Shown here piece by piece: positions 1-64,000 of a DNA stretch of 64,000 nucleotides. This stretch comes from an uncultured Actinomycetes bacterium (lineage in GTDB: Bacteria; Actinomycetota; Thermoleophilia; UBA2241). Under the pieces are notes generated by a model. That model was not told the origin of the DNA. It ran no database searches and was given only the letters and a program-made list of their open reading frames with translations. The position numbers and the translations under genes are program-made. How positions within the stretch are numbered: position 1 is the first letter of the stretch; each line of letters opens with the position of its first letter. Location of the stretch: positions 288,001 to 352,000 of the forward strand of contig CAVRZA010000006.1 of assembly GCA_963725665.1 (NCBI GenBank). Direction: 5' to 3'.

Positions 1-1467
1 CAGAGCAAGACCCCCTACGTCGATGCCTTGCTGCGCTACCGCGAGCGCGGATATACCCCCTTTCACACCCCGGGACACAAGCGGGGGAAGGGCGCCCCGG
101 CCAAGCTGCGCGAGGCGCTCGGCGCCGAGGTCCTCGCCGTCGACGTGGCGATGGCCGGCGGGGTCGAGGACACGCGCGAGTCGACGAACCTCGTGCACCA
201 GGCCGAAGAGCTCGCCGCCGAGGCCTGGGGAGCAGAGCGCGCCTGGTTCCTGATCAACGGCTCGACAAGCGGGCTGCACGCGCTCATCCTCACCCTCGCC
301 GGGCCGGACGAGGCCATCATCCTGCCGCGCAACTCGCACAAGGCGGTCATCGCCGCCCTCGTCTTCTCGGGAGCGATGCCCCACTACATCGAGCCCACCA
401 TGGACGACGAGTGGCACATACCGCGTGTCATGCGTCCCGAGGCCGTCGCGCGGGCGGTCAAGGAGCGGCCCGACGCCAAGGCGGTGCTCACGATCTCGCC
501 CAACTACTACGGCATCGGCGCCGACTTGCCGGCGATCAGCGCCGCCGCTCATGGTGCCGGCATGGCCTTCGTCGTCGATCAGGCCTGGGGGCCCCACCTG
601 CGCTTTTGCAGCCATCTCCCCGAGGACGCCATGAGCGCCGGCGCCGACGGAGCGGTGGTCAGCGTGCACAAGCTGATCAGCGGCGTGACGCAATCCTCGC
701 TCCTCCTGGCGCGCAGCGGGCGGCTCAGCCTAGCCCGCCTGGCCAGCGTCGTGAAGATGACCCAGAGCACGAGCCCCCAGGTCCTCATGCTCGTCTCCAT
801 CGACGCCGCGCGCCAGCAGATGGCGACGCAGGGCGAGCGTCTGTGGCACAGCGCGATCGAGCTCGCCGACTGGGTGCGCGGCGAGATACGCGCCATCCCC
901 GGGCTGCGCGTGCTGGGCCGCGAGATCCTCGAGAAAGAAGGGGCGTGGTCGTTCGATCCCACGAGGGTGACCGTGAGCGCCACGGACATCGGCGTGTCGG
1001 GCTACCAGCTCGAGACCGTCCTGCGCGAGGACTACCGCGTCGCGGTCGAGATGGCCGATCCGCTGAACGTGGTCCTCAACGTGACCTACGGCGATTCGCG
1101 CGCTGATGTGCGCCTGCTCGTCGGCGCACTGCGCGACCTCGCCATGCGCTACGTACAGAAGCCGACCGACGCCGAGGCGCTGCGACAGGCTCAGGCGCTG
1201 CGCTTGCCCGCCTTCACGCGGCAGGCCCTCACGCCGCGCGAGGCGTTCTTCGCCCCCAGCGTCGCCCTGCCCGTGACGGAATGCGCCGGCCGCATCTCGG
1301 CCGAGATGGTGACCCCCTACCCGCCGGGGATCCCCGTGCTGGGCCCGGGCGAGGAGATCTCGCAGGAGATCGTGGACTATCTGTCGCTGGGCGCACGCAT
1401 GGGGTTGCACGTGCACGGACCCGAGGACCCGAGCCTGCGCACGCTGCGCGTCGTCGACGGATCCTGA
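1..1467 (+). CDS. Fold-type I PLP-dependent Orn/Lys/Arg decarboxylase (5' end outside window)
   Basis: FHTPGHK, NGSTSG, PRNSHK, SVHK (PLP Lys) and PYPPGIP motifs; frame open from base 1. Confidence 0.9.
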   Translation, partial: QSKTPYVDALLRYRERGYTPFHTPGHKRGKGAPAKLREALGAEVLAVDVAMAGGVEDTRESTNLVHQAEELAAEAWGAERAWFLINGSTSGLHALILTLAGPDEAIILPRNSHKAVIAALVFSGAMPHYIEPTMDDEWHIPRVMRPEAVARAVKERPDAKAVLTISPNYYGIGADLPAISAAAHGAGMAFVVDQAWGPHLRFCSHLPEDAMSAGADGAVVSVHKLISGVTQSSLLLARSGRLSLARLASVVKMTQSTSPQVLMLVSIDAARQQMATQGERLWHSAIELADWVRGEIRAIPGLRVLGREILEKEGAWSFDPTRVTVSATDIGVSGYQLETVLREDYRVAVEMADPLNVVLNVTYGDSRADVRLLVGALRDLAMRYVQKPTDAEALRQAQALRLPAFTRQALTPREAFFAPSVALPVTECAGRISAEMVTPYPPGIPVLGPGEEISQEIVDYLSLGARMGLHVHGPEDPSLRTLRVVDGS

Positions 1468-1534
1468 CGGGTGCGGCGCCGGCCGCCCGGCGCGAGCGGC
1501 CGCTCGCGCCGGGCGGCCGGCGCCGCACCCGTCA
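1465..1534. terminator. Perfect 70-bp palindrome between convergent genes, probable bidirectional terminator
   Basis: 35-bp arms are exact reverse complements with no spacer; begins and ends at the two TGA stop codons. Confidence 0.75.
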
Positions 1535-2068
1535 TCCTTCGATCTTGACCTTGATACCCAACTGTGTGGCGGTGAACAGCGGATCCAGGCCGATCCCCTC
1601 CGCGGTCAGCAGGTCGGCGCCACCCTGCTCGCGATCGACCACGCAGAGGAGACCCTTCACCTCGAGACCGGCCTCGCCGAGACTGCGGATGGCATTCGCG
1701 GCTTGACCGCCCGACGTGACCACATCCTCCACCGCGACGACGCTCTGCCCGCGCTCGAAGCGTCCTTCGAGCAGACGCCTGGTACCGTAGCCCTTCTCCT
1801 CTTTGCGCACGATCACGAAGCGCTTGCCGCACTCGAGCGACATGGCGGCGACCAGCGACACCGCGCCCAACTCAGGCCCGGCGAGCAGGTCGAACGGCTC
1901 GTAGGCCGGCAGCTTGGCGACCAGCGCCCGCGCGATGTCGCGCAAGAGGTCAGGTGCGGTCTCGAAGAGGTACTTGTCGAGGTAGAACTTGCTGCGGCGG
2001 CCGGAGCTCAAGATGAAGTCACCCTCGAGGTAGCTCTCGTCGAGCAGACGTTGCGCCAAGTCGGTCAC
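1532..2068 (-). CDS. pyrE: Orotate phosphoribosyltransferase
   Basis: FILSSGRRSKFYLDK, RKEEKGYG, VEDVVTSG PRPP-binding motif. Confidence 0.93.
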   Translation of the reverse strand: MTDLAQRLLDESYLEGDFILSSGRRSKFYLDKYLFETAPDLLRDIARALVAKLPAYEPFDLLAGPELGAVSLVAAMSLECGKRFVIVRKEEKGYGTRRLLEGRFERGQSVVAVEDVVTSGGQAANAIRSLGEAGLEVKGLLCVVDREQGGADLLTAEGIGLDPLFTATQLGIKVKIEG

Positions 2069-2253
2069 TGCAGGCTCCTTGAGCGTCGTGTCGAAAGCAG
2101 CGGACTGCCGGGGAGGCAGTGCACAGGTCCCCTCACGCCGCCGGCGGCGCGCCCGCCCTTGCTCCTTGCGTCACCCGATGGGCTCGCGCCTACAGCCTAC
2201 CACGGGCAGGATGCCGCCGGAGCGGACGAAAGGTCGTGCGATCGGCGGCGCCT

Positions 2254-3594
2254 TCAGGCGCCGCCGATCGCCAGGCCCTCCATGACGACCGAGGGCGTGA
2301 GGATGCTCCCGCTCGGGATCCAGCGGGCGTCGTCCCCAAGCGCCACGATCCCCCTGAGCATCCCCAGCAGGTCACCGGCGAGCGTCACCTCGCGCACGCC
2401 GCCGGCCAGCCGGCCGTCCTCGATCAGCCGGCCGTTGATGCCCACCGAGAACTCCCCCGAGATGGGGTTCGCTCCCGAGTGCACACCGACGGCGTTGGTG
2501 ACGAGCACGCCGCGTTCGATGCCGGCCACGATGTCCGCGACCGGCGTCGTCGGGCCGGCGACGACCAGGTTGGTGGGGCGCACGGCGGGTAGCGAGGCGT
2601 AGGATCCCCGCACGCCGTTGCCGGTCGAGGGACGGCCGGCCTTGTTGCCCGTGTAGGTGTCGTAGAGGAATCCTTGGAGCACGCCGTTCTCGATCAGCGG
2701 CGTGCGCTGGCTCGGCGTGCCCTCGCCGTCGAACGGGGCGCTGGCGAGACCGTCGGGGCGGAGCGCGTCGTCGACGAGGCCGAAGGCCTCGCCCGCGACG
2801 CGCTCCCCCTCCAGGGAGGCGAACAGCGACCTTCCCTTCTGCACGGCCTCGGCGGTCAGCGCGGAGCTGAGCACGCCCAGGAACGACGCGGCCACGAACG
2901 GGTCGAGCACCACGGTCGCTTTCATCGAAGGGCACTTGCGCGCGCCGAGCAGGTCGACGGCACGCTGCGCCGCTTCACGACCGCACCCTTGCGCATCGAG
3001 CTGGGCCAGGTCGCGGCCGACCGAGAAGGAGAGGCCGGTTTCGACCTGCCCGTCCTGCTCCGCGAGGACGTAGGCGAACACATAGGCGTCGTTTTCGCGG
3101 TAGCTCCCGTGCACGCCGCTCGAGCTGGCGAGAAATATCTCGGCCTCGCCGTCGGCGTAGACGGTGTCCTCGACGAGCTTCACGCGCGGGTCGAAGTCGA
3201 GGGCCGCCTTCTCGACGCGCAGCGCAAGGTCGATCTTCTCGTCCTCGCTGCGCCCCTCGAGCCGTGGGTCGTGCACCGAGACGGCGGGCGGCGCCTCTTG
3301 GGGCTCGGGCAGGCGTGCGAAAGGGTCGCTGTCAGTGACGGAGGCGTTGCCGACGGCACGCTCGACCAGCTCCTCCAGGGCGCGCGGCGACGTGTCCGAA
3401 GAGTAAGCGTGCCCGACCTTCCCCTCCTGGAAGACGCGCAGGCCGACGCCCTTGCGGCTCGCCGCCGTGAGCTCCTCCACCTCCTGCTTGAACACCTTGA
3501 TGCGGCGCGTCGTGGCGCGTTCGGCGAACGCCTCGGCGCCCTGCGCGCCACGTCGCGCCGCCTTGCGCAGGACCTCATCGACGACGTCGAACAT
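2254..3594 (-). CDS. pmbA: PmbA/TldE family protein
   Basis: FDGEG and STGNG motifs, adjacent to tldD; ATG overlaps the tldD stop. Confidence 0.88.
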   Translation of the reverse strand: MFDVVDEVLRKAARRGAQGAEAFAERATTRRIKVFKQEVEELTAASRKGVGLRVFQEGKVGHAYSSDTSPRALEELVERAVGNASVTDSDPFARLPEPQEAPPAVSVHDPRLEGRSEDEKIDLALRVEKAALDFDPRVKLVEDTVYADGEAEIFLASSSGVHGSYRENDAYVFAYVLAEQDGQVETGLSFSVGRDLAQLDAQGCGREAAQRAVDLLGARKCPSMKATVVLDPFVAASFLGVLSSALTAEAVQKGRSLFASLEGERVAGEAFGLVDDALRPDGLASAPFDGEGTPSQRTPLIENGVLQGFLYDTYTGNKAGRPSTGNGVRGSYASLPAVRPTNLVVAGPTTPVADIVAGIERGVLVTNAVGVHSGANPISGEFSVGINGRLIEDGRLAGGVREVTLAGDLLGMLRGIVALGDDARWIPSGSILTPSVVMEGLAIGGA

Positions 3595-5000
3595 CAGCCC
3601 GTGCCCCCCACCGTCATGCGCTTGATCCGCAGCGTGGGCTGCCCCGTGCCTACGGGCACCGACTGGCCGTCCTTGCCGCACATGCCCGATTTCACCAAGA
3701 AGTCGTCGCCGGCGATCATGTCGATGTTCTGCAGCACCTCGATGCCGTTGCCGACAAGGGTCGCGCCCCGCAGCGGCTTCGTCACGACGCCGTTCTCGAT
3801 CAGGTACCCCTCGGCCACGCCGAAGACGAAGTTGCCGCTTGCCGGCTCGACCTGGCCGCCGGCGAGGCTCTTCGCGTAGAAGCCGCGCTCGGTCTCGGCG
3901 ATGATCTCCTGCTCGCTGGAGGAGCCCTCGGCGATGAAGGTCGTCGTCATGCGCGGGATGGGGACGTGGCGGAACGACTGGCGACGGCCGTTGCCCGTCG
4001 AGGCTGCTCCGGCTTGGCGCGCGCGCAGCCTGTCGTAGAGATACTGGCGCAGGCGGCCCTCCTCGATAAGGAGCGTCCTCTGCGTCGGCACCCCTTCGTC
4101 GTCGAAAGCGCCCGAGCCCCACTCGTTGGTGATGCTGCCGTCGTCGTAGGCGCTCACGATCGGGGCGGCGACGACGTCGCCGAGGCGGCCGGAATAGATG
4201 CTCGCCCCTTTGGCTATAGCGTCGGCCTCGAGGCCGTGCCCGCAGGCCTCGTGGAAGAGCGTGCCACCGAAGCCGTTCGCCATGACGACCGGCATCGGGC
4301 CGGCAGGCGACGGCTCGGCGGCGAGCATGACCAGCGCCTTCTCGGCGGCCCGCCGGCCGATCTCCTGCGCGATGCGCTCGTCGACGAGCTCGAAGCCCAT
4401 GCTCTTGCCGAGGCTCTCGTACCCGGTCTGGATGATACCGTCACGGCGAGCCACGACGGTGGCGACGAGGCGCAGCCGCGTGCGGTCGTCGCGCACCAGC
4501 TCGCCCTCCGAGTTCGCTATGAGAATGACCTGGCGACCTTCACTGTACCCGACGATGACCTGGGTCACCTCGTCGCCCTGGGCGCGCGCGCCTTCGTCAC
4601 CAGCGCGCAGCAGCTCGCTCTTGGTCTTGATGGTGACGGTCTCGGGGGGCACCTTCAGAGGGTGCCGGCCGGTGTCGCGCCGCACGTCGCCGAGCGGCGC
4701 GATACCGGCCGTCACCCCGCCTCCGTCACGCATGGCGGCGGCGACGGAGTCGGCGGCGGCCAGCAGGTTCTGCTCGTTCACCTCGTCGGTATGCGCGTAG
4801 TAGGTACGCTCGCCGCTGTTGAGACGCACGGCGGCGCCGAACTCGTGACCCCCCGAGGCGTCCTCGACCTTGCCGTCCTCGAGCCGCAGGCCCAGGCTTG
4901 TGCGGTCCTCGACGAACACCTCGGCGAAGTCGCCGCCCCGTCTCAGCGCCCGCGCGACGGTCGCCCGCAGGAGTCCTATGTCTACCTCATCGACGCCCAT
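3594..5000 (-). CDS. tldD: TldD metalloprotease
   Basis: HEACGHGLEAD, FDDEG, PRMT, CGKDGQSVPV. Confidence 0.93.
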   Translation of the reverse strand: MGVDEVDIGLLRATVARALRRGGDFAEVFVEDRTSLGLRLEDGKVEDASGGHEFGAAVRLNSGERTYYAHTDEVNEQNLLAAADSVAAAMRDGGGVTAGIAPLGDVRRDTGRHPLKVPPETVTIKTKSELLRAGDEGARAQGDEVTQVIVGYSEGRQVILIANSEGELVRDDRTRLRLVATVVARRDGIIQTGYESLGKSMGFELVDERIAQEIGRRAAEKALVMLAAEPSPAGPMPVVMANGFGGTLFHEACGHGLEADAIAKGASIYSGRLGDVVAAPIVSAYDDGSITNEWGSGAFDDEGVPTQRTLLIEEGRLRQYLYDRLRARQAGAASTGNGRRQSFRHVPIPRMTTTFIAEGSSSEQEIIAETERGFYAKSLAGGQVEPASGNFVFGVAEGYLIENGVVTKPLRGATLVGNGIEVLQNIDMIAGDDFLVKSGMCGKDGQSVPVGTGQPTLRIKRMTVGGTG

Positions 5001-5163
5001 GCTCACCGTCCAGCTAGTCCGCCGGGCGCGCCCCCACGCCGGCCACACAGACGGGAGCAAAGGTCGTCGGCGGAGGCGCAGGGCAGCCCGCAGGCAACTG
5101 TATCACCTGCCTCGGGGGGTCTCGGGTCGCCCGCCGTTGGCCGTGATCGGCGGCCGCAGAAGG

Positions 5164-5859
5164 TCAGCCGACGGTGAAGCTCAGACGACAGGCGGATGCG
5201 CCGCGGCTGATCGAGGCATCGTCGACGACGTGCACGTCACGCACCCGGCCGACGACCGCGTCGACCAGGCCCTCGAAGAAGGCGTGATGCATCGGGCACA
5301 CCAAGTCGGGACGCAGCGCCGCGATCTCCTTGAAGACGCAGTTGCGCACCCGCACGTCGAGCTCGTCGCCATCCCAGCGGACCTCGGGCAGAAGACCCTG
5401 CTGCTCGGCCACCCTGCGCACGAGGTCGGCTGAGCTCTTCTTGCCGGAGCCTTTCGGCTTGCCCTGCTCCGCGACATAACGGCGACCTTCGGCGCGTCCG
5501 GCGTCGCGGCAGATGCCCAGCACGTCGTCGTCCGAGCCTCGCTGCGCGAGCGCCGTCAGCGCGAGGCTGGAGAGGAGGTCGTACCGCCGCGGAGGCACGT
5601 CGAAGGACGAGACCTGGCCACTCAGCCTGTAGAGGCGAGCCGGCCGGCCGCCGCCCTTCGTCTTGCGCAGACCCGTCGCCAGCAATCCGGCCTGTTCGAG
5701 CTTGCCCAAGTGCATGCGCGCCACGTTGGGATGCAGGCCGAACTGCTGCGCCACCTCGGCGACTGTGACGACGTCGTGCGGCTGCTCCGCGATCGAGCGG
5801 TAGATCCTATAGCGGGTCTCGTCGGCGAGAACGACCGACAACTGATGCTCGCGCTCCAC
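5164..5859 (-). CDS. ArsR/SufR-like HTH regulator with C-terminal Cys motif
   Basis: HPNVARMHL..L, GRP..LY, NCVF...LVC..H. Confidence 0.8.
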   Translation of the reverse strand: MEREHQLSVVLADETRYRIYRSIAEQPHDVVTVAEVAQQFGLHPNVARMHLGKLEQAGLLATGLRKTKGGGRPARLYRLSGQVSSFDVPPRRYDLLSSLALTALAQRGSDDDVLGICRDAGRAEGRRYVAEQGKPKGSGKKSSADLVRRVAEQQGLLPEVRWDGDELDVRVRNCVFKEIAALRPDLVCPMHHAFFEGLVDAVVGRVRDVHVVDDASISRGASACRLSFTVG

Positions 5860-6061
5860 AGTACCTCCCTGCGACGATCATAGAACAGGGGCTGGCGCGG
5901 TGTAAACATCGTTCTCCTAGTGCGAAAACACTAAAGGCCCTGATAGACTGCGTGATCGGCGCGGCGGCTCCGAGCCGTCACGCGAGACCGAGAGTGCTGA
6001 TGATCGACACATCCACTCGCCCCGCTCACCGGCCGCAGGCCGCGACCGGTAGCGAACCACG

Positions 6062-6910
6062 ATGACGGTCCTCCAGGCGATCATCCTGGGCATCGTGCAG
6101 GGCGTCACGGAGTTCGTGCCCATCTCGAGCTCCGGCCATCTGATCGTCGTCCCCTGGGCCTTCGGGTGGACGTTCTTCCTCGACCACCCCGACCTCAACA
6201 AGACCTTCGACGTGGCCCTCCACCTGGGCACCTTCATCGCCGTACTCGCCTTCTTCTGGCGCGACGTACTGCGCCTTCTGGCCGCCTTCTTCCGCAGCCT
6301 CGCCAGGCGTCGCGCAGAGACGGCCGAGGAGAGGCTCGCCTGGCTTCTCCTCCTCAGCACCATCCCGGCGGGCCTCGTCGGCGTGGCCTTCGAGGGGTTC
6401 ATCGAGGAACGGCTGGGCAAGCCGCTGCTCATCGCCTTCCTCATCATCGGCTTCGGAGTCGTCATGTGGCTGGTCGACATGCGCGCCGCGCAGACTCGTC
6501 ACCTCGACGGGTTGCGCTGGCTCGATGCGCTGCTGATCGGCGTCGCTCAGGCCGTCGCCCTGGCCCCCGGTGTCTCGCGGTCGGGCATCACCATGATCAC
6601 CGCCCGTGCCCTGTCGGTCGACCGCGAGTCCTCGGCGCGTTACTCGTTCCTCATGTCGATCCCCGTGATCGGCGGCGCCGCCCTCTACAAGGCGCTCGAG
6701 GTGGCGCGCGACGGCCTGCCAGCCGGTACGGCGCAGCCCTTCTTCTGGGGCATGGTGAGCGCCGCCATCTCGGGCTTCGCCGCCGTGTGGTTCATGCTCG
6801 CCTACCTGCGCAGCCACGACTTCCGGCCCTTCGCCGTCTACCGCTTCGTCGTCGGTGCGGCGATCATCGTCGTTGTCATAGCTGGGCTGCGACACGCCGG
6901 CGGCATCTAG
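6062..6910 (+). CDS. uppP: Undecaprenyl-diphosphate phosphatase
   Basis: QGVTEFVPISSSGHL and PGVSRSG motifs; hydrophobic. Confidence 0.95.
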   Translation: MTVLQAIILGIVQGVTEFVPISSSGHLIVVPWAFGWTFFLDHPDLNKTFDVALHLGTFIAVLAFFWRDVLRLLAAFFRSLARRRAETAEERLAWLLLLSTIPAGLVGVAFEGFIEERLGKPLLIAFLIIGFGVVMWLVDMRAAQTRHLDGLRWLDALLIGVAQAVALAPGVSRSGITMITARALSVDRESSARYSFLMSIPVIGGAALYKALEVARDGLPAGTAQPFFWGMVSAAISGFAAVWFMLAYLRSHDFRPFAVYRFVVGAAIIVVVIAGLRHAGGI

Positions 6911-7134
6911 CCGCACGGGGATCCCGCCCGCGACAGTGACACCGCCACGGCCGCCGTCGCGTGCGCGAGCGTGACGGCCGACCGCACCGGAGCCTGCCGC
7001 TGAGAGTCCACCTCCGACCGTCTCACCGGCGCTGCTATTACCCCCCGTAAGGCGACGTAACAAGACCGCTCACCTTCAGGCGAAGCGGGCTTATACTGAC
7101 GGCCTGCGAGCACGCCCGAGGGAAGCTGGTCTTC

Positions 7135-8199
7135 ATGCGCACGCTCAAGCTGGGAGATCGCGGCAAAGAGGTCGCCGACGTGCAGACCCGCCTGCACGGG
7201 CTCGGCTTCGAGCTCGGGGGCGAGGGAGCCGACGGCTATCTCGGGCCCAAGACGGTGGCCGCTCTGAAGGCCTTCCAGCAGCAGCGGCTGCTCCTGGTCG
7301 ACGGCGTGCTGGGAGCGAACACCTGGAGAGAGCTCGTCGAAGCGGGCTACGGCTTGGGCGAACGGCTGCTGTACCTGCGCGTGCCCAACTTCCGCGGCGA
7401 TGACGTGCTGGCGTTGCAGGTCAAGCTCAACCTGCTCGGCTTCAACGCCGGTCCCGAGCGCGGTATCTTCGACGACGAGGTCGAGCACGCGGTCATCGAG
7501 TTCCAGCGCAACGCCGGGCTGCCGCCCGACGGTTCCGTTGGTGAGAACACGTTGCGCACCCTGGACGTGCTGCGCAAGGGCGAGAGGGGCCGTGAGGGCA
7601 AGAAGATCCCCGACCGCGATGAGGGCTACGTCCCCCGGGGCGTCTTGGCCGGCAAGCTCGTGGTGCTCGATGCGGGACACGGCGGGCGGGACGAGGGGGC
7701 GGTCTCGCCCTCAGGGCTCAGGGAGAAGGACATCACACTCGCGCTCGCCCTGAGACTGACAGAGCTCCTGCGGGCCGAGGGCTGCCGGGTAGTGCTGACT
7801 CGCACCACGGACGAGTGGGTGCCGATGTACGACCGCCCCGAGAAGGCCGACGCGGTTGGAGCGGAGTACTTCATCTCCCTGCACGCGAACGCGAACGTCG
7901 CTCCCGAGGCGGCCGGCGCCGCCTGTTACTTCTTCCAGCGCAACCACTACTATTCGGAGAAGGGTGAGCGCCTGGCCGACTACCTGGGCGACCGTCTCTC
8001 GGAGGCCGGCGTGCGCTTCCTGGGCAGCTTCGGACGCAACTACGCCATGCTGCGCGAGCCGCAGGCGATCGCGGTGCTCGTAGAGCCGCTCTTCCTCACC
8101 AACCGCGAGGAGGAGGCGGCCGCTAAGCGCCCAGACGGCATCGAGCGCCTGGCGGTCGCGCTCCTGGCCGGCCTCGAGGGCTACGTAGGCCGCGCCTGA
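7135..8199 (+). CDS. N-acetylmuramoyl-L-alanine amidase with two peptidoglycan-binding domains (CwlM-like)
   Basis: Two PG_binding_1-type repeats (GD.G..V..Q..L; FQ...GL..DG), then LDAGHGG, EKD, SLHAN. Confidence 0.88.
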   Translation: MRTLKLGDRGKEVADVQTRLHGLGFELGGEGADGYLGPKTVAALKAFQQQRLLLVDGVLGANTWRELVEAGYGLGERLLYLRVPNFRGDDVLALQVKLNLLGFNAGPERGIFDDEVEHAVIEFQRNAGLPPDGSVGENTLRTLDVLRKGERGREGKKIPDRDEGYVPRGVLAGKLVVLDAGHGGRDEGAVSPSGLREKDITLALALRLTELLRAEGCRVVLTRTTDEWVPMYDRPEKADAVGAEYFISLHANANVAPEAAGAACYFFQRNHYYSEKGERLADYLGDRLSEAGVRFLGSFGRNYAMLREPQAIAVLVEPLFLTNREEEAAAKRPDGIERLAVALLAGLEGYVGRA

Positions 8200-8211
8200 G
8201 CCTCCGTCGCT

Positions 8212-9084
8212 GTGAACGACCAGACCGAAGAGCAGGGACGCGGCGTCGGCTTCACCGTCACGCAGGCGCAGCGGCTGCGCGAGCTGGGGGCCGGCGAAGC
8301 GCAGCTTTCGCTGCGCTTCGCCGGCCCGCCCGACCGCGACGCCGCCTTCAAAGCGCTCGAGAACGAGCTCACGCGGGCGGGGCGCCGGCGGCTCGCCGCG
8401 CTGCGCGAGGCGGGGCGCCGGCGCCCCGCCCTGTCGGAGCTCGCAGAGACGCTCGCCGCGCGCGTGCGCGAACTCGGCTTCGTGCAGGTGGTCACACCGG
8501 CGATCATCACGCGCGACGCCCTGCGGCGCATGGGCATCGGCGCCGGGCATCCTCTCGCCGAGCAGGTCTTCTGGCTCGAGGGCGAGCGCTGCTTGAGGCC
8601 CATGCTGGCGCCCAACCTCTACACACTCTGGCGCCGCCTCGCGCGCGTGTGGCCGCTGCCGTTCGGGATCTTTGAGATCGGCTCTTGCTTCCGCATGGAC
8701 ACGAAGGGCAGCACGCATCTGAACGAGTTCACGATGATGAACCTGGCCGAGCTAGGCACGCCGCTCGCGCGCCGTCAGGAGCGCATCCGCGAGCTGGCCC
8801 ACGCCGTGATGCAGGCGGCGGCCGTCGGCGACTACGACCTCGTCGAGAAGGAGTCGGAGGTCTACGGCGACACCCTCGACGTGCTCGCCGGGTCGGCCCG
8901 GCTCGAGGTCTGCTCGGCGGCGATGGGGCCGCACCCACTCGACGAGGCGTGGGGCATCGTCGATCCCTGGGTCGGACTCGGCTTCGGTCTCGAGCGCTTG
9001 CTCCTCGCGCGCGAGGACGAGACCACGATCGAGCGCGTAGGGCGCAGCCTGAGCTACCTCGACGGCGTGCGCCTCAACCTGTAG
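8212..9084 (+). CDS. pylSc: Pyrrolysyl-tRNA synthetase catalytic subunit (bacterial split type)
   Basis: TQAQRLREL N-terminus, CLRPMLAPNLY, HLNEFTMMN, YGDTLD, WVGLGFGLERLL, SLSYLDGVRLN. Confidence 0.96.
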   Translation: MNDQTEEQGRGVGFTVTQAQRLRELGAGEAQLSLRFAGPPDRDAAFKALENELTRAGRRRLAALREAGRRRPALSELAETLAARVRELGFVQVVTPAIITRDALRRMGIGAGHPLAEQVFWLEGERCLRPMLAPNLYTLWRRLARVWPLPFGIFEIGSCFRMDTKGSTHLNEFTMMNLAELGTPLARRQERIRELAHAVMQAAAVGDYDLVEKESEVYGDTLDVLAGSARLEVCSAAMGPHPLDEAWGIVDPWVGLGFGLERLLLAREDETTIERVGRSLSYLDGVRLNL

Positions 9085-9085
9085 C

Positions 9086-9124
9086 GCGAGCGGGCGGCCC
9101 GCCTGCGGCGGGCCGCCCGCTCGC
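9086..9124. terminator. 18-bp inverted repeat between convergent pylSc and corrinoid gene
   Basis: gcgagcgggcggcccgcc-tgc-ggcgggccgcccgctcgc. Confidence 0.7.
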
Positions 9125-9143
9125 CTGTCTCGACGAAGCTTCC

Positions 9144-9788
9144 CTACGCGCCGACGAGCTCCGTAATCTTCTTGACGCCGTCGTTGGCGTCCTCGGCGTA
9201 GGCGTCGGCGCCGATCTGGTCCGCCCACCGCTGCGTTGCCGGGGCTCCACCGACGACGACCTTGTACTTGTCGCGCAAGCCGCGCTCGAGCAGGACCTTG
9301 ATGAGCTTCTTCTGTTCCTCCATGGTGGTGGTGAGAAGCGCGCTCATGCCGATCACGTTTGCGCCGGTCTCCTCGGCCTTGCCGATGAAGGTGTCGATCG
9401 ATGCGTCGCGACCGACGTCGAAGACCTCGTAGCCGTGCGCCTTGAGGTAGGCGATGACGATCGCCTTGCCGATGTCGTGCACGTCGCCCTGCACGGTGCC
9501 GATCACGACCCTGCCCTTGGCCGCACCCGAAGCGCTCCCGAGAGCCTCGTTGCAGATGCGTGTGGCCGCGTCCATGGCCTGGGCGGAGAGCATGAGCTCG
9601 GGAAGGAACATCTCGCCGCTCTCGAACATCTCGCCGACCTCGCTGATGCCGGCGATGAAGCCGTCGTTCATGACCTCGGCGGGCGCCATACCGGCGGCGA
9701 TGGCGTCCTTCGCCACCTGAGCCGCCTTGTCGGCATCGGCGTTGACGATCGCATCGATCGCCTCGCGGACCATCTCGTCCTTCGTCAT
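9144..9788 (-). CDS. Methyltransferase cognate corrinoid protein (MttC/MtbC-like)
   Basis: Cap domain FLPELM, GTVQGDVHDIGK cobamide motif, SALLTTT, VGGAP. Confidence 0.93.
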   Translation of the reverse strand: MTKDEMVREAIDAIVNADADKAAQVAKDAIAAGMAPAEVMNDGFIAGISEVGEMFESGEMFLPELMLSAQAMDAATRICNEALGSASGAAKGRVVIGTVQGDVHDIGKAIVIAYLKAHGYEVFDVGRDASIDTFIGKAEETGANVIGMSALLTTTMEEQKKLIKVLLERGLRDKYKVVVGGAPATQRWADQIGADAYAEDANDGVKKITELVGA

Positions 9789-9995
9789 CCTTCGACTCCT
9801 TCTCGACGTCGACCTCGGTCCCCCTACCGCAGGGCCGGCCGGACGCGCCTGTGACGCGTCGCCGGCGACGATCCTCCCACCGGACGACCAGGCAGGATCT
9901 GCTGCTGGAAGATCCCGCCTAGTATACCGAACGGCTCGCCCCAAGAACGACAGCGGTCGGAGCCCGACTCGAGCCTGTGGTAGAGTCTCCGAGCC

Positions 9996-10874
9996 ATGCG
10001 CTACGTCGGCTCCGTCATCCGCCCCCCCAGCGAAGCATCAAGCCTCATCGTGCAGGTCACCTACGGTTGCTCCAACGCGACCTGCGACTTCTGCGCCACC
10101 TACCTCGACAAGCCCTTCGGCATCCGGCCCTTCGCCGAGATCGCCGCAGACGTCCGCGGTCTGACACCTGGGGTCAAGGAGAGGACGCGGCGCGTCTTCC
10201 TCGCCGACGGCGATGCCGTCGCGCTCTCGCCGCGCCGCCTGCACGAGATCCTCGAGCTGCTGCATGCCGAGCTGCCGCGGCTCGAGCGCGTAAGCTCCTA
10301 CGCCAACGCCCGGAACCTCCTGCGCAAGAGCGTCGGGGAGCTGCGCTCACTGCGCGAGGCTGGGCTGCAGCTCGTCTACCTGGGTCTGGAGTCGGGAGAC
10401 GACGAGACCCTGCGGGCGATCCACAAGGGCGTGACTGTGGCCGAACAGATAGAGGGCTGTCGCAGAGCGACGGAGGCGGGCATAGGGTTATCCATCACCG
10501 CCATCCTCGGGCTCGCCGGCGCCGAGCGCTCACTGATCCACGCACGCGCCACCGGCGAGGCGCTCTCGGCCATCGACCCCGAGTTCATCGGCGTGCTCAC
10601 CCTCATGGTCGTGCGCGGCACGGGCATGGCCTCCCGAGTCGCAAGCGGCGAGTTCGCCGCCCCCGACGTGCTCGGCATGCTGCGCGAGCTACGCGAGATC
10701 GTCGCGTCCACCGAGGTCAGCGACTGCCTCTTCCGCTCGAACCACGCCTCGAACTACCTGCCCGTCGGTGGCCGGCTCCCCGACGACAAGCGGGCCATGC
10801 TCGCCGCCCTCGACGCCGCCCTGGCGACCCCCGAAGCGGCCGCCCTGCGACCCGAGGCTTGGCGGCTGCTCTAG
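9996..10874 (+). CDS. Radical SAM protein, function unknown
   Basis: IRPPSEA.S, GCSNATCDFC, FLADGDA, GLESG, FRSNHASNY. Confidence 0.9.
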   Translation: MRYVGSVIRPPSEASSLIVQVTYGCSNATCDFCATYLDKPFGIRPFAEIAADVRGLTPGVKERTRRVFLADGDAVALSPRRLHEILELLHAELPRLERVSSYANARNLLRKSVGELRSLREAGLQLVYLGLESGDDETLRAIHKGVTVAEQIEGCRRATEAGIGLSITAILGLAGAERSLIHARATGEALSAIDPEFIGVLTLMVVRGTGMASRVASGEFAAPDVLGMLRELREIVASTEVSDCLFRSNHASNYLPVGGRLPDDKRAMLAALDAALATPEAAALRPEAWRLL

Positions 10875-10889
10875 CAGTCTCCGCGAACG

Positions 10890-11234
10890 CTAGGCGCTGG
10901 AGTCGTCGCGGTCGAGCAGGTGTGAGCCGTACCCGCGGTTGAAGCGGGTGGCGGCGTACTTGCGCTGCTTCCACTCGGGGATGCTGCACTGGGGGCAGGC
11001 GGCGAAGAACCACTTGTTGCGCAGCCAGCGTGCGGCACGGCTGTTCTTAGAGTCGTGGATGACCATGCGCTTGTTGCAGTGCGTCGTGACGTGAGCGTAG
11101 GAGCCGTGCACCTCGAACTCGCGCACGCCGTGCAGTACCCCACGGCGCGAGGGCCAGAGCTTCATCTTCGCGACGAGCCTGAACAGGGGGACTTGCTTTC
11201 GGTAGTAGACGCGCTTGTCGGGGTCTGTGGGCAT
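10890..11234 (-). CDS. pylSn: Pyrrolysyl-tRNA synthetase N-terminal subunit
   Basis: KMKLWPSRRGVLHG, THC, SKNSRAARWLRNKW, CPQC.IPEWK. Confidence 0.95.
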   Translation of the reverse strand: MPTDPDKRVYYRKQVPLFRLVAKMKLWPSRRGVLHGVREFEVHGSYAHVTTHCNKRMVIHDSKNSRAARWLRNKWFFAACPQCSIPEWKQRKYAATRFNRGYGSHLLDRDDSSA

Positions 11235-11433
11235 CGCCTGTCGTCCGCCGGCTGGTAGTGCGTGATCACGCTTGATTCTAGCAGGCGGCACGAGCGGAAG
11301 GCAGGGACCGGTTCGGCGGTCAAACGGCTGCGAGATCGGATCCGGCCATCACCTCACATCGCGGCGATCGCCGGCCGAAGAGGAGCTACCCGGGACCCCG
11401 CGAACTGGTGAGCGGGCGGATTGGAGGTCGACG

Positions 11434-12339
11434 ATGAAGAGAGTCCACTGGTTGATCGTGACCGCGGCGATGATCATGGCGGTCGGGCTGGTCGCCGGCT
11501 GCGGCGGCTCATCGCCAGGCGCCACGCCGAGCGGCGCCGAGACGACGAGCGCCCCGGCGACGAGCGAGCCGCCGCAGACGACCAGCCCGACCACGACCGC
11601 CACGCAATCCCCCTCCCCCTCGTCCACTAGGACGCTGACGGTGGCGCTCTACTTCCTGCGCGGCGAGTATGTGGGAGTGGCGCACCGCACGATCCCGCAC
11701 ACGCTGGCCACCGGCAGCGCGGCGATGAAGCTGCTCGTCGCGGGACCGAACGCCGCCGAGAAGTCGGCCGGCCTGGGAACGACGATCCCCGCCGGGACCG
11801 AGTTCCTGGGACTCGTCGTCAAGAACGGCATCGCCACCGTCGATCTGTCGAGCACCTTCGCCAGCGGCGGCGGCAGCTTGTCGATGTTCACGCGGCTGGC
11901 TGAGGTCGTCTACACGCTCACCCAGTTCCCGTCTGTGAAGGGAGTCAACTTCAAGCTCGACGGCGAGAAGGTGACCGTCTTCAGCGCCGAGGGGATCGCC
12001 CTCGACCACCCGCAGACGCGCGCCGACTACGAGGAGCAGACCCCGGCGATCCTCGTCGAGAACCCGGCCGTCGGTGACACGGTCTCGAGTCCCATGCGCC
12101 TCAGCGGGACGGCCAACGTGTTCGAGGCGGTCTTCCAGATGAAGCTCGTCGACGCCAACGGCAAGATCCTCGCCAAGGGCATGGTCCAGGCGACCTCGGG
12201 GACCGGCACCAGGGGCACCTTCTCGACGCCCGTGCTCTTCGCCCCCACCACGCCGACTGGCAAGCTGATCGTCTACGAGGTCTCGATGAAGGACGGTTCG
12301 GCCATGAACGTGGTGAGGATCCCGCTGGCGTTCAAGTAA
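11434..12339 (+). CDS. GerMN + Gmad2 domain lipoprotein
   Basis: Lipobox VAGC, Ser/Thr/Pro linker, LVAGP..E..G, GGGS, VYTLTQF, GTANVFEA. Confidence 0.85.
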   Translation: MKRVHWLIVTAAMIMAVGLVAGCGGSSPGATPSGAETTSAPATSEPPQTTSPTTTATQSPSPSSTRTLTVALYFLRGEYVGVAHRTIPHTLATGSAAMKLLVAGPNAAEKSAGLGTTIPAGTEFLGLVVKNGIATVDLSSTFASGGGSLSMFTRLAEVVYTLTQFPSVKGVNFKLDGEKVTVFSAEGIALDHPQTRADYEEQTPAILVENPAVGDTVSSPMRLSGTANVFEAVFQMKLVDANGKILAKGMVQATSGTGTRGTFSTPVLFAPTTPTGKLIVYEVSMKDGSAMNVVRIPLAFK

Positions 12340-12362
12340 GACGAGGAACGCCCGCGGCAACG

Positions 12363-12399
12363 CGCGAGGGCCCCGGGAGCGACGCTCCCGGGGCCTTCG
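12363..12399. terminator. Hairpin between convergent genes
   Basis: gcgagggccccgggagc-gac-gctcccggggccttcgc. Confidence 0.6.
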
Positions 12400-12430
12400 C
12401 TCACCCGCCCTGGACCCGGCGCTCGCCCCC

Positions 12431-13625
12431 TCAGGCGCTCTTCACCTTCGTCCAGCACTGCGTGTAGTAGTCCATGAACGCACCGACGTCGTTCACGACC
12501 TCGCCGTACGAGAGCTGAGCCCCGGTCGGGTAGGCCTTGATCAGGATCTTGCTCTTCACGTGCTCGTAGGCCTTGGGCACGGGTGAGAGATACCACACGT
12601 AGTCAACCAGGTCGGCAGCATTCTTCGGCTCGAAAAGGAAGTTCATCAACAGGTGGGCGCCGTAGGGGCTGTTCGCCCCCTTCGGGATGCAGAGGTTGTC
12701 GATCCAGATGGTGTAGCGGGGCTTCGGCATGACGAAGGCCAGCTTGTCGAAGCCGATCTGGTCCTGCACGATGAGCGTGTCGGCGTTGAAGGCGTGCACC
12801 AGCGCGACGCCCTGTGTCATGTAGCGCTTCATGCTGTTGGTGTCGTAGGCGTTCACCAGGGGCTTCTGCTTGATCAGCTTCTTGGTCGCCGCATCGAGCT
12901 GCGCCGTGTCGGTCGAGTTCAATGAGTAGCCGAGGACAGCCAGCCCGGCACCCATCGTCTCGCGCATCTCGTTGTCCATGTTGATCTGGCCCTTCCAGGC
13001 CGGGTCCCACATGATCGTCCAGTCGGTCACAGGCTGCTTCACCTTGTCGAGGCGCACGCCGATGCCGGTCGTGCCCCACTGGTAGGGCACGCTGTACTTG
13101 AGGCCGCCGTTTTCCGTCTTGTTGTCGTACACCGGGTCCTGCAGCTTGGCTTCCACGTTCGAGAAGTTGGGGATGTAGCTCATGTTCAAGGGCTCAAGGA
13201 GGCCTGTCTTGATCATGATGTGAACCATGTAGTCAGACGGGCAGATGAGGTCGTAGCCCACCGCACCCGCCTTGAGCTTGGAGAGCAGCGCCTCGTTGTC
13301 GTCGAAGTAGGTCTCGACCAGCGTGATGCCCGTCTCCTTCTTGAAGTTCTTCACGGTCGCGGGAGCCAGATAGTCGGACCAGTTGAAGAAGTTGAGCTTG
13401 GTCGGCACCGTGGTGTCCATCGCCGACGGCGACGTGGGCGTGCTCGACGTCGACGAGGACCCGCAGGCGGAGAGCACTGCAGCCACCCCCGTGACCGAAA
13501 GGCCCATGACCAGGGCTCGCTCGATGAACGTATGCCTGGCTGATGCGCCCGTGCTTGACCTCGTCGATCAGCCCCGTGAGGTCCTTCCCACTGCAGACGT
13601 TCGCGGGCTCGGTCGAATCAGCCAT
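12431..13625 (-). CDS. PotD/PotF-like polyamine-binding lipoprotein (apparent 1-nt frameshift near 13537)
   Basis: FNWSDY, SVPYQWGTTG, WIDNLCIPK; upstream frame (LIDEVKHGRIS) matches the N-terminus of the paralog at 62716-63885. Confidence 0.85.
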
Positions 13626-13893
13626 ATCCCCCACTCCCCCTCACAGGTCCCTTCGCCAGGCTCGCTCGCCGCCCCGAACATACTACACAACAGAGACCGG
13701 CGCGGGGGCACCCGCGGACGAGGTGTGACAGCGCGCAGGCAGGTGCCCGCCCTGCTTGTCGCTTCGGGCACTAGGCGGAGTTGCGACCGACCCACTTCTC
13801 GCAGTTGGCGCGGCAGATCGTCACGAGAACGGCCTCATTCTTGGCGTTGGAGCACGAATACCGTACTCTCGTCTACGTCAGGAAGGAGGACGG

Positions 13894-14358
13894 ATGGCTC
13901 GCGCGCCGCTCGACGACACCGACCGACGCATCATCATGCATCTTCAAGAGGATGGCAGACGGCCCTATACGACCATCGCCGCCGATCTGGGCCTTTCTGA
14001 GGCCAGCATCCGCCAGCGTGTTGCCCGGCTGGTGCAGCGCAAGGTGATCCAGATCGTGGCCGCCAGCAACCCCCTGGATCTCGGCCTGCAGAAAGCCGAG
14101 CTGGGAATAGCGGTGATCGACGCCTCACCCACACGGCTCGCGGAGGAGATCGCAGCCTTCCCTGAGGTCGACTTCGTCGCCATCTGCGCCGGCTCGTTCG
14201 ACCTTATCGTCGGGGTCATCTTCCGCGACCGTGAGGAGCTGTTCGAGGTCCTGGTCAACAAGGTACGCGGCCTGTCCGGCGTCGCGCGCGTCGACGTCTT
14301 CCTCCATCTCAGAGTCGTGAAGGACACCTACGAATGGCCACCTGCCGCCGTGTCCTGA
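13894..14358 (+). CDS. Lrp/AsnC family regulator
   Basis: LDDTDRRII..LQEDGR...IA..LGLSE; SD aaggagg. Confidence 0.92.
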   Translation: MARAPLDDTDRRIIMHLQEDGRRPYTTIAADLGLSEASIRQRVARLVQRKVIQIVAASNPLDLGLQKAELGIAVIDASPTRLAEEIAAFPEVDFVAICAGSFDLIVGVIFRDREELFEVLVNKVRGLSGVARVDVFLHLRVVKDTYEWPPAAVS

Positions 14359-14653
14359 TGCGAGGACGGCGGCAGAAGCGTTAGACCACTGGTCATTCAA
14401 GACCCATCCTTATCGTCGCCCTATCCTGGCGAGCGACACGAATAGTGATGTCTTGCCTGGCCACCATACACGAATATCGTGTCGTTCTGCTGTTGACACT
14501 CCCGCTGCTTCGGAACAGAGTTCAGGCCGAGGGGCGGATGTCATTTGCGCTCCCGCGAGAAGCGCGACCGTGGCACACCGAACCGCGTCCGTAAGCGGTG
14601 AGGACAGCAGACTGGCGAGCTTCGCGAGTGCCTGGATCATGGAGGAGGGTGGG

Positions 14654-16435
14654 GTGCACTTCTACACAGGCAACGTGCTCAGGATCGATCTCAGCGCAGG
14701 CATCAGCAGGGTGGAGCCGCTCAAGATGGAGTACGCGCGGCTCTATATCGGCGGCAAGGGCCTCCTGCTCCGCTACATGTGGGACGAGGTCGAGCCGGGG
14801 CTCGACCCCTGGTCGCCCGAGAACCCTCTCTACCTTGTGACCGGCCCCTTCGCCGGGACGAACGTGACCACGTCGTCACGACTCGTAGTGGGCTGTAAGA
14901 GTCCGAAGACCGGCCTCTTCAACGACAGCTACGTCGGCGGCTCCTTTGCCCCTGAGATGAAGTTTGCCGGCTACGACATGATCGTCGTCACGGGAAAGGC
15001 ACCAGAACCCATCCTCGTCACCGTTCGCGACGACGTGGTGGAGTTTCAGACGGCAGGACAGTACTGGGGCATGAAGACATCCGAGATCGAGGAAGCGGTG
15101 CGGCGCGACTTCGACGCGGACGCGAAGGTGCTGTCGATCGGACCGGCGGGCGAGAACCTGATCACCTATTCGTGCATCTCGACCGACCAGTACCACAAGG
15201 CTGGCCGGGCCGGGCCGGGCGCAGTGATGGGGGCCAAGAACCTGAAGGCGATCGCGATCCGAGGCACGGGCAGGGTCACCGTGGGCAACGCGCGTGCCTT
15301 CCTGGAAGACATCCGGCGCATCCACAAGGAGTACATCCTCACCGACGACAACTTGTGGGCCCACGAGGAAGGCACCCCGATCCTCGTCGACATCATCAAT
15401 GGCGGCGGCGCTCTCCCCACCCGCCACTACTCGACGGGATCGTTCGAGGGCGCTACGAAGCTCAACTCTGAGTCGTTCCAGAAGATCCGCGTCAAAAAGC
15501 GCGCCTGCTACCAGTGCGCCATCGCGTGTCGCAACTTTCACGCCGTGCCGGGCGCGCGTGGTGAGGGCCCCGAGTACGAGACCATCGCGCTAGGCGGTGC
15601 GAACTGCGGCATCGATGACATCGGGGCCCTGATGAAGTTCAACGCCGACTGCGACGAGTACGGGCTCGACACGATCTCGACCGGGGCGTGCATCGCCTTG
15701 GCCATGGAGATGACCGAGAAGGGCATCCACGACTTCAGCCTGCGCTTCGGCGAGGTCGACGGCTATGTGAAGGCGGTGCCCCTAATAGCGAAGCGCACGG
15801 GTATCGGTGTCGACCTCTCCCTCGGCGAACGGGCCCTCGCGACGAAGTACGGCCATCCGGAGCTGGCGATGGAGGTCAAGGACCTGGAGTTGCCGGGCTA
15901 CGATCCGCGAGGCGCCTTCGGCATGAGCGTGACATACGCCACCTCCGACCGGGGCGGCTGTCACATGCGATCTTTCCCGGTGGGCCAGGAGATCGTCGCC
16001 GGCACGCTGCCCGCCGACACACTCGAGGGGAAGGCAGACTGGATCATCCGCTCCGGCACCGGGGGACAGGACTTCTTCGCCCTCAAGTTCAGCGGCATCT
16101 GGTGTGACTTCTGGGCCATCGACGTCAATCAGATCTCGCAACTCATGAAGCACGTCTGGGAGCGCGAGGTGAGCGAGGACGAGCTCATGCGCACCGGCGA
16201 GCGCATCTGGAACCTGGGCCGTCTCTTCAACCTGCGCGAAGGGGTGGACGACGACGACCTGCCGGAGCGCATCTTGAGTGAGCCTCACCCCTCGGGCGCG
16301 GCCGCCGGACGCGTGATCGGACGCGAGGCATTCGCAGCTGCCCTGCAGGAGTACTACAGCCTGCGCGGGTGGGACGAGAAGGGCGTGCCGGGCGAGGCCA
16401 AGCTGGCCGCGCTCGGCGTCGACGTCCGCCTCTAG
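14654..16435 (+). CDS. aor: Aldehyde:ferredoxin oxidoreductase (W/Mo-pterin), copy 1
   Basis: KSP.TG, IGPAGEN, MGAKNLKAI, CYQCAIAC, GPEYET, DEYGLDTIS, PGYDPRG, RGGCH. Confidence 0.93.
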   Translation: MHFYTGNVLRIDLSAGISRVEPLKMEYARLYIGGKGLLLRYMWDEVEPGLDPWSPENPLYLVTGPFAGTNVTTSSRLVVGCKSPKTGLFNDSYVGGSFAPEMKFAGYDMIVVTGKAPEPILVTVRDDVVEFQTAGQYWGMKTSEIEEAVRRDFDADAKVLSIGPAGENLITYSCISTDQYHKAGRAGPGAVMGAKNLKAIAIRGTGRVTVGNARAFLEDIRRIHKEYILTDDNLWAHEEGTPILVDIINGGGALPTRHYSTGSFEGATKLNSESFQKIRVKKRACYQCAIACRNFHAVPGARGEGPEYETIALGGANCGIDDIGALMKFNADCDEYGLDTISTGACIALAMEMTEKGIHDFSLRFGEVDGYVKAVPLIAKRTGIGVDLSLGERALATKYGHPELAMEVKDLELPGYDPRGAFGMSVTYATSDRGGCHMRSFPVGQEIVAGTLPADTLEGKADWIIRSGTGGQDFFALKFSGIWCDFWAIDVNQISQLMKHVWEREVSEDELMRTGERIWNLGRLFNLREGVDDDDLPERILSEPHPSGAAAGRVIGREAFAAALQEYYSLRGWDEKGVPGEAKLAALGVDVRL

Positions 16436-16900
16436 GCCCGGCTCGCGAGGGAAAGGGAGAACCAATGCCGCATGTGTTGATCTCGAAGAAGAAGTGCACC
16501 GGCTGCCACATGTGCGAGCTCGCCTGCTCGGCCTGGCACGAGGGTGTCTATCAGCCGTCGCTGGCCCGCCTCAACGTGATCGTCAATCCGACGACGGGCG
16601 TGATCAAGGGCCAGACCTGCGTGCAGACGGCCTGTCATAAGTGCCAGGACGTCTGCCCGCACGAGGCCATCTTCACCAGGGGCGGCGTGCTCTACGTCGA
16701 CGAGGCCAAGTGCAACGCCTGCGCCGACATCGCCGAGGGGCCGCAGTGCGTGCCCGTCTGTCCCTGGGACGTGATGCATATCCACCCGCAGAGCAACAAG
16801 GCCTTCAAGTGCGACCTCTGCGACGGCGATCCGCAGTGCGTCGCCTTCTGCCAGAACCCACACGTGCTGGCCGTCACGCAGAAGGCCGACAAGGCCGACG
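16340..16900 (+). repeat. Left copy of ~560-bp inverted repeat (AOR 3' end + ferredoxin)
   Basis: Reverse complement of 60151-60710; about four differences by eye. Confidence 0.93.
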
Positions 16901-16914
16901 CGGCAGCCGTCTGA
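16465..16914 (+). CDS. 4Fe-4S dicluster electron-transfer subunit of AOR, copy 1
   Basis: CTGCHMCELAC, C...C..C...CP, CNAC...CVPVCP, KCDLC.GDP.C..FC. Confidence 0.92.
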   Translation: MPHVLISKKKCTGCHMCELACSAWHEGVYQPSLARLNVIVNPTTGVIKGQTCVQTACHKCQDVCPHEAIFTRGGVLYVDEAKCNACADIAEGPQCVPVCPWDVMHIHPQSNKAFKCDLCDGDPQCVAFCQNPHVLAVTQKADKADAAAV

Positions 16915-16973
16915 CGGTCGACCGCAGACGCAGATCCAGGAGCACGAAGGAAGAGACCCCCGAAAGGACGACC

Positions 16974-18209
16974 ATGAAGGTACTCGTAGTTGGAGCGGGA
17001 GCCCAAGGCCACGTAGTCACGTGGAACCTGGCGCGGTGTCCGGAGATCAGCGAGATCGTGCTCGGCGACATCGACGAGGCGCGCGCCCGGGCGGTCGCCG
17101 ATCAGGTCGGCGGCGGCAAGACGAGGGCAGTCGCACTCGACGCGTCGAGCGTCGAGGCGGTGAAGAAGGCCGCCGCGGGTGCCAAGCTCGTTATGAACGC
17201 GACCATCCCCGAGTTCAACATGGCGATCCTAGAAGCCTGTCTGGCAGTCGGTGTCGACTACCAGGACATGGCGACCGGTACCCTCGTCGATAAGACCATC
17301 GACGAGGCGACCCTCATGCAGATGGAGCTCGACGAGGACTTCAGGAGGGCCGGCCTTACGATGTTGACGTGCACGGGCATGGACCCCGGTGTCTCGAGCA
17401 CCTTCGCCGGCAACTGCTATGAGGACCTCGACGTCTGCACCGACATCCACATCAGGGACTACGCCGTGCTCGAGAGCCCCGTGGCGCTGCAGATGTGGTC
17501 GGTGTGGACCTACTACACCGACTGCGCCACGCCGCCCCTCACGTTTCAGGACGGCAACTACGTGCGGGCAGAGCCGTTCGGGCTGCGCGAGTTCTACCAG
17601 TTCCCCGAGCCGTTCGGGCGTGGTTGCGTCGTCGCCCACGACCACGAGGAACTGTCGACGATACCGCGCTTCCTGCCCAAGCACTTCGGCGACAAGGGGC
17701 TGAGGAACGTCACCTTCAAGCTCGGTTTCGACGAGGCCGCACTCAATGCCGACGAGGCGTTCGTGGCCAGCGGGATGGCCAGCAAAGAGCCCGTCGTGGT
17801 CAACGGTGTCGAGGTGAGGCCGATCGATGTCTATTGCGCCACGCTGAAGCCCAATCCCTCTCCTGAAGAGATGAGGCGGCTCGTCGAGGCTGGCGAGATC
17901 AAGGACTACGGAATCATCCTGGTCGACGCCTGGGGCCAAAAGGACGGCAAGCCGGCAAAGTGGAACTACAGCGTCTTCACGCCGACCATCCAGTGGATCA
18001 CCGAGCGCATCCCCGGCGCGACGTCGGTGTCGTACGGCACATCGACACCCGCGGCCGTCTACTCGGAGTTCCTCGTGAAGGACATGATCACGCAGAAGGG
18101 ATGCGTCGTGCCGGAGGTCCTGGAGCGGCCGGTACGCGACGCCTTCATCAAGGAGCTGGGCGACCGCGGCTTGCGCGTGACGCGCAGCTTCGAGACGGAG
18201 ATCAACTAA
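16974..18209 (+). CDS. Saccharopine dehydrogenase-like oxidoreductase (carboxyspermidine dehydrogenase family)
   Basis: VVGAGAQG Rossmann motif, GMDPGV, HEE, VVPE. Confidence 0.82.
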   Translation: MKVLVVGAGAQGHVVTWNLARCPEISEIVLGDIDEARARAVADQVGGGKTRAVALDASSVEAVKKAAAGAKLVMNATIPEFNMAILEACLAVGVDYQDMATGTLVDKTIDEATLMQMELDEDFRRAGLTMLTCTGMDPGVSSTFAGNCYEDLDVCTDIHIRDYAVLESPVALQMWSVWTYYTDCATPPLTFQDGNYVRAEPFGLREFYQFPEPFGRGCVVAHDHEELSTIPRFLPKHFGDKGLRNVTFKLGFDEAALNADEAFVASGMASKEPVVVNGVEVRPIDVYCATLKPNPSPEEMRRLVEAGEIKDYGIILVDAWGQKDGKPAKWNYSVFTPTIQWITERIPGATSVSYGTSTPAAVYSEFLVKDMITQKGCVVPEVLERPVRDAFIKELGDRGLRVTRSFETEIN

Positions 18210-18336
18210 CCCCGCCCACGTGGGCCGAGGCGCTTCGTCGCCGGCTACGAGTCCAAGAAGAAGAAGCGAGGCGGGGACGGCCCATATGGGCCGCCCCCGC
18301 TCACGTCGTCACCCGTGGATGCTTGGGGTCACAACC

Positions 18337-19930
18337 CTACTGCACGTCGACGAAGATCGGGTTCGAGTAGAACCACAGGTCGGCCCACGCCTTGGCGGCG
18401 GTGTTCGTGCCCATCCTCATGTCGAGGCGCGGGTTGCCGGCGGCGGTGGTCTGGTTCTTGACGTCCAGGCCGAGGTTCGTGCCACGCAGACGGAAGTACA
18501 TGTCGCTGGTCACATTGTCGGCGGTCGTGGTGATGACGTTGAAGCCCTCGCCGTCGACGGTCCAGTCGGCGGACGTGAAGCGTTGCACCACGTGCGTCGA
18601 CGGGTTGGTCTTGTTGCTCTTGAACTCGGGGCTCGACGGGTCGATCAGGCCCGTCACGTTGCCGGCGATGAGGTCGACGTGATCGACGACCGGCACAGTC
18701 ACCGTGGTAGTTGGTCGCCGGGCTCTTGAAACGGATGGTGATCGTCACGGTCGAACCCGAGCTGACGGCGAGCGTGCCGCCCATCTCGGCCGGCTCACTC
18801 CCCGACGCGGCGGTGAAGTCGAGCTCGTTGATGAGTCCACCCATGGCCGAGAAGGACTTGCCGGCGCGCAGGCCATCGACGATGCCCTGCTGGGTGAACT
18901 CGGCCACCCAGGTGTGGTCCTGGTTGTACTCGCCGGGCCAGAACTCCTCTTCGGGGTTGTGGAAGTCGGAGTCGGCGAAGATCCAGAAGTGGCGGCCTTC
19001 GCCGAGCAGCGCATCCCACACGCCGCCGATCTTGGCTGTGTAGAGGTCCGCCCCGCCGTAGGTGCGCGCCGTGTTGGTGACCGCCCAGCTCACCTTCTTC
19101 ATCTCGGCAGGGCTGTCCTCGTCGAGCGCGCGCCCGTTCTTGTCGAAGAACGAGTCGTAGCCGCCGCGGAACGGCTCCTTCTGGGAGCCGGGGACGCCGG
19201 CCATGCCGAAGCAGACCGTGGGCGCCGCGTTGTTGAAGGTGCGGATCGCTGCGACCGGCCAGCGCAGGTCACGCGAGGGGTGGCTGATGACGCTGTAGGC
19301 GCTGTCGGGGTAGGTGTCTTTGAGAAAGGTCGCACCCGCGACGTACCCCGTCGGGCCTTGGTTCTGCTTGGTCACGCCGAGTACCGCGCGTGAGATGTCG
19401 GGCTCTGGAAGTCGAACTTGTAGATGAAGTCGCTGAGCGAGATCGGCATGTCCTCGATGATCGCCGTCTTGGCCTCAGCGTCCTCCTCACCCTTCGTCAC
19501 GGGGACGCCCCACTCGACGCCCTCGATGATGATCTTGCCGGGGTAGCTCGGCCTGAGCTGCTCAAGGAGCGGCCACTCCAGATCCTTGAGGCTCAGCCAG
19601 ACGTCCATCGACACCTTCACGGGATCCCAATCGACGTTCATGCCCGCGCAGGCGCTTGCCCAGCGGATCGAACGTGGACGGCGCGCCGTGGTCTGCCGTC
19701 CCGATCCAGTCGAGGCCGAACTGCGAGAGGGCGTGCTCCAAAACGGCGGCCTCGGTCTCTTCGCCATCGCTCAGCCAGGTGTGGTTGTGCATGTCGCCGG
19801 CTACCCACTGCCCCGGAAGGGGGGCGGCGCCGGCGGTCCCGCCTTTGACAAGAACGGCGCCGGCCACGACGGCCAGGCCGACGGCAACGATCACCGCCAC
19901 GGCAACGACGGTCTTTCGTGACGAGAACAT
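18337..19930 (-). pseudogene. Secreted PHP-family metallophosphoesterase split by three frameshifts (pseudogene or sequencing error)
   Basis: Signal peptide, GDMHNHTWLSDG, TADHG, GVEW, SHPSR, DSDFH, WFYSNPIFV across four consecutive ORF pieces. Confidence 0.75.
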
Positions 19931-20092
19931 GGTGCCCCTTTCTCGCGGGATGCATGACGGATGAGAAGCCCCTCATTGGGGATGTGCAGTCCCCGAGCTT
20001 CACCGATCGGTAGCGCGGAACCCCTCACCTCCTCCCCCACGAGACGACGCGCGTACCCCGCTCAGGCTTCGCTGCCATCTCGAGTGCCGATT

Positions 20093-20192
20093 GTAGACTG
20101 TCAACTGGGTGTCTGTCGAGGGTCCGACCGAGGACTCGGGCACGGAGACGTTGCCCACTCGCAGCGCTCCTGATAGATTGTCGACTGTCGAC
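20093..20192. promoter_or_regulatory. Two copies of the putative GntR operator
   Basis: GTAGACTGTCAAC 20093-20105; GTCGACTGTCGAC 20180-20192. Confidence 0.65.
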
Positions 20193-20262
20193 TTAGCGAG
20201 GCCCAGGCGGCGCACGATCGGCGGCGCCGCGGCCGGACCAACGGCTACGAGGAGTCCTCCCC

Positions 20263-21699
20263 ATGACGACTGATGCTGCTCCCCAACCCCGCACTCTCAC
20301 CCCGCGTGTCCGGACCAAGCTGCCCGGTCCCAGGAGCCGAGAGCTGCTGGCCGTGAAGGACAGGGTCTTCTGCGGCCCCTTGCGCGAGGGCGTCGACGTC
20401 CCTTTCGTCATGGCGCGCAAGTCTGACTGGATCATCGAGGACGTCGACGGCAACACGTACGCGGACCACGTCTCGGCTTGGGGCTCCACTCCGCTTGGGG
20501 CCAAGCCTGAGGTCGTCCTCACTGCCACGGCAGAAGCCATGCAGCGCTACGGTATGGAGATCACCGACTACGTGATGAGCGAGCCGCCGCTGGCGCTCGC
20601 CGAACGCCTGCTCGACATCGCGCCGCCCGGGATCGCGCGCGTCGGGCCGAGCATCAGCGGTACGGAGGCCGTCGAGGCCGGCGTGAAGCTCGCCCGCGAA
20701 GCGACAGGCCGCCCCATGATTCTCGGCTTCCACGGTCAGTATCACGGAGAGTCGACCTATCTGACGGCGGCCGCCAGCACCGACCTCTCCGAGGTGAGCA
20801 GCAACAACGCGCAATACGTATCGGGCTTCGTGTTCACTCCGTACCCCAACCGGTTCCGCGCTCCCTTCCATCGTGGGCCCGGACCCTATGACGACACGAT
20901 GTACGTGGATTTCATCGAGGAATGGCTCCTCGTCCACCAGGTTGACCCTGAGCAGATCGCCGGCGTCCTCATCGAGCCAGTGCTCGGCGAGGGAGGCATC
21001 CTCATCCCCTCTCAGGCATTCTGGGACCGGCTGACGGGCCTCTGTCGACGCTTCGGATGGAAGCTGGTCCTCGACGAGGTGCAGACCTGTCTGGGGCGCT
21101 GTGGGACCATGTTCGCCGCCGAGATCTGGGGCCTCGAGCCTGACGTCGTCCTCATGGGCAAGGCCATCGCCGGCGGAGGTCAGCCGATCGCCGCCGTGCT
21201 GGGCACCGAAGAGGTCATGAGCGAGACCGACGTGCAGCCGGGTGGCACCTTCGCGTGGACGCCGGCAGCCTGCGCCGGGGCCTTGGCGAGCATCGACGCG
21301 ATCGTTCGCGATCAGGCCTTGGAGAACGCCCAACGGCTCGAGCAGATCGCTCGCGAGACGCTCGAGCCGCTCGTCGAGCGGTTCGAGCAGGTGGGCGACG
21401 TGCGCGCCATCGGCGCGTGGGTCGGCGTGGAGTTCGTGACAGACAAGGAGAGCATCAGGCCCGCGCCGGCCTTCCACAGCGCCGTGCACCAGGCCCTGGT
21501 GCGACGCGGCGTCCTCGGCATCACCCAGTGGGGCAAATGGGTCTACCGGATGCAGCCGGCGATCAACATGCCGGCGGAGCTCTTCCGCTGGTCGTGTCTG
21601 CAGGTGGCCGATGCCGTCGACGAAGTGTCGAAGGCCCCCCCGCGGGAACCGGGACTGCTCGACCGCTACGTCGGCGGCGAGCGGCGGCGCACCGGCTAG
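20263..21699 (+). CDS. Class III PLP aminotransferase (GabT/PatA-like)
   Basis: LPGPRS, SGTEAVE, YHG, EPVLGEGG, DEVQT.LGR.G, MGKAIAGG, GGTF. Confidence 0.92.
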   Translation: MTTDAAPQPRTLTPRVRTKLPGPRSRELLAVKDRVFCGPLREGVDVPFVMARKSDWIIEDVDGNTYADHVSAWGSTPLGAKPEVVLTATAEAMQRYGMEITDYVMSEPPLALAERLLDIAPPGIARVGPSISGTEAVEAGVKLAREATGRPMILGFHGQYHGESTYLTAAASTDLSEVSSNNAQYVSGFVFTPYPNRFRAPFHRGPGPYDDTMYVDFIEEWLLVHQVDPEQIAGVLIEPVLGEGGILIPSQAFWDRLTGLCRRFGWKLVLDEVQTCLGRCGTMFAAEIWGLEPDVVLMGKAIAGGGQPIAAVLGTEEVMSETDVQPGGTFAWTPAACAGALASIDAIVRDQALENAQRLEQIARETLEPLVERFEQVGDVRAIGAWVGVEFVTDKESIRPAPAFHSAVHQALVRRGVLGITQWGKWVYRMQPAINMPAELFRWSCLQVADAVDEVSKAPPREPGLLDRYVGGERRRTG

Positions 21700-21791
21700 G
21701 CCACCCCGCGATGCGCCTCGCCGGACGCCTCGCGGGCGGCTCACGGCGAAGGCCAGACCCCGCCCATGATAGCCCGGGATCAAAATGGACC

Positions 21792-21830
21792 GAGCCGCGG
21801 CGGGGCGCCTGCGGCGCCCCGCCGCGGCTC
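21792..21830. terminator. Inverted repeat between convergent genes
   Basis: gagccgcggcggggcgcc-tgc-ggcgccccgccgcggctc. Confidence 0.65.
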
Positions 21831-21859
21831 TCGTCACTCACCGTAAGCGGTGCTGCCTG

Positions 21860-23935
21860 CTAGTGCATCGCCCCGATCTGCTCCGGCAGGAGTTCGAGGA
21901 CCGCGGCCATCGCGTTGAGCCGCACGTCGAGCTCGCTCGCCTGCCGATCGCGCTCTTCTTGCAGGTCGTCGATCGCCTGGCTCAGATCGCCGGCCTCGAT
22001 CGCCCGGTACTCGGGCAGCACGTCGATCGGCTGCGGCAGGTGTCCCTGCCCGGCCCAGTTGATCGCCCAGTAGTCGGGGTCGTGGCGGTTCAGCTCGTGG
22101 TAGTACACCACGGGGCTGAAGGTGAGCCCGTACCAGGTGAAGCCGATGCCGGCCAGCGTCTCGAGCGCCGCTGCGGTGTCGGGCGACGGCGCCTGCAACG
22201 CCGCCAGCGCGCTGTTCACGGCCTGCAGGTCCCAGAGTACCTGCTGGTGCGGATAGACAGTGTTGTCGCCCCAGTCGAGGGCGGTGAAGTTGCGGTTGAT
22301 CGCCTTGGCCACCTTCATCAGCAGGCGGCTCGCGTCGGCTCGCGCCCCAGGTGAGATGCTCGCCGCCCGGGCGTCGTACGCGGCCGCTGCATCCTTGAAC
22401 GCCTGCACGGCGCCGGCCAGGCGTGTCGCGGCGGCCGACGATGCGCCCGCCGCTTCCAGCTCGGCGGGGTTGACGGTGCTCTCGATCTGCACGGCGCGCG
22501 CCGTCAAGTTGTACGGCAGCAGCCGCCTGTCGAGCGCGACGCCCACCTTCTGCAGCATCTTCACGCAGGAGGCGAAGTACCGCCAATCGACCTTGGTGAC
22601 ACTGTCGTTGGGCGTGTGGTAGTTCCACGGGTACCACGAGTCGGCAGACGCCCAGAGCGACACAGCGGGGATACCGGCGGCGTTGAAGGGCCAATGGTCG
22701 CTGCCGCAGTCGACGTTGTCGAAGACGTCGGTGGGCCCGTCCGGGCCGACCAAGCTGGGGTTGTTCTCGATGATCTTCTGCATGAGCGGCAGGACTTCGG
22801 AGCTGACGCCGAAGTACATCTGCCCGTCGGGGCTGCCGGCGCCTTCCACGTTGAGCACGCCGGCGACCTTGCCCGGCCAGCTCGCATGGACTTTCGTCGC
22901 CGAGTACCAGGCCCCGTAGCACCAGTCGTACCAGGTGTCTACCTGGCCTCCCTCCTCGCCCGTGGTCGAGAGGAAGACGATCGTGCGCCGCGGCACGTAG
23001 CCCGCCATCTTCATCGCCCTGGCGATGACGAGCTGCGCGACGTCGGCTGTCGTGTTGTCGACGGCGCCCTGGAAGAAGGCGTCGTGGTGAGCGACGAAGA
23101 GGATCTTCTCGCCGTTCTTCACACGGCCGGGGATGACACCAATGACGTTGTAGCCGGTGCCGCCCTCGGTCCCCAACGTGAGCGTGGCGTTCAGCTTCAC
23201 GGTGGCAGTCGTCGGCCCCGCGGCGATCTTCGCCTTCAGCCAGTCGCCCTTAGCGCGCCCGATGTAGACGAGCGGCGCCCAAGAGGGATCGTGCTCGCCG
23301 TCATTGCTGCCAAGGGTGTTCGGGTCCTCGAAGAACGCCGTGTTGTCGATTGACGTCGTGAAGATCAGCGCCTTGGCGCCGCGGATCGTCGCCTCGTGCG
23401 AGGGACAGTTGCTCCAGCAGTCCTGGCTGCCGGGTGAGTGGTCGTCGGTGAAATCCATGAGCACGATCTTGCCCGAGACGTCGCCCAGGGCGTCGAACTC
23501 CGCCGCCGTGCCGCGCCCCGCGTAGACGACCTCGCCGGTGATGCCGCCCTTCGGCGTACCGGCGATGCAGGTGAACGAGGAGGCCTGCATGAGGCGGGTG
23601 CCGACCTTGACGCTGGCGCCCCGAAACTCCCAGGCATCCATGGTGATGGGCTCCAGGTGCACGTTCCTGAGCCCGGCGAGCTGCATCTGTGAGGCCAGAT
23701 AGAGCGAGCACTGGAAATCGGCCCTGCTGCCGCCGGTACGAAAGCCGAGCGGGCTGTCGCCCAGACTGCAGATATAGCGCTCTACCCGCTGTGGGAAGCC
23801 TCGCTGCAACAGGATGTCGACCGCACGGTCGAGGCTCGGCCTCGACGATGCCAGGGTCGGCGGCGGCGCTGCGAGGAGTGTCGTGAAGATCAGTAGGAAC
23901 ACCGTGATCGGCAGGGTTGTGCGGGATCGGCCCAT
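21860..23935 (-). CDS. Secreted M28-family peptidase with PA domain
   Basis: Signal peptide, VAHHD, GAVDN, GEE, LNVE, SDHWPF, YHTPND. Confidence 0.87.
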   Translation of the reverse strand: MGRSRTTLPITVFLLIFTTLLAAPPPTLASSRPSLDRAVDILLQRGFPQRVERYICSLGDSPLGFRTGGSRADFQCSLYLASQMQLAGLRNVHLEPITMDAWEFRGASVKVGTRLMQASSFTCIAGTPKGGITGEVVYAGRGTAAEFDALGDVSGKIVLMDFTDDHSPGSQDCWSNCPSHEATIRGAKALIFTTSIDNTAFFEDPNTLGSNDGEHDPSWAPLVYIGRAKGDWLKAKIAAGPTTATVKLNATLTLGTEGGTGYNVIGVIPGRVKNGEKILFVAHHDAFFQGAVDNTTADVAQLVIARAMKMAGYVPRRTIVFLSTTGEEGGQVDTWYDWCYGAWYSATKVHASWPGKVAGVLNVEGAGSPDGQMYFGVSSEVLPLMQKIIENNPSLVGPDGPTDVFDNVDCGSDHWPFNAAGIPAVSLWASADSWYPWNYHTPNDSVTKVDWRYFASCVKMLQKVGVALDRRLLPYNLTARAVQIESTVNPAELEAAGASSAAATRLAGAVQAFKDAAAAYDARAASISPGARADASRLLMKVAKAINRNFTALDWGDNTVYPHQQVLWDLQAVNSALAALQAPSPDTAAALETLAGIGFTWYGLTFSPVVYYHELNRHDPDYWAINWAGQGHLPQPIDVLPEYRAIEAGDLSQAIDDLQEERDRQASELDVRLNAMAAVLELLPEQIGAMH

Positions 23936-23956
23936 GGCTACCTCCCGAGTAGGGTT

Positions 23957-24010
23957 GGTCGGGCGGGGCCGTCGCGAGCGGCGCGCCGCTCGCGACGGCC
24001 CCGCCCGACC
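23957..24010. repeat. Perfect 54-bp palindrome upstream of the M28 peptidase gene
   Basis: 27-bp arms with no spacer, between the operator motif at 24045 and the SD. Confidence 0.8.
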
Positions 24011-24044
24011 GTCACCCTATCTCCGCGCCACGTCGTCGTCAACG

Positions 24045-24057
24045 ATAGACTGTCGAC
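24045..24057. promoter_or_regulatory. Putative GntR operator
   Basis: ATAGACTGTCGAC. Confidence 0.55.
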
Positions 24058-24131
24058 AATCGTTTTGAGCAGCTCGGCGCCACAGGATCATCAGCCGGGA
24101 CAGGCCCGCCGACCCCTCTCGAGGTCCCACC

Positions 24132-25175
24132 CTAGGCCATAGGCCGCGTCATGACGGCGGCGAGCGCGGCAGCCGCTTCCTCGACGGCGTCATCATCGAT
24201 GTGCAGATGGGTGACGAACCTAATGCCGTACGGGTTCGGGTCGCCGAGCACGCCGCGTTCGGCAAGTCGCTCGGTGATCTCTTCGGCGGAACGGCCAGAC
24301 GGTGTGGTGTCGGCCAACACCATGTTCGTCTGCACCCGCTCCGGCTCCACCGCCAGGCCATCGATGCGAGCCAGCAGCGTAGCGAGACGGCGCGCGCGCC
24401 GGTGGTCGTCGGCAAGCCGGTCGATGTTGTGTTCGAGAGCGAAAAGCCCGGCTGCGGCAACGATGCCCGCCTGGCGCATCGCCCCGCCGAACTGCGCTCG
24501 ATACCGCAGCGCGCGCCGCAGGACTGTCGAGTCGCCGACGAGTAGCGAACCGACCGGCGCCCCCAGCCCTTTCGAGAGGCAGAAGCTCACCGTGTCGCAG
24601 AGAGCGGCGATCTCCGCTACCGGCGTCCCGGTGGCGACCGACGCGTTGAAGATGCGCGCGCCGTCGAGGTGGAGCCTCATCCCGTGACTGTCGCAGAAGG
24701 CGCGCACTTGGCGCATCCTTTCCAGCGGGTAGACCAACCCCCCGCACGCGTTGTGGGTGTTCTCCAGCACCACGGCGCGCGTAACGGCGTCGGTCTCGTC
24801 CTCGTCGGTCTGCACCCAGGGCTCCATCTCCACCGGATCGAGCGTGCCGTCAGGCGAGTCGAAGCAGTGAGCCTGGAGGCCGCAGAGGGCGGCCGAGGCT
24901 CCCATGGAGTACAGCTCTATGTACGAGCGGGCGTGCAGGAAGATGACCTCGCTGGGGTTCGTCAGAGCGCGAAGGCCCACGTGGTTTGCCATCGTGCCGG
25001 TAGGAAAGAAGACGGCGGCCTCCTTGCCGAACAGGTCCGCGGAGTACTCCTGCAGCCGGTTGACGGTCGGGTCCTCACCCGACTCGTCGTCGCCGACCTC
25101 AGCTTCGAACATGGCCCTCCGCATCTCTTGGCTGGGCAGGGTCTTGGTGTCGCTTCGCAGATCGATGGGGCGCAT
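24132..25175 (-). CDS. ltaE: Low-specificity L-threonine aldolase
   Basis: DLRSDT, GTMAN, ENTHN, HLDGARIFNA, CLSKGLGAPVG, GGAMRQAG. Confidence 0.93.
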   Translation of the reverse strand: MRPIDLRSDTKTLPSQEMRRAMFEAEVGDDESGEDPTVNRLQEYSADLFGKEAAVFFPTGTMANHVGLRALTNPSEVIFLHARSYIELYSMGASAALCGLQAHCFDSPDGTLDPVEMEPWVQTDEDETDAVTRAVVLENTHNACGGLVYPLERMRQVRAFCDSHGMRLHLDGARIFNASVATGTPVAEIAALCDTVSFCLSKGLGAPVGSLLVGDSTVLRRALRYRAQFGGAMRQAGIVAAAGLFALEHNIDRLADDHRRARRLATLLARIDGLAVEPERVQTNMVLADTTPSGRSAEEITERLAERGVLGDPNPYGIRFVTHLHIDDDAVEEAAAALAAVMTRPMA

Positions 25176-25261
25176 CCTTCGCTCCTCGGTCGAGACCGGC
25201 TCGGGGGCCGAATCACCTCACATCCGGCGCCTCCTGAATGCTCTCGGGTATGATGTCGTCA

Positions 25262-25274
25262 GTCAACAGTCAAC
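25262..25274. promoter_or_regulatory. Putative GntR operator between divergent ltaE and SDR
   Basis: GTCAACAGTCAAC. Confidence 0.5.
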
Positions 25275-25293
25275 TGGCATGAGGAGTCGGTCG

Positions 25294-26055
25294 ATGGCAA
25301 GGTTCACGGACAAGGTGGCGCTGATCACGGGCGGCACGCGGGGCATTGGGTATGCGACCGCCGCACTCTTCGCCCGAGAGGGCGCGGGAGTAGTCATCTG
25401 CGGCCGTGATGAAAGGCGCCTGACAACGGCCACGGCGGAGCTCGAGACACAGGGCGGGCCTGTAGCCGGCGTCCGTTGCGACGTCGGTTCCGAGCAGGAC
25501 GTCGAGCGACTCTTCTCGGAAGTCCTGGACCTCTTTGGAGGCCTCGACGTTTGCGTCTGCAACGCCGGAATCGAGACGGACGAAGAGTTCACGATCTTCG
25601 ACCTGCCGCCGGCGGTCTTCGACGAGAACATGCGGACCAACGTGCGCGGCGTCTACCTGACATCCCAGGGCGCGGCGAGGACGATGAAGGGCACCGGAGG
25701 CGCCATCGTCATCGTCGGTTCGTCGAGCGGCATCATCGCCGATGTCACCGCCCCCTCTCCCACGTACGATGCGACCAAGGCCGCCGTGCACATGTTCGCG
25801 AAGGCCCTCGCCCTCGAGCTGGCGCCGTACGGCATCAGGGTGAACGCGGTCGCCCCAGGCTGGATCGAGACCGACATGACGGCCGTCGAGGCGGACGACC
25901 CCGAAGTGGTCGCAAGCTGGCTCGAGCGCATCCCGCTCCGCCGTCTAGGGCAGCCCGATGAGGTCGCCGAGGTCATCGCCTTCCTGGCGAGCGAGCGGGC
26001 TTCGTACATGACGGGCTCGGTTGTCACCGTCGACGGCGGCGAGACCGTCATCTGA
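25294..26055 (+). CDS. Short-chain dehydrogenase/reductase
   Basis: TGGTRGIG, CNAG, YDATK, NAVAPG, VDGG. Confidence 0.92.
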   Translation: MARFTDKVALITGGTRGIGYATAALFAREGAGVVICGRDERRLTTATAELETQGGPVAGVRCDVGSEQDVERLFSEVLDLFGGLDVCVCNAGIETDEEFTIFDLPPAVFDENMRTNVRGVYLTSQGAARTMKGTGGAIVIVGSSSGIIADVTAPSPTYDATKAAVHMFAKALALELAPYGIRVNAVAPGWIETDMTAVEADDPEVVASWLERIPLRRLGQPDEVAEVIAFLASERASYMTGSVVTVDGGETVI

Positions 26056-26057
26056 AG

Positions 26058-26112
26058 GACCGGACCCTCGTCGCGGGTGGCTCCTGAGCCACCCGCCGCC
26101 GAGGGTCCGGTC
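26058..26112. terminator. Long imperfect inverted repeat between convergent genes
   Basis: gaccggaccctcg...gcgggtggctc/gagccacccgc...cgagggtccggtc. Confidence 0.6.
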
Positions 26113-26145
26113 TACAGCATGACCCACGTCGGGGACTCTGTCGTT

Positions 26146-27279
26146 CTAGCCCTTCTTGAACGCCTGCCAGACACGCAGCCACTCGTCGTAGTTGTCGGGG
26201 ATCACGAGCGGGATCGCCTGCTGCAACTGCTCGGGCTTGTCGAGGCCGATGCTCTTGACGAGCTTCGGCGAGAGCAAGGCGGGTGCGTCGGTGTTGAACA
26301 CCCAGTACGTGTAGTTCTTCGCGTACCAAGCTTCCGGCGGCGCCGAGTTGTAGTAGTTGATCAGACCGTACGCGTTGTCGAGGTTGGCGCTCTCGGAGCT
26401 GACACCGAAACCGCAGATCCAGGCGAGGGCTCCCTCCTCCGGAATGACGTACTTGGCCGGCAGACCCTCGCGGGCGAGGGTGACACCGTAGTCGTGCCAG
26501 GCGAACCCCGCCACGATCTCGCCCGTCTTGTAAAGGTTGACGAAGTTGGCGTCGCCGCTGAAGAAGGTGCGGAGCTGGCTCTTGTGGGCGATGAGGTAGT
26601 CCTGCACCTTCTGCAGGTCGGCGTCGGTCAGGTGGAACGGGTCCTTGTATCCGAGGGCGAGAGCGGCGATGGGGATGCCCGTCGCCGGCGTGTCCTCGAT
26701 CGTTATCTTGCCTTTGAGCGCGGGGTCCTCGAACAGAGCCTTCCACGAGGTCACGCCGCCCGGGATCACCTCAGGGTTGTAGAGCACACCCCCCGTCCCG
26801 CCCGTCGTCGGCACCATGTAGACCTTGCCGTCGATGACCACCCCGCCGAGCTCGCGAACACTCGGTATCACCTTGCCCCATTCGGCGATGCGGCTCGTGT
26901 CGATGGGTTGCAGCAGGCCAAGCCTCACCATGCGCGGCGTCTCCTCGACGCAGACGTGCAGCACGTCGGCCTTGAAGCCGGCGCGCAGCTTGGCAACAGC
27001 CTCGTCGTTGGTGCTGAAGGCGGCCTTGCGCACCGTCAGGTCGGGGTTGGCCTTCTGGAAGGGCCCGAGGATCTGGGGGATGAGCGCGTCTTCGTAGGCG
27101 AACACACCGACGGTACCTCCGAGGGGACCCGTCGGAGCGGCAGAGGGTGAGGTCGATGGCGAAGGCGTCGAGGTCGTGCCGCCGCAGCTCGTCAGAGCGA
27201 GGGCGGCGAGGAGACCCACACAGAAGGCAAGAGGAAGTGGCAACACACGCGCTGGCGTGACTCGCTTCGAGACGTCCAT
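26146..27279 (-). CDS. PotD-like ABC substrate-binding lipoprotein
   Basis: Lipobox LTSC, SWKALF.DP..KG, PEEG..AW, AY..INY. Confidence 0.87.
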   Translation of the reverse strand: MDVSKRVTPARVLPLPLAFCVGLLAALALTSCGGTTSTPSPSTSPSAAPTGPLGGTVGVFAYEDALIPQILGPFQKANPDLTVRKAAFSTNDEAVAKLRAGFKADVLHVCVEETPRMVRLGLLQPIDTSRIAEWGKVIPSVRELGGVVIDGKVYMVPTTGGTGGVLYNPEVIPGGVTSWKALFEDPALKGKITIEDTPATGIPIAALALGYKDPFHLTDADLQKVQDYLIAHKSQLRTFFSGDANFVNLYKTGEIVAGFAWHDYGVTLAREGLPAKYVIPEEGALAWICGFGVSSESANLDNAYGLINYYNSAPPEAWYAKNYTYWVFNTDAPALLSPKLVKSIGLDKPEQLQQAIPLVIPDNYDEWLRVWQAFKKG

Positions 27280-27327
27280 GGGCTGGCCTCCTCGTAGGGC
27301 TGCGTTTGCTGGGTACTCAGGGACCGG

Positions 27328-28134
27328 TCAACCGCCTCCTCCCCGTCGCCGTGACAGGTAATCGTCGACCATGCGCACGAGCCGGGCGCGGCCGAAGCTC
27401 GCGTAGTGCCCCGGGTGCACCGCCCGCACTGGCAGGTCGCGAAGGCGCTCCATGGTCGTCACGTAGGCCTCCGCGTCCGACCCGGGGAGATCGTCGAGGA
27501 GCGGACCCTGGTAGACGGCATCCCCCGAGAACAGTCTGCCCGTCTGCTCCTCCCAGAGGCCGATGCTCCCCGGCGAGTGACCGGGGAAGTGAAGGACGAC
27601 GAACCAGCGGTCACCGAGGTCGATCGCGTCTCCTTCGTCCAGGAGTCGCGTCGGCGGAGCCGGCGTGATCTTGTACGACGCCGGCTCGAACGACACCGTG
27701 GGGAGAGCGCTCAAGAGTACCTCCGGAAGCCTGTAGCCGGCCTCCTCCATGCCGCGCAGGAACTCCTCGCCGAAGGCCGACCTGACCAGCGCAGCGTCGT
27801 CACTCGCCAGCGCGAGCTCGGATGCTTCCGCCCGGTGGACCAGCCGGTCCTCGAACTCGTGCGCGCCGCCCATGTGGTCGGAGTGGGTGTGGGTGGCGAC
27901 AGCGATCACCGGTCTGCCGCGCCCGCCGGCGAGGTCTTCGATCGTGGGCCGCAGCGGCGCGATGCCGTTGCCGGTATCGACCAGGAGATCGGCGTCACGC
28001 CCGCGCACGTGCCAGATGTTGGCGCGCAGGAACTCGTCGACGTGCGGTTCGGTGATGAGCGTGACGCCGTCGCCGACCGCTACCGCGGAGAACCAGGTGC
28101 CGGCGACAGGAAGCCGATGCGGCGGCCGGCTCAC
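27328..28134 (-). CDS. Metallo-beta-lactamase-fold hydrolase
   Basis: VDTG, THTHSDHMG, PGHSPG, SGD, PGH. Confidence 0.9.
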   Translation of the reverse strand: MSRPPHRLPVAGTWFSAVAVGDGVTLITEPHVDEFLRANIWHVRGRDADLLVDTGNGIAPLRPTIEDLAGGRGRPVIAVATHTHSDHMGGAHEFEDRLVHRAEASELALASDDAALVRSAFGEEFLRGMEEAGYRLPEVLLSALPTVSFEPASYKITPAPPTRLLDEGDAIDLGDRWFVVLHFPGHSPGSIGLWEEQTGRLFSGDAVYQGPLLDDLPGSDAEAYVTTMERLRDLPVRAVHPGHYASFGRARLVRMVDDYLSRRRGGGG

Positions 28135-28176
28135 GAGCGCTGCGACCCATCGGCGCGGACGGAGCCCATCAACGTA

Positions 28177-28977
28177 CTACGGCTCCGGAACCGGCGGGTT
28201 GTCGGCCGGGTCGAACCACTCGCCGGTGAGCTCGCCGCCGTCGACAAGGATCGTCTCGCCGTTGATGTAGGACGCCTCATCCGAGGCCAGGAAGAGCACC
28301 ACGCTCGCCTGTTCCTCGGGGCGGGCGGGCCGACGAAGGGGCACCCGGCTGCAGTACTCGACGAATTCGCGGTGGTACTCCTCGCTCGTGAGCTCCTCCT
28401 CCGCCTCGGGCGTCCAGGTCTGTCCCGGCGCGACGCAGTTCGCGCGCACGCCTAGATGGCCTAGCTCGTGGGCGAAGCAGCGAGTCATCATCACGAGGGC
28501 CGCCTTGGACGAGTTGTAGTTGGCGGCCGGAGACTCGACGCGGAACGCGTTGGCGGAGGCGATGTTGATGATGATGCCGCCGCCGCTCTCGGCCATGTGA
28601 CGCGCCGCTACCTGGCTCGCGTAGAAGGGCCCGTCGAGGTTCACCGCGTAGGTGTCGCGCCAAGTCTGCTCGGTGATCTCCAACACCGGCCCGTAGGGCA
28701 TGATGGCGGCGTTGTTGACGAGAGCGTGCACGCGGCCCATGGCGGCGACCGCGTCGCGGACCATCTGCCGGGCCTGCTCGGGGACGCCGACATCGACGAC
28801 CGCCACCCGGACTCTCTCCGGGGCGGAGGACGAGGTGCGCATACGGTCTAGTCGCTCGCCCCGGCGAGCGACTGCATACACCTGCGCGCCCTCGTCGACG
28901 AAGGCGTGAGCGATGGCCCAGCCGATGCCGCTCGAAGCCCCGGTAACGATGACGTTCTTGTCTTCGAATCGCCGCAT
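28177..28977 (-). CDS. Short-chain dehydrogenase/reductase
   Basis: TGASSGIG, NNA, YNSSK, VAPG, VDGG. Confidence 0.92.
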   Translation of the reverse strand: MRRFEDKNVIVTGASSGIGWAIAHAFVDEGAQVYAVARRGERLDRMRTSSSAPERVRVAVVDVGVPEQARQMVRDAVAAMGRVHALVNNAAIMPYGPVLEITEQTWRDTYAVNLDGPFYASQVAARHMAESGGGIIINIASANAFRVESPAANYNSSKAALVMMTRCFAHELGHLGVRANCVAPGQTWTPEAEEELTSEEYHREFVEYCSRVPLRRPARPEEQASVVLFLASDEASYINGETILVDGGELTGEWFDPADNPPVPEP

Positions 28978-29053
28978 GCTCAGCCTCCTTACCGTCGCCA
29001 GCGACCAGTCTCGTCGCGCTACGTCGTCCGACTCGTGCGTCGCCGCCGCGTTC

Positions 29054-29897
29054 TCAGCCCACCTCAGGATAGTGAAGCGGCAGACCTGCGACGCCGACGT
29101 CGCCGACGAGCAGGTGCACTTCGCCGACGTTGGCAACCACCATGCAGCCGCAGGTCGGGCCCGGCGAACGCCATATTCGTGGGGGCGTTCAGAGCGATGC
29201 CCTGGGGATCGTCGGCGAGGATCTCAGCCCGTCCGTCCGGCGACACGCGATAGATGCGGTCGGGTCGGTAGCAGGCGACGTAGAGGTTGCCCTCGTCGTC
29301 GAGCGCAAGACCGTCGGGGACGGTGCCCGGCAGCTCCACGACGAGCTCTGGCCGGCCGGCCGAGCCGTCCGGAAGGATAGGGATGCGCGACACGCCCGGC
29401 AGGTACGACTCAGCCACGAGGAGCGCCCGGCCATCGGCGCTCAGGCAGCAGCCGTTGGGGTAGCGCGGCAGGTCGCGCGACCACACCACCGTCTCGCCGC
29501 CGGGAGCGACGCGCAGAATGCAGCCGTTGTCTTCCTGCGTCTCGCCGGAATCGGTCACGTACAGGTTGCCGCCGGCATCGAAGGCCGCGTAGTTGGGCTC
29601 GATCATCGCCTGTCCCGGCGCGCCCGCGGAGTACGCCTCCACCGTTCCCGTCCGAGGGTCGACGCGCACGACCTCGCAACGCCCGCAGTCGCAGGCGTAC
29701 ACGCGCCCCAAGCCGTCGAGCGTCACACCCAGGAGCTCGCCGCCGGTGTCGCCCACCTGCTCGACCTCTCCATCGAGTGCGACAGCGTAGATCTGGCCCG
29801 CCTCACCGCCCGCGTAGAGGCACCCGGCGACCGGGCTCCAGGCAACACCCTCGGGGTGGTCGAGGTCCTCGGCGAGGAGGGTGAACGGCTGCGGCAT
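29054..29897 (-). CDS. SMP-30/gluconolactonase family protein (frameshift near 29145)
   Basis: PEG, PN..F, PNG, PDGL.LD..GNLY, PTN.AFAG; C-terminus VVANVG...LHYPEVG continues in another frame. Confidence 0.83.
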
Positions 29898-29938
29898 AGC
29901 GCTCGCCTGCCTTTCTCGGTCGGGTTTGCGCGAGGCCG

Positions 29939-30395
29939 TCAGGCCTCGCCGCGCAGCCGCTTCATGGCCTTCTTGACCGCGTCGCTGTCGACCGCCATCT
30001 CGACGAGGCCGACCTGCTCCTCGTAGACGGCCGGGTCGACCTGTGCGCGAACGTCGTTCTCGAAGATGTGCACGACTGGGAGTCCCAACTGGACTCCTGC
30101 CAATGGACCCACGTAGGCGGGATCGCCCTCGGTCACTGTCTCGGTCACCATCTCGATCCCGTCGAGTCGGCCGCTCCGAGCACGACGACGAGATCGTCGC
30201 CGCCGTGCCGCTCGACCGTGCTCTTGATGCGGCCCTGGTTCTCGGGGTCCATCGCGCCGGCCGCCGTTCAGACGAAGCACTCCGTCTCGATCATCACGAC
30301 GTCGGCACCGGCCGTGCGCAAGCAGTCGGCGATCGCCTCGCCCGAGACGCTGTCCCGTTCGCCCAGGGCGATCACCTTCTTGCCTTGAGTTCCAT
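29939..30395 (-). CDS. grdA: Glycine/sarcosine/betaine reductase selenoprotein A; Sec at TGA 30268-30270; two 1-nt deletions
   Basis: Reconstructed KKVIALGERD..SG.AI..C...ETECFV-U-TAAGAMD.ENQ..IK...GDPAYVGPLAGVQLGL; CxxU motif; deletions near 30383 and 30165. Confidence 0.9.
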
Positions 30396-30720
30396 CTAGT
30401 CACCTCCCTCCACGAGCTCGGTGACGGCTGCGCTCGATCTCGACGGCAGTCGGACTGCCGGTCAGGCGCTTCACTTCCTCACCGTCACGATAGAGCACAA
30501 AAGTCGGCAGGCCGAAGACCTTCAGGTCGCGGCAGATCTGCCGGTTCTCGTTCGCGTTGACCTTGACGAGCCTGATACGGCCCGCGAGCCGTTCCTCGAG
30601 CTGCTCGACGGCCGGCATGAGCGCCAGACACGGCGCACAGCGCGGGCCCCAGAAGTCCACCAGCACGACGCCGTCGGCGACGAGCCCCCGGTAGGTGTCG
30701 ACGGTTGCCTCGGTTGCCAT
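30396..30720 (-). CDS. trxA: Thioredoxin (probable frameshift near 30433)
   Basis: VDFWGPRCAPC, GLPTF; corrected C-terminus EIEAAVTELVEGD-like ending at TAG 30396-30398. Confidence 0.88.
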
Positions 30721-32035
30721 TCACACCTCCACGATCACGGATACAGCGTCCCACATCTGCGTCATGCGGCCCAGGAACAGGCTCCCCTTAGCCATCAGCA
30801 TCGTCGAGCGGAGCTCCCCGTTCTCAAATCGCACCAAGGCGTGCGGAAGCCACGGCACGGCCGAGGCGATGTGTCCCTGCGTGGGTGAAAACCCGGGAAG
30901 GCCACGACGTCGGCAGAACTCGTCGATCTCGACTCCGCTCAAGCTGCCCGTCCATCACCGCAAGCGCGCCGAGCAGGCGGTAGTTGCGCAGGGGCACGTC
31001 GTACCCTCCGGCCGGCTCGGTGATCTCGGGATTGTGCAGCTCGGTCGAGTAGACGTCGATCGCGTCGACACGCTTGCCCAGCCGTTCTAGCGGCCGCAGC
31101 ACGACCTCGCGCAGGAGCGACTGCTGGGAGGAGTCGCACCCCGTGCGATGCTGACCCACGGAGTCGAGCCGGACGACGGGGGCACCCGCTTCGGCGGCGC
31201 CGACGAGGACGGCCATCCCCGCCAGCTCGTCTTCGAGCACGGGGACACCGTGGTCTTCGCTGCCCTTGAACTTCATGCCGAGCTTGGCCAGCGACCCACC
31301 GGCCACGACCACGACACGATCGTAGACGCCCGATTCCACGAGTGCCCCGGCCATGACGATGGCGTGCACGGGACTCGTGCAAAAGGCCTTCACATCGCTG
31401 CCGTTGGCGTTCACGAGACCGCACGTCTCGGCGATGGCCTTGGCCATCGCACCCCCGCCCCGGTTGTAGCGATCGCCCACGGCTTCCTCTCCAGCCCCGA
31501 TGGCGTACTGGATCGAAGCGGGATCGATATCGTTGGCGGAGAGGAGGAAGCGCAGGGCGTGCACACCGCCGGCTTTGCAGGCGAGGTTCTCCAACAGCAC
31601 ATGGGCGCTCAGCGCCTGGTCCTCCTCGTGGCCTCGTGCGAAGGCGCCCACGACACGCCCGTCGGCGTACAGGGGCAGATCGCCATTGGCCTCGTCCGGC
31701 TCCTCGCCCAGGCGAACGAGCTCGAAGAGATCGACCGCCGCCATGAGCTCGTAGAATCGCCGCTCGTCCATGATCTCGCCGAACGGTCCCCCCGCGCTGC
31801 TCCCGTCGTCGTGCCGCCACCAGGGGCGCGCCGTGTCCCAGAGCGCCTCGGGGCGACAATTGCCGATGAAGACTTGATTCGGGGGGTAGGCGACCGCCTC
31901 GGGGAAGCTGCGCAAAAGGCTGCTTACCTTCGCAAAGCGCTCCGCTTCGCGGGCCGGCTTCGACCCGTAACGCACCAAATCGGGGACGTGCTGAAGCACG
32001 AACGTCGCCGCCTGGATGCCCGCCCGCCGTTTCAC
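30721..32035 (-). CDS. grdC: Glycine reductase component C beta subunit (FabH-like); frameshift near 30931
   Basis: HVPDLVRYGS, YPPNQVFIGN, ENLACKA, EEAVGD.Y.RGGG, TELHNPEITEPAG, PGFSPTQGHIAS, KGSLFLGRMT. Confidence 0.88.
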
Positions 32036-32072
32036 GTCGGCCCTTCCACCATTCCGAGGACGTGCGCACGCA

Positions 32073-33350
32073 TCATGACTCCCCCCACACAGTTCGCGGG
32101 TCCACCGCCGTCTCGAGCATCGTAAGGGCGCGCTCGACCAGGCGGCGGCGCAGCGCCACCTCGTCGGCCCGGTTCTGCTCCGGATCACCCACGGGATTGG
32201 TGATGGCCACGCCGCGCACGATGCGGTTGGCGCCGACCATGACGGCTATCGTCGGCAGGGCCGTGATGATCACTGTCGGTATCCCGGCTCGTTCCAGCTC
32301 TTTGGCCAGCGTTGCCCCGCAACGCGTCCCCGTTCCTCAGGTTCCTGTGAGCAGCACAGCGTTGATGTGCGCCTCGTGCAGCTCCTGGGCGATCTCCTGC
32401 CCGAACTTGGCCGCCGTGGCCACCGGCGTCGAGTTGCCGGTCGTCGTGTAGAAGACGTCGTGCAGCCGTCCGATGCGACCCTCGCGCTCCAGCACCCGCA
32501 CAACATCAAGCGGCACGAGCCGGTTGGGATCGGCGTTCGCGACGCCGACATCGTAACCGCCGTGCACCGACTCGAACTCGCCCGCGCGCAGAGAGTCGAC
32601 GTCCCTCAGCGAGTAGCGCAGCCACTTGTGCGCGCGGTTCGACTCGAGATGGTCCGGATTGCCCTGCGGGACGCACCCGGCCTCGCTCACCAGCGCCAGC
32701 ATAGCAGTGCTCAGATCGGCCACAGGGGCCGGCGGCGGCACGAGGTCTCGCGGTGCTTCGACCTCCGTGTATGTCTTCCCCTCGAGCTTCGCCAGGAGCA
32801 TCTCGACGGCGCGGGCTGCGCCGGGCAGCTCGCAGAGCTCGTTGCGGCGCAGCCCGCGCGGCAGGTAGCCCTCCTCGGCCGGTCCGCCGACCGGTTCGCG
32901 GGTTCCGAGGCGGCGAGCCAGTGACGCCATCTTGGGCAGTGTGTCGCGCATGGCTGCCACGCGCGACCCGGTCGGCACGACGTACGCGGCGCCCTCGGCG
33001 GCGAGTACTCCCGGGCTCTCCGGCTCCATGCCGCAGACCGCAGGGATGCCGCGACGCGCCGCCTCACGGGCCAAGACGCCGCAGGCGTAGCCGTAGCGCC
33101 CGGAGCCGAACGAGGGTCCGCAGACGAGCACGTCGGGGCGCTCGGCCTCGAGGTGGCGCAGCAGCGTCGCCAGGGCCGTCTCTTCGTGCTCGCCGAAGTA
33201 ATCGTCGCCGCAGGCAAGCGTGGCCGCCACCTCAAGGCCGAGCGCCCGGCCTGGCCCAACGGCACCCTCGAGTCGCAACGGCGCCATACCGGCAGAGTCC
33301 TCACCGCCGAAGCCGGCGAAGAACTGGTTGAGGTAGTGAACGACTCTCAC
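32073..33350 (-). CDS. grdB: Glycine/betaine reductase selenoprotein B; Sec at TGA 32337-32339
   Basis: VHYLNQFFAG, CGD.YF, GRYG, HGGYD, GN.T; frame continues through TGA as LTGT-U-GTGTRCGATLAKELERAGIP...GANRIV. Confidence 0.94.
32309..32325 (-). promoter_or_regulatory. SECIS-like hairpin 11 nt downstream of the grdB UGA
   Basis: mRNA GCGUUGC-GGG-GCAACGC. Confidence 0.65.
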
Positions 33351-33359
33351 GATGCGACC

Positions 33360-34655
33360 TTACGCCGGAGCCGCGCGCACGCGCATGTCGCCCGTCTGAG
33401 ACAGTGAGCCCAGATAGCTCACCAGTGGCAGCGGCCGGGGTTCGCGTGCCGGCTGCGCGTCGAGCATGACATCTCCCCCGATGACCTCGACGGGCTCCCA
33501 TTCGGCTACCAGTTCCTCCTCGTTGCCCACGCTCACGATGGCGTCGGCCTCAGGTACGTGGTCGGTGAGACCGGCGTTGGTCTCGGCTACCAGCATGACC
33601 GTGCGGATTCCGAGACGCTCACAGGCGCGGCAGGTCAGCATCGTATCGGTGTGCGAATTGCCCGACGAGAACGTCGTGAGGATCGCCCCTTCGGCGCCCA
33701 GCTGCTGGCCCAGCTTGGCCGCCATCATGGCCATACGTTCCTTCTCGAAGGCCGAGGGCAGGTAGGCCAGCGTGAGCACCACTCCGCGAAGATCGACATA
33801 GGATCCGTGCGCCCGCAGAAGCCTCAGAAGGAGATCGCTGCGCTGGTAGAAGTGCGTTGGGTTGCGTACGCCTGCCCAATCGTACTGGCCGGCCGTCAGC
33901 GCCCCATCGAGGACCTCCCGGGGATCTAGCACAGTCGCGACAGCGCCCTTGAGCGAAGCTCCATAGAAGTAGGTGTCCACCAGGGGGCCCTCGGCCGCGA
34001 CCTGAAGGATCACGCACACCCGGGGCATCTCGCCCGACACGTCACCCCAGTGCAGCACCTCGACATCGCCGGGAACCACCTCCGCCGGCACCTCCGCCGC
34101 CAGGGCTCGCGCGAACGCAAGCGTCACCCGTCGCAAGGAGCGGTCGACGTCTGCTAGCTGCACTGTCGGATCACAGCGGAACGAGAGGACGACGTTCTGC
34201 GTCGCCGACCAGTGCGAGAAGGCCGCCCCCGGGCCGCCCATGTCGACGATAGAGTCTCCGTCGGGAACGACGTCGAGGGCTGTGACATCGTGACTTGCCC
34301 GCAAATCGGCCGTTGCGAGCACCGCCACCCCCGAGAGACGCCGAGTCGGTCCGATGCCGACGGGCTTCAACGTTCCCAGAGCGCCGGGAAACGTGGCCTC
34401 TGGCTCCGCGGTCTTGAGCGCAGGCTCCACTGCATCGAGCACGTTGAGCAGACGGACTGGGTCTCCTGGTCGAACGACGCTCAGACGCACCTCGAGGATC
34501 CCGGGCAGGCCCAACCAGAGCGGCTCGAGCGAGGCTTCGCTCACCGTCAGACGGCCGTCTTCCCAGGCCGTGCTTGACCCCTGGACGAGCCCTCCCACGG
34601 CGTGCGAGCTTATCTCGAGAACGGAAAGTCGGTCTTGAGTCACGGTCTGTCGCAT
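33360..34655 (-). CDS. Glycine/sarcosine/betaine reductase component B proprotein (GrdE/GrdI-like)
   Basis: RPG..VR..NV.D.VEP..K, DMGGPGA, P.EVLDGA, K.R.A, GN...D, ADAIVSVGN; directly upstream of grdB. Confidence 0.82.
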   Translation of the reverse strand: MRQTVTQDRLSVLEISSHAVGGLVQGSSTAWEDGRLTVSEASLEPLWLGLPGILEVRLSVVRPGDPVRLLNVLDAVEPALKTAEPEATFPGALGTLKPVGIGPTRRLSGVAVLATADLRASHDVTALDVVPDGDSIVDMGGPGAAFSHWSATQNVVLSFRCDPTVQLADVDRSLRRVTLAFARALAAEVPAEVVPGDVEVLHWGDVSGEMPRVCVILQVAAEGPLVDTYFYGASLKGAVATVLDPREVLDGALTAGQYDWAGVRNPTHFYQRSDLLLRLLRAHGSYVDLRGVVLTLAYLPSAFEKERMAMMAAKLGQQLGAEGAILTTFSSGNSHTDTMLTCRACERLGIRTVMLVAETNAGLTDHVPEADAIVSVGNEEELVAEWEPVEVIGGDVMLDAQPAREPRPLPLVSYLGSLSQTGDMRVRAAPA

Positions 34656-34660
34656 TCCAT

Positions 34661-34761
34661 GTCGATAGTCGACAGTTTACAGACTATGGCCTTTGGCGAG
34701 CAGGGTCAACGGACTTCTTGCAGACCGAGGATAGAGTCGCTGCCGACGGTTGACTGTCGAC
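34661..34761. promoter_or_regulatory. Putative GntR operators upstream of the grd operon and the truncated potD
   Basis: GTCGATAGTCGACAGTTTAC 34661-34680; GTTGACTGTCGAC 34749-34761. Confidence 0.65.
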
Positions 34762-34816
34762 CGAAGCGGCCGTAGCGTACGCACCGAACAGCATCGAGGA
34801 CCGTCAGGAGGCGTCG

Positions 34817-35245
34817 ATGGACAAGTGCCGGAGTCTGTACGCCGCGATGGCAAAGCTGCGCGCCGGCTTCAAGGCCGACGTGGTGAACATGTGCGTCGAG
34901 GAGAACGCTCAACAGCGCGACGGGTATCCCGTCGAGTACACGCTGGCCGGGGAGGGGCAGCTCTTGTGGACGTGCGGCTACGGGATCACGTCGACCTGTC
35001 GGAATCTCGACGCCGCCCACGCGCTGCTGAACTACTACCTAAGCCCCCAAGCGGAAGCCTTCGAGGCCAAGCAGTGGAACTACATGGTGACCAACGAGGA
35101 GACCCTCAAGGTAGTGAGCGACGAGGTGCGCAAGAAGGCGCGCCTGGATCAGGCATACGACCTGGGGAACGCCCTGCCCGCCGCGCCGCCGGCGCAGGGG
35201 TACCCCAACTGGGTCCGCGCCTGGGAGGACTTCAAGCGCTACTAG
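34817..35245 (+). pseudogene. Internally deleted PotD-like gene
   Basis: AKLRAGFKADVVNMCVEE joined in frame to EGQLLWTCGYGIT...NALPAAPP, both matching 41561-42691; signal peptide and middle region missing. Confidence 0.82.
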
Positions 35246-35255
35246 GAAGGTCGGC

Positions 35256-35723
35256 GTGAGGGCCAGCCTGCTCGCGACGATCGGGTCGGCCCTCGCCATC
35301 GTCGCCGCCTCGGTGGCGCTCGGCCTGCTGACAAACGCGGCGTCGTCGAGCGGGCTGCCTCTCCGTGCCGAGCGAACGGAGCCGATCGGCGTCGTCACAC
35401 TCGGCGAGGCGCGGGCAGCCTTCCTCGACGACGCCGCCCAATTCGTCGACGCCCGCTCCGCCGAAGCGTTCGCCGAGAAGCACATCGGCGGGGCACTCAG
35501 CGTGCCCTTCCTGCAACGCGAGCGTCTCCGCCCGCGGTTGGCCGGAGCGGTGCCCCGCACCCGCCGCCTCATCGTCTATTGTGATGGTCCTGCGTGCGGG
35601 CAGGCCTCCGAGCTCGCGACCTGGCTGCGCAGCCAGGGGTGGCGCCACGTCGGGGTGTTCCTCGACGGTCTGCCCGCGTGGCGCCAGGCAGACTACCCCA
35701 TGGCGACGGGCGGCGAGCCGTGA
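35256..35723 (+). CDS. Membrane-anchored rhodanese-domain protein
   Basis: N-terminal TM segment, VDAR, HI.GA, YCDGPAC, G..AW. Confidence 0.85.
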   Translation: MRASLLATIGSALAIVAASVALGLLTNAASSSGLPLRAERTEPIGVVTLGEARAAFLDDAAQFVDARSAEAFAEKHIGGALSVPFLQRERLRPRLAGAVPRTRRLIVYCDGPACGQASELATWLRSQGWRHVGVFLDGLPAWRQADYPMATGGEP

Positions 35724-36181
35724 AACGGCTTCTCGGCAGCAGGCACGTTCCCCTGGTGGCGAGGCTCATCCTCGGCGCGCTCTTCATATACGCCGCCTAC
35801 GACAAGGTGCTCGACCCGCGCGCCTTCGCCGACGCGATAGACAACTACCGCCTCGTGCCTGATGGCCTCGTGAACACGGTGGCCGTCGCCCTCCCCTGGA
35901 TCGAGGTCGCAGTGGGCGCCTGCCTCCTGCTCGGTGTCCTTGCGCCCGGCGCCGGGCTGCTCGCAGGGTGCCTGCTCGCAGTCTTCACGTTCGCCTTGGT
36001 CAGCGCCCTCGTGCGCGGCCTCGACATCCGCTGCGGCTGTTTCGGCCTCGAGGGCGGCGCGGCGATCTCGTGGGTCGACGTAGCCGTGCGTATCGCGCTC
36101 CTGGCGCTGTGCGTCGAGGTGGTCACGGCGAGTCACACCATCGACTGGCCGACGGCCGTGCTCGAGCGCCGGCGCAGCTAA
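35720..36181 (+). CDS. MauE/DoxX family membrane protein
   Basis: RL.LG..F..A..K, LPWIE, RGLDI.CGCFG. Confidence 0.87.
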   Translation: MKRLLGSRHVPLVARLILGALFIYAAYDKVLDPRAFADAIDNYRLVPDGLVNTVAVALPWIEVAVGACLLLGVLAPGAGLLAGCLLAVFTFALVSALVRGLDIRCGCFGLEGGAAISWVDVAVRIALLALCVEVVTASHTIDWPTAVLERRRS

Positions 36182-36245
36182 GTACGGCGACCGCCGGGGA
36201 CCGGCGGCCTGCGAGGGCCGCGGCTTCGGCCGACGCTGGCACGCG

Positions 36246-37394
36246 TCAACCGGGCGCCGCGATCCTCGTCCGCGAGACCTGCTGCTCGGCGACGGCGTCC
36301 TCGTCGAGCTCCACCCCCAACCCCGGCTTCTCGGGGATGCGCAGTAGCGACACGCCGTCGATCGTCTCTGTCTCGAGGCCCGTGGCAAGATCGCGCGCGA
36401 AGTCCCCTCCCCTCCACGGCGGGTCTGTGTCGCTCGATATCGCGTTGGCCAGGGCGGCGTGCAGGTGGACGACAGGCGCTGTGCCGACGGTGGCGTGACC
36501 CATGTTGCCGACGTGGACTCCCACTCCGGCCGCCTCGGCGATCGCGTTCACCTTGAGAGCGCCGAGGATGCCGCCAGTCTTCATCAGCTTCACGCTGATC
36601 AGGTCGCAGGCTTCGGCACGCACTGCGGCGAGCGCCTCACGTGGACCGCGCACGCTCTCGTCGAGGCACAGAGGGACTTCCACACGCGTCCGTACTCTCC
36701 GGGCGCCCTCCAGGTCCCCGGCGCGCAGCGGTTCCTCTACGAACGCCACCCCATGACGCTCCAGTCTCTTGATGCCCGCCACGGCGCGATGGACGGTTCT
36801 CCATCCCTGATTGGCATCGACGCGTATCTCGGCGCCGGCGCCGACAGCGTCGCGCAGCACGGCCACGAGCTCCAGCCGCTCGTCGCGGAGCTCGCGCTCA
36901 TCGCCTGGGCACAGGTAGAGCTTGAAGACCCGAATCCCAGCGCGCCGAAGCGCGGCGGCTCGGGAGGCAAGAGCCTCCGCCGGCTCGTCGCGGTCGAGTG
37001 GGCAGGCTTCGTGGATCACCCTCCCGTAGAGACCGCCCAGGAGCTCGTACAAGGGCCGCCCGAGAGCCTTTCCCTTGACGTCCCACAGGGCCATCTCGAG
37101 AGCACCGCGCGCGGCCTCGTTCCCGACTCCGGTCTCCTCCCATCGACGGGCGACGGCCTCGATGGCTAAGGGATCTCGCCCGATCAGAGCGGGAGCGAGG
37201 TGGGAGGCGATGACGGCCGTGACGGTCGCCGCCGTTTCGCCGGTGTAGGCGTAACCCGGACACGCCTCCCCGAGGCCTACGACGCCCTCATCGGTCTCCA
37301 CGCGAACCAGGACGAGCTGGCTCCAGCGCCACGCCGAGGTCTCCCGCCGCATCCTCATGCGTAGCGTGTCTGTCTCGACGCAAGTGATCTTCAT
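36246..37394 (-). CDS. Mandelate racemase/muconate cycloisomerase (enolase superfamily) enzyme
   Basis: TDEG..G.GE, ALWD..GK, DANQGW, EEP, DES, KLMKTGG. Confidence 0.88.
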   Translation of the reverse strand: MKITCVETDTLRMRMRRETSAWRWSQLVLVRVETDEGVVGLGEACPGYAYTGETAATVTAVIASHLAPALIGRDPLAIEAVARRWEETGVGNEAARGALEMALWDVKGKALGRPLYELLGGLYGRVIHEACPLDRDEPAEALASRAAALRRAGIRVFKLYLCPGDERELRDERLELVAVLRDAVGAGAEIRVDANQGWRTVHRAVAGIKRLERHGVAFVEEPLRAGDLEGARRVRTRVEVPLCLDESVRGPREALAAVRAEACDLISVKLMKTGGILGALKVNAIAEAAGVGVHVGNMGHATVGTAPVVHLHAALANAISSDTDPPWRGGDFARDLATGLETETIDGVSLLRIPEKPGLGVELDEDAVAEQQVSRTRIAAPG

Positions 37395-37506
37395 CGCACA
37401 CGACGCATCGATCAGCATCCCTCAAGCGTGCGCCTGCGGGGCGTTATGTCACGCACGCGCCGGAGCGACCGTCCGAGCCCAGGCCGGCCGGCCCCGACCC
37501 CACCCG

Positions 37507-39153
37507 TCAGAGCGAGGTCCTGCGCCGGCGCCTGTCACGCAGGACCTCACGCACGCAGTTCGTGCCGTTGGCGCCGCTGATGCCGCCTCCGGGGTGCGTG
37601 CCGGCTCCGCAAAGGTACAGTCCGGAGATCGGCGTGCGGTAGTCGGCGTAGCCGCGTACGGGACGCAGGAAGAAGAGCTGATGGTCGCCCATGTCGCCGT
37701 GCAGCGCGTGCCCGCCGGTCACGTTCCACAGCCTTTCCATGTCGAGCGGCGAGAGTACCTGTCGGTGCTCGATGGCGCCGGGAAGGTTGGGGAAGTAGCG
37801 GGCGATCTGGGCGATGGCGCGGTCGGCGACCTCGTCCTTGATGTCGTCCCAGCTCGAGCCGTCGCGCAGCGTGTAGGGCTGCGAATTCATGTCGATCGTG
37901 ACGATGTGCTTGCCCGGCGGCGCCAGTGAGGGATCGAACACGGTCGGGCAGCACAACTCCACGTGCGGGTTCTCGATGGCGGGGATGCCGGCACGCGCCT
38001 GGGCCTGGTTCAGGTCCATCTCGGTCACGGTCGAGTTGCACTCGACGATGCAGCGGTGGTACGGCTGCACGTCGCCCGGGACCTCGTTGAGCTCGTCCCA
38101 GGCCGCACGCGGCAGCTCACCGACGGCCAGGTTCACCTTAATGCTCGTGCCCTCACAGATGAAGGCGCGCAGGGCGTTGACGTAGTCCTCCGGGAGCTCC
38201 CGCTCGTCGACCATGGCGAGCATCGTGCGCTTGGGGTCGGCGTTCGACACCACGACGGGCGCCCGCACCTCATCACCGCCCTCGAGCACGACACCGACGA
38301 CGCGTCCGCACTCAACGAGAATGCGCTCGACCGTCGCCCCCGTGCGGATCTCGGCGCCGGCCTCGCAAACCGCATCGGCCATCAGGGCAGTGAGCGTCCC
38401 GATCCCGCCGCGCACGAACCCCCACTTGCGCACGCCTCCTCCGGCCTCGGAGGAGGCGAACTCGTGCAGCAGCACGTATGCGGTGCCAGGCGTCGAGGGC
38501 CCGGAGACGCTGTCGTTGATGGCGAACCACGACAGCGCGCCCTTGATGACGTCGCTCTCGAAACGCTCGTCGAGGTACTGGGCACAAGAGGCGGCGAAGA
38601 GGTGAGCGGCGCCGAGGAGCTGCTTGCGGTGACGGATGGCCGGCAGCCCGACGCGTGCGAGCCGCTCGAGGTCGGCCCAGCCGCGAATGCGAGGGTCGAA
38701 GGGCGTCACACTGAACAACGGACCGAACCAGCCGGCAAGTTCCTCCAGCTCGTCAGAGAAGCGCTGGTAGGCGCGTGCGTCTTTGCAAGACAGGGGCGCG
38801 ATCTCGCGCCGCATGTCGGCCGGGTCCTCGTGCAGGTAGAGGTGCTCGCCGCCGGCGAACAGATTGAGGCTCGGGCCGGTGGGATCCACCCGAAGCCCGC
38901 GCTCGGCCAAGCGCATGTCGCGCCAGATCGCCTCGCGTAGCATGGCGAGCACATAGGCCCCCGTCGACGCCCGGTAGCCGGGCGCGAACTCCTCGGTGAC
39001 GGCCATGCCACCGACGAACGGACGGCGCTCGAGGATCAGCACCCGCAGACCCGAACGGGCGAGGTAGAACGCCGACACCATACCGTTATGGCCCCCGCCC
39101 ACGACTATCGCGTCGTAGCCCGCTGGTGGCTGTACGCTCAGAGTCGGCTCCAT
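37507..39153 (-). CDS. Phytoene desaturase-like FAD oxidoreductase (PYROXD2-like)
   Basis: GGGHNG, GGMAVTEE..PG, GGIG, DPSLAPPGKH, SPLD.E, LCGAGTHPGGG. Confidence 0.88.
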   Translation of the reverse strand: MEPTLSVQPPAGYDAIVVGGGHNGMVSAFYLARSGLRVLILERRPFVGGMAVTEEFAPGYRASTGAYVLAMLREAIWRDMRLAERGLRVDPTGPSLNLFAGGEHLYLHEDPADMRREIAPLSCKDARAYQRFSDELEELAGWFGPLFSVTPFDPRIRGWADLERLARVGLPAIRHRKQLLGAAHLFAASCAQYLDERFESDVIKGALSWFAINDSVSGPSTPGTAYVLLHEFASSEAGGGVRKWGFVRGGIGTLTALMADAVCEAGAEIRTGATVERILVECGRVVGVVLEGGDEVRAPVVVSNADPKRTMLAMVDERELPEDYVNALRAFICEGTSIKVNLAVGELPRAAWDELNEVPGDVQPYHRCIVECNSTVTEMDLNQAQARAGIPAIENPHVELCCPTVFDPSLAPPGKHIVTIDMNSQPYTLRDGSSWDDIKDEVADRAIAQIARYFPNLPGAIEHRQVLSPLDMERLWNVTGGHALHGDMGDHQLFFLRPVRGYADYRTPISGLYLCGAGTHPGGGISGANGTNCVREVLRDRRRRRTSL

Positions 39154-39501
39154 CTCCCCCCGCTGGCACGTCGCCTGAGTCCGGTGTGCCGCCGGCGCTC
39201 CGCGGAGCGGCGGCGGCACACCCTTCGCGCGGCCACGCTAGCCGAGGGCGACGGTCCTGTCAACGCGGTGATGCAACGATATTCGTGGCGGAACCCGCGG
39301 AGAAGGGAGGCATGACGCATAAAGATGGCAGCCGTGTGGACGATTACCGTATCCTCGTACTCCGAACCAGGGCGAGGCCGGCCTCCCATCAGAGCGACGG
39401 GCCTCCCTGCACCCAGAAGCGACGGCTCGGCCCCCCGCTACGCATCTCGCGTCTTCTCCCACCCCGCCCTCTGCATTGCGCAAACGGTGGCCCGGTCTGT
39501 G

Positions 39502-39514
39502 GTAGACTGTCAAC
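39502..39514. promoter_or_regulatory. Putative operator 3 nt upstream of the gntR start (autoregulation)
   Basis: GTAGACTGTCAAC, identical to 20093-20105. Confidence 0.7.
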
Positions 39515-39517
39515 ATC

Positions 39518-40192
39518 ATGAAGCCCCTGCAGACAAGAAGATCGCTGGCCGAAGACGCAGCCGACCGCGTGCGTGAGGAGATCCTTACCGGGGGGTTCAA
39601 GCAGGGCGAGCGTCTGGTCGAGGCGCGCATCGCTCAGGAGCTCGGCATCAGTCGGGGGCCGTTGCGCGAGGCCTTCAAGCTCTTGCGCGCCGAGGGCCTG
39701 GTGAAAGAAGAACCCAATCGCGGGACCTTCGTCGTGCGGCTCTCGGGCACCGACGTGCGTGACATCTTCGAGCTCCGCGAGGCTTTGGAGACCATGGCCG
39801 TTCGCCTGCTCGTCGACCGCGGCCGGGAATCAGGGCTGCGCGAGCTGCGCAAGCTCCTCGATCAGCTGGAGAAGGCGGCGGGCAACGGGGACGTGCGAGC
39901 CGTCTCTCGGGCCGACCTCACTCTGCACGAGGCGATCTGCCGGCTCAGCAGCAATGCGCGCCTGCACGCGGCTTACACGCGCGACTTTCCGACCATGCTC
40001 GCGCTGATCCACATCGACGACCAGCTGTACCCTTCACTTGAGGCCATGGCGCGTGAACACAGGCCCATCCTGGATGCCATCGGCGAAGGCGATGCCGATC
40101 TGGCGGTCACGCACCTCCAGAAGCACATCCGCGAGGCATCAGACCTCGTGGCGGCCTACATCGAAGCTATGCCCGAGAACAGTCCCGCCTAA
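39518..40192 (+). CDS. GntR family (FadR/FCD) regulator
   Basis: GERL.E..IA.ELG.SR.P.REA, PNRG..V, FCD His motifs. Confidence 0.93.
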   Translation: MKPLQTRRSLAEDAADRVREEILTGGFKQGERLVEARIAQELGISRGPLREAFKLLRAEGLVKEEPNRGTFVVRLSGTDVRDIFELREALETMAVRLLVDRGRESGLRELRKLLDQLEKAAGNGDVRAVSRADLTLHEAICRLSSNARLHAAYTRDFPTMLALIHIDDQLYPSLEAMAREHRPILDAIGEGDADLAVTHLQKHIREASDLVAAYIEAMPENSPA

Positions 40193-40241
40193 CTGGCCCG
40201 TCCTAGCACGGTCGCCCGAGGAGCTGCAAAGGGGGGTGCAG

Positions 40242-41351
40242 GTGGATGACCGCAAGCGTCCGGGGCGCTCTCTCGCAGAGCTTGTGACTGGCCTCACCGC
40301 CGTCCTGCTCGTCCTCATGGCCTCGGGCTGCACCGACACGACACGCGAGACTGCGACCGCAGCCAACGACAGGGTCATCGCCGGCGCCATCACGGTGATC
40401 GCTCCCCGGGGAAGCGTCGACGCGTCGCTGATGCGCGCGTTCCGGCGCGCCTATCCGAAGGTGACGCTCAGGATAGTCACCTGCGACGGCGACCAGATCG
40501 CGCCGCGACTCGAAGGCGGTCTCGCGGCCGACGTCGTCGCCGTCTCGTCGGAGGACACGCTGCCGCTCCTCGTCTCGCTCCGACTCGTGCAAGCCATTGA
40601 TGCCGAGCGGTTGACCGAGTGGGGGTCGATAGTTCCCTCAGCAAGACGCTTCCCCGCCTTCCTGAGCGGTGGACGCACGTACGCTGTTCCCACTGGGGTG
40701 AATCTCGTCGGCATCGCCCTTGCCGCCGGGCGGGGTCCGGACGTCGACTCACTCGCGGACCTCTTCTCGCCCCGGCTGAACGGCAAGGCAGCCATGCCCG
40801 ACCGCGCCGTTCTGGGCATTGACATAGGGGCGCTCGCGCTGGGCTACGACGTGTCTTCTTCGCTCTCAGACGATCAGCTCCTGAACGTCAAGGCACTCTA
40901 CGGCGACAACGAGGACAACTTCAGGCGATTCTGGTCGCGACCGACAGAGCTCGCCCGTCTGTTCAGGTCCGGAGCTCTGCTCGCCAGCCCGTGTGACCTT
41001 GCTCAGGCGACCCGGCTCCAACGCGAGGGGCTCGCAGTGCGCTTCGTGCAACCCTCGGAGGGTATGCTCGCCTCCCTCCGCGGTTTCGCCCTCGCGGCGC
41101 ACGCTCCCAACGCAGCGGCCGCCTACGCCTTCCTCGACTGCGCTCTCTCGCGCCCCGTCCAGAAGCAGGCCGCGAGGGATGCTCTGGCGATCCCGGTGAG
41201 GAGCGATGTGGAACTCCTCGTCCCGCCCGCACCGCTGGGAACGGTCAACATCGAGGGTCTGCTAAGGACCGTCCGTCCCGTGCTCCGACCTGAACGGTAC
41301 GACATGTGGATCGTTGCCTGGGCACAGGCCAAGAAGAAGGGCCGTGGCTGA
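40242..41351 (+). CDS. Divergent PotD-like substrate-binding lipoprotein
   Basis: Lipobox ASGC, S..DLF.P...GK, ALALGY, PSEG, AAYAF. Confidence 0.75.
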   Translation: MDDRKRPGRSLAELVTGLTAVLLVLMASGCTDTTRETATAANDRVIAGAITVIAPRGSVDASLMRAFRRAYPKVTLRIVTCDGDQIAPRLEGGLAADVVAVSSEDTLPLLVSLRLVQAIDAERLTEWGSIVPSARRFPAFLSGGRTYAVPTGVNLVGIALAAGRGPDVDSLADLFSPRLNGKAAMPDRAVLGIDIGALALGYDVSSSLSDDQLLNVKALYGDNEDNFRRFWSRPTELARLFRSGALLASPCDLAQATRLQREGLAVRFVQPSEGMLASLRGFALAAHAPNAAAAYAFLDCALSRPVQKQAARDALAIPVRSDVELLVPPAPLGTVNIEGLLRTVRPVLRPERYDMWIVAWAQAKKKGRG

Positions 41352-41488
41352 TGCAACTGAGGGAGCCGCCGGGCGCGGCTCGAGCGCCGGGGACCGGCAA
41401 CCGGACAGCGTTACGAATGCTTCTCGATCGCCGTCTCAGGGCCGCTTCCGCGGGACCCGCTCCAGGCTTCTTGCAGGGTCGACTGACG

Positions 41489-41501
41489 GTTGACTGTCGA
41501 C
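41489..41501. promoter_or_regulatory. Putative GntR operator upstream of the ABC operon
   Basis: GTTGACTGTCGAC; flanking gacg shared with the site at 34749. Confidence 0.65.
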
Positions 41502-41560
41502 ACTTGGTTACGTAGCATGGCGGGAGATGCGCCATGGGCATCGGGTGAAAAGGGGGGATC

Positions 41561-42691
41561 ATGATGGCACGCAGGTCCGCACGTATTCTGCCTTCTCTGG
41601 CCATCCTGTGTCTGGTGGTGCTCGGCGCCGCTTGCGGTGGTGGTGGCGGCGGCGAGTCGGCTGCGCCCACTGCCGCCACGACAGCGGCCACGACCCCCGC
41701 GGAGATCGCCGGCGACCTCGAACTCTTCGCCTACGAGGACGGCTTCACGCCGGGCTACATCGGGCCGTTCAAGAAGATGTATCCGAACCTCAATCTCCGC
41801 GCTACCGCCTACGACAGCGGCGACGCCGCGATCGCCAAGATGCGCGCCGGGTTCCATCCCGATGTGATCAACCTATGTGTCGAAGAGGACGCGGAGCTCG
41901 CCATGCGTCTCGGCTTCATCCAGCCTATCGACGTCTCGCGCGTCAAGGAGTGGAACAACATGTTTCCCGTCTTCCAGAAGCTGCACGGCGTGGAGATGGA
42001 GGGCAAGGTCTGGATGGTGCCCGTCGACGCCGGCGTGACGGGCATGGTCTACAACACCAAGGCGATCACGCCGGCGCCGACGTCGTTCAAGGACCTGTTC
42101 GACCCGAAGTACAAGGGCCAGGTGGCCATGATCGACTACCCCGTGACCGCTATCCAGGTAGGAGCGCTGGCGCTGGGCTTCAGTGATCCGCTGAACCTCA
42201 CGGACGAGCAGCTCGAGGCAGTCAAGAACCTGTACGTCGACGCGAAGAAAAGCGGCCAGTTCCGCACCTTCTTCCAGAACGACTCCGAGCTCGCGAACCT
42301 CTTCAGGACGCACGAGATCACCTTCGCCATGGGGTATCCGAGCAACGCCCAAGACGCGAAGCGAGCTGGCGAGCCGGTGAAGTTCACGCTCGCCAGCGAG
42401 GGTCAGATCCTCTGGACGTGCGGCTACGGCATCACCACGTGGTGCAAGAACGTCGACGCCGCCTACGCCCTCATCAACTACTACCTCTCCACGAAGGCCG
42501 AGGCCTACGAGGCCAAGACCTGGAACTACATGGTCACCAACGCCAAGACGCTCGACGTCGTTACGCCGCAGGTGAAGCGGGACGCCAATCTCGAGCGGCC
42601 CGCCAACATGGGGAACGCGCTCCCGGCTGCACCTCCCGTGAAGGGCTACAGCAAGTGGGTGCGGCTCTGGCAGGAGGTCAAGAGGAGCTAG
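41561..42691 (+). CDS. PotD-like ABC substrate-binding lipoprotein
   Basis: Lipobox GAAC, SFKDLFDPKYKG, EG...W. Confidence 0.9.
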   Translation: MMARRSARILPSLAILCLVVLGAACGGGGGGESAAPTAATTAATTPAEIAGDLELFAYEDGFTPGYIGPFKKMYPNLNLRATAYDSGDAAIAKMRAGFHPDVINLCVEEDAELAMRLGFIQPIDVSRVKEWNNMFPVFQKLHGVEMEGKVWMVPVDAGVTGMVYNTKAITPAPTSFKDLFDPKYKGQVAMIDYPVTAIQVGALALGFSDPLNLTDEQLEAVKNLYVDAKKSGQFRTFFQNDSELANLFRTHEITFAMGYPSNAQDAKRAGEPVKFTLASEGQILWTCGYGITTWCKNVDAAYALINYYLSTKAEAYEAKTWNYMVTNAKTLDVVTPQVKRDANLERPANMGNALPAAPPVKGYSKWVRLWQEVKRS

Positions 42692-43627
42692 ATGGCGGTC
42701 TCGACCGAGACTGGGATGCCGGCGGAGGCCGGCACCATCGTTCCCTACGCCAGTGCCACCGCCGAGGAAGTACGGCTGCCCCTGAGCCTGCGGCTCAAGC
42801 GGGCAGCCCCTCACGTCGGCGGCGCGACGATCGCGCTGATCATCCTTCTTGCCCTCTACGGCCCGATCACCGTGCTCGCCGTCTTCTCCTTCAACGACTC
42901 CATCGTGCTCTCGCTTCCCTGGGCGGGCTTCACGACGCGCTGGTACCACGAAGCCCTCGGTAACACCAACCTCCAGGCGGCGTTGCGCAACTCGTTCATG
43001 GTGGCATGTGTCGTAGCCCCCCTCAGCCTGGCGCTCGGGACGCTGGGCGCCTTCTGTATCACAAGGATGCGGTTCTGGGGCCGCGGGCCAGCGGCGATGT
43101 TGATGGCCGCGCCGCTGGTCGTGCCGTGGCTGATTGTCGGCGTCAGCGCCGTGATCTTCTTCAGCAAACTCAACGTCGGTCTGTCGTGGCGAACGGTAAT
43201 CGCCGTGCAGACGGTCGTTACCTTTCCGCTGGTCACAGTCATCGTCTCGGCCCGGCTGGCGCGCTTCGACCGCACACAGGAGGAAGCCGCCGTCGATCTC
43301 GGCGCATCGCAACTGCAGGTGCTGCGACATGTGATCCTGCCGCATCTCGTGCCGGCGCTCGCCGCTTCGGCGATCCTGGCGTTCATGTGGTCGTTCAACA
43401 ACTTCGAGATCAGCTACTTCGTCGGCGGCTTCGACGAGCTCTTCCCCGTGTGGGTGTACTCGACGCTGCGCCACGCCTCGAACCTACCGGTCGTGAACGC
43501 GATCGCCAGTCTCGTCGCCGTGACCGAGGTGATCGTCGTGTACTTCGCCTATCGAGCGATGACGTGGCGCTCCAACGCGCGTACTGCGCGCGAGAAAGCC
43601 GACACCCTAGCGGGAGCGTGGCGCTGA
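42692..43627 (+). CDS. ABC permease, PotC-like
   Basis: FSFN, FT.RWY, EEAAVDLGA. Confidence 0.9.
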   Translation: MAVSTETGMPAEAGTIVPYASATAEEVRLPLSLRLKRAAPHVGGATIALIILLALYGPITVLAVFSFNDSIVLSLPWAGFTTRWYHEALGNTNLQAALRNSFMVACVVAPLSLALGTLGAFCITRMRFWGRGPAAMLMAAPLVVPWLIVGVSAVIFFSKLNVGLSWRTVIAVQTVVTFPLVTVIVSARLARFDRTQEEAAVDLGASQLQVLRHVILPHLVPALAASAILAFMWSFNNFEISYFVGGFDELFPVWVYSTLRHASNLPVVNAIASLVAVTEVIVVYFAYRAMTWRSNARTAREKADTLAGAWR

Positions 43628-44520
43628 TGGCCGACGTCGTCGTCGAGCAACGTGGCCGCCCCTTGAGGCGACAGGCGGCACGCAGACTGCGCCCGTTTGC
43701 GTTCCTCTTCGGTCCCATCGGCATACTGCTCGCATTCTTCGTGGCGCCGCTGGTCATCATGATCGTCATCAGCTTCCGCTACGCGTCTCTGTTCGGTTTC
43801 GAGAGCGGCTGGACGATGAGCAACTACGTCAACGTGCTCACCGACCCCATCTACTGGGACGTCGCCAAGGACACGGTCGAGATGGCCACCATCGCCATGG
43901 CCGTGCAGCTCCTTGTCGGGTTTCCGCTCGCGTACTGGATCGCCTTCAAGGCAGGACGCTTCGAGCTCATTTACCTGCTCCTCCTCGTGCTCGCCGACGA
44001 GCTCAACCCAATCATCCGGATCTACGCCTGGCGCATGATCCTCGGACGCGAGGGCATGATCAACCACGTGCTGCAGAGCATCGGCGCGATAGACCATCCC
44101 CTCGACTGGCTGCTCTTCACCAAGTTCTCGGTGATCACTGTGCTCACGACGAGCTGGGTCACCTACACCGTGCTGCCCATCTACGCGGCGATGAAGGCCA
44201 TCGACCCGAGCCTCTTCGAAGCGGCCATTGACTTGGGCGCAAGGTGGACGACACGCTGGCGACGCATACTGATCCCCCTCGCCGCGCCGGGCATCTTCGT
44301 CGCCATCATCCTCGTATACATCCCGCTGTTCACCGACTTCGCCACCCCGGCCCTGGTCGGAGGGGCGTCCTCCTACATGCTAGGCAACTCGGTGGCCGAT
44401 CTGATGATCGCCACCGGAGACTGGGGGATGGGCGCCGCCCTGAGTCTGCTGCTGCTCGCCGCAGTGGCCGGAGTCGCAGTGGTGGCCTACTTCCTCTCCA
44501 AGCTGAACCAACTCGATTGA
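43627..44520 (+). CDS. ABC permease, PotB-like
   Basis: R.YAW, G.IN, EAAIDLGA, P.L.GG. Confidence 0.9.
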   Translation: MADVVVEQRGRPLRRQAARRLRPFAFLFGPIGILLAFFVAPLVIMIVISFRYASLFGFESGWTMSNYVNVLTDPIYWDVAKDTVEMATIAMAVQLLVGFPLAYWIAFKAGRFELIYLLLLVLADELNPIIRIYAWRMILGREGMINHVLQSIGAIDHPLDWLLFTKFSVITVLTTSWVTYTVLPIYAAMKAIDPSLFEAAIDLGARWTTRWRRILIPLAAPGIFVAIILVYIPLFTDFATPALVGGASSYMLGNSVADLMIATGDWGMGAALSLLLLAAVAGVAVVAYFLSKLNQLD

Positions 44521-44589
44521 GGTCCGAGAGACGGAACGAAGGGACCAGTTCATGAGACGAGGCTTGGTCGACAGGCAAGGGAGTGCGTG

Positions 44590-45750
<1,161 letters not shown>

Positions 45751-45874
45751 GGCGGCGGAGACCGACCGCAGGGATAGCAGTTCTGCCGTCTCCCGCGGCA
45801 GCCAGGCGTAGAGCGATGCCAGTGAGGCGACGCGTGATGCGGACGAGCCAGCCGCCGGCAGGGGGAGCTGCTGC

Positions 45875-47152
45875 ATGGTGACCGCAGCAGACAGCGCTCG
45901 GCTGTTCTGGGTGCGGCCGGGCATGGAGATCGACCACGGTCGGCTCACCCTGGCCGGCCGCGACGCCGAGCAGCTCGCGAGGGAGCACGGCACACCACTC
46001 TACGCATACGACCTGACCCGCATCGAGGAGCAGGTGCGCGCCTTGCAGGGAGCCCTGGACGATGCTGGACTGCGCTACCGGACGAGGCTGGCGATGAAGG
46101 CACAGCGAGAGCCGGAGGTCCTGGCGTACGTGCGACGCCTCGGCGGGTCGGGCAGCCCCGAGAGCGTGGGGCTCGACGTCTGCTCGCCCGGCGAGGCCCT
46201 GCACGCGCTCTCCCATGGATGGTTGCCCGAGGAGATCAGCTACACGGGCACCAATGTGTCGGAGCGCGACTTAGATGTGATTCTCGCGCACCCTATCCAC
46301 CTGAATGTCGACCTCATCAGTCAGCTCGCCCGAGTCGGCCGTCGCGCGCCCGGCCGGGCCATCGGGATACGCGTCAACCCTAGAGGGGGCGCCGCCTGGG
46401 GAGGCGAGGAGAGCTCACTCTACAGCGGAACGAGACCGACGAAATTCGGTCTCTACGGGGAGCAACTCGACGAGGCACTCGCCCTGGCTCGCCGATACCA
46501 TCTCACCATAGACACCGTCCATTTTCACGTGGGCGACGGCTTCCTCGACGACGGCCTACCGGCTTTTGCCGAGGCCGTCGGCCGCGCCACGTTGATGGTG
46601 CGAGACCTCCTCGACGCCGGCTGCCCCATCACGGAGGTCAACACGGGCGGAGGCCTCGGTGTGCCACAGCTTCCTGGGGAGAGGCCGCTCGACCTCGACG
46701 CCTACGCCGGTATCCTGGCCGCTCACCTGGGTCCGTTGGACGTCGTCGTCGGGGTCGAGCCGGGTGATTTCCTCTGCAAGGAGAGCGCCATCCTCCTGGC
46801 CGAGGTCGTCACCGTTGAGGATCGCCTCGGGGTGCCCTTTGTCGGGCTCGATGTGGGCTGGAACGTTATGAACGACCGCTTCATCTATGACGTGCCCTTT
46901 GAGGTCGCCCTTTGCCGAGCCGCGGACACGCCCAGGACCCAGACGGTAGTGGTCTCCGGGCACATCAATGAGGGCGATGACCTGTTCGCCGAGGACTACC
47001 CCTTCCCTGAGGTCGATGAGGGCGACATCGTCGCCATCATCAACGTCGGCGGCTACAACCAGGCGATGACGATGGCCCACTGCATGAGACCGGCCGCAAA
47101 TGCGGTCTACTTCGAGGACAGGGTCGCGCCGGCTGTGGAGGACGGCGAGTGA
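45875..47152 (+). CDS. Fold-type III PLP decarboxylase (LysA-like)
   Basis: GTPLY, AMKA, S.GE, KFG, HFHVG, GGG, EPG, G.Y. Confidence 0.85.
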   Translation: MVTAADSARLFWVRPGMEIDHGRLTLAGRDAEQLAREHGTPLYAYDLTRIEEQVRALQGALDDAGLRYRTRLAMKAQREPEVLAYVRRLGGSGSPESVGLDVCSPGEALHALSHGWLPEEISYTGTNVSERDLDVILAHPIHLNVDLISQLARVGRRAPGRAIGIRVNPRGGAAWGGEESSLYSGTRPTKFGLYGEQLDEALALARRYHLTIDTVHFHVGDGFLDDGLPAFAEAVGRATLMVRDLLDAGCPITEVNTGGGLGVPQLPGERPLDLDAYAGILAAHLGPLDVVVGVEPGDFLCKESAILLAEVVTVEDRLGVPFVGLDVGWNVMNDRFIYDVPFEVALCRAADTPRTQTVVVSGHINEGDDLFAEDYPFPEVDEGDIVAIINVGGYNQAMTMAHCMRPAANAVYFEDRVAPAVEDGE

Positions 47153-47225
47153 GCCACAGACAACCGCGGGGTGCGACCCTCAGATGCATGACCTCACCGG
47201 AGGCGATCGAGGCGGGGGGAGGTCA

Positions 47226-48883
<1,658 letters not shown>

Positions 48884-48929
48884 GACGAGTGGGTGGTGAC
48901 TGGCAGGCAGAGCGCTGCTGCGTTGCTGA

Positions 48930-48953
48930 TTGTCGACAGATAATTGTCGACAA
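48930..48953. promoter_or_regulatory. Tandem TTGTCGACA boxes, putative GntR operator
   Basis: TTGTCGACAGATAATTGTCGACAA. Confidence 0.6.
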
Positions 48954-49059
48954 GATAGCATGGAGCGTGTGACTTGGCAGTCGGGTATTACGGACGAGAC
49001 CGCCAACATGGCCGGTGAGCAGCGCGAGCACGGACACAAGAGCGCGAGATAGGAGAGCG

Positions 49060-50220
49060 ATGGCGATGGAGAAGCGAAGTAGATTTCTCTACCTATCTGA
49101 GCCGGACATGATCGAGGCCGGAGTGCTCAATGCAGCGCAGTGCATCGACGTCTGTGAGGATGTCTTTAGGCTCCTCGCCACCGGCGACTACCTGATGGGT
49201 GGCCCTAACCACAATAGCCACGGCCTGGGCATCGACTTCCCCAAGGAGTCGCCGTTCCCCAGCATGCCCTTGGCGGGACCCGACCGCCGCTTCGTTGCGA
49301 TGCCGGCGTACCTGGGCGGGAAGTACGACGTCTGCGGCAACAAGTGGTATGGCTCCAACCCCGCCAACACTTCGCGAGGTCTGCCGCGCTCGGTTCTGAC
49401 CGTGATGCTAAACGACAAGGACACCGGCGAGCCCCTGTGTCTCATGTCAGCGAACCTCCTGAGTTCTGCTCGAACAGGCGCCATCCCCGCTGTAGCCTCC
49501 CGCTTTCTCGCGCGCCAGGACTCCGAGATCTGCGCTGTGATCGGATGCGGCCCGATCAACAAGGCATGCTTCCGGGCCGTTCTCTCGCAGATGCCAAGCC
49601 TCAAGAAAGCTATCTGCCACGACCTCACCGAGGCGACTGCCCAGGCCTTCGCGGATTGGTCAAGGACGAAGTTCGGGATAGACAGTGTCGTTTCTACCTC
49701 CCTTGAGGATGCCCTCGGGGACGCCGATGTCGTGACCGTCGCGGCATCGCGGCTGAAGACGCTCTACGTGCAGGACGCATGGTTCAAGAGTGGGGCAACC
49801 GTGCTACTCACTGGCCCGATGAAGGCGGAGGACTCCTTCTGGATCAACAGCACCATCGTCTACGACAACATCCACCTACAGAAGGCCTACGTTCTGGAAG
49901 CACTTGCCGCCCCCGACAAACTCAAGTACTACGACGGCGTCATTGGCGGACCGCTCTACAAGTTGATCGACGACGGGAAGATGCCGTCTCTGGCTGACTC
50001 CACTGACCTGGGAAATGTCATCCTTGGCAATAAGAGTCGTCGTCAGAGCGACGAGGAACGTATCGTCTTTGTTGCCTGTGGAATGGCCGTCTTCGACATT
50101 GCCTGGGGATTTGAACTCTACCAGTCTGCCCTCAAGCAAGGACTCGGCCAGTGGCTTGTGCTTTGGGATGAGCCCTACCGCGAAGAAGCATCTGCGTCGG
50201 CCATCCCGGCTGGACTCTGA
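49060..50220 (+). CDS. Ornithine cyclodeaminase/mu-crystallin family protein
   Basis: AMPAYLGG, KWYGSN, LS.ARTGA, IGCG.I, GM...DIAW. Confidence 0.87.
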   Translation: MAMEKRSRFLYLSEPDMIEAGVLNAAQCIDVCEDVFRLLATGDYLMGGPNHNSHGLGIDFPKESPFPSMPLAGPDRRFVAMPAYLGGKYDVCGNKWYGSNPANTSRGLPRSVLTVMLNDKDTGEPLCLMSANLLSSARTGAIPAVASRFLARQDSEICAVIGCGPINKACFRAVLSQMPSLKKAICHDLTEATAQAFADWSRTKFGIDSVVSTSLEDALGDADVVTVAASRLKTLYVQDAWFKSGATVLLTGPMKAEDSFWINSTIVYDNIHLQKAYVLEALAAPDKLKYYDGVIGGPLYKLIDDGKMPSLADSTDLGNVILGNKSRRQSDEERIVFVACGMAVFDIAWGFELYQSALKQGLGQWLVLWDEPYREEASASAIPAGL

Positions 50221-50492
50221 CGGGTCGGGGACTAGAAGGTTCTATTCTCCCAGCATCGACGTAGGCGTCCGTCTAGTGGTTCGAGGTGGGGGACAGTCTT
50301 CATAGCTGCGGCTGGAGAGACAGGCGTCATGGCCGTCCGTTCGAGGTCGTCTCTTCCACCCTTGGGGACCAGAGCGGTCGGGTGCATCATCGGCTCGAGC
50401 AAGGCGCAGCGCCCCGCGAAACGGCCGCATGTGGATGCCGATGCCAACGCGGCGAAGGAGCTTGTCGGCCGGAAATGGGAGTGTGGTAGGGG

Positions 50493-51896
50493 ATGCTGAA
50501 GATACGCAACTTCGAAGCACTGATCTCGCACGGAGAGACACATTCCAGGAGGGTGGTGCTGGAGATTGCCGACAAGACGCTGCGACGGCTGGACGCATAC
50601 AGCAGGATAGGGAGCATCGCGCACCTAGACGGGTCTTCCCTGCACATCGGGACACGGACTTGGGACCTCTCGAAAAAGAGGCATGTGTACCTCGTCGGCG
50701 CCGGAAAGGCATGCAACGCGATGGCTGCCGCGCTCGACGAGATCCTCGGCGACAATCTCAGCAAGGGGATCGTGATCGTCAAGGTCGCGGAGGAGGCAGA
50801 CGTCTTCAGGCACACAGACGTCTACGTGGGTGGGCACCCACTGCCCAACCGGACGGGCTACGAGGCCTCTCTGAAGATCCTGGAACTCGCGGACCAAGCG
50901 GGGCCCGAGGACCTATTCATTGCAGTGATCAGCGGGGGGAGCTCAGCTCTGATGAGCTGTCCGGTCCAGGGAATCTCAACACAGGACGAGATAGACGCAA
51001 CAGATGTTCTGCTGAAGTCCGGGGCCGGCATCTATGAGATCAACGCGATTCGACGCCACATATCGCAGACGAACGGCGGCATGCTGGCTAAGAGAATCCA
51101 AGCTTCCGGTGCTGAGCTGATCGGCTTTGGTATCTCCGACGCTGTCGGGAACCCGCCGACGGGCGACATCGGAATCCCGTGCCGGAACTACGCAAGCACG
51201 CCGATCGGTCCCGATAGGACTACCATTGCTGAGGCCCGGCGCGTCATCGCCGACTATGACTTGGCTGATCGGCTGCCCCCCAACGTAGTCCGGTACCTCA
51301 TGGAGGCAGGTGAGGCTTGCGAGACGCCCAAGGCATTCCCGGACAACACCTATTATCTGCTTAACACCGTGCCCGATTCGTGCATCTACGCAAGAGAGGT
51401 GGCGGAGGAGATGGGGATCCCTGCCTACATCCTGACTTCCTTCCTCGAGGGTGAAGGCAAGGATGCCGGCACCCTCTTCGCCTCGCTTGCCCGTGAGGTA
51501 CAGGCCTACGGAAACCCCTTCCCCGCACCGTGCGTTATCCTCAGCAGCGGGGAGACGACGACGAGGATCCTGGAGAACTCCGCTGTTGAAGGGCACGGGG
51601 GACCATCGCAAGAGCTCACCGCGAGCTTCGCGATCAGCGCCACGAAGGCTCCCGGGGTGTGCATGTTGTCGGTGGACTCGGAGGGAACTGACGGGACCAC
51701 AACCGTGGCCGGCGGGCTCACTGACTCAAGCAGCTACGAGGCGGCCATGAAGAATGGTGTAAGCCTGCATGCCGCGTTGCGGGGTCACTTCTGCTACGAA
51801 GCATTGGAGGCTATCGGCGACACCGTGATCACTGGCAACACGGGAACGAATCTCTGCGATTTCAACATTCTCTACGTCCCGACTCTTGAGAACTAG
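50493..51896 (+). CDS. Glycerate 2-kinase (MOFRL/TtuD type)
   Basis: GAGKA, GHPLP, ISGGSSAL, GETT, SEGTDG, TG.TGTN. Confidence 0.9.
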   Translation: MLKIRNFEALISHGETHSRRVVLEIADKTLRRLDAYSRIGSIAHLDGSSLHIGTRTWDLSKKRHVYLVGAGKACNAMAAALDEILGDNLSKGIVIVKVAEEADVFRHTDVYVGGHPLPNRTGYEASLKILELADQAGPEDLFIAVISGGSSALMSCPVQGISTQDEIDATDVLLKSGAGIYEINAIRRHISQTNGGMLAKRIQASGAELIGFGISDAVGNPPTGDIGIPCRNYASTPIGPDRTTIAEARRVIADYDLADRLPPNVVRYLMEAGEACETPKAFPDNTYYLLNTVPDSCIYAREVAEEMGIPAYILTSFLEGEGKDAGTLFASLAREVQAYGNPFPAPCVILSSGETTTRILENSAVEGHGGPSQELTASFAISATKAPGVCMLSVDSEGTDGTTTVAGGLTDSSSYEAAMKNGVSLHAALRGHFCYEALEAIGDTVITGNTGTNLCDFNILYVPTLEN

Positions 51897-51947
51897 CCAC
51901 AGGCAGGCTTCAAGGCCAGGCCGCTCCAGGGAGGAGCAGGGTCCCAC

Positions 51948-53216
51948 ATGAAGATCGAATCTCTGCGGGCACGGCAGCTTATCGACTGCATGTGCCGGCC
52001 AATGGTCGAGGTCGAGGTCGTGACGGAAGGAGGATTCGTCGGCAGAGGCGCAGCGCCTACCGGCCAGTCCGTGGGGATGCACGAGGCCTTCGTGCTGCGG
52101 GATAACGATCCTGACGTGTACAACGGGCTCAGCGTTCACCGGGCGGTAGAGAACGTCCGGCACGTAATCGCGCCGGCCCTGATCGGGATGCCGGTCGACG
52201 ACCAACGCGCCCTCGACGACCTGATGATCGCCCTCGATGGGACAGAGAACAAGAGCAACCTGGGCGGTAACGCCATCTACTCGACCTCGATCGCCTGCCT
52301 CAGGGCTGCTGCTGCCGCCGCCGGTCTGCCCCTCTATCAATATCTCGGGCGGGAGCGTCTCAAGACGGTTCCAGTACCAAGTTTCAACATGGTGAACGGG
52401 GGACGATACCGCGACTTCGTACAACCGTTCAATGAGTTCATCGTCATGCCCTACAAGGCAGAGTCCATCTTTGAAGCGGTGGAGATGGCGGTCGATCTCT
52501 TCGACGTGATGTCTGGCGTTCTAGAGGAGCACCTCGGATCGTCTCCGAAGGTGGCGCGCTCCTATGGCTACGTTGCGCCGTCTGAGGATCCTGAAGTCGT
52601 CCTTTCGTTGATGCAGGAGGCGATCGATCGCTGCGGGTACGCGGACAAGATGGCCTTCGCCCTCGACTGCGCCTCGAGTGAGATGTACGACAGCGCGACC
52701 GCGACCTACTACCTCAAGGGGGGGCGGGTTGGCACTGACGAGCTGATTTCCTACGTCAAGGACCTGACCGAGACGTTCAACTTGGTGTTCGTGGAGGACC
52801 TCCTGGACGAGAACGACTGGGACGGCTATCCACGTGCCGTGAGGCAGATTCCCCGCACCATCATTCTTGGAGACGACCTCATCGCTACGAACCTGGCGCG
52901 TCTTCGGAAGGCGACAGCCATGGGGGCGATCGAGGGATTTGTCTTCAAGCCCAATCAGATCGGGACGATCTCGGAGGCCTTGGAGACCTATGAATACGGG
53001 GTCGCACACAACCTCGTCGCAGTCCCCTCTGGGCGCTCGGGCGGTGTTGTCGATGACGTGGTCATGGACCTATCGGTCGGACTCCAGGTTGCATTTCAGA
53101 AGAACGGCGCGCCACGGTCGGGAGAGCGGATCGAGAAGCTCAACTTCCTCATGCGTGCTGCTGACTCAATTCCTGACTGCTCCCTGGCAGATGTAGTCAG
53201 CATCGTGAAGTTCTAG
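51948..53216 (+). CDS. Divergent enolase homolog
   Basis: LGGNA, PVP.FN..NGG, LDCASSE, VED, GDDL, KPNQIG, RSG; several canonical catalytic residues changed. Confidence 0.88.
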   Translation: MKIESLRARQLIDCMCRPMVEVEVVTEGGFVGRGAAPTGQSVGMHEAFVLRDNDPDVYNGLSVHRAVENVRHVIAPALIGMPVDDQRALDDLMIALDGTENKSNLGGNAIYSTSIACLRAAAAAAGLPLYQYLGRERLKTVPVPSFNMVNGGRYRDFVQPFNEFIVMPYKAESIFEAVEMAVDLFDVMSGVLEEHLGSSPKVARSYGYVAPSEDPEVVLSLMQEAIDRCGYADKMAFALDCASSEMYDSATATYYLKGGRVGTDELISYVKDLTETFNLVFVEDLLDENDWDGYPRAVRQIPRTIILGDDLIATNLARLRKATAMGAIEGFVFKPNQIGTISEALETYEYGVAHNLVAVPSGRSGGVVDDVVMDLSVGLQVAFQKNGAPRSGERIEKLNFLMRAADSIPDCSLADVVSIVKF

Positions 53217-53280
53217 TGCCGCGACTAGATCTCGTGCCCCCCGCGCAGCGTACCCACCCTGTGGCGCAAACGCCTGGCTT

Positions 53281-53502
53281 GGCTTCTCCGACAGGGGAGC
53301 CGTCCTCGCCGATCGGGTGGTGGCCGCCGCCATCCTGAACTGCCTCTTGCACCACGCCACCGCGGTGAACACCAAGGGCAAGAGCTTCCGCATGGGGCGG
53401 CTTCAAGATCAAATCGACAAGGAGAGAGGCGGCGCTGCTGTGGTCCAAGGGAGCTCTGCACTCTTCATGAGCGGCTCACTGCACTTCTCGTGATCGCCTG
53501 CA
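53281..53502 (+). mobile_element. IS21-family remnant (istB 3' end and right end)
   Basis: Translates FSDRGAVLADRVVAAAILNCLLHHATAVNTKGKSFRM (IstB C-terminal AILDRLLHH...GESYR type); repeated ctgcact motif, ending in CA. Confidence 0.75.
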
Positions 53503-53530
53503 GCCGCGGCTCTGGTACTCGGCGCAGCCA

Positions 53531-53821
53531 GTGGAGAGTGGTCAGCGCCACCTGGCCCACCAGGCCGCTCGCACACAACGGGCCTGCGCGCTCTTCACCG
53601 ACTCGGATGGTATCGACGGCGCGACCGACGCGGCGGGGGGCCTGGTCGACGACCTCACCGTGCGCGAGGCGGGCGAGCGCGGCGTCGATATCGGCGCGGC
53701 CCTGGCCGCGCACACCTCGAAAGACGCGCTCGCCCGCCTCGCCGATCTCGTCCTCACCGGCCCCACCGGCACCAACGTCAACGATATGAAGATCCTGCTG
53801 AAGGCCGCGGCAGCGCGTTGA
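53531..53821 (+). pseudogene. C-terminal (MOFRL) fragment of a glycerate kinase
   Basis: DSDGIDGATDAAGG...LVLTGPTGTNVND; N-terminus missing. Confidence 0.82.
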
Positions 53822-53863
53822 TGCCCGGGATCGGGCAGGCCGACAGCTTCGCCGAGCCGCGGA

Positions 53864-54268
53864 TCAGCCGAATCCGAACGGTCCCCACAGGTAGAAGACG
53901 ACCGCGTTCCCGACGCCCGCGGCCAGCGTCATCAGCAGCGCCACGCCTGTGATCCACGCCGATGAAGAGTGCGGCCGTCCGCGCCGGCCCGCAGCGAGCG
54001 CAAGAAGCACCAGCGCCACCGCGTCGGCGGCGCCGACGACGATGTAGATCGCCGGCGTCCAGAGGGTCCGCACCGCCTCATCCGGGTGAGCGAGGAACGC
54101 CCACAGCACGAACGCGAGCGAGGCCATGAGGATGACCAGCGCAGCCACGATGGAACCTCGGCGTGTGCGGCCGACGCGCAGGTTGTGCACGAACAGTTCG
54201 AGCGTCAGCAGCGGCCCCAGCCCGATGAGAAGCACAAGCGCGATGACGAGCACTGCGTTGCGTGGCAC
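53864..54268 (-). CDS. Hypothetical membrane protein (about 4 TM segments)
   Basis: Four hydrophobic stretches; plausible codon usage. Confidence 0.6.
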   Translation of the reverse strand: MPRNAVLVIALVLLIGLGPLLTLELFVHNLRVGRTRRGSIVAALVILMASLAFVLWAFLAHPDEAVRTLWTPAIYIVVGAADAVALVLLALAAGRRGRPHSSSAWITGVALLMTLAAGVGNAVVFYLWGPFGFG

Positions 54269-54468
54269 GGTACCCCCGTCGGTAGCCTGCGGTCGTCGGA
54301 CCCGCGAGCACTGACGCAATACTACAGGAGGCCGGCAGGGGCGACGCGAGGTTCCCCGGCCCGCGGAACGTTGGCGCCTCATGGCCCCAAGCGCCGTCCC
54401 TCGTCGCCACATGACGCAGACCGCTTATGCAGCGATGGGCACGACGTCGCCGCGCGCGCAGTGAAGAG

Positions 54469-55733
54469 GTGGCGGGCAGTGCGGGAGTTACACCCGCCTA
54501 CGTGATCCAGAATCCTCCTAAACTCATAAGAGATACGGTGAGCGGGTCTTTTCGAGCCTAGAAGCGCAGATTAGGGGAGGCAAACCGGCCTGCGCTGAGC
54601 CTACTGTCAAACACCTCGTCAAACACCTAGACGCGCTACGCGCGGCCAGTCCGTCCCTCCGCAACGGGCAGCGGCGCTTCATCAGGGCAAGCGGCTATGC
54701 CCCGTCGAGTCCCTTAGGGGCGGCGGGAGGCTCGGCCGGGCGGCCTTGCTCGTCAGCGGGAGGTCGTCAGACGACTGGACGCTCACCTGTGTTGTCGCGG
54801 CGGGGCGTCTATGCAGTTGGAGGCGGCGTCGTCGTGACTGGCAGTCACCTGCGATTCTGCGCCCTTAGGACCAGCAGGCCTATGCCAAGCATGACCACGA
54901 GGGCGACCAGAATGATGAGGGGTCCTATGATTCCGCCTCCTATGTCCGTCGTCTTGGTCAGCTTAGCAGACGGTGGGTCATGACCGGATTGGCCCCCTAC
55001 CCGCCCGCGCCCTGGCCCCTGCGCTCACCCGTGCCGTCGTGGCGGTCGCCTGCTGGAGCCGGAGGCGGGCCGATGGTGGTGGCTATCTTCGCCGCTTCCT
55101 ATCGAGCGCGACCACGGCAGCGATGCCGGTACACAGGAGAGCCGAGAAACCAGTCGAGCCAGCCGGAGAAGACCACAGACGCCCACAGGGACAGCGCCAC
55201 GCACGGGTCCCCCTAGAGCTGCCGCCGGAGCCACGCGGGGTCAGTCTCTTTCCTGAGTAGCGACCTCGGCCCACTTGGCGTCGGAGATGACGCCCGAGGT
55301 GTCGAGTTCGCGTCGGTCCAGTTCACGCTGTTCGTCCATGTCACCTCCCTCGCGCGATGAAGCCGAGCGCGCCGCCCGCAGCGAAGGCGAGGACGCCGAA
55401 GAACGGGAGGGCGAAGATGGTCATGAGGCTATTCCACTGGGTCGTCGTTCGATGGTCATGGGGCTATTCCTCTAGGTCGCGGTTGGCATCGTCGGGCGGC
55501 GGCACGATGGGGAGCTGGATGCGGAGCCTCACGCCCACCGGGGCTACGGGACAGCGGCACCGAGGCAATCGGCGTCGGCCTGAAGATGAAGAGCTACGAG
55601 GGTTGGCCGAAGACAGCGCCGGACGAGTGGTGTCTTGAGTTCGTCGAGCAGGCGACCTGACAAAGGTAGGAGGGCGGCTGTCTATCCGCGGAGTAAGAAA
55701 GTGGCGGGGAGTGCGGGAGTTACACCCGCCTAC
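54469..55733. mobile_element. ~1.2-kb remnant of an element integrated at the tRNA-Pyl 3' end
   Basis: 33-bp direct repeat 54469-54501 vs 55701-55733 (one mismatch); tandem GTCAAACACCT; only tiny ORFs (55241-55339, 55341-55424); no integrase. Confidence 0.8.
54606..54628 (+). repeat. Tandem 11-bp direct repeat, possible integrase arm-type sites
   Basis: GTCAAACACCT-c-GTCAAACACCT about 105 bp inside the att-like repeat. Confidence 0.55.
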
Positions 55734-55774
55734 ATGGATTTAGAGTCCATGCTGATCTTTCCGATCGACCCCCC
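55702..55774 (-). tRNA. pylT: tRNA-Pyl (anticodon CUA)
   Basis: GGGGGGU C GAUC GGAAA GAUC AG CAUGGA CUCUAAA UCCAUG UAG GCGGG UGUAACU CCCGC ACUCCCC G CCA: one base between acceptor and D stems, small D loop, 6-bp anticodon stem, 3-nt variable loop, no UUC; follows pylD. Confidence 0.97.
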
Positions 55775-55828
55775 GCGGTGCTCCATTGTACGCCTCAAAG
55801 CAGTGACGGCCGCCATGGCGCCCCTCTG

Positions 55829-56638
55829 CTACCGCAACCCCTCGAGTGCCATGGTCACAACGCCCAGGGCGAGCGGCTCGTGTATGTGGCGCTCGCCGAG
55901 AGCGGCGGCCGTTTCCAGACCCGCCGCCGGCGGGATCCCGGGGGCCGATACGATGCTGTCCGGAGTCACCCACTCTGCGGGGATGAGGTCGCCCACGGGG
56001 GCGGCGTCGAGGACCAGGTGACTGCGGGCGAGACCCTCGGCGAGTTCTACGGGTTGCAGACCGAGCTCCCGCGACACTCGCGCGAGCCGCGCGCGGTCGG
56101 GGTCGGCGGCGAGGGCGGTGGCGCCAAGCGCCACCGCCCTCGCCGCCGCGGTGCTGCCGACCGGACCGAGGCCGAGAATCAGAACCTCCTTGCCTCGCAG
56201 GCCCCCCGCTGCGGCGTCGAGCGCGGCGAGGAAGGCGCGCCCCGTCGCCTCACCGTTGTCGGAGCACACGCCGGTCGTGATATTGAGTGCGATGAAGCGC
56301 TCCTCGTCGGCCGCGAACACAAGCCGGGCGCCAGCCTCGGCGGCCTCGGCGAGGCCGGAAATGTCCGGATGCGCGGTCACCCAGGCATCGCAGCCCACGT
56401 GTCGGCAGATGCTGGCCACCGACTCAGAGAACCCTGAGATGAAGCCCTGGCCAGCGGAGATCGGCAGAGCGACCACCGGGGCATCCCTGAGGCGTTCGTC
56501 GGCCTCGTCCGACCGCAGATCCAGCGCGTGCGCGGCGATGGCCGCCAGACCGAGCCCGGTGGCACGCGCGAGCCGCTCATCGAGCCCAGCGACGCCGTCG
56601 GGCAGCCAGCGCACGTCGTCCTCCGTCAACCTCGTCAT
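55829..56638 (-). CDS. pylD: Pyrrolysine synthase
   Basis: MTRLT, P.SAGQG.I.GF, D..G, ADE.RF, NGEATG, GLGPVG, PG.P, HEPLALGV. Confidence 0.93.
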   Translation of the reverse strand: MTRLTEDDVRWLPDGVAGLDERLARATGLGLAAIAAHALDLRSDEADERLRDAPVVALPISAGQGFISGFSESVASICRHVGCDAWVTAHPDISGLAEAAEAGARLVFAADEERFIALNITTGVCSDNGEATGRAFLAALDAAAGGLRGKEVLILGLGPVGSTAAARAVALGATALAADPDRARLARVSRELGLQPVELAEGLARSHLVLDAAPVGDLIPAEWVTPDSIVSAPGIPPAAGLETAAALGERHIHEPLALGVVTMALEGLR

Positions 56639-56696
56639 CCGACGCCCCCCGCTCCTTTCGCGGTCCCTGCTCGAGCCGTGGACGATCCCCTGCGGG

Positions 56697-57914
56697 TCAT
56701 GGCTGTCCACCGCTCGCCACAGTCGCTGACCGAACCCCATGGGGGTTGACCTCAGGAAGCAGCCGCAACCCGCACTCCTCCGCGATGCGCGCCTCGACGT
56801 CGTGGGTGCGGCGGCGCGCCTCTGCGACATCGCCGCCGCGCACGATCAGGGTCGCCACCCACTCCCGCTCGCCCCCGTCGAAGTCCGTCATCGCCTCGTC
56901 GGCGCCGAAGAAGCCTTTGACAAGCTGCAAAGGCGGCGCGGAACCCATGACGTGCTCCCCCACCACCTGCAGCGCGTCTTCGCGGGCGCGCACGTGCTCG
57001 TAGACGACCCCGCGCAGTACGCGCCGGTTCGGTTCCGGTACGGCGCCGGTCGCGAAGGCCGCGACCAGCAGTTCGAGGAGATTGACGTCGTAAGCGTGCA
57101 GCACCGCGGCCGGCGTCTGGCTGGGAAGCCGGGCGTCGATCTCGATGACCTTCGCCTCACGTCCGGCGATCATCACCTCGACGTCCATGATGCCGCTCAG
57201 CCGCAGCTTCGCCGCAAGCCGTTCGCCGCTGTCGGCGAGCGACGCCAGCGCCTCCTCGACGACGTCCGCGTAGAACGCGTCCCCGGCAACCGGAGCCGTG
57301 ACACGCTTGCAGTCGAAGGCGTCGTCGAACTCGAGACCCGTGACCAGACACGGCACCGACCTGCCCTCGAGCGCCAGCACCTCGATGGAGAGCGAGGGGC
57401 CGGCCACGAACTCCTCGACGACGACCTCGTGGCCGGCCCGCTCGAGGTCGAGCCGGGCCTCCTCGAGCTCGCGCTCACTTGCCGCCACGCGCACTCCCTC
57501 GCTGCCGCTGGCGGCGCTCGGCTTGACCACCGCCGGCAGGCCGCACACCGGCCAGGGCAAAGGGGCCGGCACACCTAGCTCGCGCATGAGGTCGTTGGAG
57601 GCCGCCTTCGACGAGGTCACGCGATACGCCGACAGATCGAAAAGCAGCGGTACGCCGAGGTCTGGAGCGAGCCGCGCCAGCCTCTCGAGCGCCGCGTCGT
57701 CCTCACAGGCCGGCAAGACGGCGTCGCAGGAAGCCAGGAGCTCACGCGCCAGCGCCTCGTCACGCGTGACGTCGAGGAGGTGGCTCTCGGTGGCGAGGCC
57801 GGTGGCGGGACGTCCCTCGCGACGGTCGATCAGGACGGTCTCAAAGCCGGCCTTCAGGCCGAGGTAGCAGGCCTCCGTGCCCTGAAGCTTGCCACCGACT
57901 ACTCCGAGACGCAT
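56697..57914 (-). CDS. pylC: 3-methylornithine--L-lysine ligase (ATP-grasp)
   Basis: VGGKLQG.EA.YL, PA.E, AY...SSK, KP...SGS.GV, DCKRV, EIDARLPSQTP. Confidence 0.95.
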   Translation of the reverse strand: MRLGVVGGKLQGTEACYLGLKAGFETVLIDRREGRPATGLATESHLLDVTRDEALARELLASCDAVLPACEDDAALERLARLAPDLGVPLLFDLSAYRVTSSKAASNDLMRELGVPAPLPWPVCGLPAVVKPSAASGSEGVRVAASERELEEARLDLERAGHEVVVEEFVAGPSLSIEVLALEGRSVPCLVTGLEFDDAFDCKRVTAPVAGDAFYADVVEEALASLADSGERLAAKLRLSGIMDVEVMIAGREAKVIEIDARLPSQTPAAVLHAYDVNLLELLVAAFATGAVPEPNRRVLRGVVYEHVRAREDALQVVGEHVMGSAPPLQLVKGFFGADEAMTDFDGGEREWVATLIVRGGDVAEARRRTHDVEARIAEECGLRLLPEVNPHGVRSATVASGGQP

Positions 57915-57936
57915 GGACCTGCCTTTCGCGGCCGCC

Positions 57937-59028
57937 TCAGACCGCGATCGAGGCCATCTGGCGCGCTTTGGTGGCGTCCACCCACTCGCCGTACTCGGCG
58001 GCGTCGGCGGCCTCGAGCCCTAGAGCCGGCAGGTGCTCGGTGACGCCGGCGACGCTACGCAGACCGGCGTCGATGTCGAGCTCCGACTGCGAGACGCCGC
58101 ACAGGCCCGACGAGGGCGGCACGAGCGAGGTGACGACGCTGGCGCCGGCCTCGAGGCGCGCCTCGAGGCCGGCGATGCCCTCGACGTCGAGCGAGGCCGG
58201 GATAAGGCGTTCGGGCATCACGAGGCGCATGCATGCGATCACGAGCTGCTCCTCGAGCACACCGACGCTCGTGAGCCCCGCGAGCGGCGTGCCCGGCTGG
58301 GGCACGAAGCTCATGACCCGCACCTGGGCGAGCGGCTGGCGGCGCATCTCGAGGATCGAGTTGGCGCGGTCGGCGAAGGTCTCACCGACGCCGATGAGGA
58401 TGCCGTCTTCGACGAGGAGGCCCGAGCGCGCCGCCGCGCTGCGCGCGGCGGCGCGCTCGTCGTAATCCTGCCGTAGCCGAAGGCGCGCGTAGAGGTCGCG
58501 CGTGTGCGTCTCCTGGTAGCATGCGTACCAATCGGCGCCGACGGCCGCCAGCTGGGCGAGGACGTCGTCGGGGACGACGCCCGGAGAGACCATGACCGGC
58601 AGGCCGACCTCGCGCCTCACCGTCGCCACGAGGTCGACGAGAGCGCTGAAATCGCGCGCATCGTGGATCAGGGGATCCTCGCCCATGGTGAGGTCGAGGA
58701 GGTGCACACCCGAGTCCGCCAGATCGCGGCATACGGCGACCACCTCAGCGACCGACTTGCGGTAGCGCGGGCTCTCGGTGTTGTCGCGGCGGTAGAAGCA
58801 GAACGTGCACCAGTTGCGGCAGTACGTCGAGAAGTAGACGAAGCCGTAGAGGAAGACGCGGTGGCCGAAGTTCTCCTCACGCGCCGCGCGCGCGGCCGAG
58901 AACACCGCCTCGGCATCCTCACGCGAATCGATGCCCAGCAGACGCTCGAGCTCGCGAGGTGCGAGATCCTGGCCGCAACGAGCGCGCTCGAGGATGTGAA
59001 CGATCTCGGGGGAGGCCGACCGGGTCAT
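57937..59028 (-). CDS. pylB: Methylornithine synthase (radical SAM)
   Basis: YGFVYFSTYCRNWCTFCFYR, SGVHL.DLTMGEDP, YQET, MSFVPQ.GTP, IPASLDVEG. Confidence 0.96.
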   Translation of the reverse strand: MTRSASPEIVHILERARCGQDLAPRELERLLGIDSREDAEAVFSAARAAREENFGHRVFLYGFVYFSTYCRNWCTFCFYRRDNTESPRYRKSVAEVVAVCRDLADSGVHLLDLTMGEDPLIHDARDFSALVDLVATVRREVGLPVMVSPGVVPDDVLAQLAAVGADWYACYQETHTRDLYARLRLRQDYDERAAARSAAARSGLLVEDGILIGVGETFADRANSILEMRRQPLAQVRVMSFVPQPGTPLAGLTSVGVLEEQLVIACMRLVMPERLIPASLDVEGIAGLEARLEAGASVVTSLVPPSSGLCGVSQSELDIDAGLRSVAGVTEHLPALGLEAADAAEYGEWVDATKARQMASIAV

Positions 59029-59040
59029 CGTCCGGCCACT

Positions 59041-59667
59041 TTACCTGAACTCGAGCACGTCGTCGATGGGCAGACGCTTGCTGCGGCGGAGCGGACCGGC
59101 GGGACGCCCGAGCGGCACTAGAGCCACGATCTGGGCGGGCGGCTCGACGCCGAGGAGCTGCTCGAGCTCCGGCGCGGCGATGACGGGCGCCGTCATCCAG
59201 CAGGTGCCGTAGCCCATCGTGTGCGCGGCCGTGCAGAGGAGCTGCACGGCCGCGCCGATGCTCTGCAGGTCCGGCCGCGCGCGCAGCCGGTCGCGCTCCT
59301 CAGCCGTGTAGCCGGCCTTCAGCAGCAGCTCATCGCCGCGGGAGATGTACGGCAGGCCGAGCACGACGACGGTCATCGGCGCCTCGGCGAAGAACGTGGA
59401 GTAGCCCCTCATGCCGTGCGTCTTGGCAGCCTCGCCGCGGAGCGAGGGCCAGGCGGCGATCTCGTCGAGCTTGGCGGCCACGGTCTCACCCATGCGGTGC
59501 AGGAGGTCGCGGTCGTCGACGGCGATGAAACGCCACACCTGCTTGTTGCCGGCGTTGGCCGCTCGCGTAGCGAGCGATATCATCCGGCGCACGTCCTCAC
59601 GAGGAACCGGATCGCTCGTGAAGCGACGCACGCTGCGCCGACCCTCGACCGCGTCCGCGAAGGTCAT
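59041..59667 (-). CDS. Nitroreductase family flavoprotein
   Basis: RRSVRRF, A.NAGNKQ.WRF, G.GTCW; ends 12 nt before pylB. Confidence 0.88.
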   Translation of the reverse strand: MTFADAVEGRRSVRRFTSDPVPREDVRRMISLATRAANAGNKQVWRFIAVDDRDLLHRMGETVAAKLDEIAAWPSLRGEAAKTHGMRGYSTFFAEAPMTVVVLGLPYISRGDELLLKAGYTAEERDRLRARPDLQSIGAAVQLLCTAAHTMGYGTCWMTAPVIAAPELEQLLGVEPPAQIVALVPLGRPAGPLRRSKRLPIDDVLEFR

Positions 59668-59783
59668 GGCGTCGGATGTCTTTGCGCGTCGGAGCATGGC
59701 GAGGTGTGCCCTCCCGATGGATGGTAGCAGAGTCGGGCGTCGGCCTGCGCGCCGCTAGCGCGGTCCGTCACGTACCGCAACCT

Positions 59784-59829
59784 GCGGGGGGCGGGTGGGC
59801 GCCGCTCACGGCGCCCACCCGCCCCCCGC
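59784..59829. terminator. 20-bp inverted repeat after moaD
   Basis: gcggggggcgggtgggcgcc-gctcac-ggcgcccacccgccccccgc. Confidence 0.65.
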
Positions 59830-59865
59830 CCCCCGGCAGCGCCACTGAGGGTCACGTGCCGCCGA

Positions 59866-60132
59866 TCAGCCTCCGGAGATCGGCGGCACGATGTTCAGCT
59901 TGTCGCCGTCGTTCAGCGGCGTGTCGAGCCCCTGCAGGGCGCGGATGTTCTTGCCGTTGAGGAAGACGCCGACCCACATCTTGTCGTCCTTGAAGATGCG
60001 CGGGCCGAGCCGGGGCTCACGGCGGATGAGGTCATCGAGGGCCTCGCGCACCGTCGCGCCCTCGCACTCCAGTTCCTTCTGCCCCTCGGGATAGGTGAGC
60101 CCGATGGGCAGCTTGAGCAGCGCCTTCGCCAT
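59866..60132 (-). CDS. MoaD/ThiS-like sulfur carrier
   Basis: Beta-grasp size, NG.NI..L.GLDT.L..GD, C-terminal PPISGG. Confidence 0.9.
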   Translation of the reverse strand: MAKALLKLPIGLTYPEGQKELECEGATVREALDDLIRREPRLGPRIFKDDKMWVGVFLNGKNIRALQGLDTPLNDGDKLNIVPPISGG

Positions 60133-60133
60133 G

Positions 60134-60586
60134 TCAGACGGTCACCGCCTCGTCGGCCTTGTCGGCCTTCTGCGTGACGGCCAGCACGTGCGGGTTCTGG
60201 CAGAAGGCGACGCACTGCGGATCGCCGTCGCAGAGGTCGCACTTGAAGGCCTTGTTGCTCTGCGGGTGGATATGCATGACGTCCCAGGGACAGACGGGCA
60301 CGCACTGCGGCCCCTCGGCGATGTCGGCGCAGGCGTTGCACTTGGCCTCGTCGACGTAGAGCACGCCGCCCCTGGTGAAGATGGCCTCGTGCGGGCAGAC
60401 GTCCTGGCACTTATGGCAGGCCGTCTGCACGCAGGTCTGGCCCTTGATCACGCCCGTCGTCGGATTGACGATCACGTTGAGGCGGGCCAGCGACGGCTGA
60501 TAGACACCCTCGTGCCAGGCCGAGCAGGCGAGCTCGCACATGTGGCAGCCGGTGCACTTCTTCTTCGAGATCAACACATGCGGCAT
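60134..60586 (-). CDS. 4Fe-4S dicluster subunit of AOR, copy 2
   Basis: Protein identical to 16465-16914 except the last few residues. Confidence 0.92.
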   Translation of the reverse strand: MPHVLISKKKCTGCHMCELACSAWHEGVYQPSLARLNVIVNPTTGVIKGQTCVQTACHKCQDVCPHEAIFTRGGVLYVDEAKCNACADIAEGPQCVPVCPWDVMHIHPQSNKAFKCDLCDGDPQCVAFCQNPHVLAVTQKADKADEAVTV

Positions 60587-60710
60587 GGTTCTCCCTTTCC
60601 CTCGCGAGCCGGGCCTAGAGGCGGACGTCGACGCCGAGCGCGGCCAGCTTGGCCTCGCTCGGCACGCCCTTCTCGTCCCACCCGCGCAGGCTGTAGTACT
60701 CCTGCAGGGC
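60151..60710 (-). repeat. Right copy of ~560-bp inverted repeat
   Basis: Reverse complement of 16340-16900. Confidence 0.93.
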
Positions 60711-62408
60711 CTCACTGAAGCCGGCGCTGGTCTGGGCCTTGCCGGCTGACGGGCCGTCGGCGAACGGCTGGTCAAGCAGCTTCGCCGGCACCGTGTCGGC
60801 CTCGACGCCCTCGCGCAGGTTGAAGAGGCGGCCGAGGTTCCAGATGCGCTCGCCGATCTTCAGGAGCTCCTCCTCCTTGAACTCGCGCGGCCAAACATGC
60901 TTGAGGACCTGCCCCGCCTGATCCGGGTTGATGGCCCAGAAGTCGCACCAGATCCCGCTGAACTTGACCGAGCTGAAGTTCTGGCCGATGTAGCCGTCGT
61001 CGACGTGGCCGTTGATGCACATCTCGGGCTTCTTCTCCAGCGAATCGGGCGGCAGGTTGCCGCTCAGCACCTCGTCGGCGATGGGGTAGGTGCGCATGTG
61101 ACAGCCGCCGCGATCGGAGGTCGCGTACGACAGGCTCATACCGAAGGCGCCACGCGGGTCGTAGCCGGGCAGCTCGAGGTTCTTGGCCTCCATGGCCAGC
61201 TCGGGGTGTCCGTACTTCGTCGCGAGACCGCGGGCGCCGAGCGCCAGCTCGGCGCCGATACCCGTGCGCGTGGCGATCTGCTCCGGCGCCTTGACGTAGC
61301 TCTCGATCTCGCCGAAGCGCAGACCGAAGTCTTTGACGCCGCGCTCCGTAAGGTCCATCGCCAGAGCGACGACGTCGCCGCACGACATGGTGTCGAGCGC
61401 GTACTCGTCGCACTCGGCGTTGAACTTCATGAGTGCGGCGATATCGCCCACGCCGCAGTTCGCGCCGCAGAGGGCGATCGTCTCGTACTCCGGGCCCTCG
61501 CCCTTTACGTCATCGACCTCGTGCCACTGGCGACAGGCGATAGCGCACTGGTAGCAGGCCCTGTTCCTGGTCTTGATCTTCTGGAAGGCGTCCGAGTTGA
61601 TGTTCTCCATCTCCTCGAACGAGCCCGCCGTCCAGTTACGGGTGGGGATGCAGCCGGCATCGCTCATGAGCTGGGAGAGGACGGGCGTGCCCTCCTCGTT
61701 GGCCCATAGGTTGTCGTCGGTCAGCACGTACTCGGCGTGCATGCGACGCATGTCGGCGAGGAAGGCCTTGGCGTCTCCCACCGAGACGGTGCCCGTGCCG
61801 CGGACGGCGATGGCTTTGAGGTTCTTGCTCCCCATGAGCCAGCCGTGACCGCCGCGTCCCGCTTTGTGGTACTGGTCGGTGGAGACGCAGGCCCACGGCA
61901 CGCCGTTCTCGCCGGCAGGCCCGATCGAGGCGACCTTGGCGCCGGCGTCGAAGTCGGCACGCAGCGCAGCCTCGATCTCGGAGGTCTTCATGCCCCAGTA
62001 CTTGGCGGCCGGCCTGAGCTCCACCACGTCGTCCTTGATGCAGACGACCGTCGGCTCGGGTGCGCGACCGATGACGACGATCATGTCGTAGCCGGCGAAC
62101 TTCATCTCGGGCGCGAAGGAGCCGCCCACGTAGCTGTCGTTCAGCATCCCGGTCACGGGGCTCTTGGCACCGATGACCAGGCGCGAGGCCGTGCTGACGT
62201 TGGTCCCCGCTAGCGGGCCGGTCACGAAGAGCATCGGGTTCTCCGGCGCCAGCGGGTCGATGCCGGGCTTGACCTCGTCCCACAGGTAGCGGATAAGGAG
62301 CCCCTTGCCGCCGATGTAGCGCTCCGCCCACTCCATGTTGAGCGGCTCGACCTTGGAGGTACCCGCGCTCAGATCGATCCTGAGCACGTTGCCGGTGTAG
62401 AAATCCAA
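60615..62408 (-). CDS. aor: Aldehyde:ferredoxin oxidoreductase, copy 2
   Basis: Same motifs as copy 1; clearly diverged except the final ~30 codons. Confidence 0.93.
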   Translation of the reverse strand: MDFYTGNVLRIDLSAGTSKVEPLNMEWAERYIGGKGLLIRYLWDEVKPGIDPLAPENPMLFVTGPLAGTNVSTASRLVIGAKSPVTGMLNDSYVGGSFAPEMKFAGYDMIVVIGRAPEPTVVCIKDDVVELRPAAKYWGMKTSEIEAALRADFDAGAKVASIGPAGENGVPWACVSTDQYHKAGRGGHGWLMGSKNLKAIAVRGTGTVSVGDAKAFLADMRRMHAEYVLTDDNLWANEEGTPVLSQLMSDAGCIPTRNWTAGSFEEMENINSDAFQKIKTRNRACYQCAIACRQWHEVDDVKGEGPEYETIALCGANCGVGDIAALMKFNAECDEYALDTMSCGDVVALAMDLTERGVKDFGLRFGEIESYVKAPEQIATRTGIGAELALGARGLATKYGHPELAMEAKNLELPGYDPRGAFGMSLSYATSDRGGCHMRTYPIADEVLSGNLPPDSLEKKPEMCINGHVDDGYIGQNFSSVKFSGIWCDFWAINPDQAGQVLKHVWPREFKEEELLKIGERIWNLGRLFNLREGVEADTVPAKLLDQPFADGPSAGKAQTSAGFSEALQEYYSLRGWDEKGVPSEAKLAALGVDVRL

Positions 62409-62636
62409 GATGCCCTCCTCGTCCTTCGCCCTGGCTCCGTTCGCCCCACGTCGTCGTCGAGACGGTGTGGGAGCGCTGGTTGGTAGGTGTCGCCATTCTA
62501 GCTAAGTGGCCGGTGAGCAGGCAACACGACGGAAATAGGAGCTACGCAGGATGTTCTGCGCCCGCGACGGCGGTGGCCCGCCCGCCCCTCCGCTGGTCGC
62601 GGAGGGCTCGCCAGGCGCGGCGATGCCGGGCCTCGC

Positions 62637-62683
62637 GGGCGCGGGGCGGGGCGGGCCTGTCGGGCTCGCCCCGCCCCGCGCCC
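62637..62683. terminator. GC-rich hairpin after the potD-like gene
   Basis: gggcgcggggcggggcgggcc...ggctcgccccgccccgcgccc. Confidence 0.5.
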
Positions 62684-62715
62684 TCACGACCGCCGTGACG
62701 GCAGCGGCGATGGCG

Positions 62716-63885
62716 TCAGGCGCTCTTCACCTTCGCCCACGCCTGCACGTAGTACGTTTCGAACTCGCCCAGGTCCATGGCGATCTCGCCCTGAGCCCAC
62801 TGCGCGTCGGTCGGTCGCAACGAACGCACGATCGGGTCGTCAATCAAGGCAAATGCCTGCTCGTTGGGCGTCTGGTAGCCGATCCAGGTGCTGTTCTGGG
62901 CCGAGTTCTCGGCTTTGGTCAGGAACTCGATGAAGAGGTGCGCCCCGTAGGGGCTGGCCGCGCTCTTGGGTATGGCCAGGTTGTCGACCCAGAAGTAGGC
63001 GCCCTCGCTGGGCAGCACGTAGTCGAGCTTCTTGGCCCCGATGTCGCGCTTGGCGATGGCGGCGTCGCCGTCGTAGCAGTTCACAAGCGGGACGCCCGAC
63101 GCCATGGTACGCGGCAGGCCCGAGGCCTCGTACTTGAGCACCAGCGGCTTCTGCTCGATCAGCTTCGCCGTCGCCTCGTCGACCTGCTTCGGGTCGGTGG
63201 TGTTGAGCGAGTAGCCGAGGTACAGGAGGGTCTGCCCGATGCAGGTCCGCTCGGCGTTCAGCATCGTGATCTTGCCCTTGTTCGCCGGGTCCCACATGGT
63301 GTCCCAACTCGTGACCGGCGTGCTGATGACGTCGGTGCGCACGCCGATGCCGGCGGTGCCGTACATGTAGGGCACCGAGTACTTGAGACCGTCCTGCTGG
63401 GAGGGGTCGTCGAAGACCGGCTTCTGCAGCGGGGTGAGGATCTGCGAGAAGCTCGGGATGTGCTCCATGTGGAGCGGTTGCAGCATGTCCGACTTGCGGA
63501 AGATCGAGACGAGGTAGCCGCCCGGACAGATGAGGTCGTAGCCTCCCTGCCCCGCCTTGAGCTTGCCGAACAGGTCGTCGTTCGAGTCGAAGAACGAGTC
63601 GACGACCGTGATGCCCGTCTCCTGCTTGAACTTCTTCTTGAGGGCGGGATCGATGTAGTCGGCCCAGTTGAAGAAATAGATCTTGTCGGGCGTCGTCGTG
63701 TCCAAGGCGGCCGGCGAAGCCGACGCCGACGCGGTGGTCGTGGTGCCGCTCGTGCTACCGCATGCGGCCAGCACGGTGCCGATCACCGACGCCGAGAGCC
63801 CCAGCGCCAGTGCCCGCTCCATGAACTGGCGCCGGCTCAGGCGCCCGTCTCGCAGCTCCGCGACGAGCCCTTCGAGGTCGTTCAT
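62716..63885 (-). CDS. PotD/PotF-like lipoprotein with Tat-like signal
   Basis: SRRQFM, LAAC, FNWADY, SVPY.YG..G, WVDNLAIPK. Confidence 0.92.
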   Translation of the reverse strand: MNDLEGLVAELRDGRLSRRQFMERALALGLSASVIGTVLAACGSTSGTTTTASASASPAALDTTTPDKIYFFNWADYIDPALKKKFKQETGITVVDSFFDSNDDLFGKLKAGQGGYDLICPGGYLVSIFRKSDMLQPLHMEHIPSFSQILTPLQKPVFDDPSQQDGLKYSVPYMYGTAGIGVRTDVISTPVTSWDTMWDPANKGKITMLNAERTCIGQTLLYLGYSLNTTDPKQVDEATAKLIEQKPLVLKYEASGLPRTMASGVPLVNCYDGDAAIAKRDIGAKKLDYVLPSEGAYFWVDNLAIPKSAASPYGAHLFIEFLTKAENSAQNSTWIGYQTPNEQAFALIDDPIVRSLRPTDAQWAQGEIAMDLGEFETYYVQAWAKVKSA

Positions 63886-64000
63886 CGTGGCCCCTTTCTT
63901 CCCCCAGTGTGATCTGCCGGCAGGACTCGGTCCCAGCCGGCCCGGTCTCGGGTCCTTCGGGGCAGCCTCCGTCGACGGTCACCCCTCGCCCCGTCATCGC

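Follow-up and report, generated by a model that had tools for sequence, protein, structure and literature searches.

A probable tyrosine-integrase integration scar at the tRNA-Pyl gene of a Thermoleophilia bacterium

Tyrosine integrases insert prophages and islands into tRNA and tmRNA genes, and such islands can be located with finders such as Islander and TIGER. Anticodon-loop and T-loop sublocations within the target gene have reportedly been distinguished by K. P. Williams, and the anticodon-loop sublocation is typical of many tRNA-targeting tyrosine integrases. The apparent insertions described here, which lie at the gene for tRNA-Pyl (pylT) in a 64-kb window (that is, the whole stretch of DNA that was analysed) and in its relatives, resemble these elements in that the tRNA is regenerated at one end, a 3′ fragment in direct orientation lies at the other, an integrase gene stands beside the tRNA gene and the identity block in the relatives extends from the anticodon loop to the CCA. 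They differ in their target, tRNA-Pyl, and the copy in the window lacks an integrase and has a block that starts later, at tRNA position 41.

Three further systems invite comparison. In Enterobacteria, pathogenicity islands and phages integrate at selC (tRNA-Sec), which, like pylT, is the single-copy tRNA gene of a recoded amino acid serving as attB; however, the tRNA, the host phylum and the element families are different, and the pylT case has no sign of virulence cargo. CIMEs, described in Streptococcus thermophilus, are att-flanked, integrase-less remnants of integrative elements; they share with our window two att sites around short DNA without a recombinase, whereas the content here looks like decaying DNA and its mobilisation in trans is only putative. 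In pSAM2 and similar actinomycete integrative elements, xis and int lie beside an attP that overlaps the tRNA gene. The host here is likewise actinobacterial and, if two metagenome contigs discussed below (L184 and L177) belong to one prophage, an HTH_17 gene and an integrase gene would flank attP after excision; unlike pSAM2, the elements at pylT carry tailed-phage genes and use another target tRNA. The mechanism itself is classical, the novelty with respect to the literature searched being confined to the target tRNA: the portions of that literature open to our search contained papers on genetic-code expansion or unrelated topics and no earlier report of tRNA-Pyl or pylT as an integration site, in keeping with the original prediction, whose author knew of no described case.

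The tRNA-Pyl gene and the repeat of its 3′ end

The genome that contains the window (G000; 3.73 Mb in 12 contigs) carries the repeat on a 578-kb contig. ARAGORN identified a single tRNA gene in the 64 kb, pylT (55702–55774, minus strand; 73 nt, anticodon CTA/CUA, encoded CCA), which is 84–95% identical to pylT of relatives in the family and would represent the attL side of an insertion. Rfam at gathering thresholds gave no match in the window, pylT included. As the Rfam tRNA model misses pylT at the gathering score and ARAGORN finds it, pipelines that use Rfam alone would miss the gene and any island bounded by it.

Directly upstream of pylT lies pylD (55829–56830, minus strand; PF21455 PylD_N, 7.5e-27), followed by a gene for a pylC-like ATP-grasp ligase (56697–57914, minus strand; ATP-grasp families), whose location between pylB and pylD fits pylC, and one for a pylB-like radical SAM enzyme (57937–59028, minus strand; PF04055, 3.4e-14). 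The catalytic domain of pylS (8347–9081, plus strand; TIGR02367, 314.6 bits, above the cut-off) is 46.6 kb from pylT; the Pyl genes are thus split, with pylS in a conserved block (3810–11288) apart from the genes at 55702–59028. About 44 kb lie between this conserved block and pylT here; in the relative G015, pylS is separated from pylT by about 5 kb. The intervening DNA encodes glycine/sarcosine/betaine reductase, AFOR, ABC transporters and other metabolic functions, and the window contains no further pylT-like fragment that could serve as a far att site for these ~44 kb. Given the ordinary metabolic genes and the lack of a further att fragment, we do not call this region an island.

Of the 89 genomes in the Thermoleophilia family concerned, 80 contain the 3′ half of pylT, and pyrrolysine decoding therefore looks like a family trait; in the accessible parts of the literature, the sole text that contained both Thermoleophilia and pyrrolysine was unrelated. 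A GrdB-like gene elsewhere in the window (32040–33350, minus strand; PF07355, 2.3e-117) has an in-frame TGA at codon 338, after which the frame stays open for a further 88 codons, and the motif at this codon is TGTUGTGTRCG. To judge from these sequences, the host is probably capable of decoding both selenocysteine and pyrrolysine, with both signs inside one 64-kb window.

The original prediction held that the 3′ end of pylT (55701–55733, minus strand; 33 nt) recurs at 54469–54501 with one mismatch, and this was confirmed: the second copy lies on the same strand (that is, in direct orientation), 1.2 kb downstream of pylT, and is identical at 32 of 33 positions. The block comprises the last base of the anticodon stem, the variable loop (TAG), the T arm (GCGGG-TGTAACT-CCCGC), the 3′ strand of the acceptor stem, the discriminator G73, the CCA and one further nucleotide. 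The one difference is a change of C69 to G opposite G4, which agrees with the predicted conversion of the G4–C69 pair into G–G. The match was also expected to be specific on the ground that the Pyl T loop lacks UUC; the loop reads TGTAACT, without TTC, and a 21-nt core of the block, at up to 2 mismatches, occurs at these two places only in the whole 3.73-Mb genome. Allowing up to 3 mismatches, the 33-mer had no other match in the window beyond the two copies, the number of matches expected by chance was 0.00 and two matches appeared in none of 100 dinucleotide shuffles.

Outside a 50-nt alignment centred on the block (54455–54504), the flanks of the fragment and of pylT are unrelated: neither the insert nor the DNA past the fragment is similar to the other or to the remainder of the genome. 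Within that alignment, 9 of the 14 bases just past the CCA agree between the two copies, and on the 5′ side of the fragment (54502–54515, minus strand) a degenerate, weak likeness to the anticodon arm can be aligned by eye at 11 of 16 positions with one gap. An intact tRNA gene followed by a direct repeat of its 3′ portion is the arrangement of a tRNA att duplication. Sharp borders with unrelated flanks around a 97%-identical block argue against tandem or segmental duplication and fit site-specific recombination, and this is the chief argument drawn from the window itself. The block corresponds to tRNA positions 41–73 and thus starts between the canonical anticodon-loop and T-loop sublocations; it is shorter than the blocks of the relatives, either because attP was imperfect there or because the region has decayed.

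The insert between the copies (54502–55700; 1,199 nt) has a GC content of 0.651, versus 0.709 for pylBCD. Only tiny ORFs had been predicted in it, and the longest has 95 aa. A Pfam search of its 32 stop-to-stop frames (at least 24 aa) returned nothing above noise, no part of the insert is similar to the rest of the genome, and no tyrosine integrase lies between the copies. A local integrase HMM and tblastn found no remnant over 53200–55702, and PF00589 had no match anywhere in the 64-kb window. Given this lack of an integrase, we read the locus as a decayed scar and not as a live element.

The insert does hold a decayed gene for a small Cys-rich protein (55427–55660, plus strand), which is 57% identical (E 3.9e-13) to residues 18–68 of a 69-aa protein of the relative G012. 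The first start codon of the decayed frame falls within its last 24 codons, two N-terminal cysteines have been lost, and the frame, convergent with pylT, ends 41 nt from the CCA end. The gene for the 69-aa protein (L049:10120–10329, minus strand) encodes five cysteines (MDHCRECRAW... DEWCLEF); it occurs in 3 of the 89 family genomes, and its product has 10 homologue clusters, all unnamed, among 5.8 billion proteins. On the basis of this pseudogene of a gene found in so few genomes of the family, we regard the insert as accessory DNA in decay. Two tiny tandem ORFs (55241–55424, minus strand) encode a hydrophobic peptide of 27 aa and an acidic one of 32 aa, the ATG of the latter being preceded by a GGAGG-like site. 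One read contig (X3) joins 54987 to 55699 across undetermined letters, with a side of 31 and a likeness floor of 88, and is too weak to use.

Past the pylT fragment lies a zone of gene debris composed of a pseudogene fragment that keeps the C-terminal part of a MOFRL glycerate kinase (53531–53821, plus strand; PF05161, 3e-19, profile positions 30–106 only), which is 40% identical to the neighbouring intact gene, and a weak match to the C-terminal end of the IS21 protein IstB (53317–53493, plus strand; PF01695, E 0.0011, profile positions 208–232 of 238). Farther on, the segment 49000–53500 has a GC content of about 0.60 (0.606), versus 0.67 for the window, and carries genes for an ornithine cyclodeaminase-family protein, a glycerate kinase and an enolase. 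This low-GC block, which ends at the IstB tail and the MOFRL pseudogene, may be a separate acquisition.

Prophages, integrases and fragments at pylT in relatives

The original prediction also held that a phage or island lineage targets pylT, and suggested that viral databases might contain an attachment site beside an integrase. Such a record exists: IMGVR_UViG_3300005254_000029 (locus L177, contig Ga0068714_10004350; 15,956 nt, 41% complete according to CheckV) ends with a full pylT, and its 389-aa integrase (PF00589, 3.1e-28) ends 13 nt from the CCA. Behind the integrase gene lie genes for the large terminase, the portal protein, the head maturation protease and a minor tail protein. This tailed prophage and the relative G013 have identical pylT genes, yet the two sequences diverge immediately past the CCA. 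Two further scans of viral sequences, one with the integrase as the query and one with a looser pylT pattern, returned this same record only. One idea raised with the prediction, that such elements might carry internal TAG codons, found no support: under translation table 11 the hallmark genes of the prophage need no internal TAG. Reading TAG as pyrrolysine did not meaningfully lengthen them, and it did not rescue a truncated integrase on another contig (L207, below).

A second occupied site was found in the family genome G022, in which a 454-aa integrase (PF00589, 1e-18; PHROG integrase, 4.5e-61), convergent with pylT, ends 108 nt from the CCA and is followed by genes for a primase-helicase and a large terminase. 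By synteny, the ~34 kb at pylT in G022 are absent at the same place in G015, G003 and G012; they also hold a fragment of a second integrase, a D5-type primase, an IS3 transposase and an HNH endonuclease. In a search for the attR of this prophage-like element, no second copy was found at 21 of 24 positions or better, only 12–13-mers at chance level, and the junction with the conserved block is without a fragment. Within the family, pylT stands at very different distances from the conserved block: about 60 nt in G003, about 130 nt in G015, 1.8 kb in G012, 2.35 kb in G011, 2.5 kb in G019 and G045, and about 34 kb in G022.

The pylT site is nonetheless rarely occupied. An integrase gene downstream of pylT was found in 1 of the 77 other family genomes (G022; 1.5–10 kb examined, contigs permitting), a downstream pylT fragment in none of these 77 within the examined flank, and a pylT-adjacent integrase in 2 of 77 full-length pylT loci from metagenomes. 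A family-wide listing of PF00589 matches was dominated by Xer-like proteins and was unusable for judging adjacency to pylT. The integrases near pylT are diverse, with 43% identity between those of G022 and G011, 46% between those of L207 and G022, and 28–39% between that of the IMG/VR record and the others, which indicates that more than one integrase lineage uses the site.

Fragments of pylT add to this picture. The metagenome scan yielded 80 loci among more than 120 matches (77 with a full pylT and 3 with fragments), and L184, L207, L249 and L250 were viewed over 2 kb on each side; as metagenome contigs and metagenome-assembled genomes may share an origin, these cases are not all independent. 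The closest analogue of our window is L207, whose pylT is 72/73 identical to that of the window. Its truncated integrase (109 aa; PF00589, 3.5e-14, positions 92–169) keeps the HDLRH and catalytic Tyr motifs, the integrase frame stops 113 nt short of the pylT CCA, and ~1.8 kb downstream the same contig carries a 45-nt pylT fragment (42/45 identical) that extends from the anticodon loop to the CCA. With integrases at 113, 13 and 108 nt from the CCA in L207, the IMG/VR prophage and G022, respectively, the proposal of phages or islands that target pylT is borne out in the relatives.

In contig L184 (Ga0068714_10002646), whose name has the metagenome prefix of the IMG/VR prophage record, a 47-nt fragment matches the pylT of that prophage at every position. 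An excisionase-like gene (HTH_17, 2.5e-12) at the contig end precedes this fragment by under 10 nt. On the simplest reading, L184 would supply the attR and the IMG/VR contig the attL of a single ~38-kb prophage. A 62-kb host contig (L239) has the same 47-nt 5′ flank and stops exactly at the CCA, which is consistent with a population in which only some members carry the prophage. In the genome G096, two contigs (L047 and L048) break inside pylT or at its 3′ end; together with the end of L239, these breaks hint at strain-level variation at the site in those samples.

Among the 89 family genomes, two copies of the pylT 3′ half occur in G000, G011 and G096 only, and the second copy in G096 is one pylT represented twice at overlapping contig ends. 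In G011, the full pylT is on one contig and an identical 46-nt piece, which starts slightly ahead of the anticodon loop and reaches the CCA, is on another, with a tyrosine integrase 2.7 kb to one side and an IS66-family transposase on the other side; this fragment may represent attR or attP. The integrase in G011 is a member of a multi-copy family that matches 65 of the 89 genomes at a significance of at least 1e-20, with 18 matches in the genome of our window, and the family members most similar to it, in G001 and G044, are encoded away from pylT fragments. Some members of this family contain one or two in-frame TAG codons (G000:C1:513258–514271 and G000:C6:270247–271020, as well as copies in G001, G047, G076 and G081), and other copies carry TGA or TAA. 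In Pyl-decoding hosts, the TAG-bearing copies could be pseudogenes or could be read through with pyrrolysine.

Each fragment was aligned to the best of 39 distinct pylT sequences, in which the anticodon loop occupies positions 30–36. The fragments of G011, L184, L249 and L250 (46–48 nt) span positions 28–73, 27–73, 28–73 and 26–73, respectively, without a mismatch, and that of L207 spans positions 29–73 with 3 mismatches; the block of our window, in comparison, spans positions 41–73 with 1 mismatch. The five fragments of the relatives thus share a start at or slightly ahead of the anticodon loop, and no two of them match the same pylT variant.

Origin of the repeat

Given these comparisons, we consider it probable that the two copies in the window are the attL and attR of a tyrosine-integrase element (a prophage or island) that inserted into the 3′ part of pylT and has since decayed. 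A temperate element whose attP carries the 3′ 33–48 nt of the host pylT would have brought in a tyrosine integrase able to exchange strands within that block. Integration would have rebuilt a working pylT joined to element DNA, with the integrase gene adjoining, and the original 3′ end of the host gene would have come to lie past the other end of the element. Deletions may subsequently have removed the integrase and nearly all of the cargo and left 1.2 kb of decaying DNA. The C69-to-G change in the fragment would have arisen after displacement, since a G4–G69 pair in a working tRNA is unlikely to have been tolerated. We infer that the same process as in the relatives made the copy in the window, and likewise which copy was the host's original, that recombination took place and where the crossover fell. 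Three states can be seen at the site: the IMG/VR record and G022 have an intact prophage, L207 retains half an integrase in a remnant of 1.8 kb, and our window has a remnant of 1.2 kb without any integrase. Against this reading count the lack of an integrase or its remnant in the window, the start of its block at position 41 and not at the anticodon loop, the rare occupation of the site, the multi-copy nature of the G011 integrase family, the failure to find an attR in G022, the knowledge of the second copy from the assembly alone, and the limitation of the empty-site comparison to G022. Both flanks in the window are only slightly similar to the flanks of relatives (z about 2.3 and 2.5), and in pairwise flank alignments L207_A versus L186 alone stood out.

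A different origin, which we judge improbable, is that a second pylT, or a local duplicate that arose without any site-specific recombinase, once stood here and lost its 5′ half, so that the fragment is what remains. The agreement of 9 of 14 bases past the CCA (within the alignment at 54455–54504) and the faint likeness in the anticodon-arm region speak for such a relic. However, similarity is absent outside the 50-nt alignment and the block itself is 97% identical, and a non-functional relic of an age sufficient to erase all similarity in its flanks should not have retained 32 of 33 positions. The original prediction had itself pointed to a simple tandem duplication of pylT in relatives as a contrary case, and none was encountered: a real second 3′ half occurs in 2 of the 89 genomes (G000 and G011), in both of which it is a 3′ fragment and not a gene. 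Integrase elements, moreover, make exactly such fragments in the relatives.

We hold it very improbable that the 1.2-kb unit is still mobile (that is, a CIME-like, integrase-less mini-element that the tyrosine integrases of the genome move in trans). Both att-like sites are nearly intact (32/33), and several of the 18 PF00589 matches in the genome are 40–49% identical to the pylT-adjacent integrases of G022 and L207; yet many of those integrase copies are fragmentary or contain in-frame stops, and a pseudogene is the only recognisable content of the unit. The joint of 54469 to 55701 is also absent from the read contigs, which, however, leave the fragment uncovered. That the second copy is an assembly artefact is hardly credible, for although it is known from the assembly alone and the read contigs of four runs, out of 13 with shares of 0.12 or less, do not cover 54386–54790, it stands in unique sequence on a 578-kb contig, differs from pylT by one base, has different flanks, and parts of the insert recur at 95–99% identity in contigs from other samples.

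Implications for Pyl-decoding hosts

The decayed-scar reading, together with the occupied sites in relatives, adds the tRNA of the 22nd amino acid to the list of landing sites for integrative elements. Given that the Rfam tRNA model missed pylT at its gathering score, we suggest that tRNA-Pyl models should join the island finders. The intact tailed prophage, the half-decayed element and the fully decayed scar together show the life cycle of insertions at this gene, and an attP of 46–48 nt that matches a lineage-specific pylT variant provides a sequence-level link between uncultured phages and uncultured Pyl-decoding hosts. The insertions also put a hot spot of recombination next to pylBCD, which is relevant to the spread of the pyl cassette.

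A broader scenario, which is speculative and in our view rather unlikely to hold in full, would make pylT a recurrent landing pad in Pyl-decoding Thermoleophilia for a guild of temperate phages, the attP of each following the pylT variant of its host. Repeated insertion and decay would then have piled up foreign DNA at the site (~44 kb from pylS to pylT-pylDCB here versus ~5 kb in G015) and, given that pylBCD adjoin attL, the pyrrolysine cassette could pass from host to host when an element is excised imprecisely.
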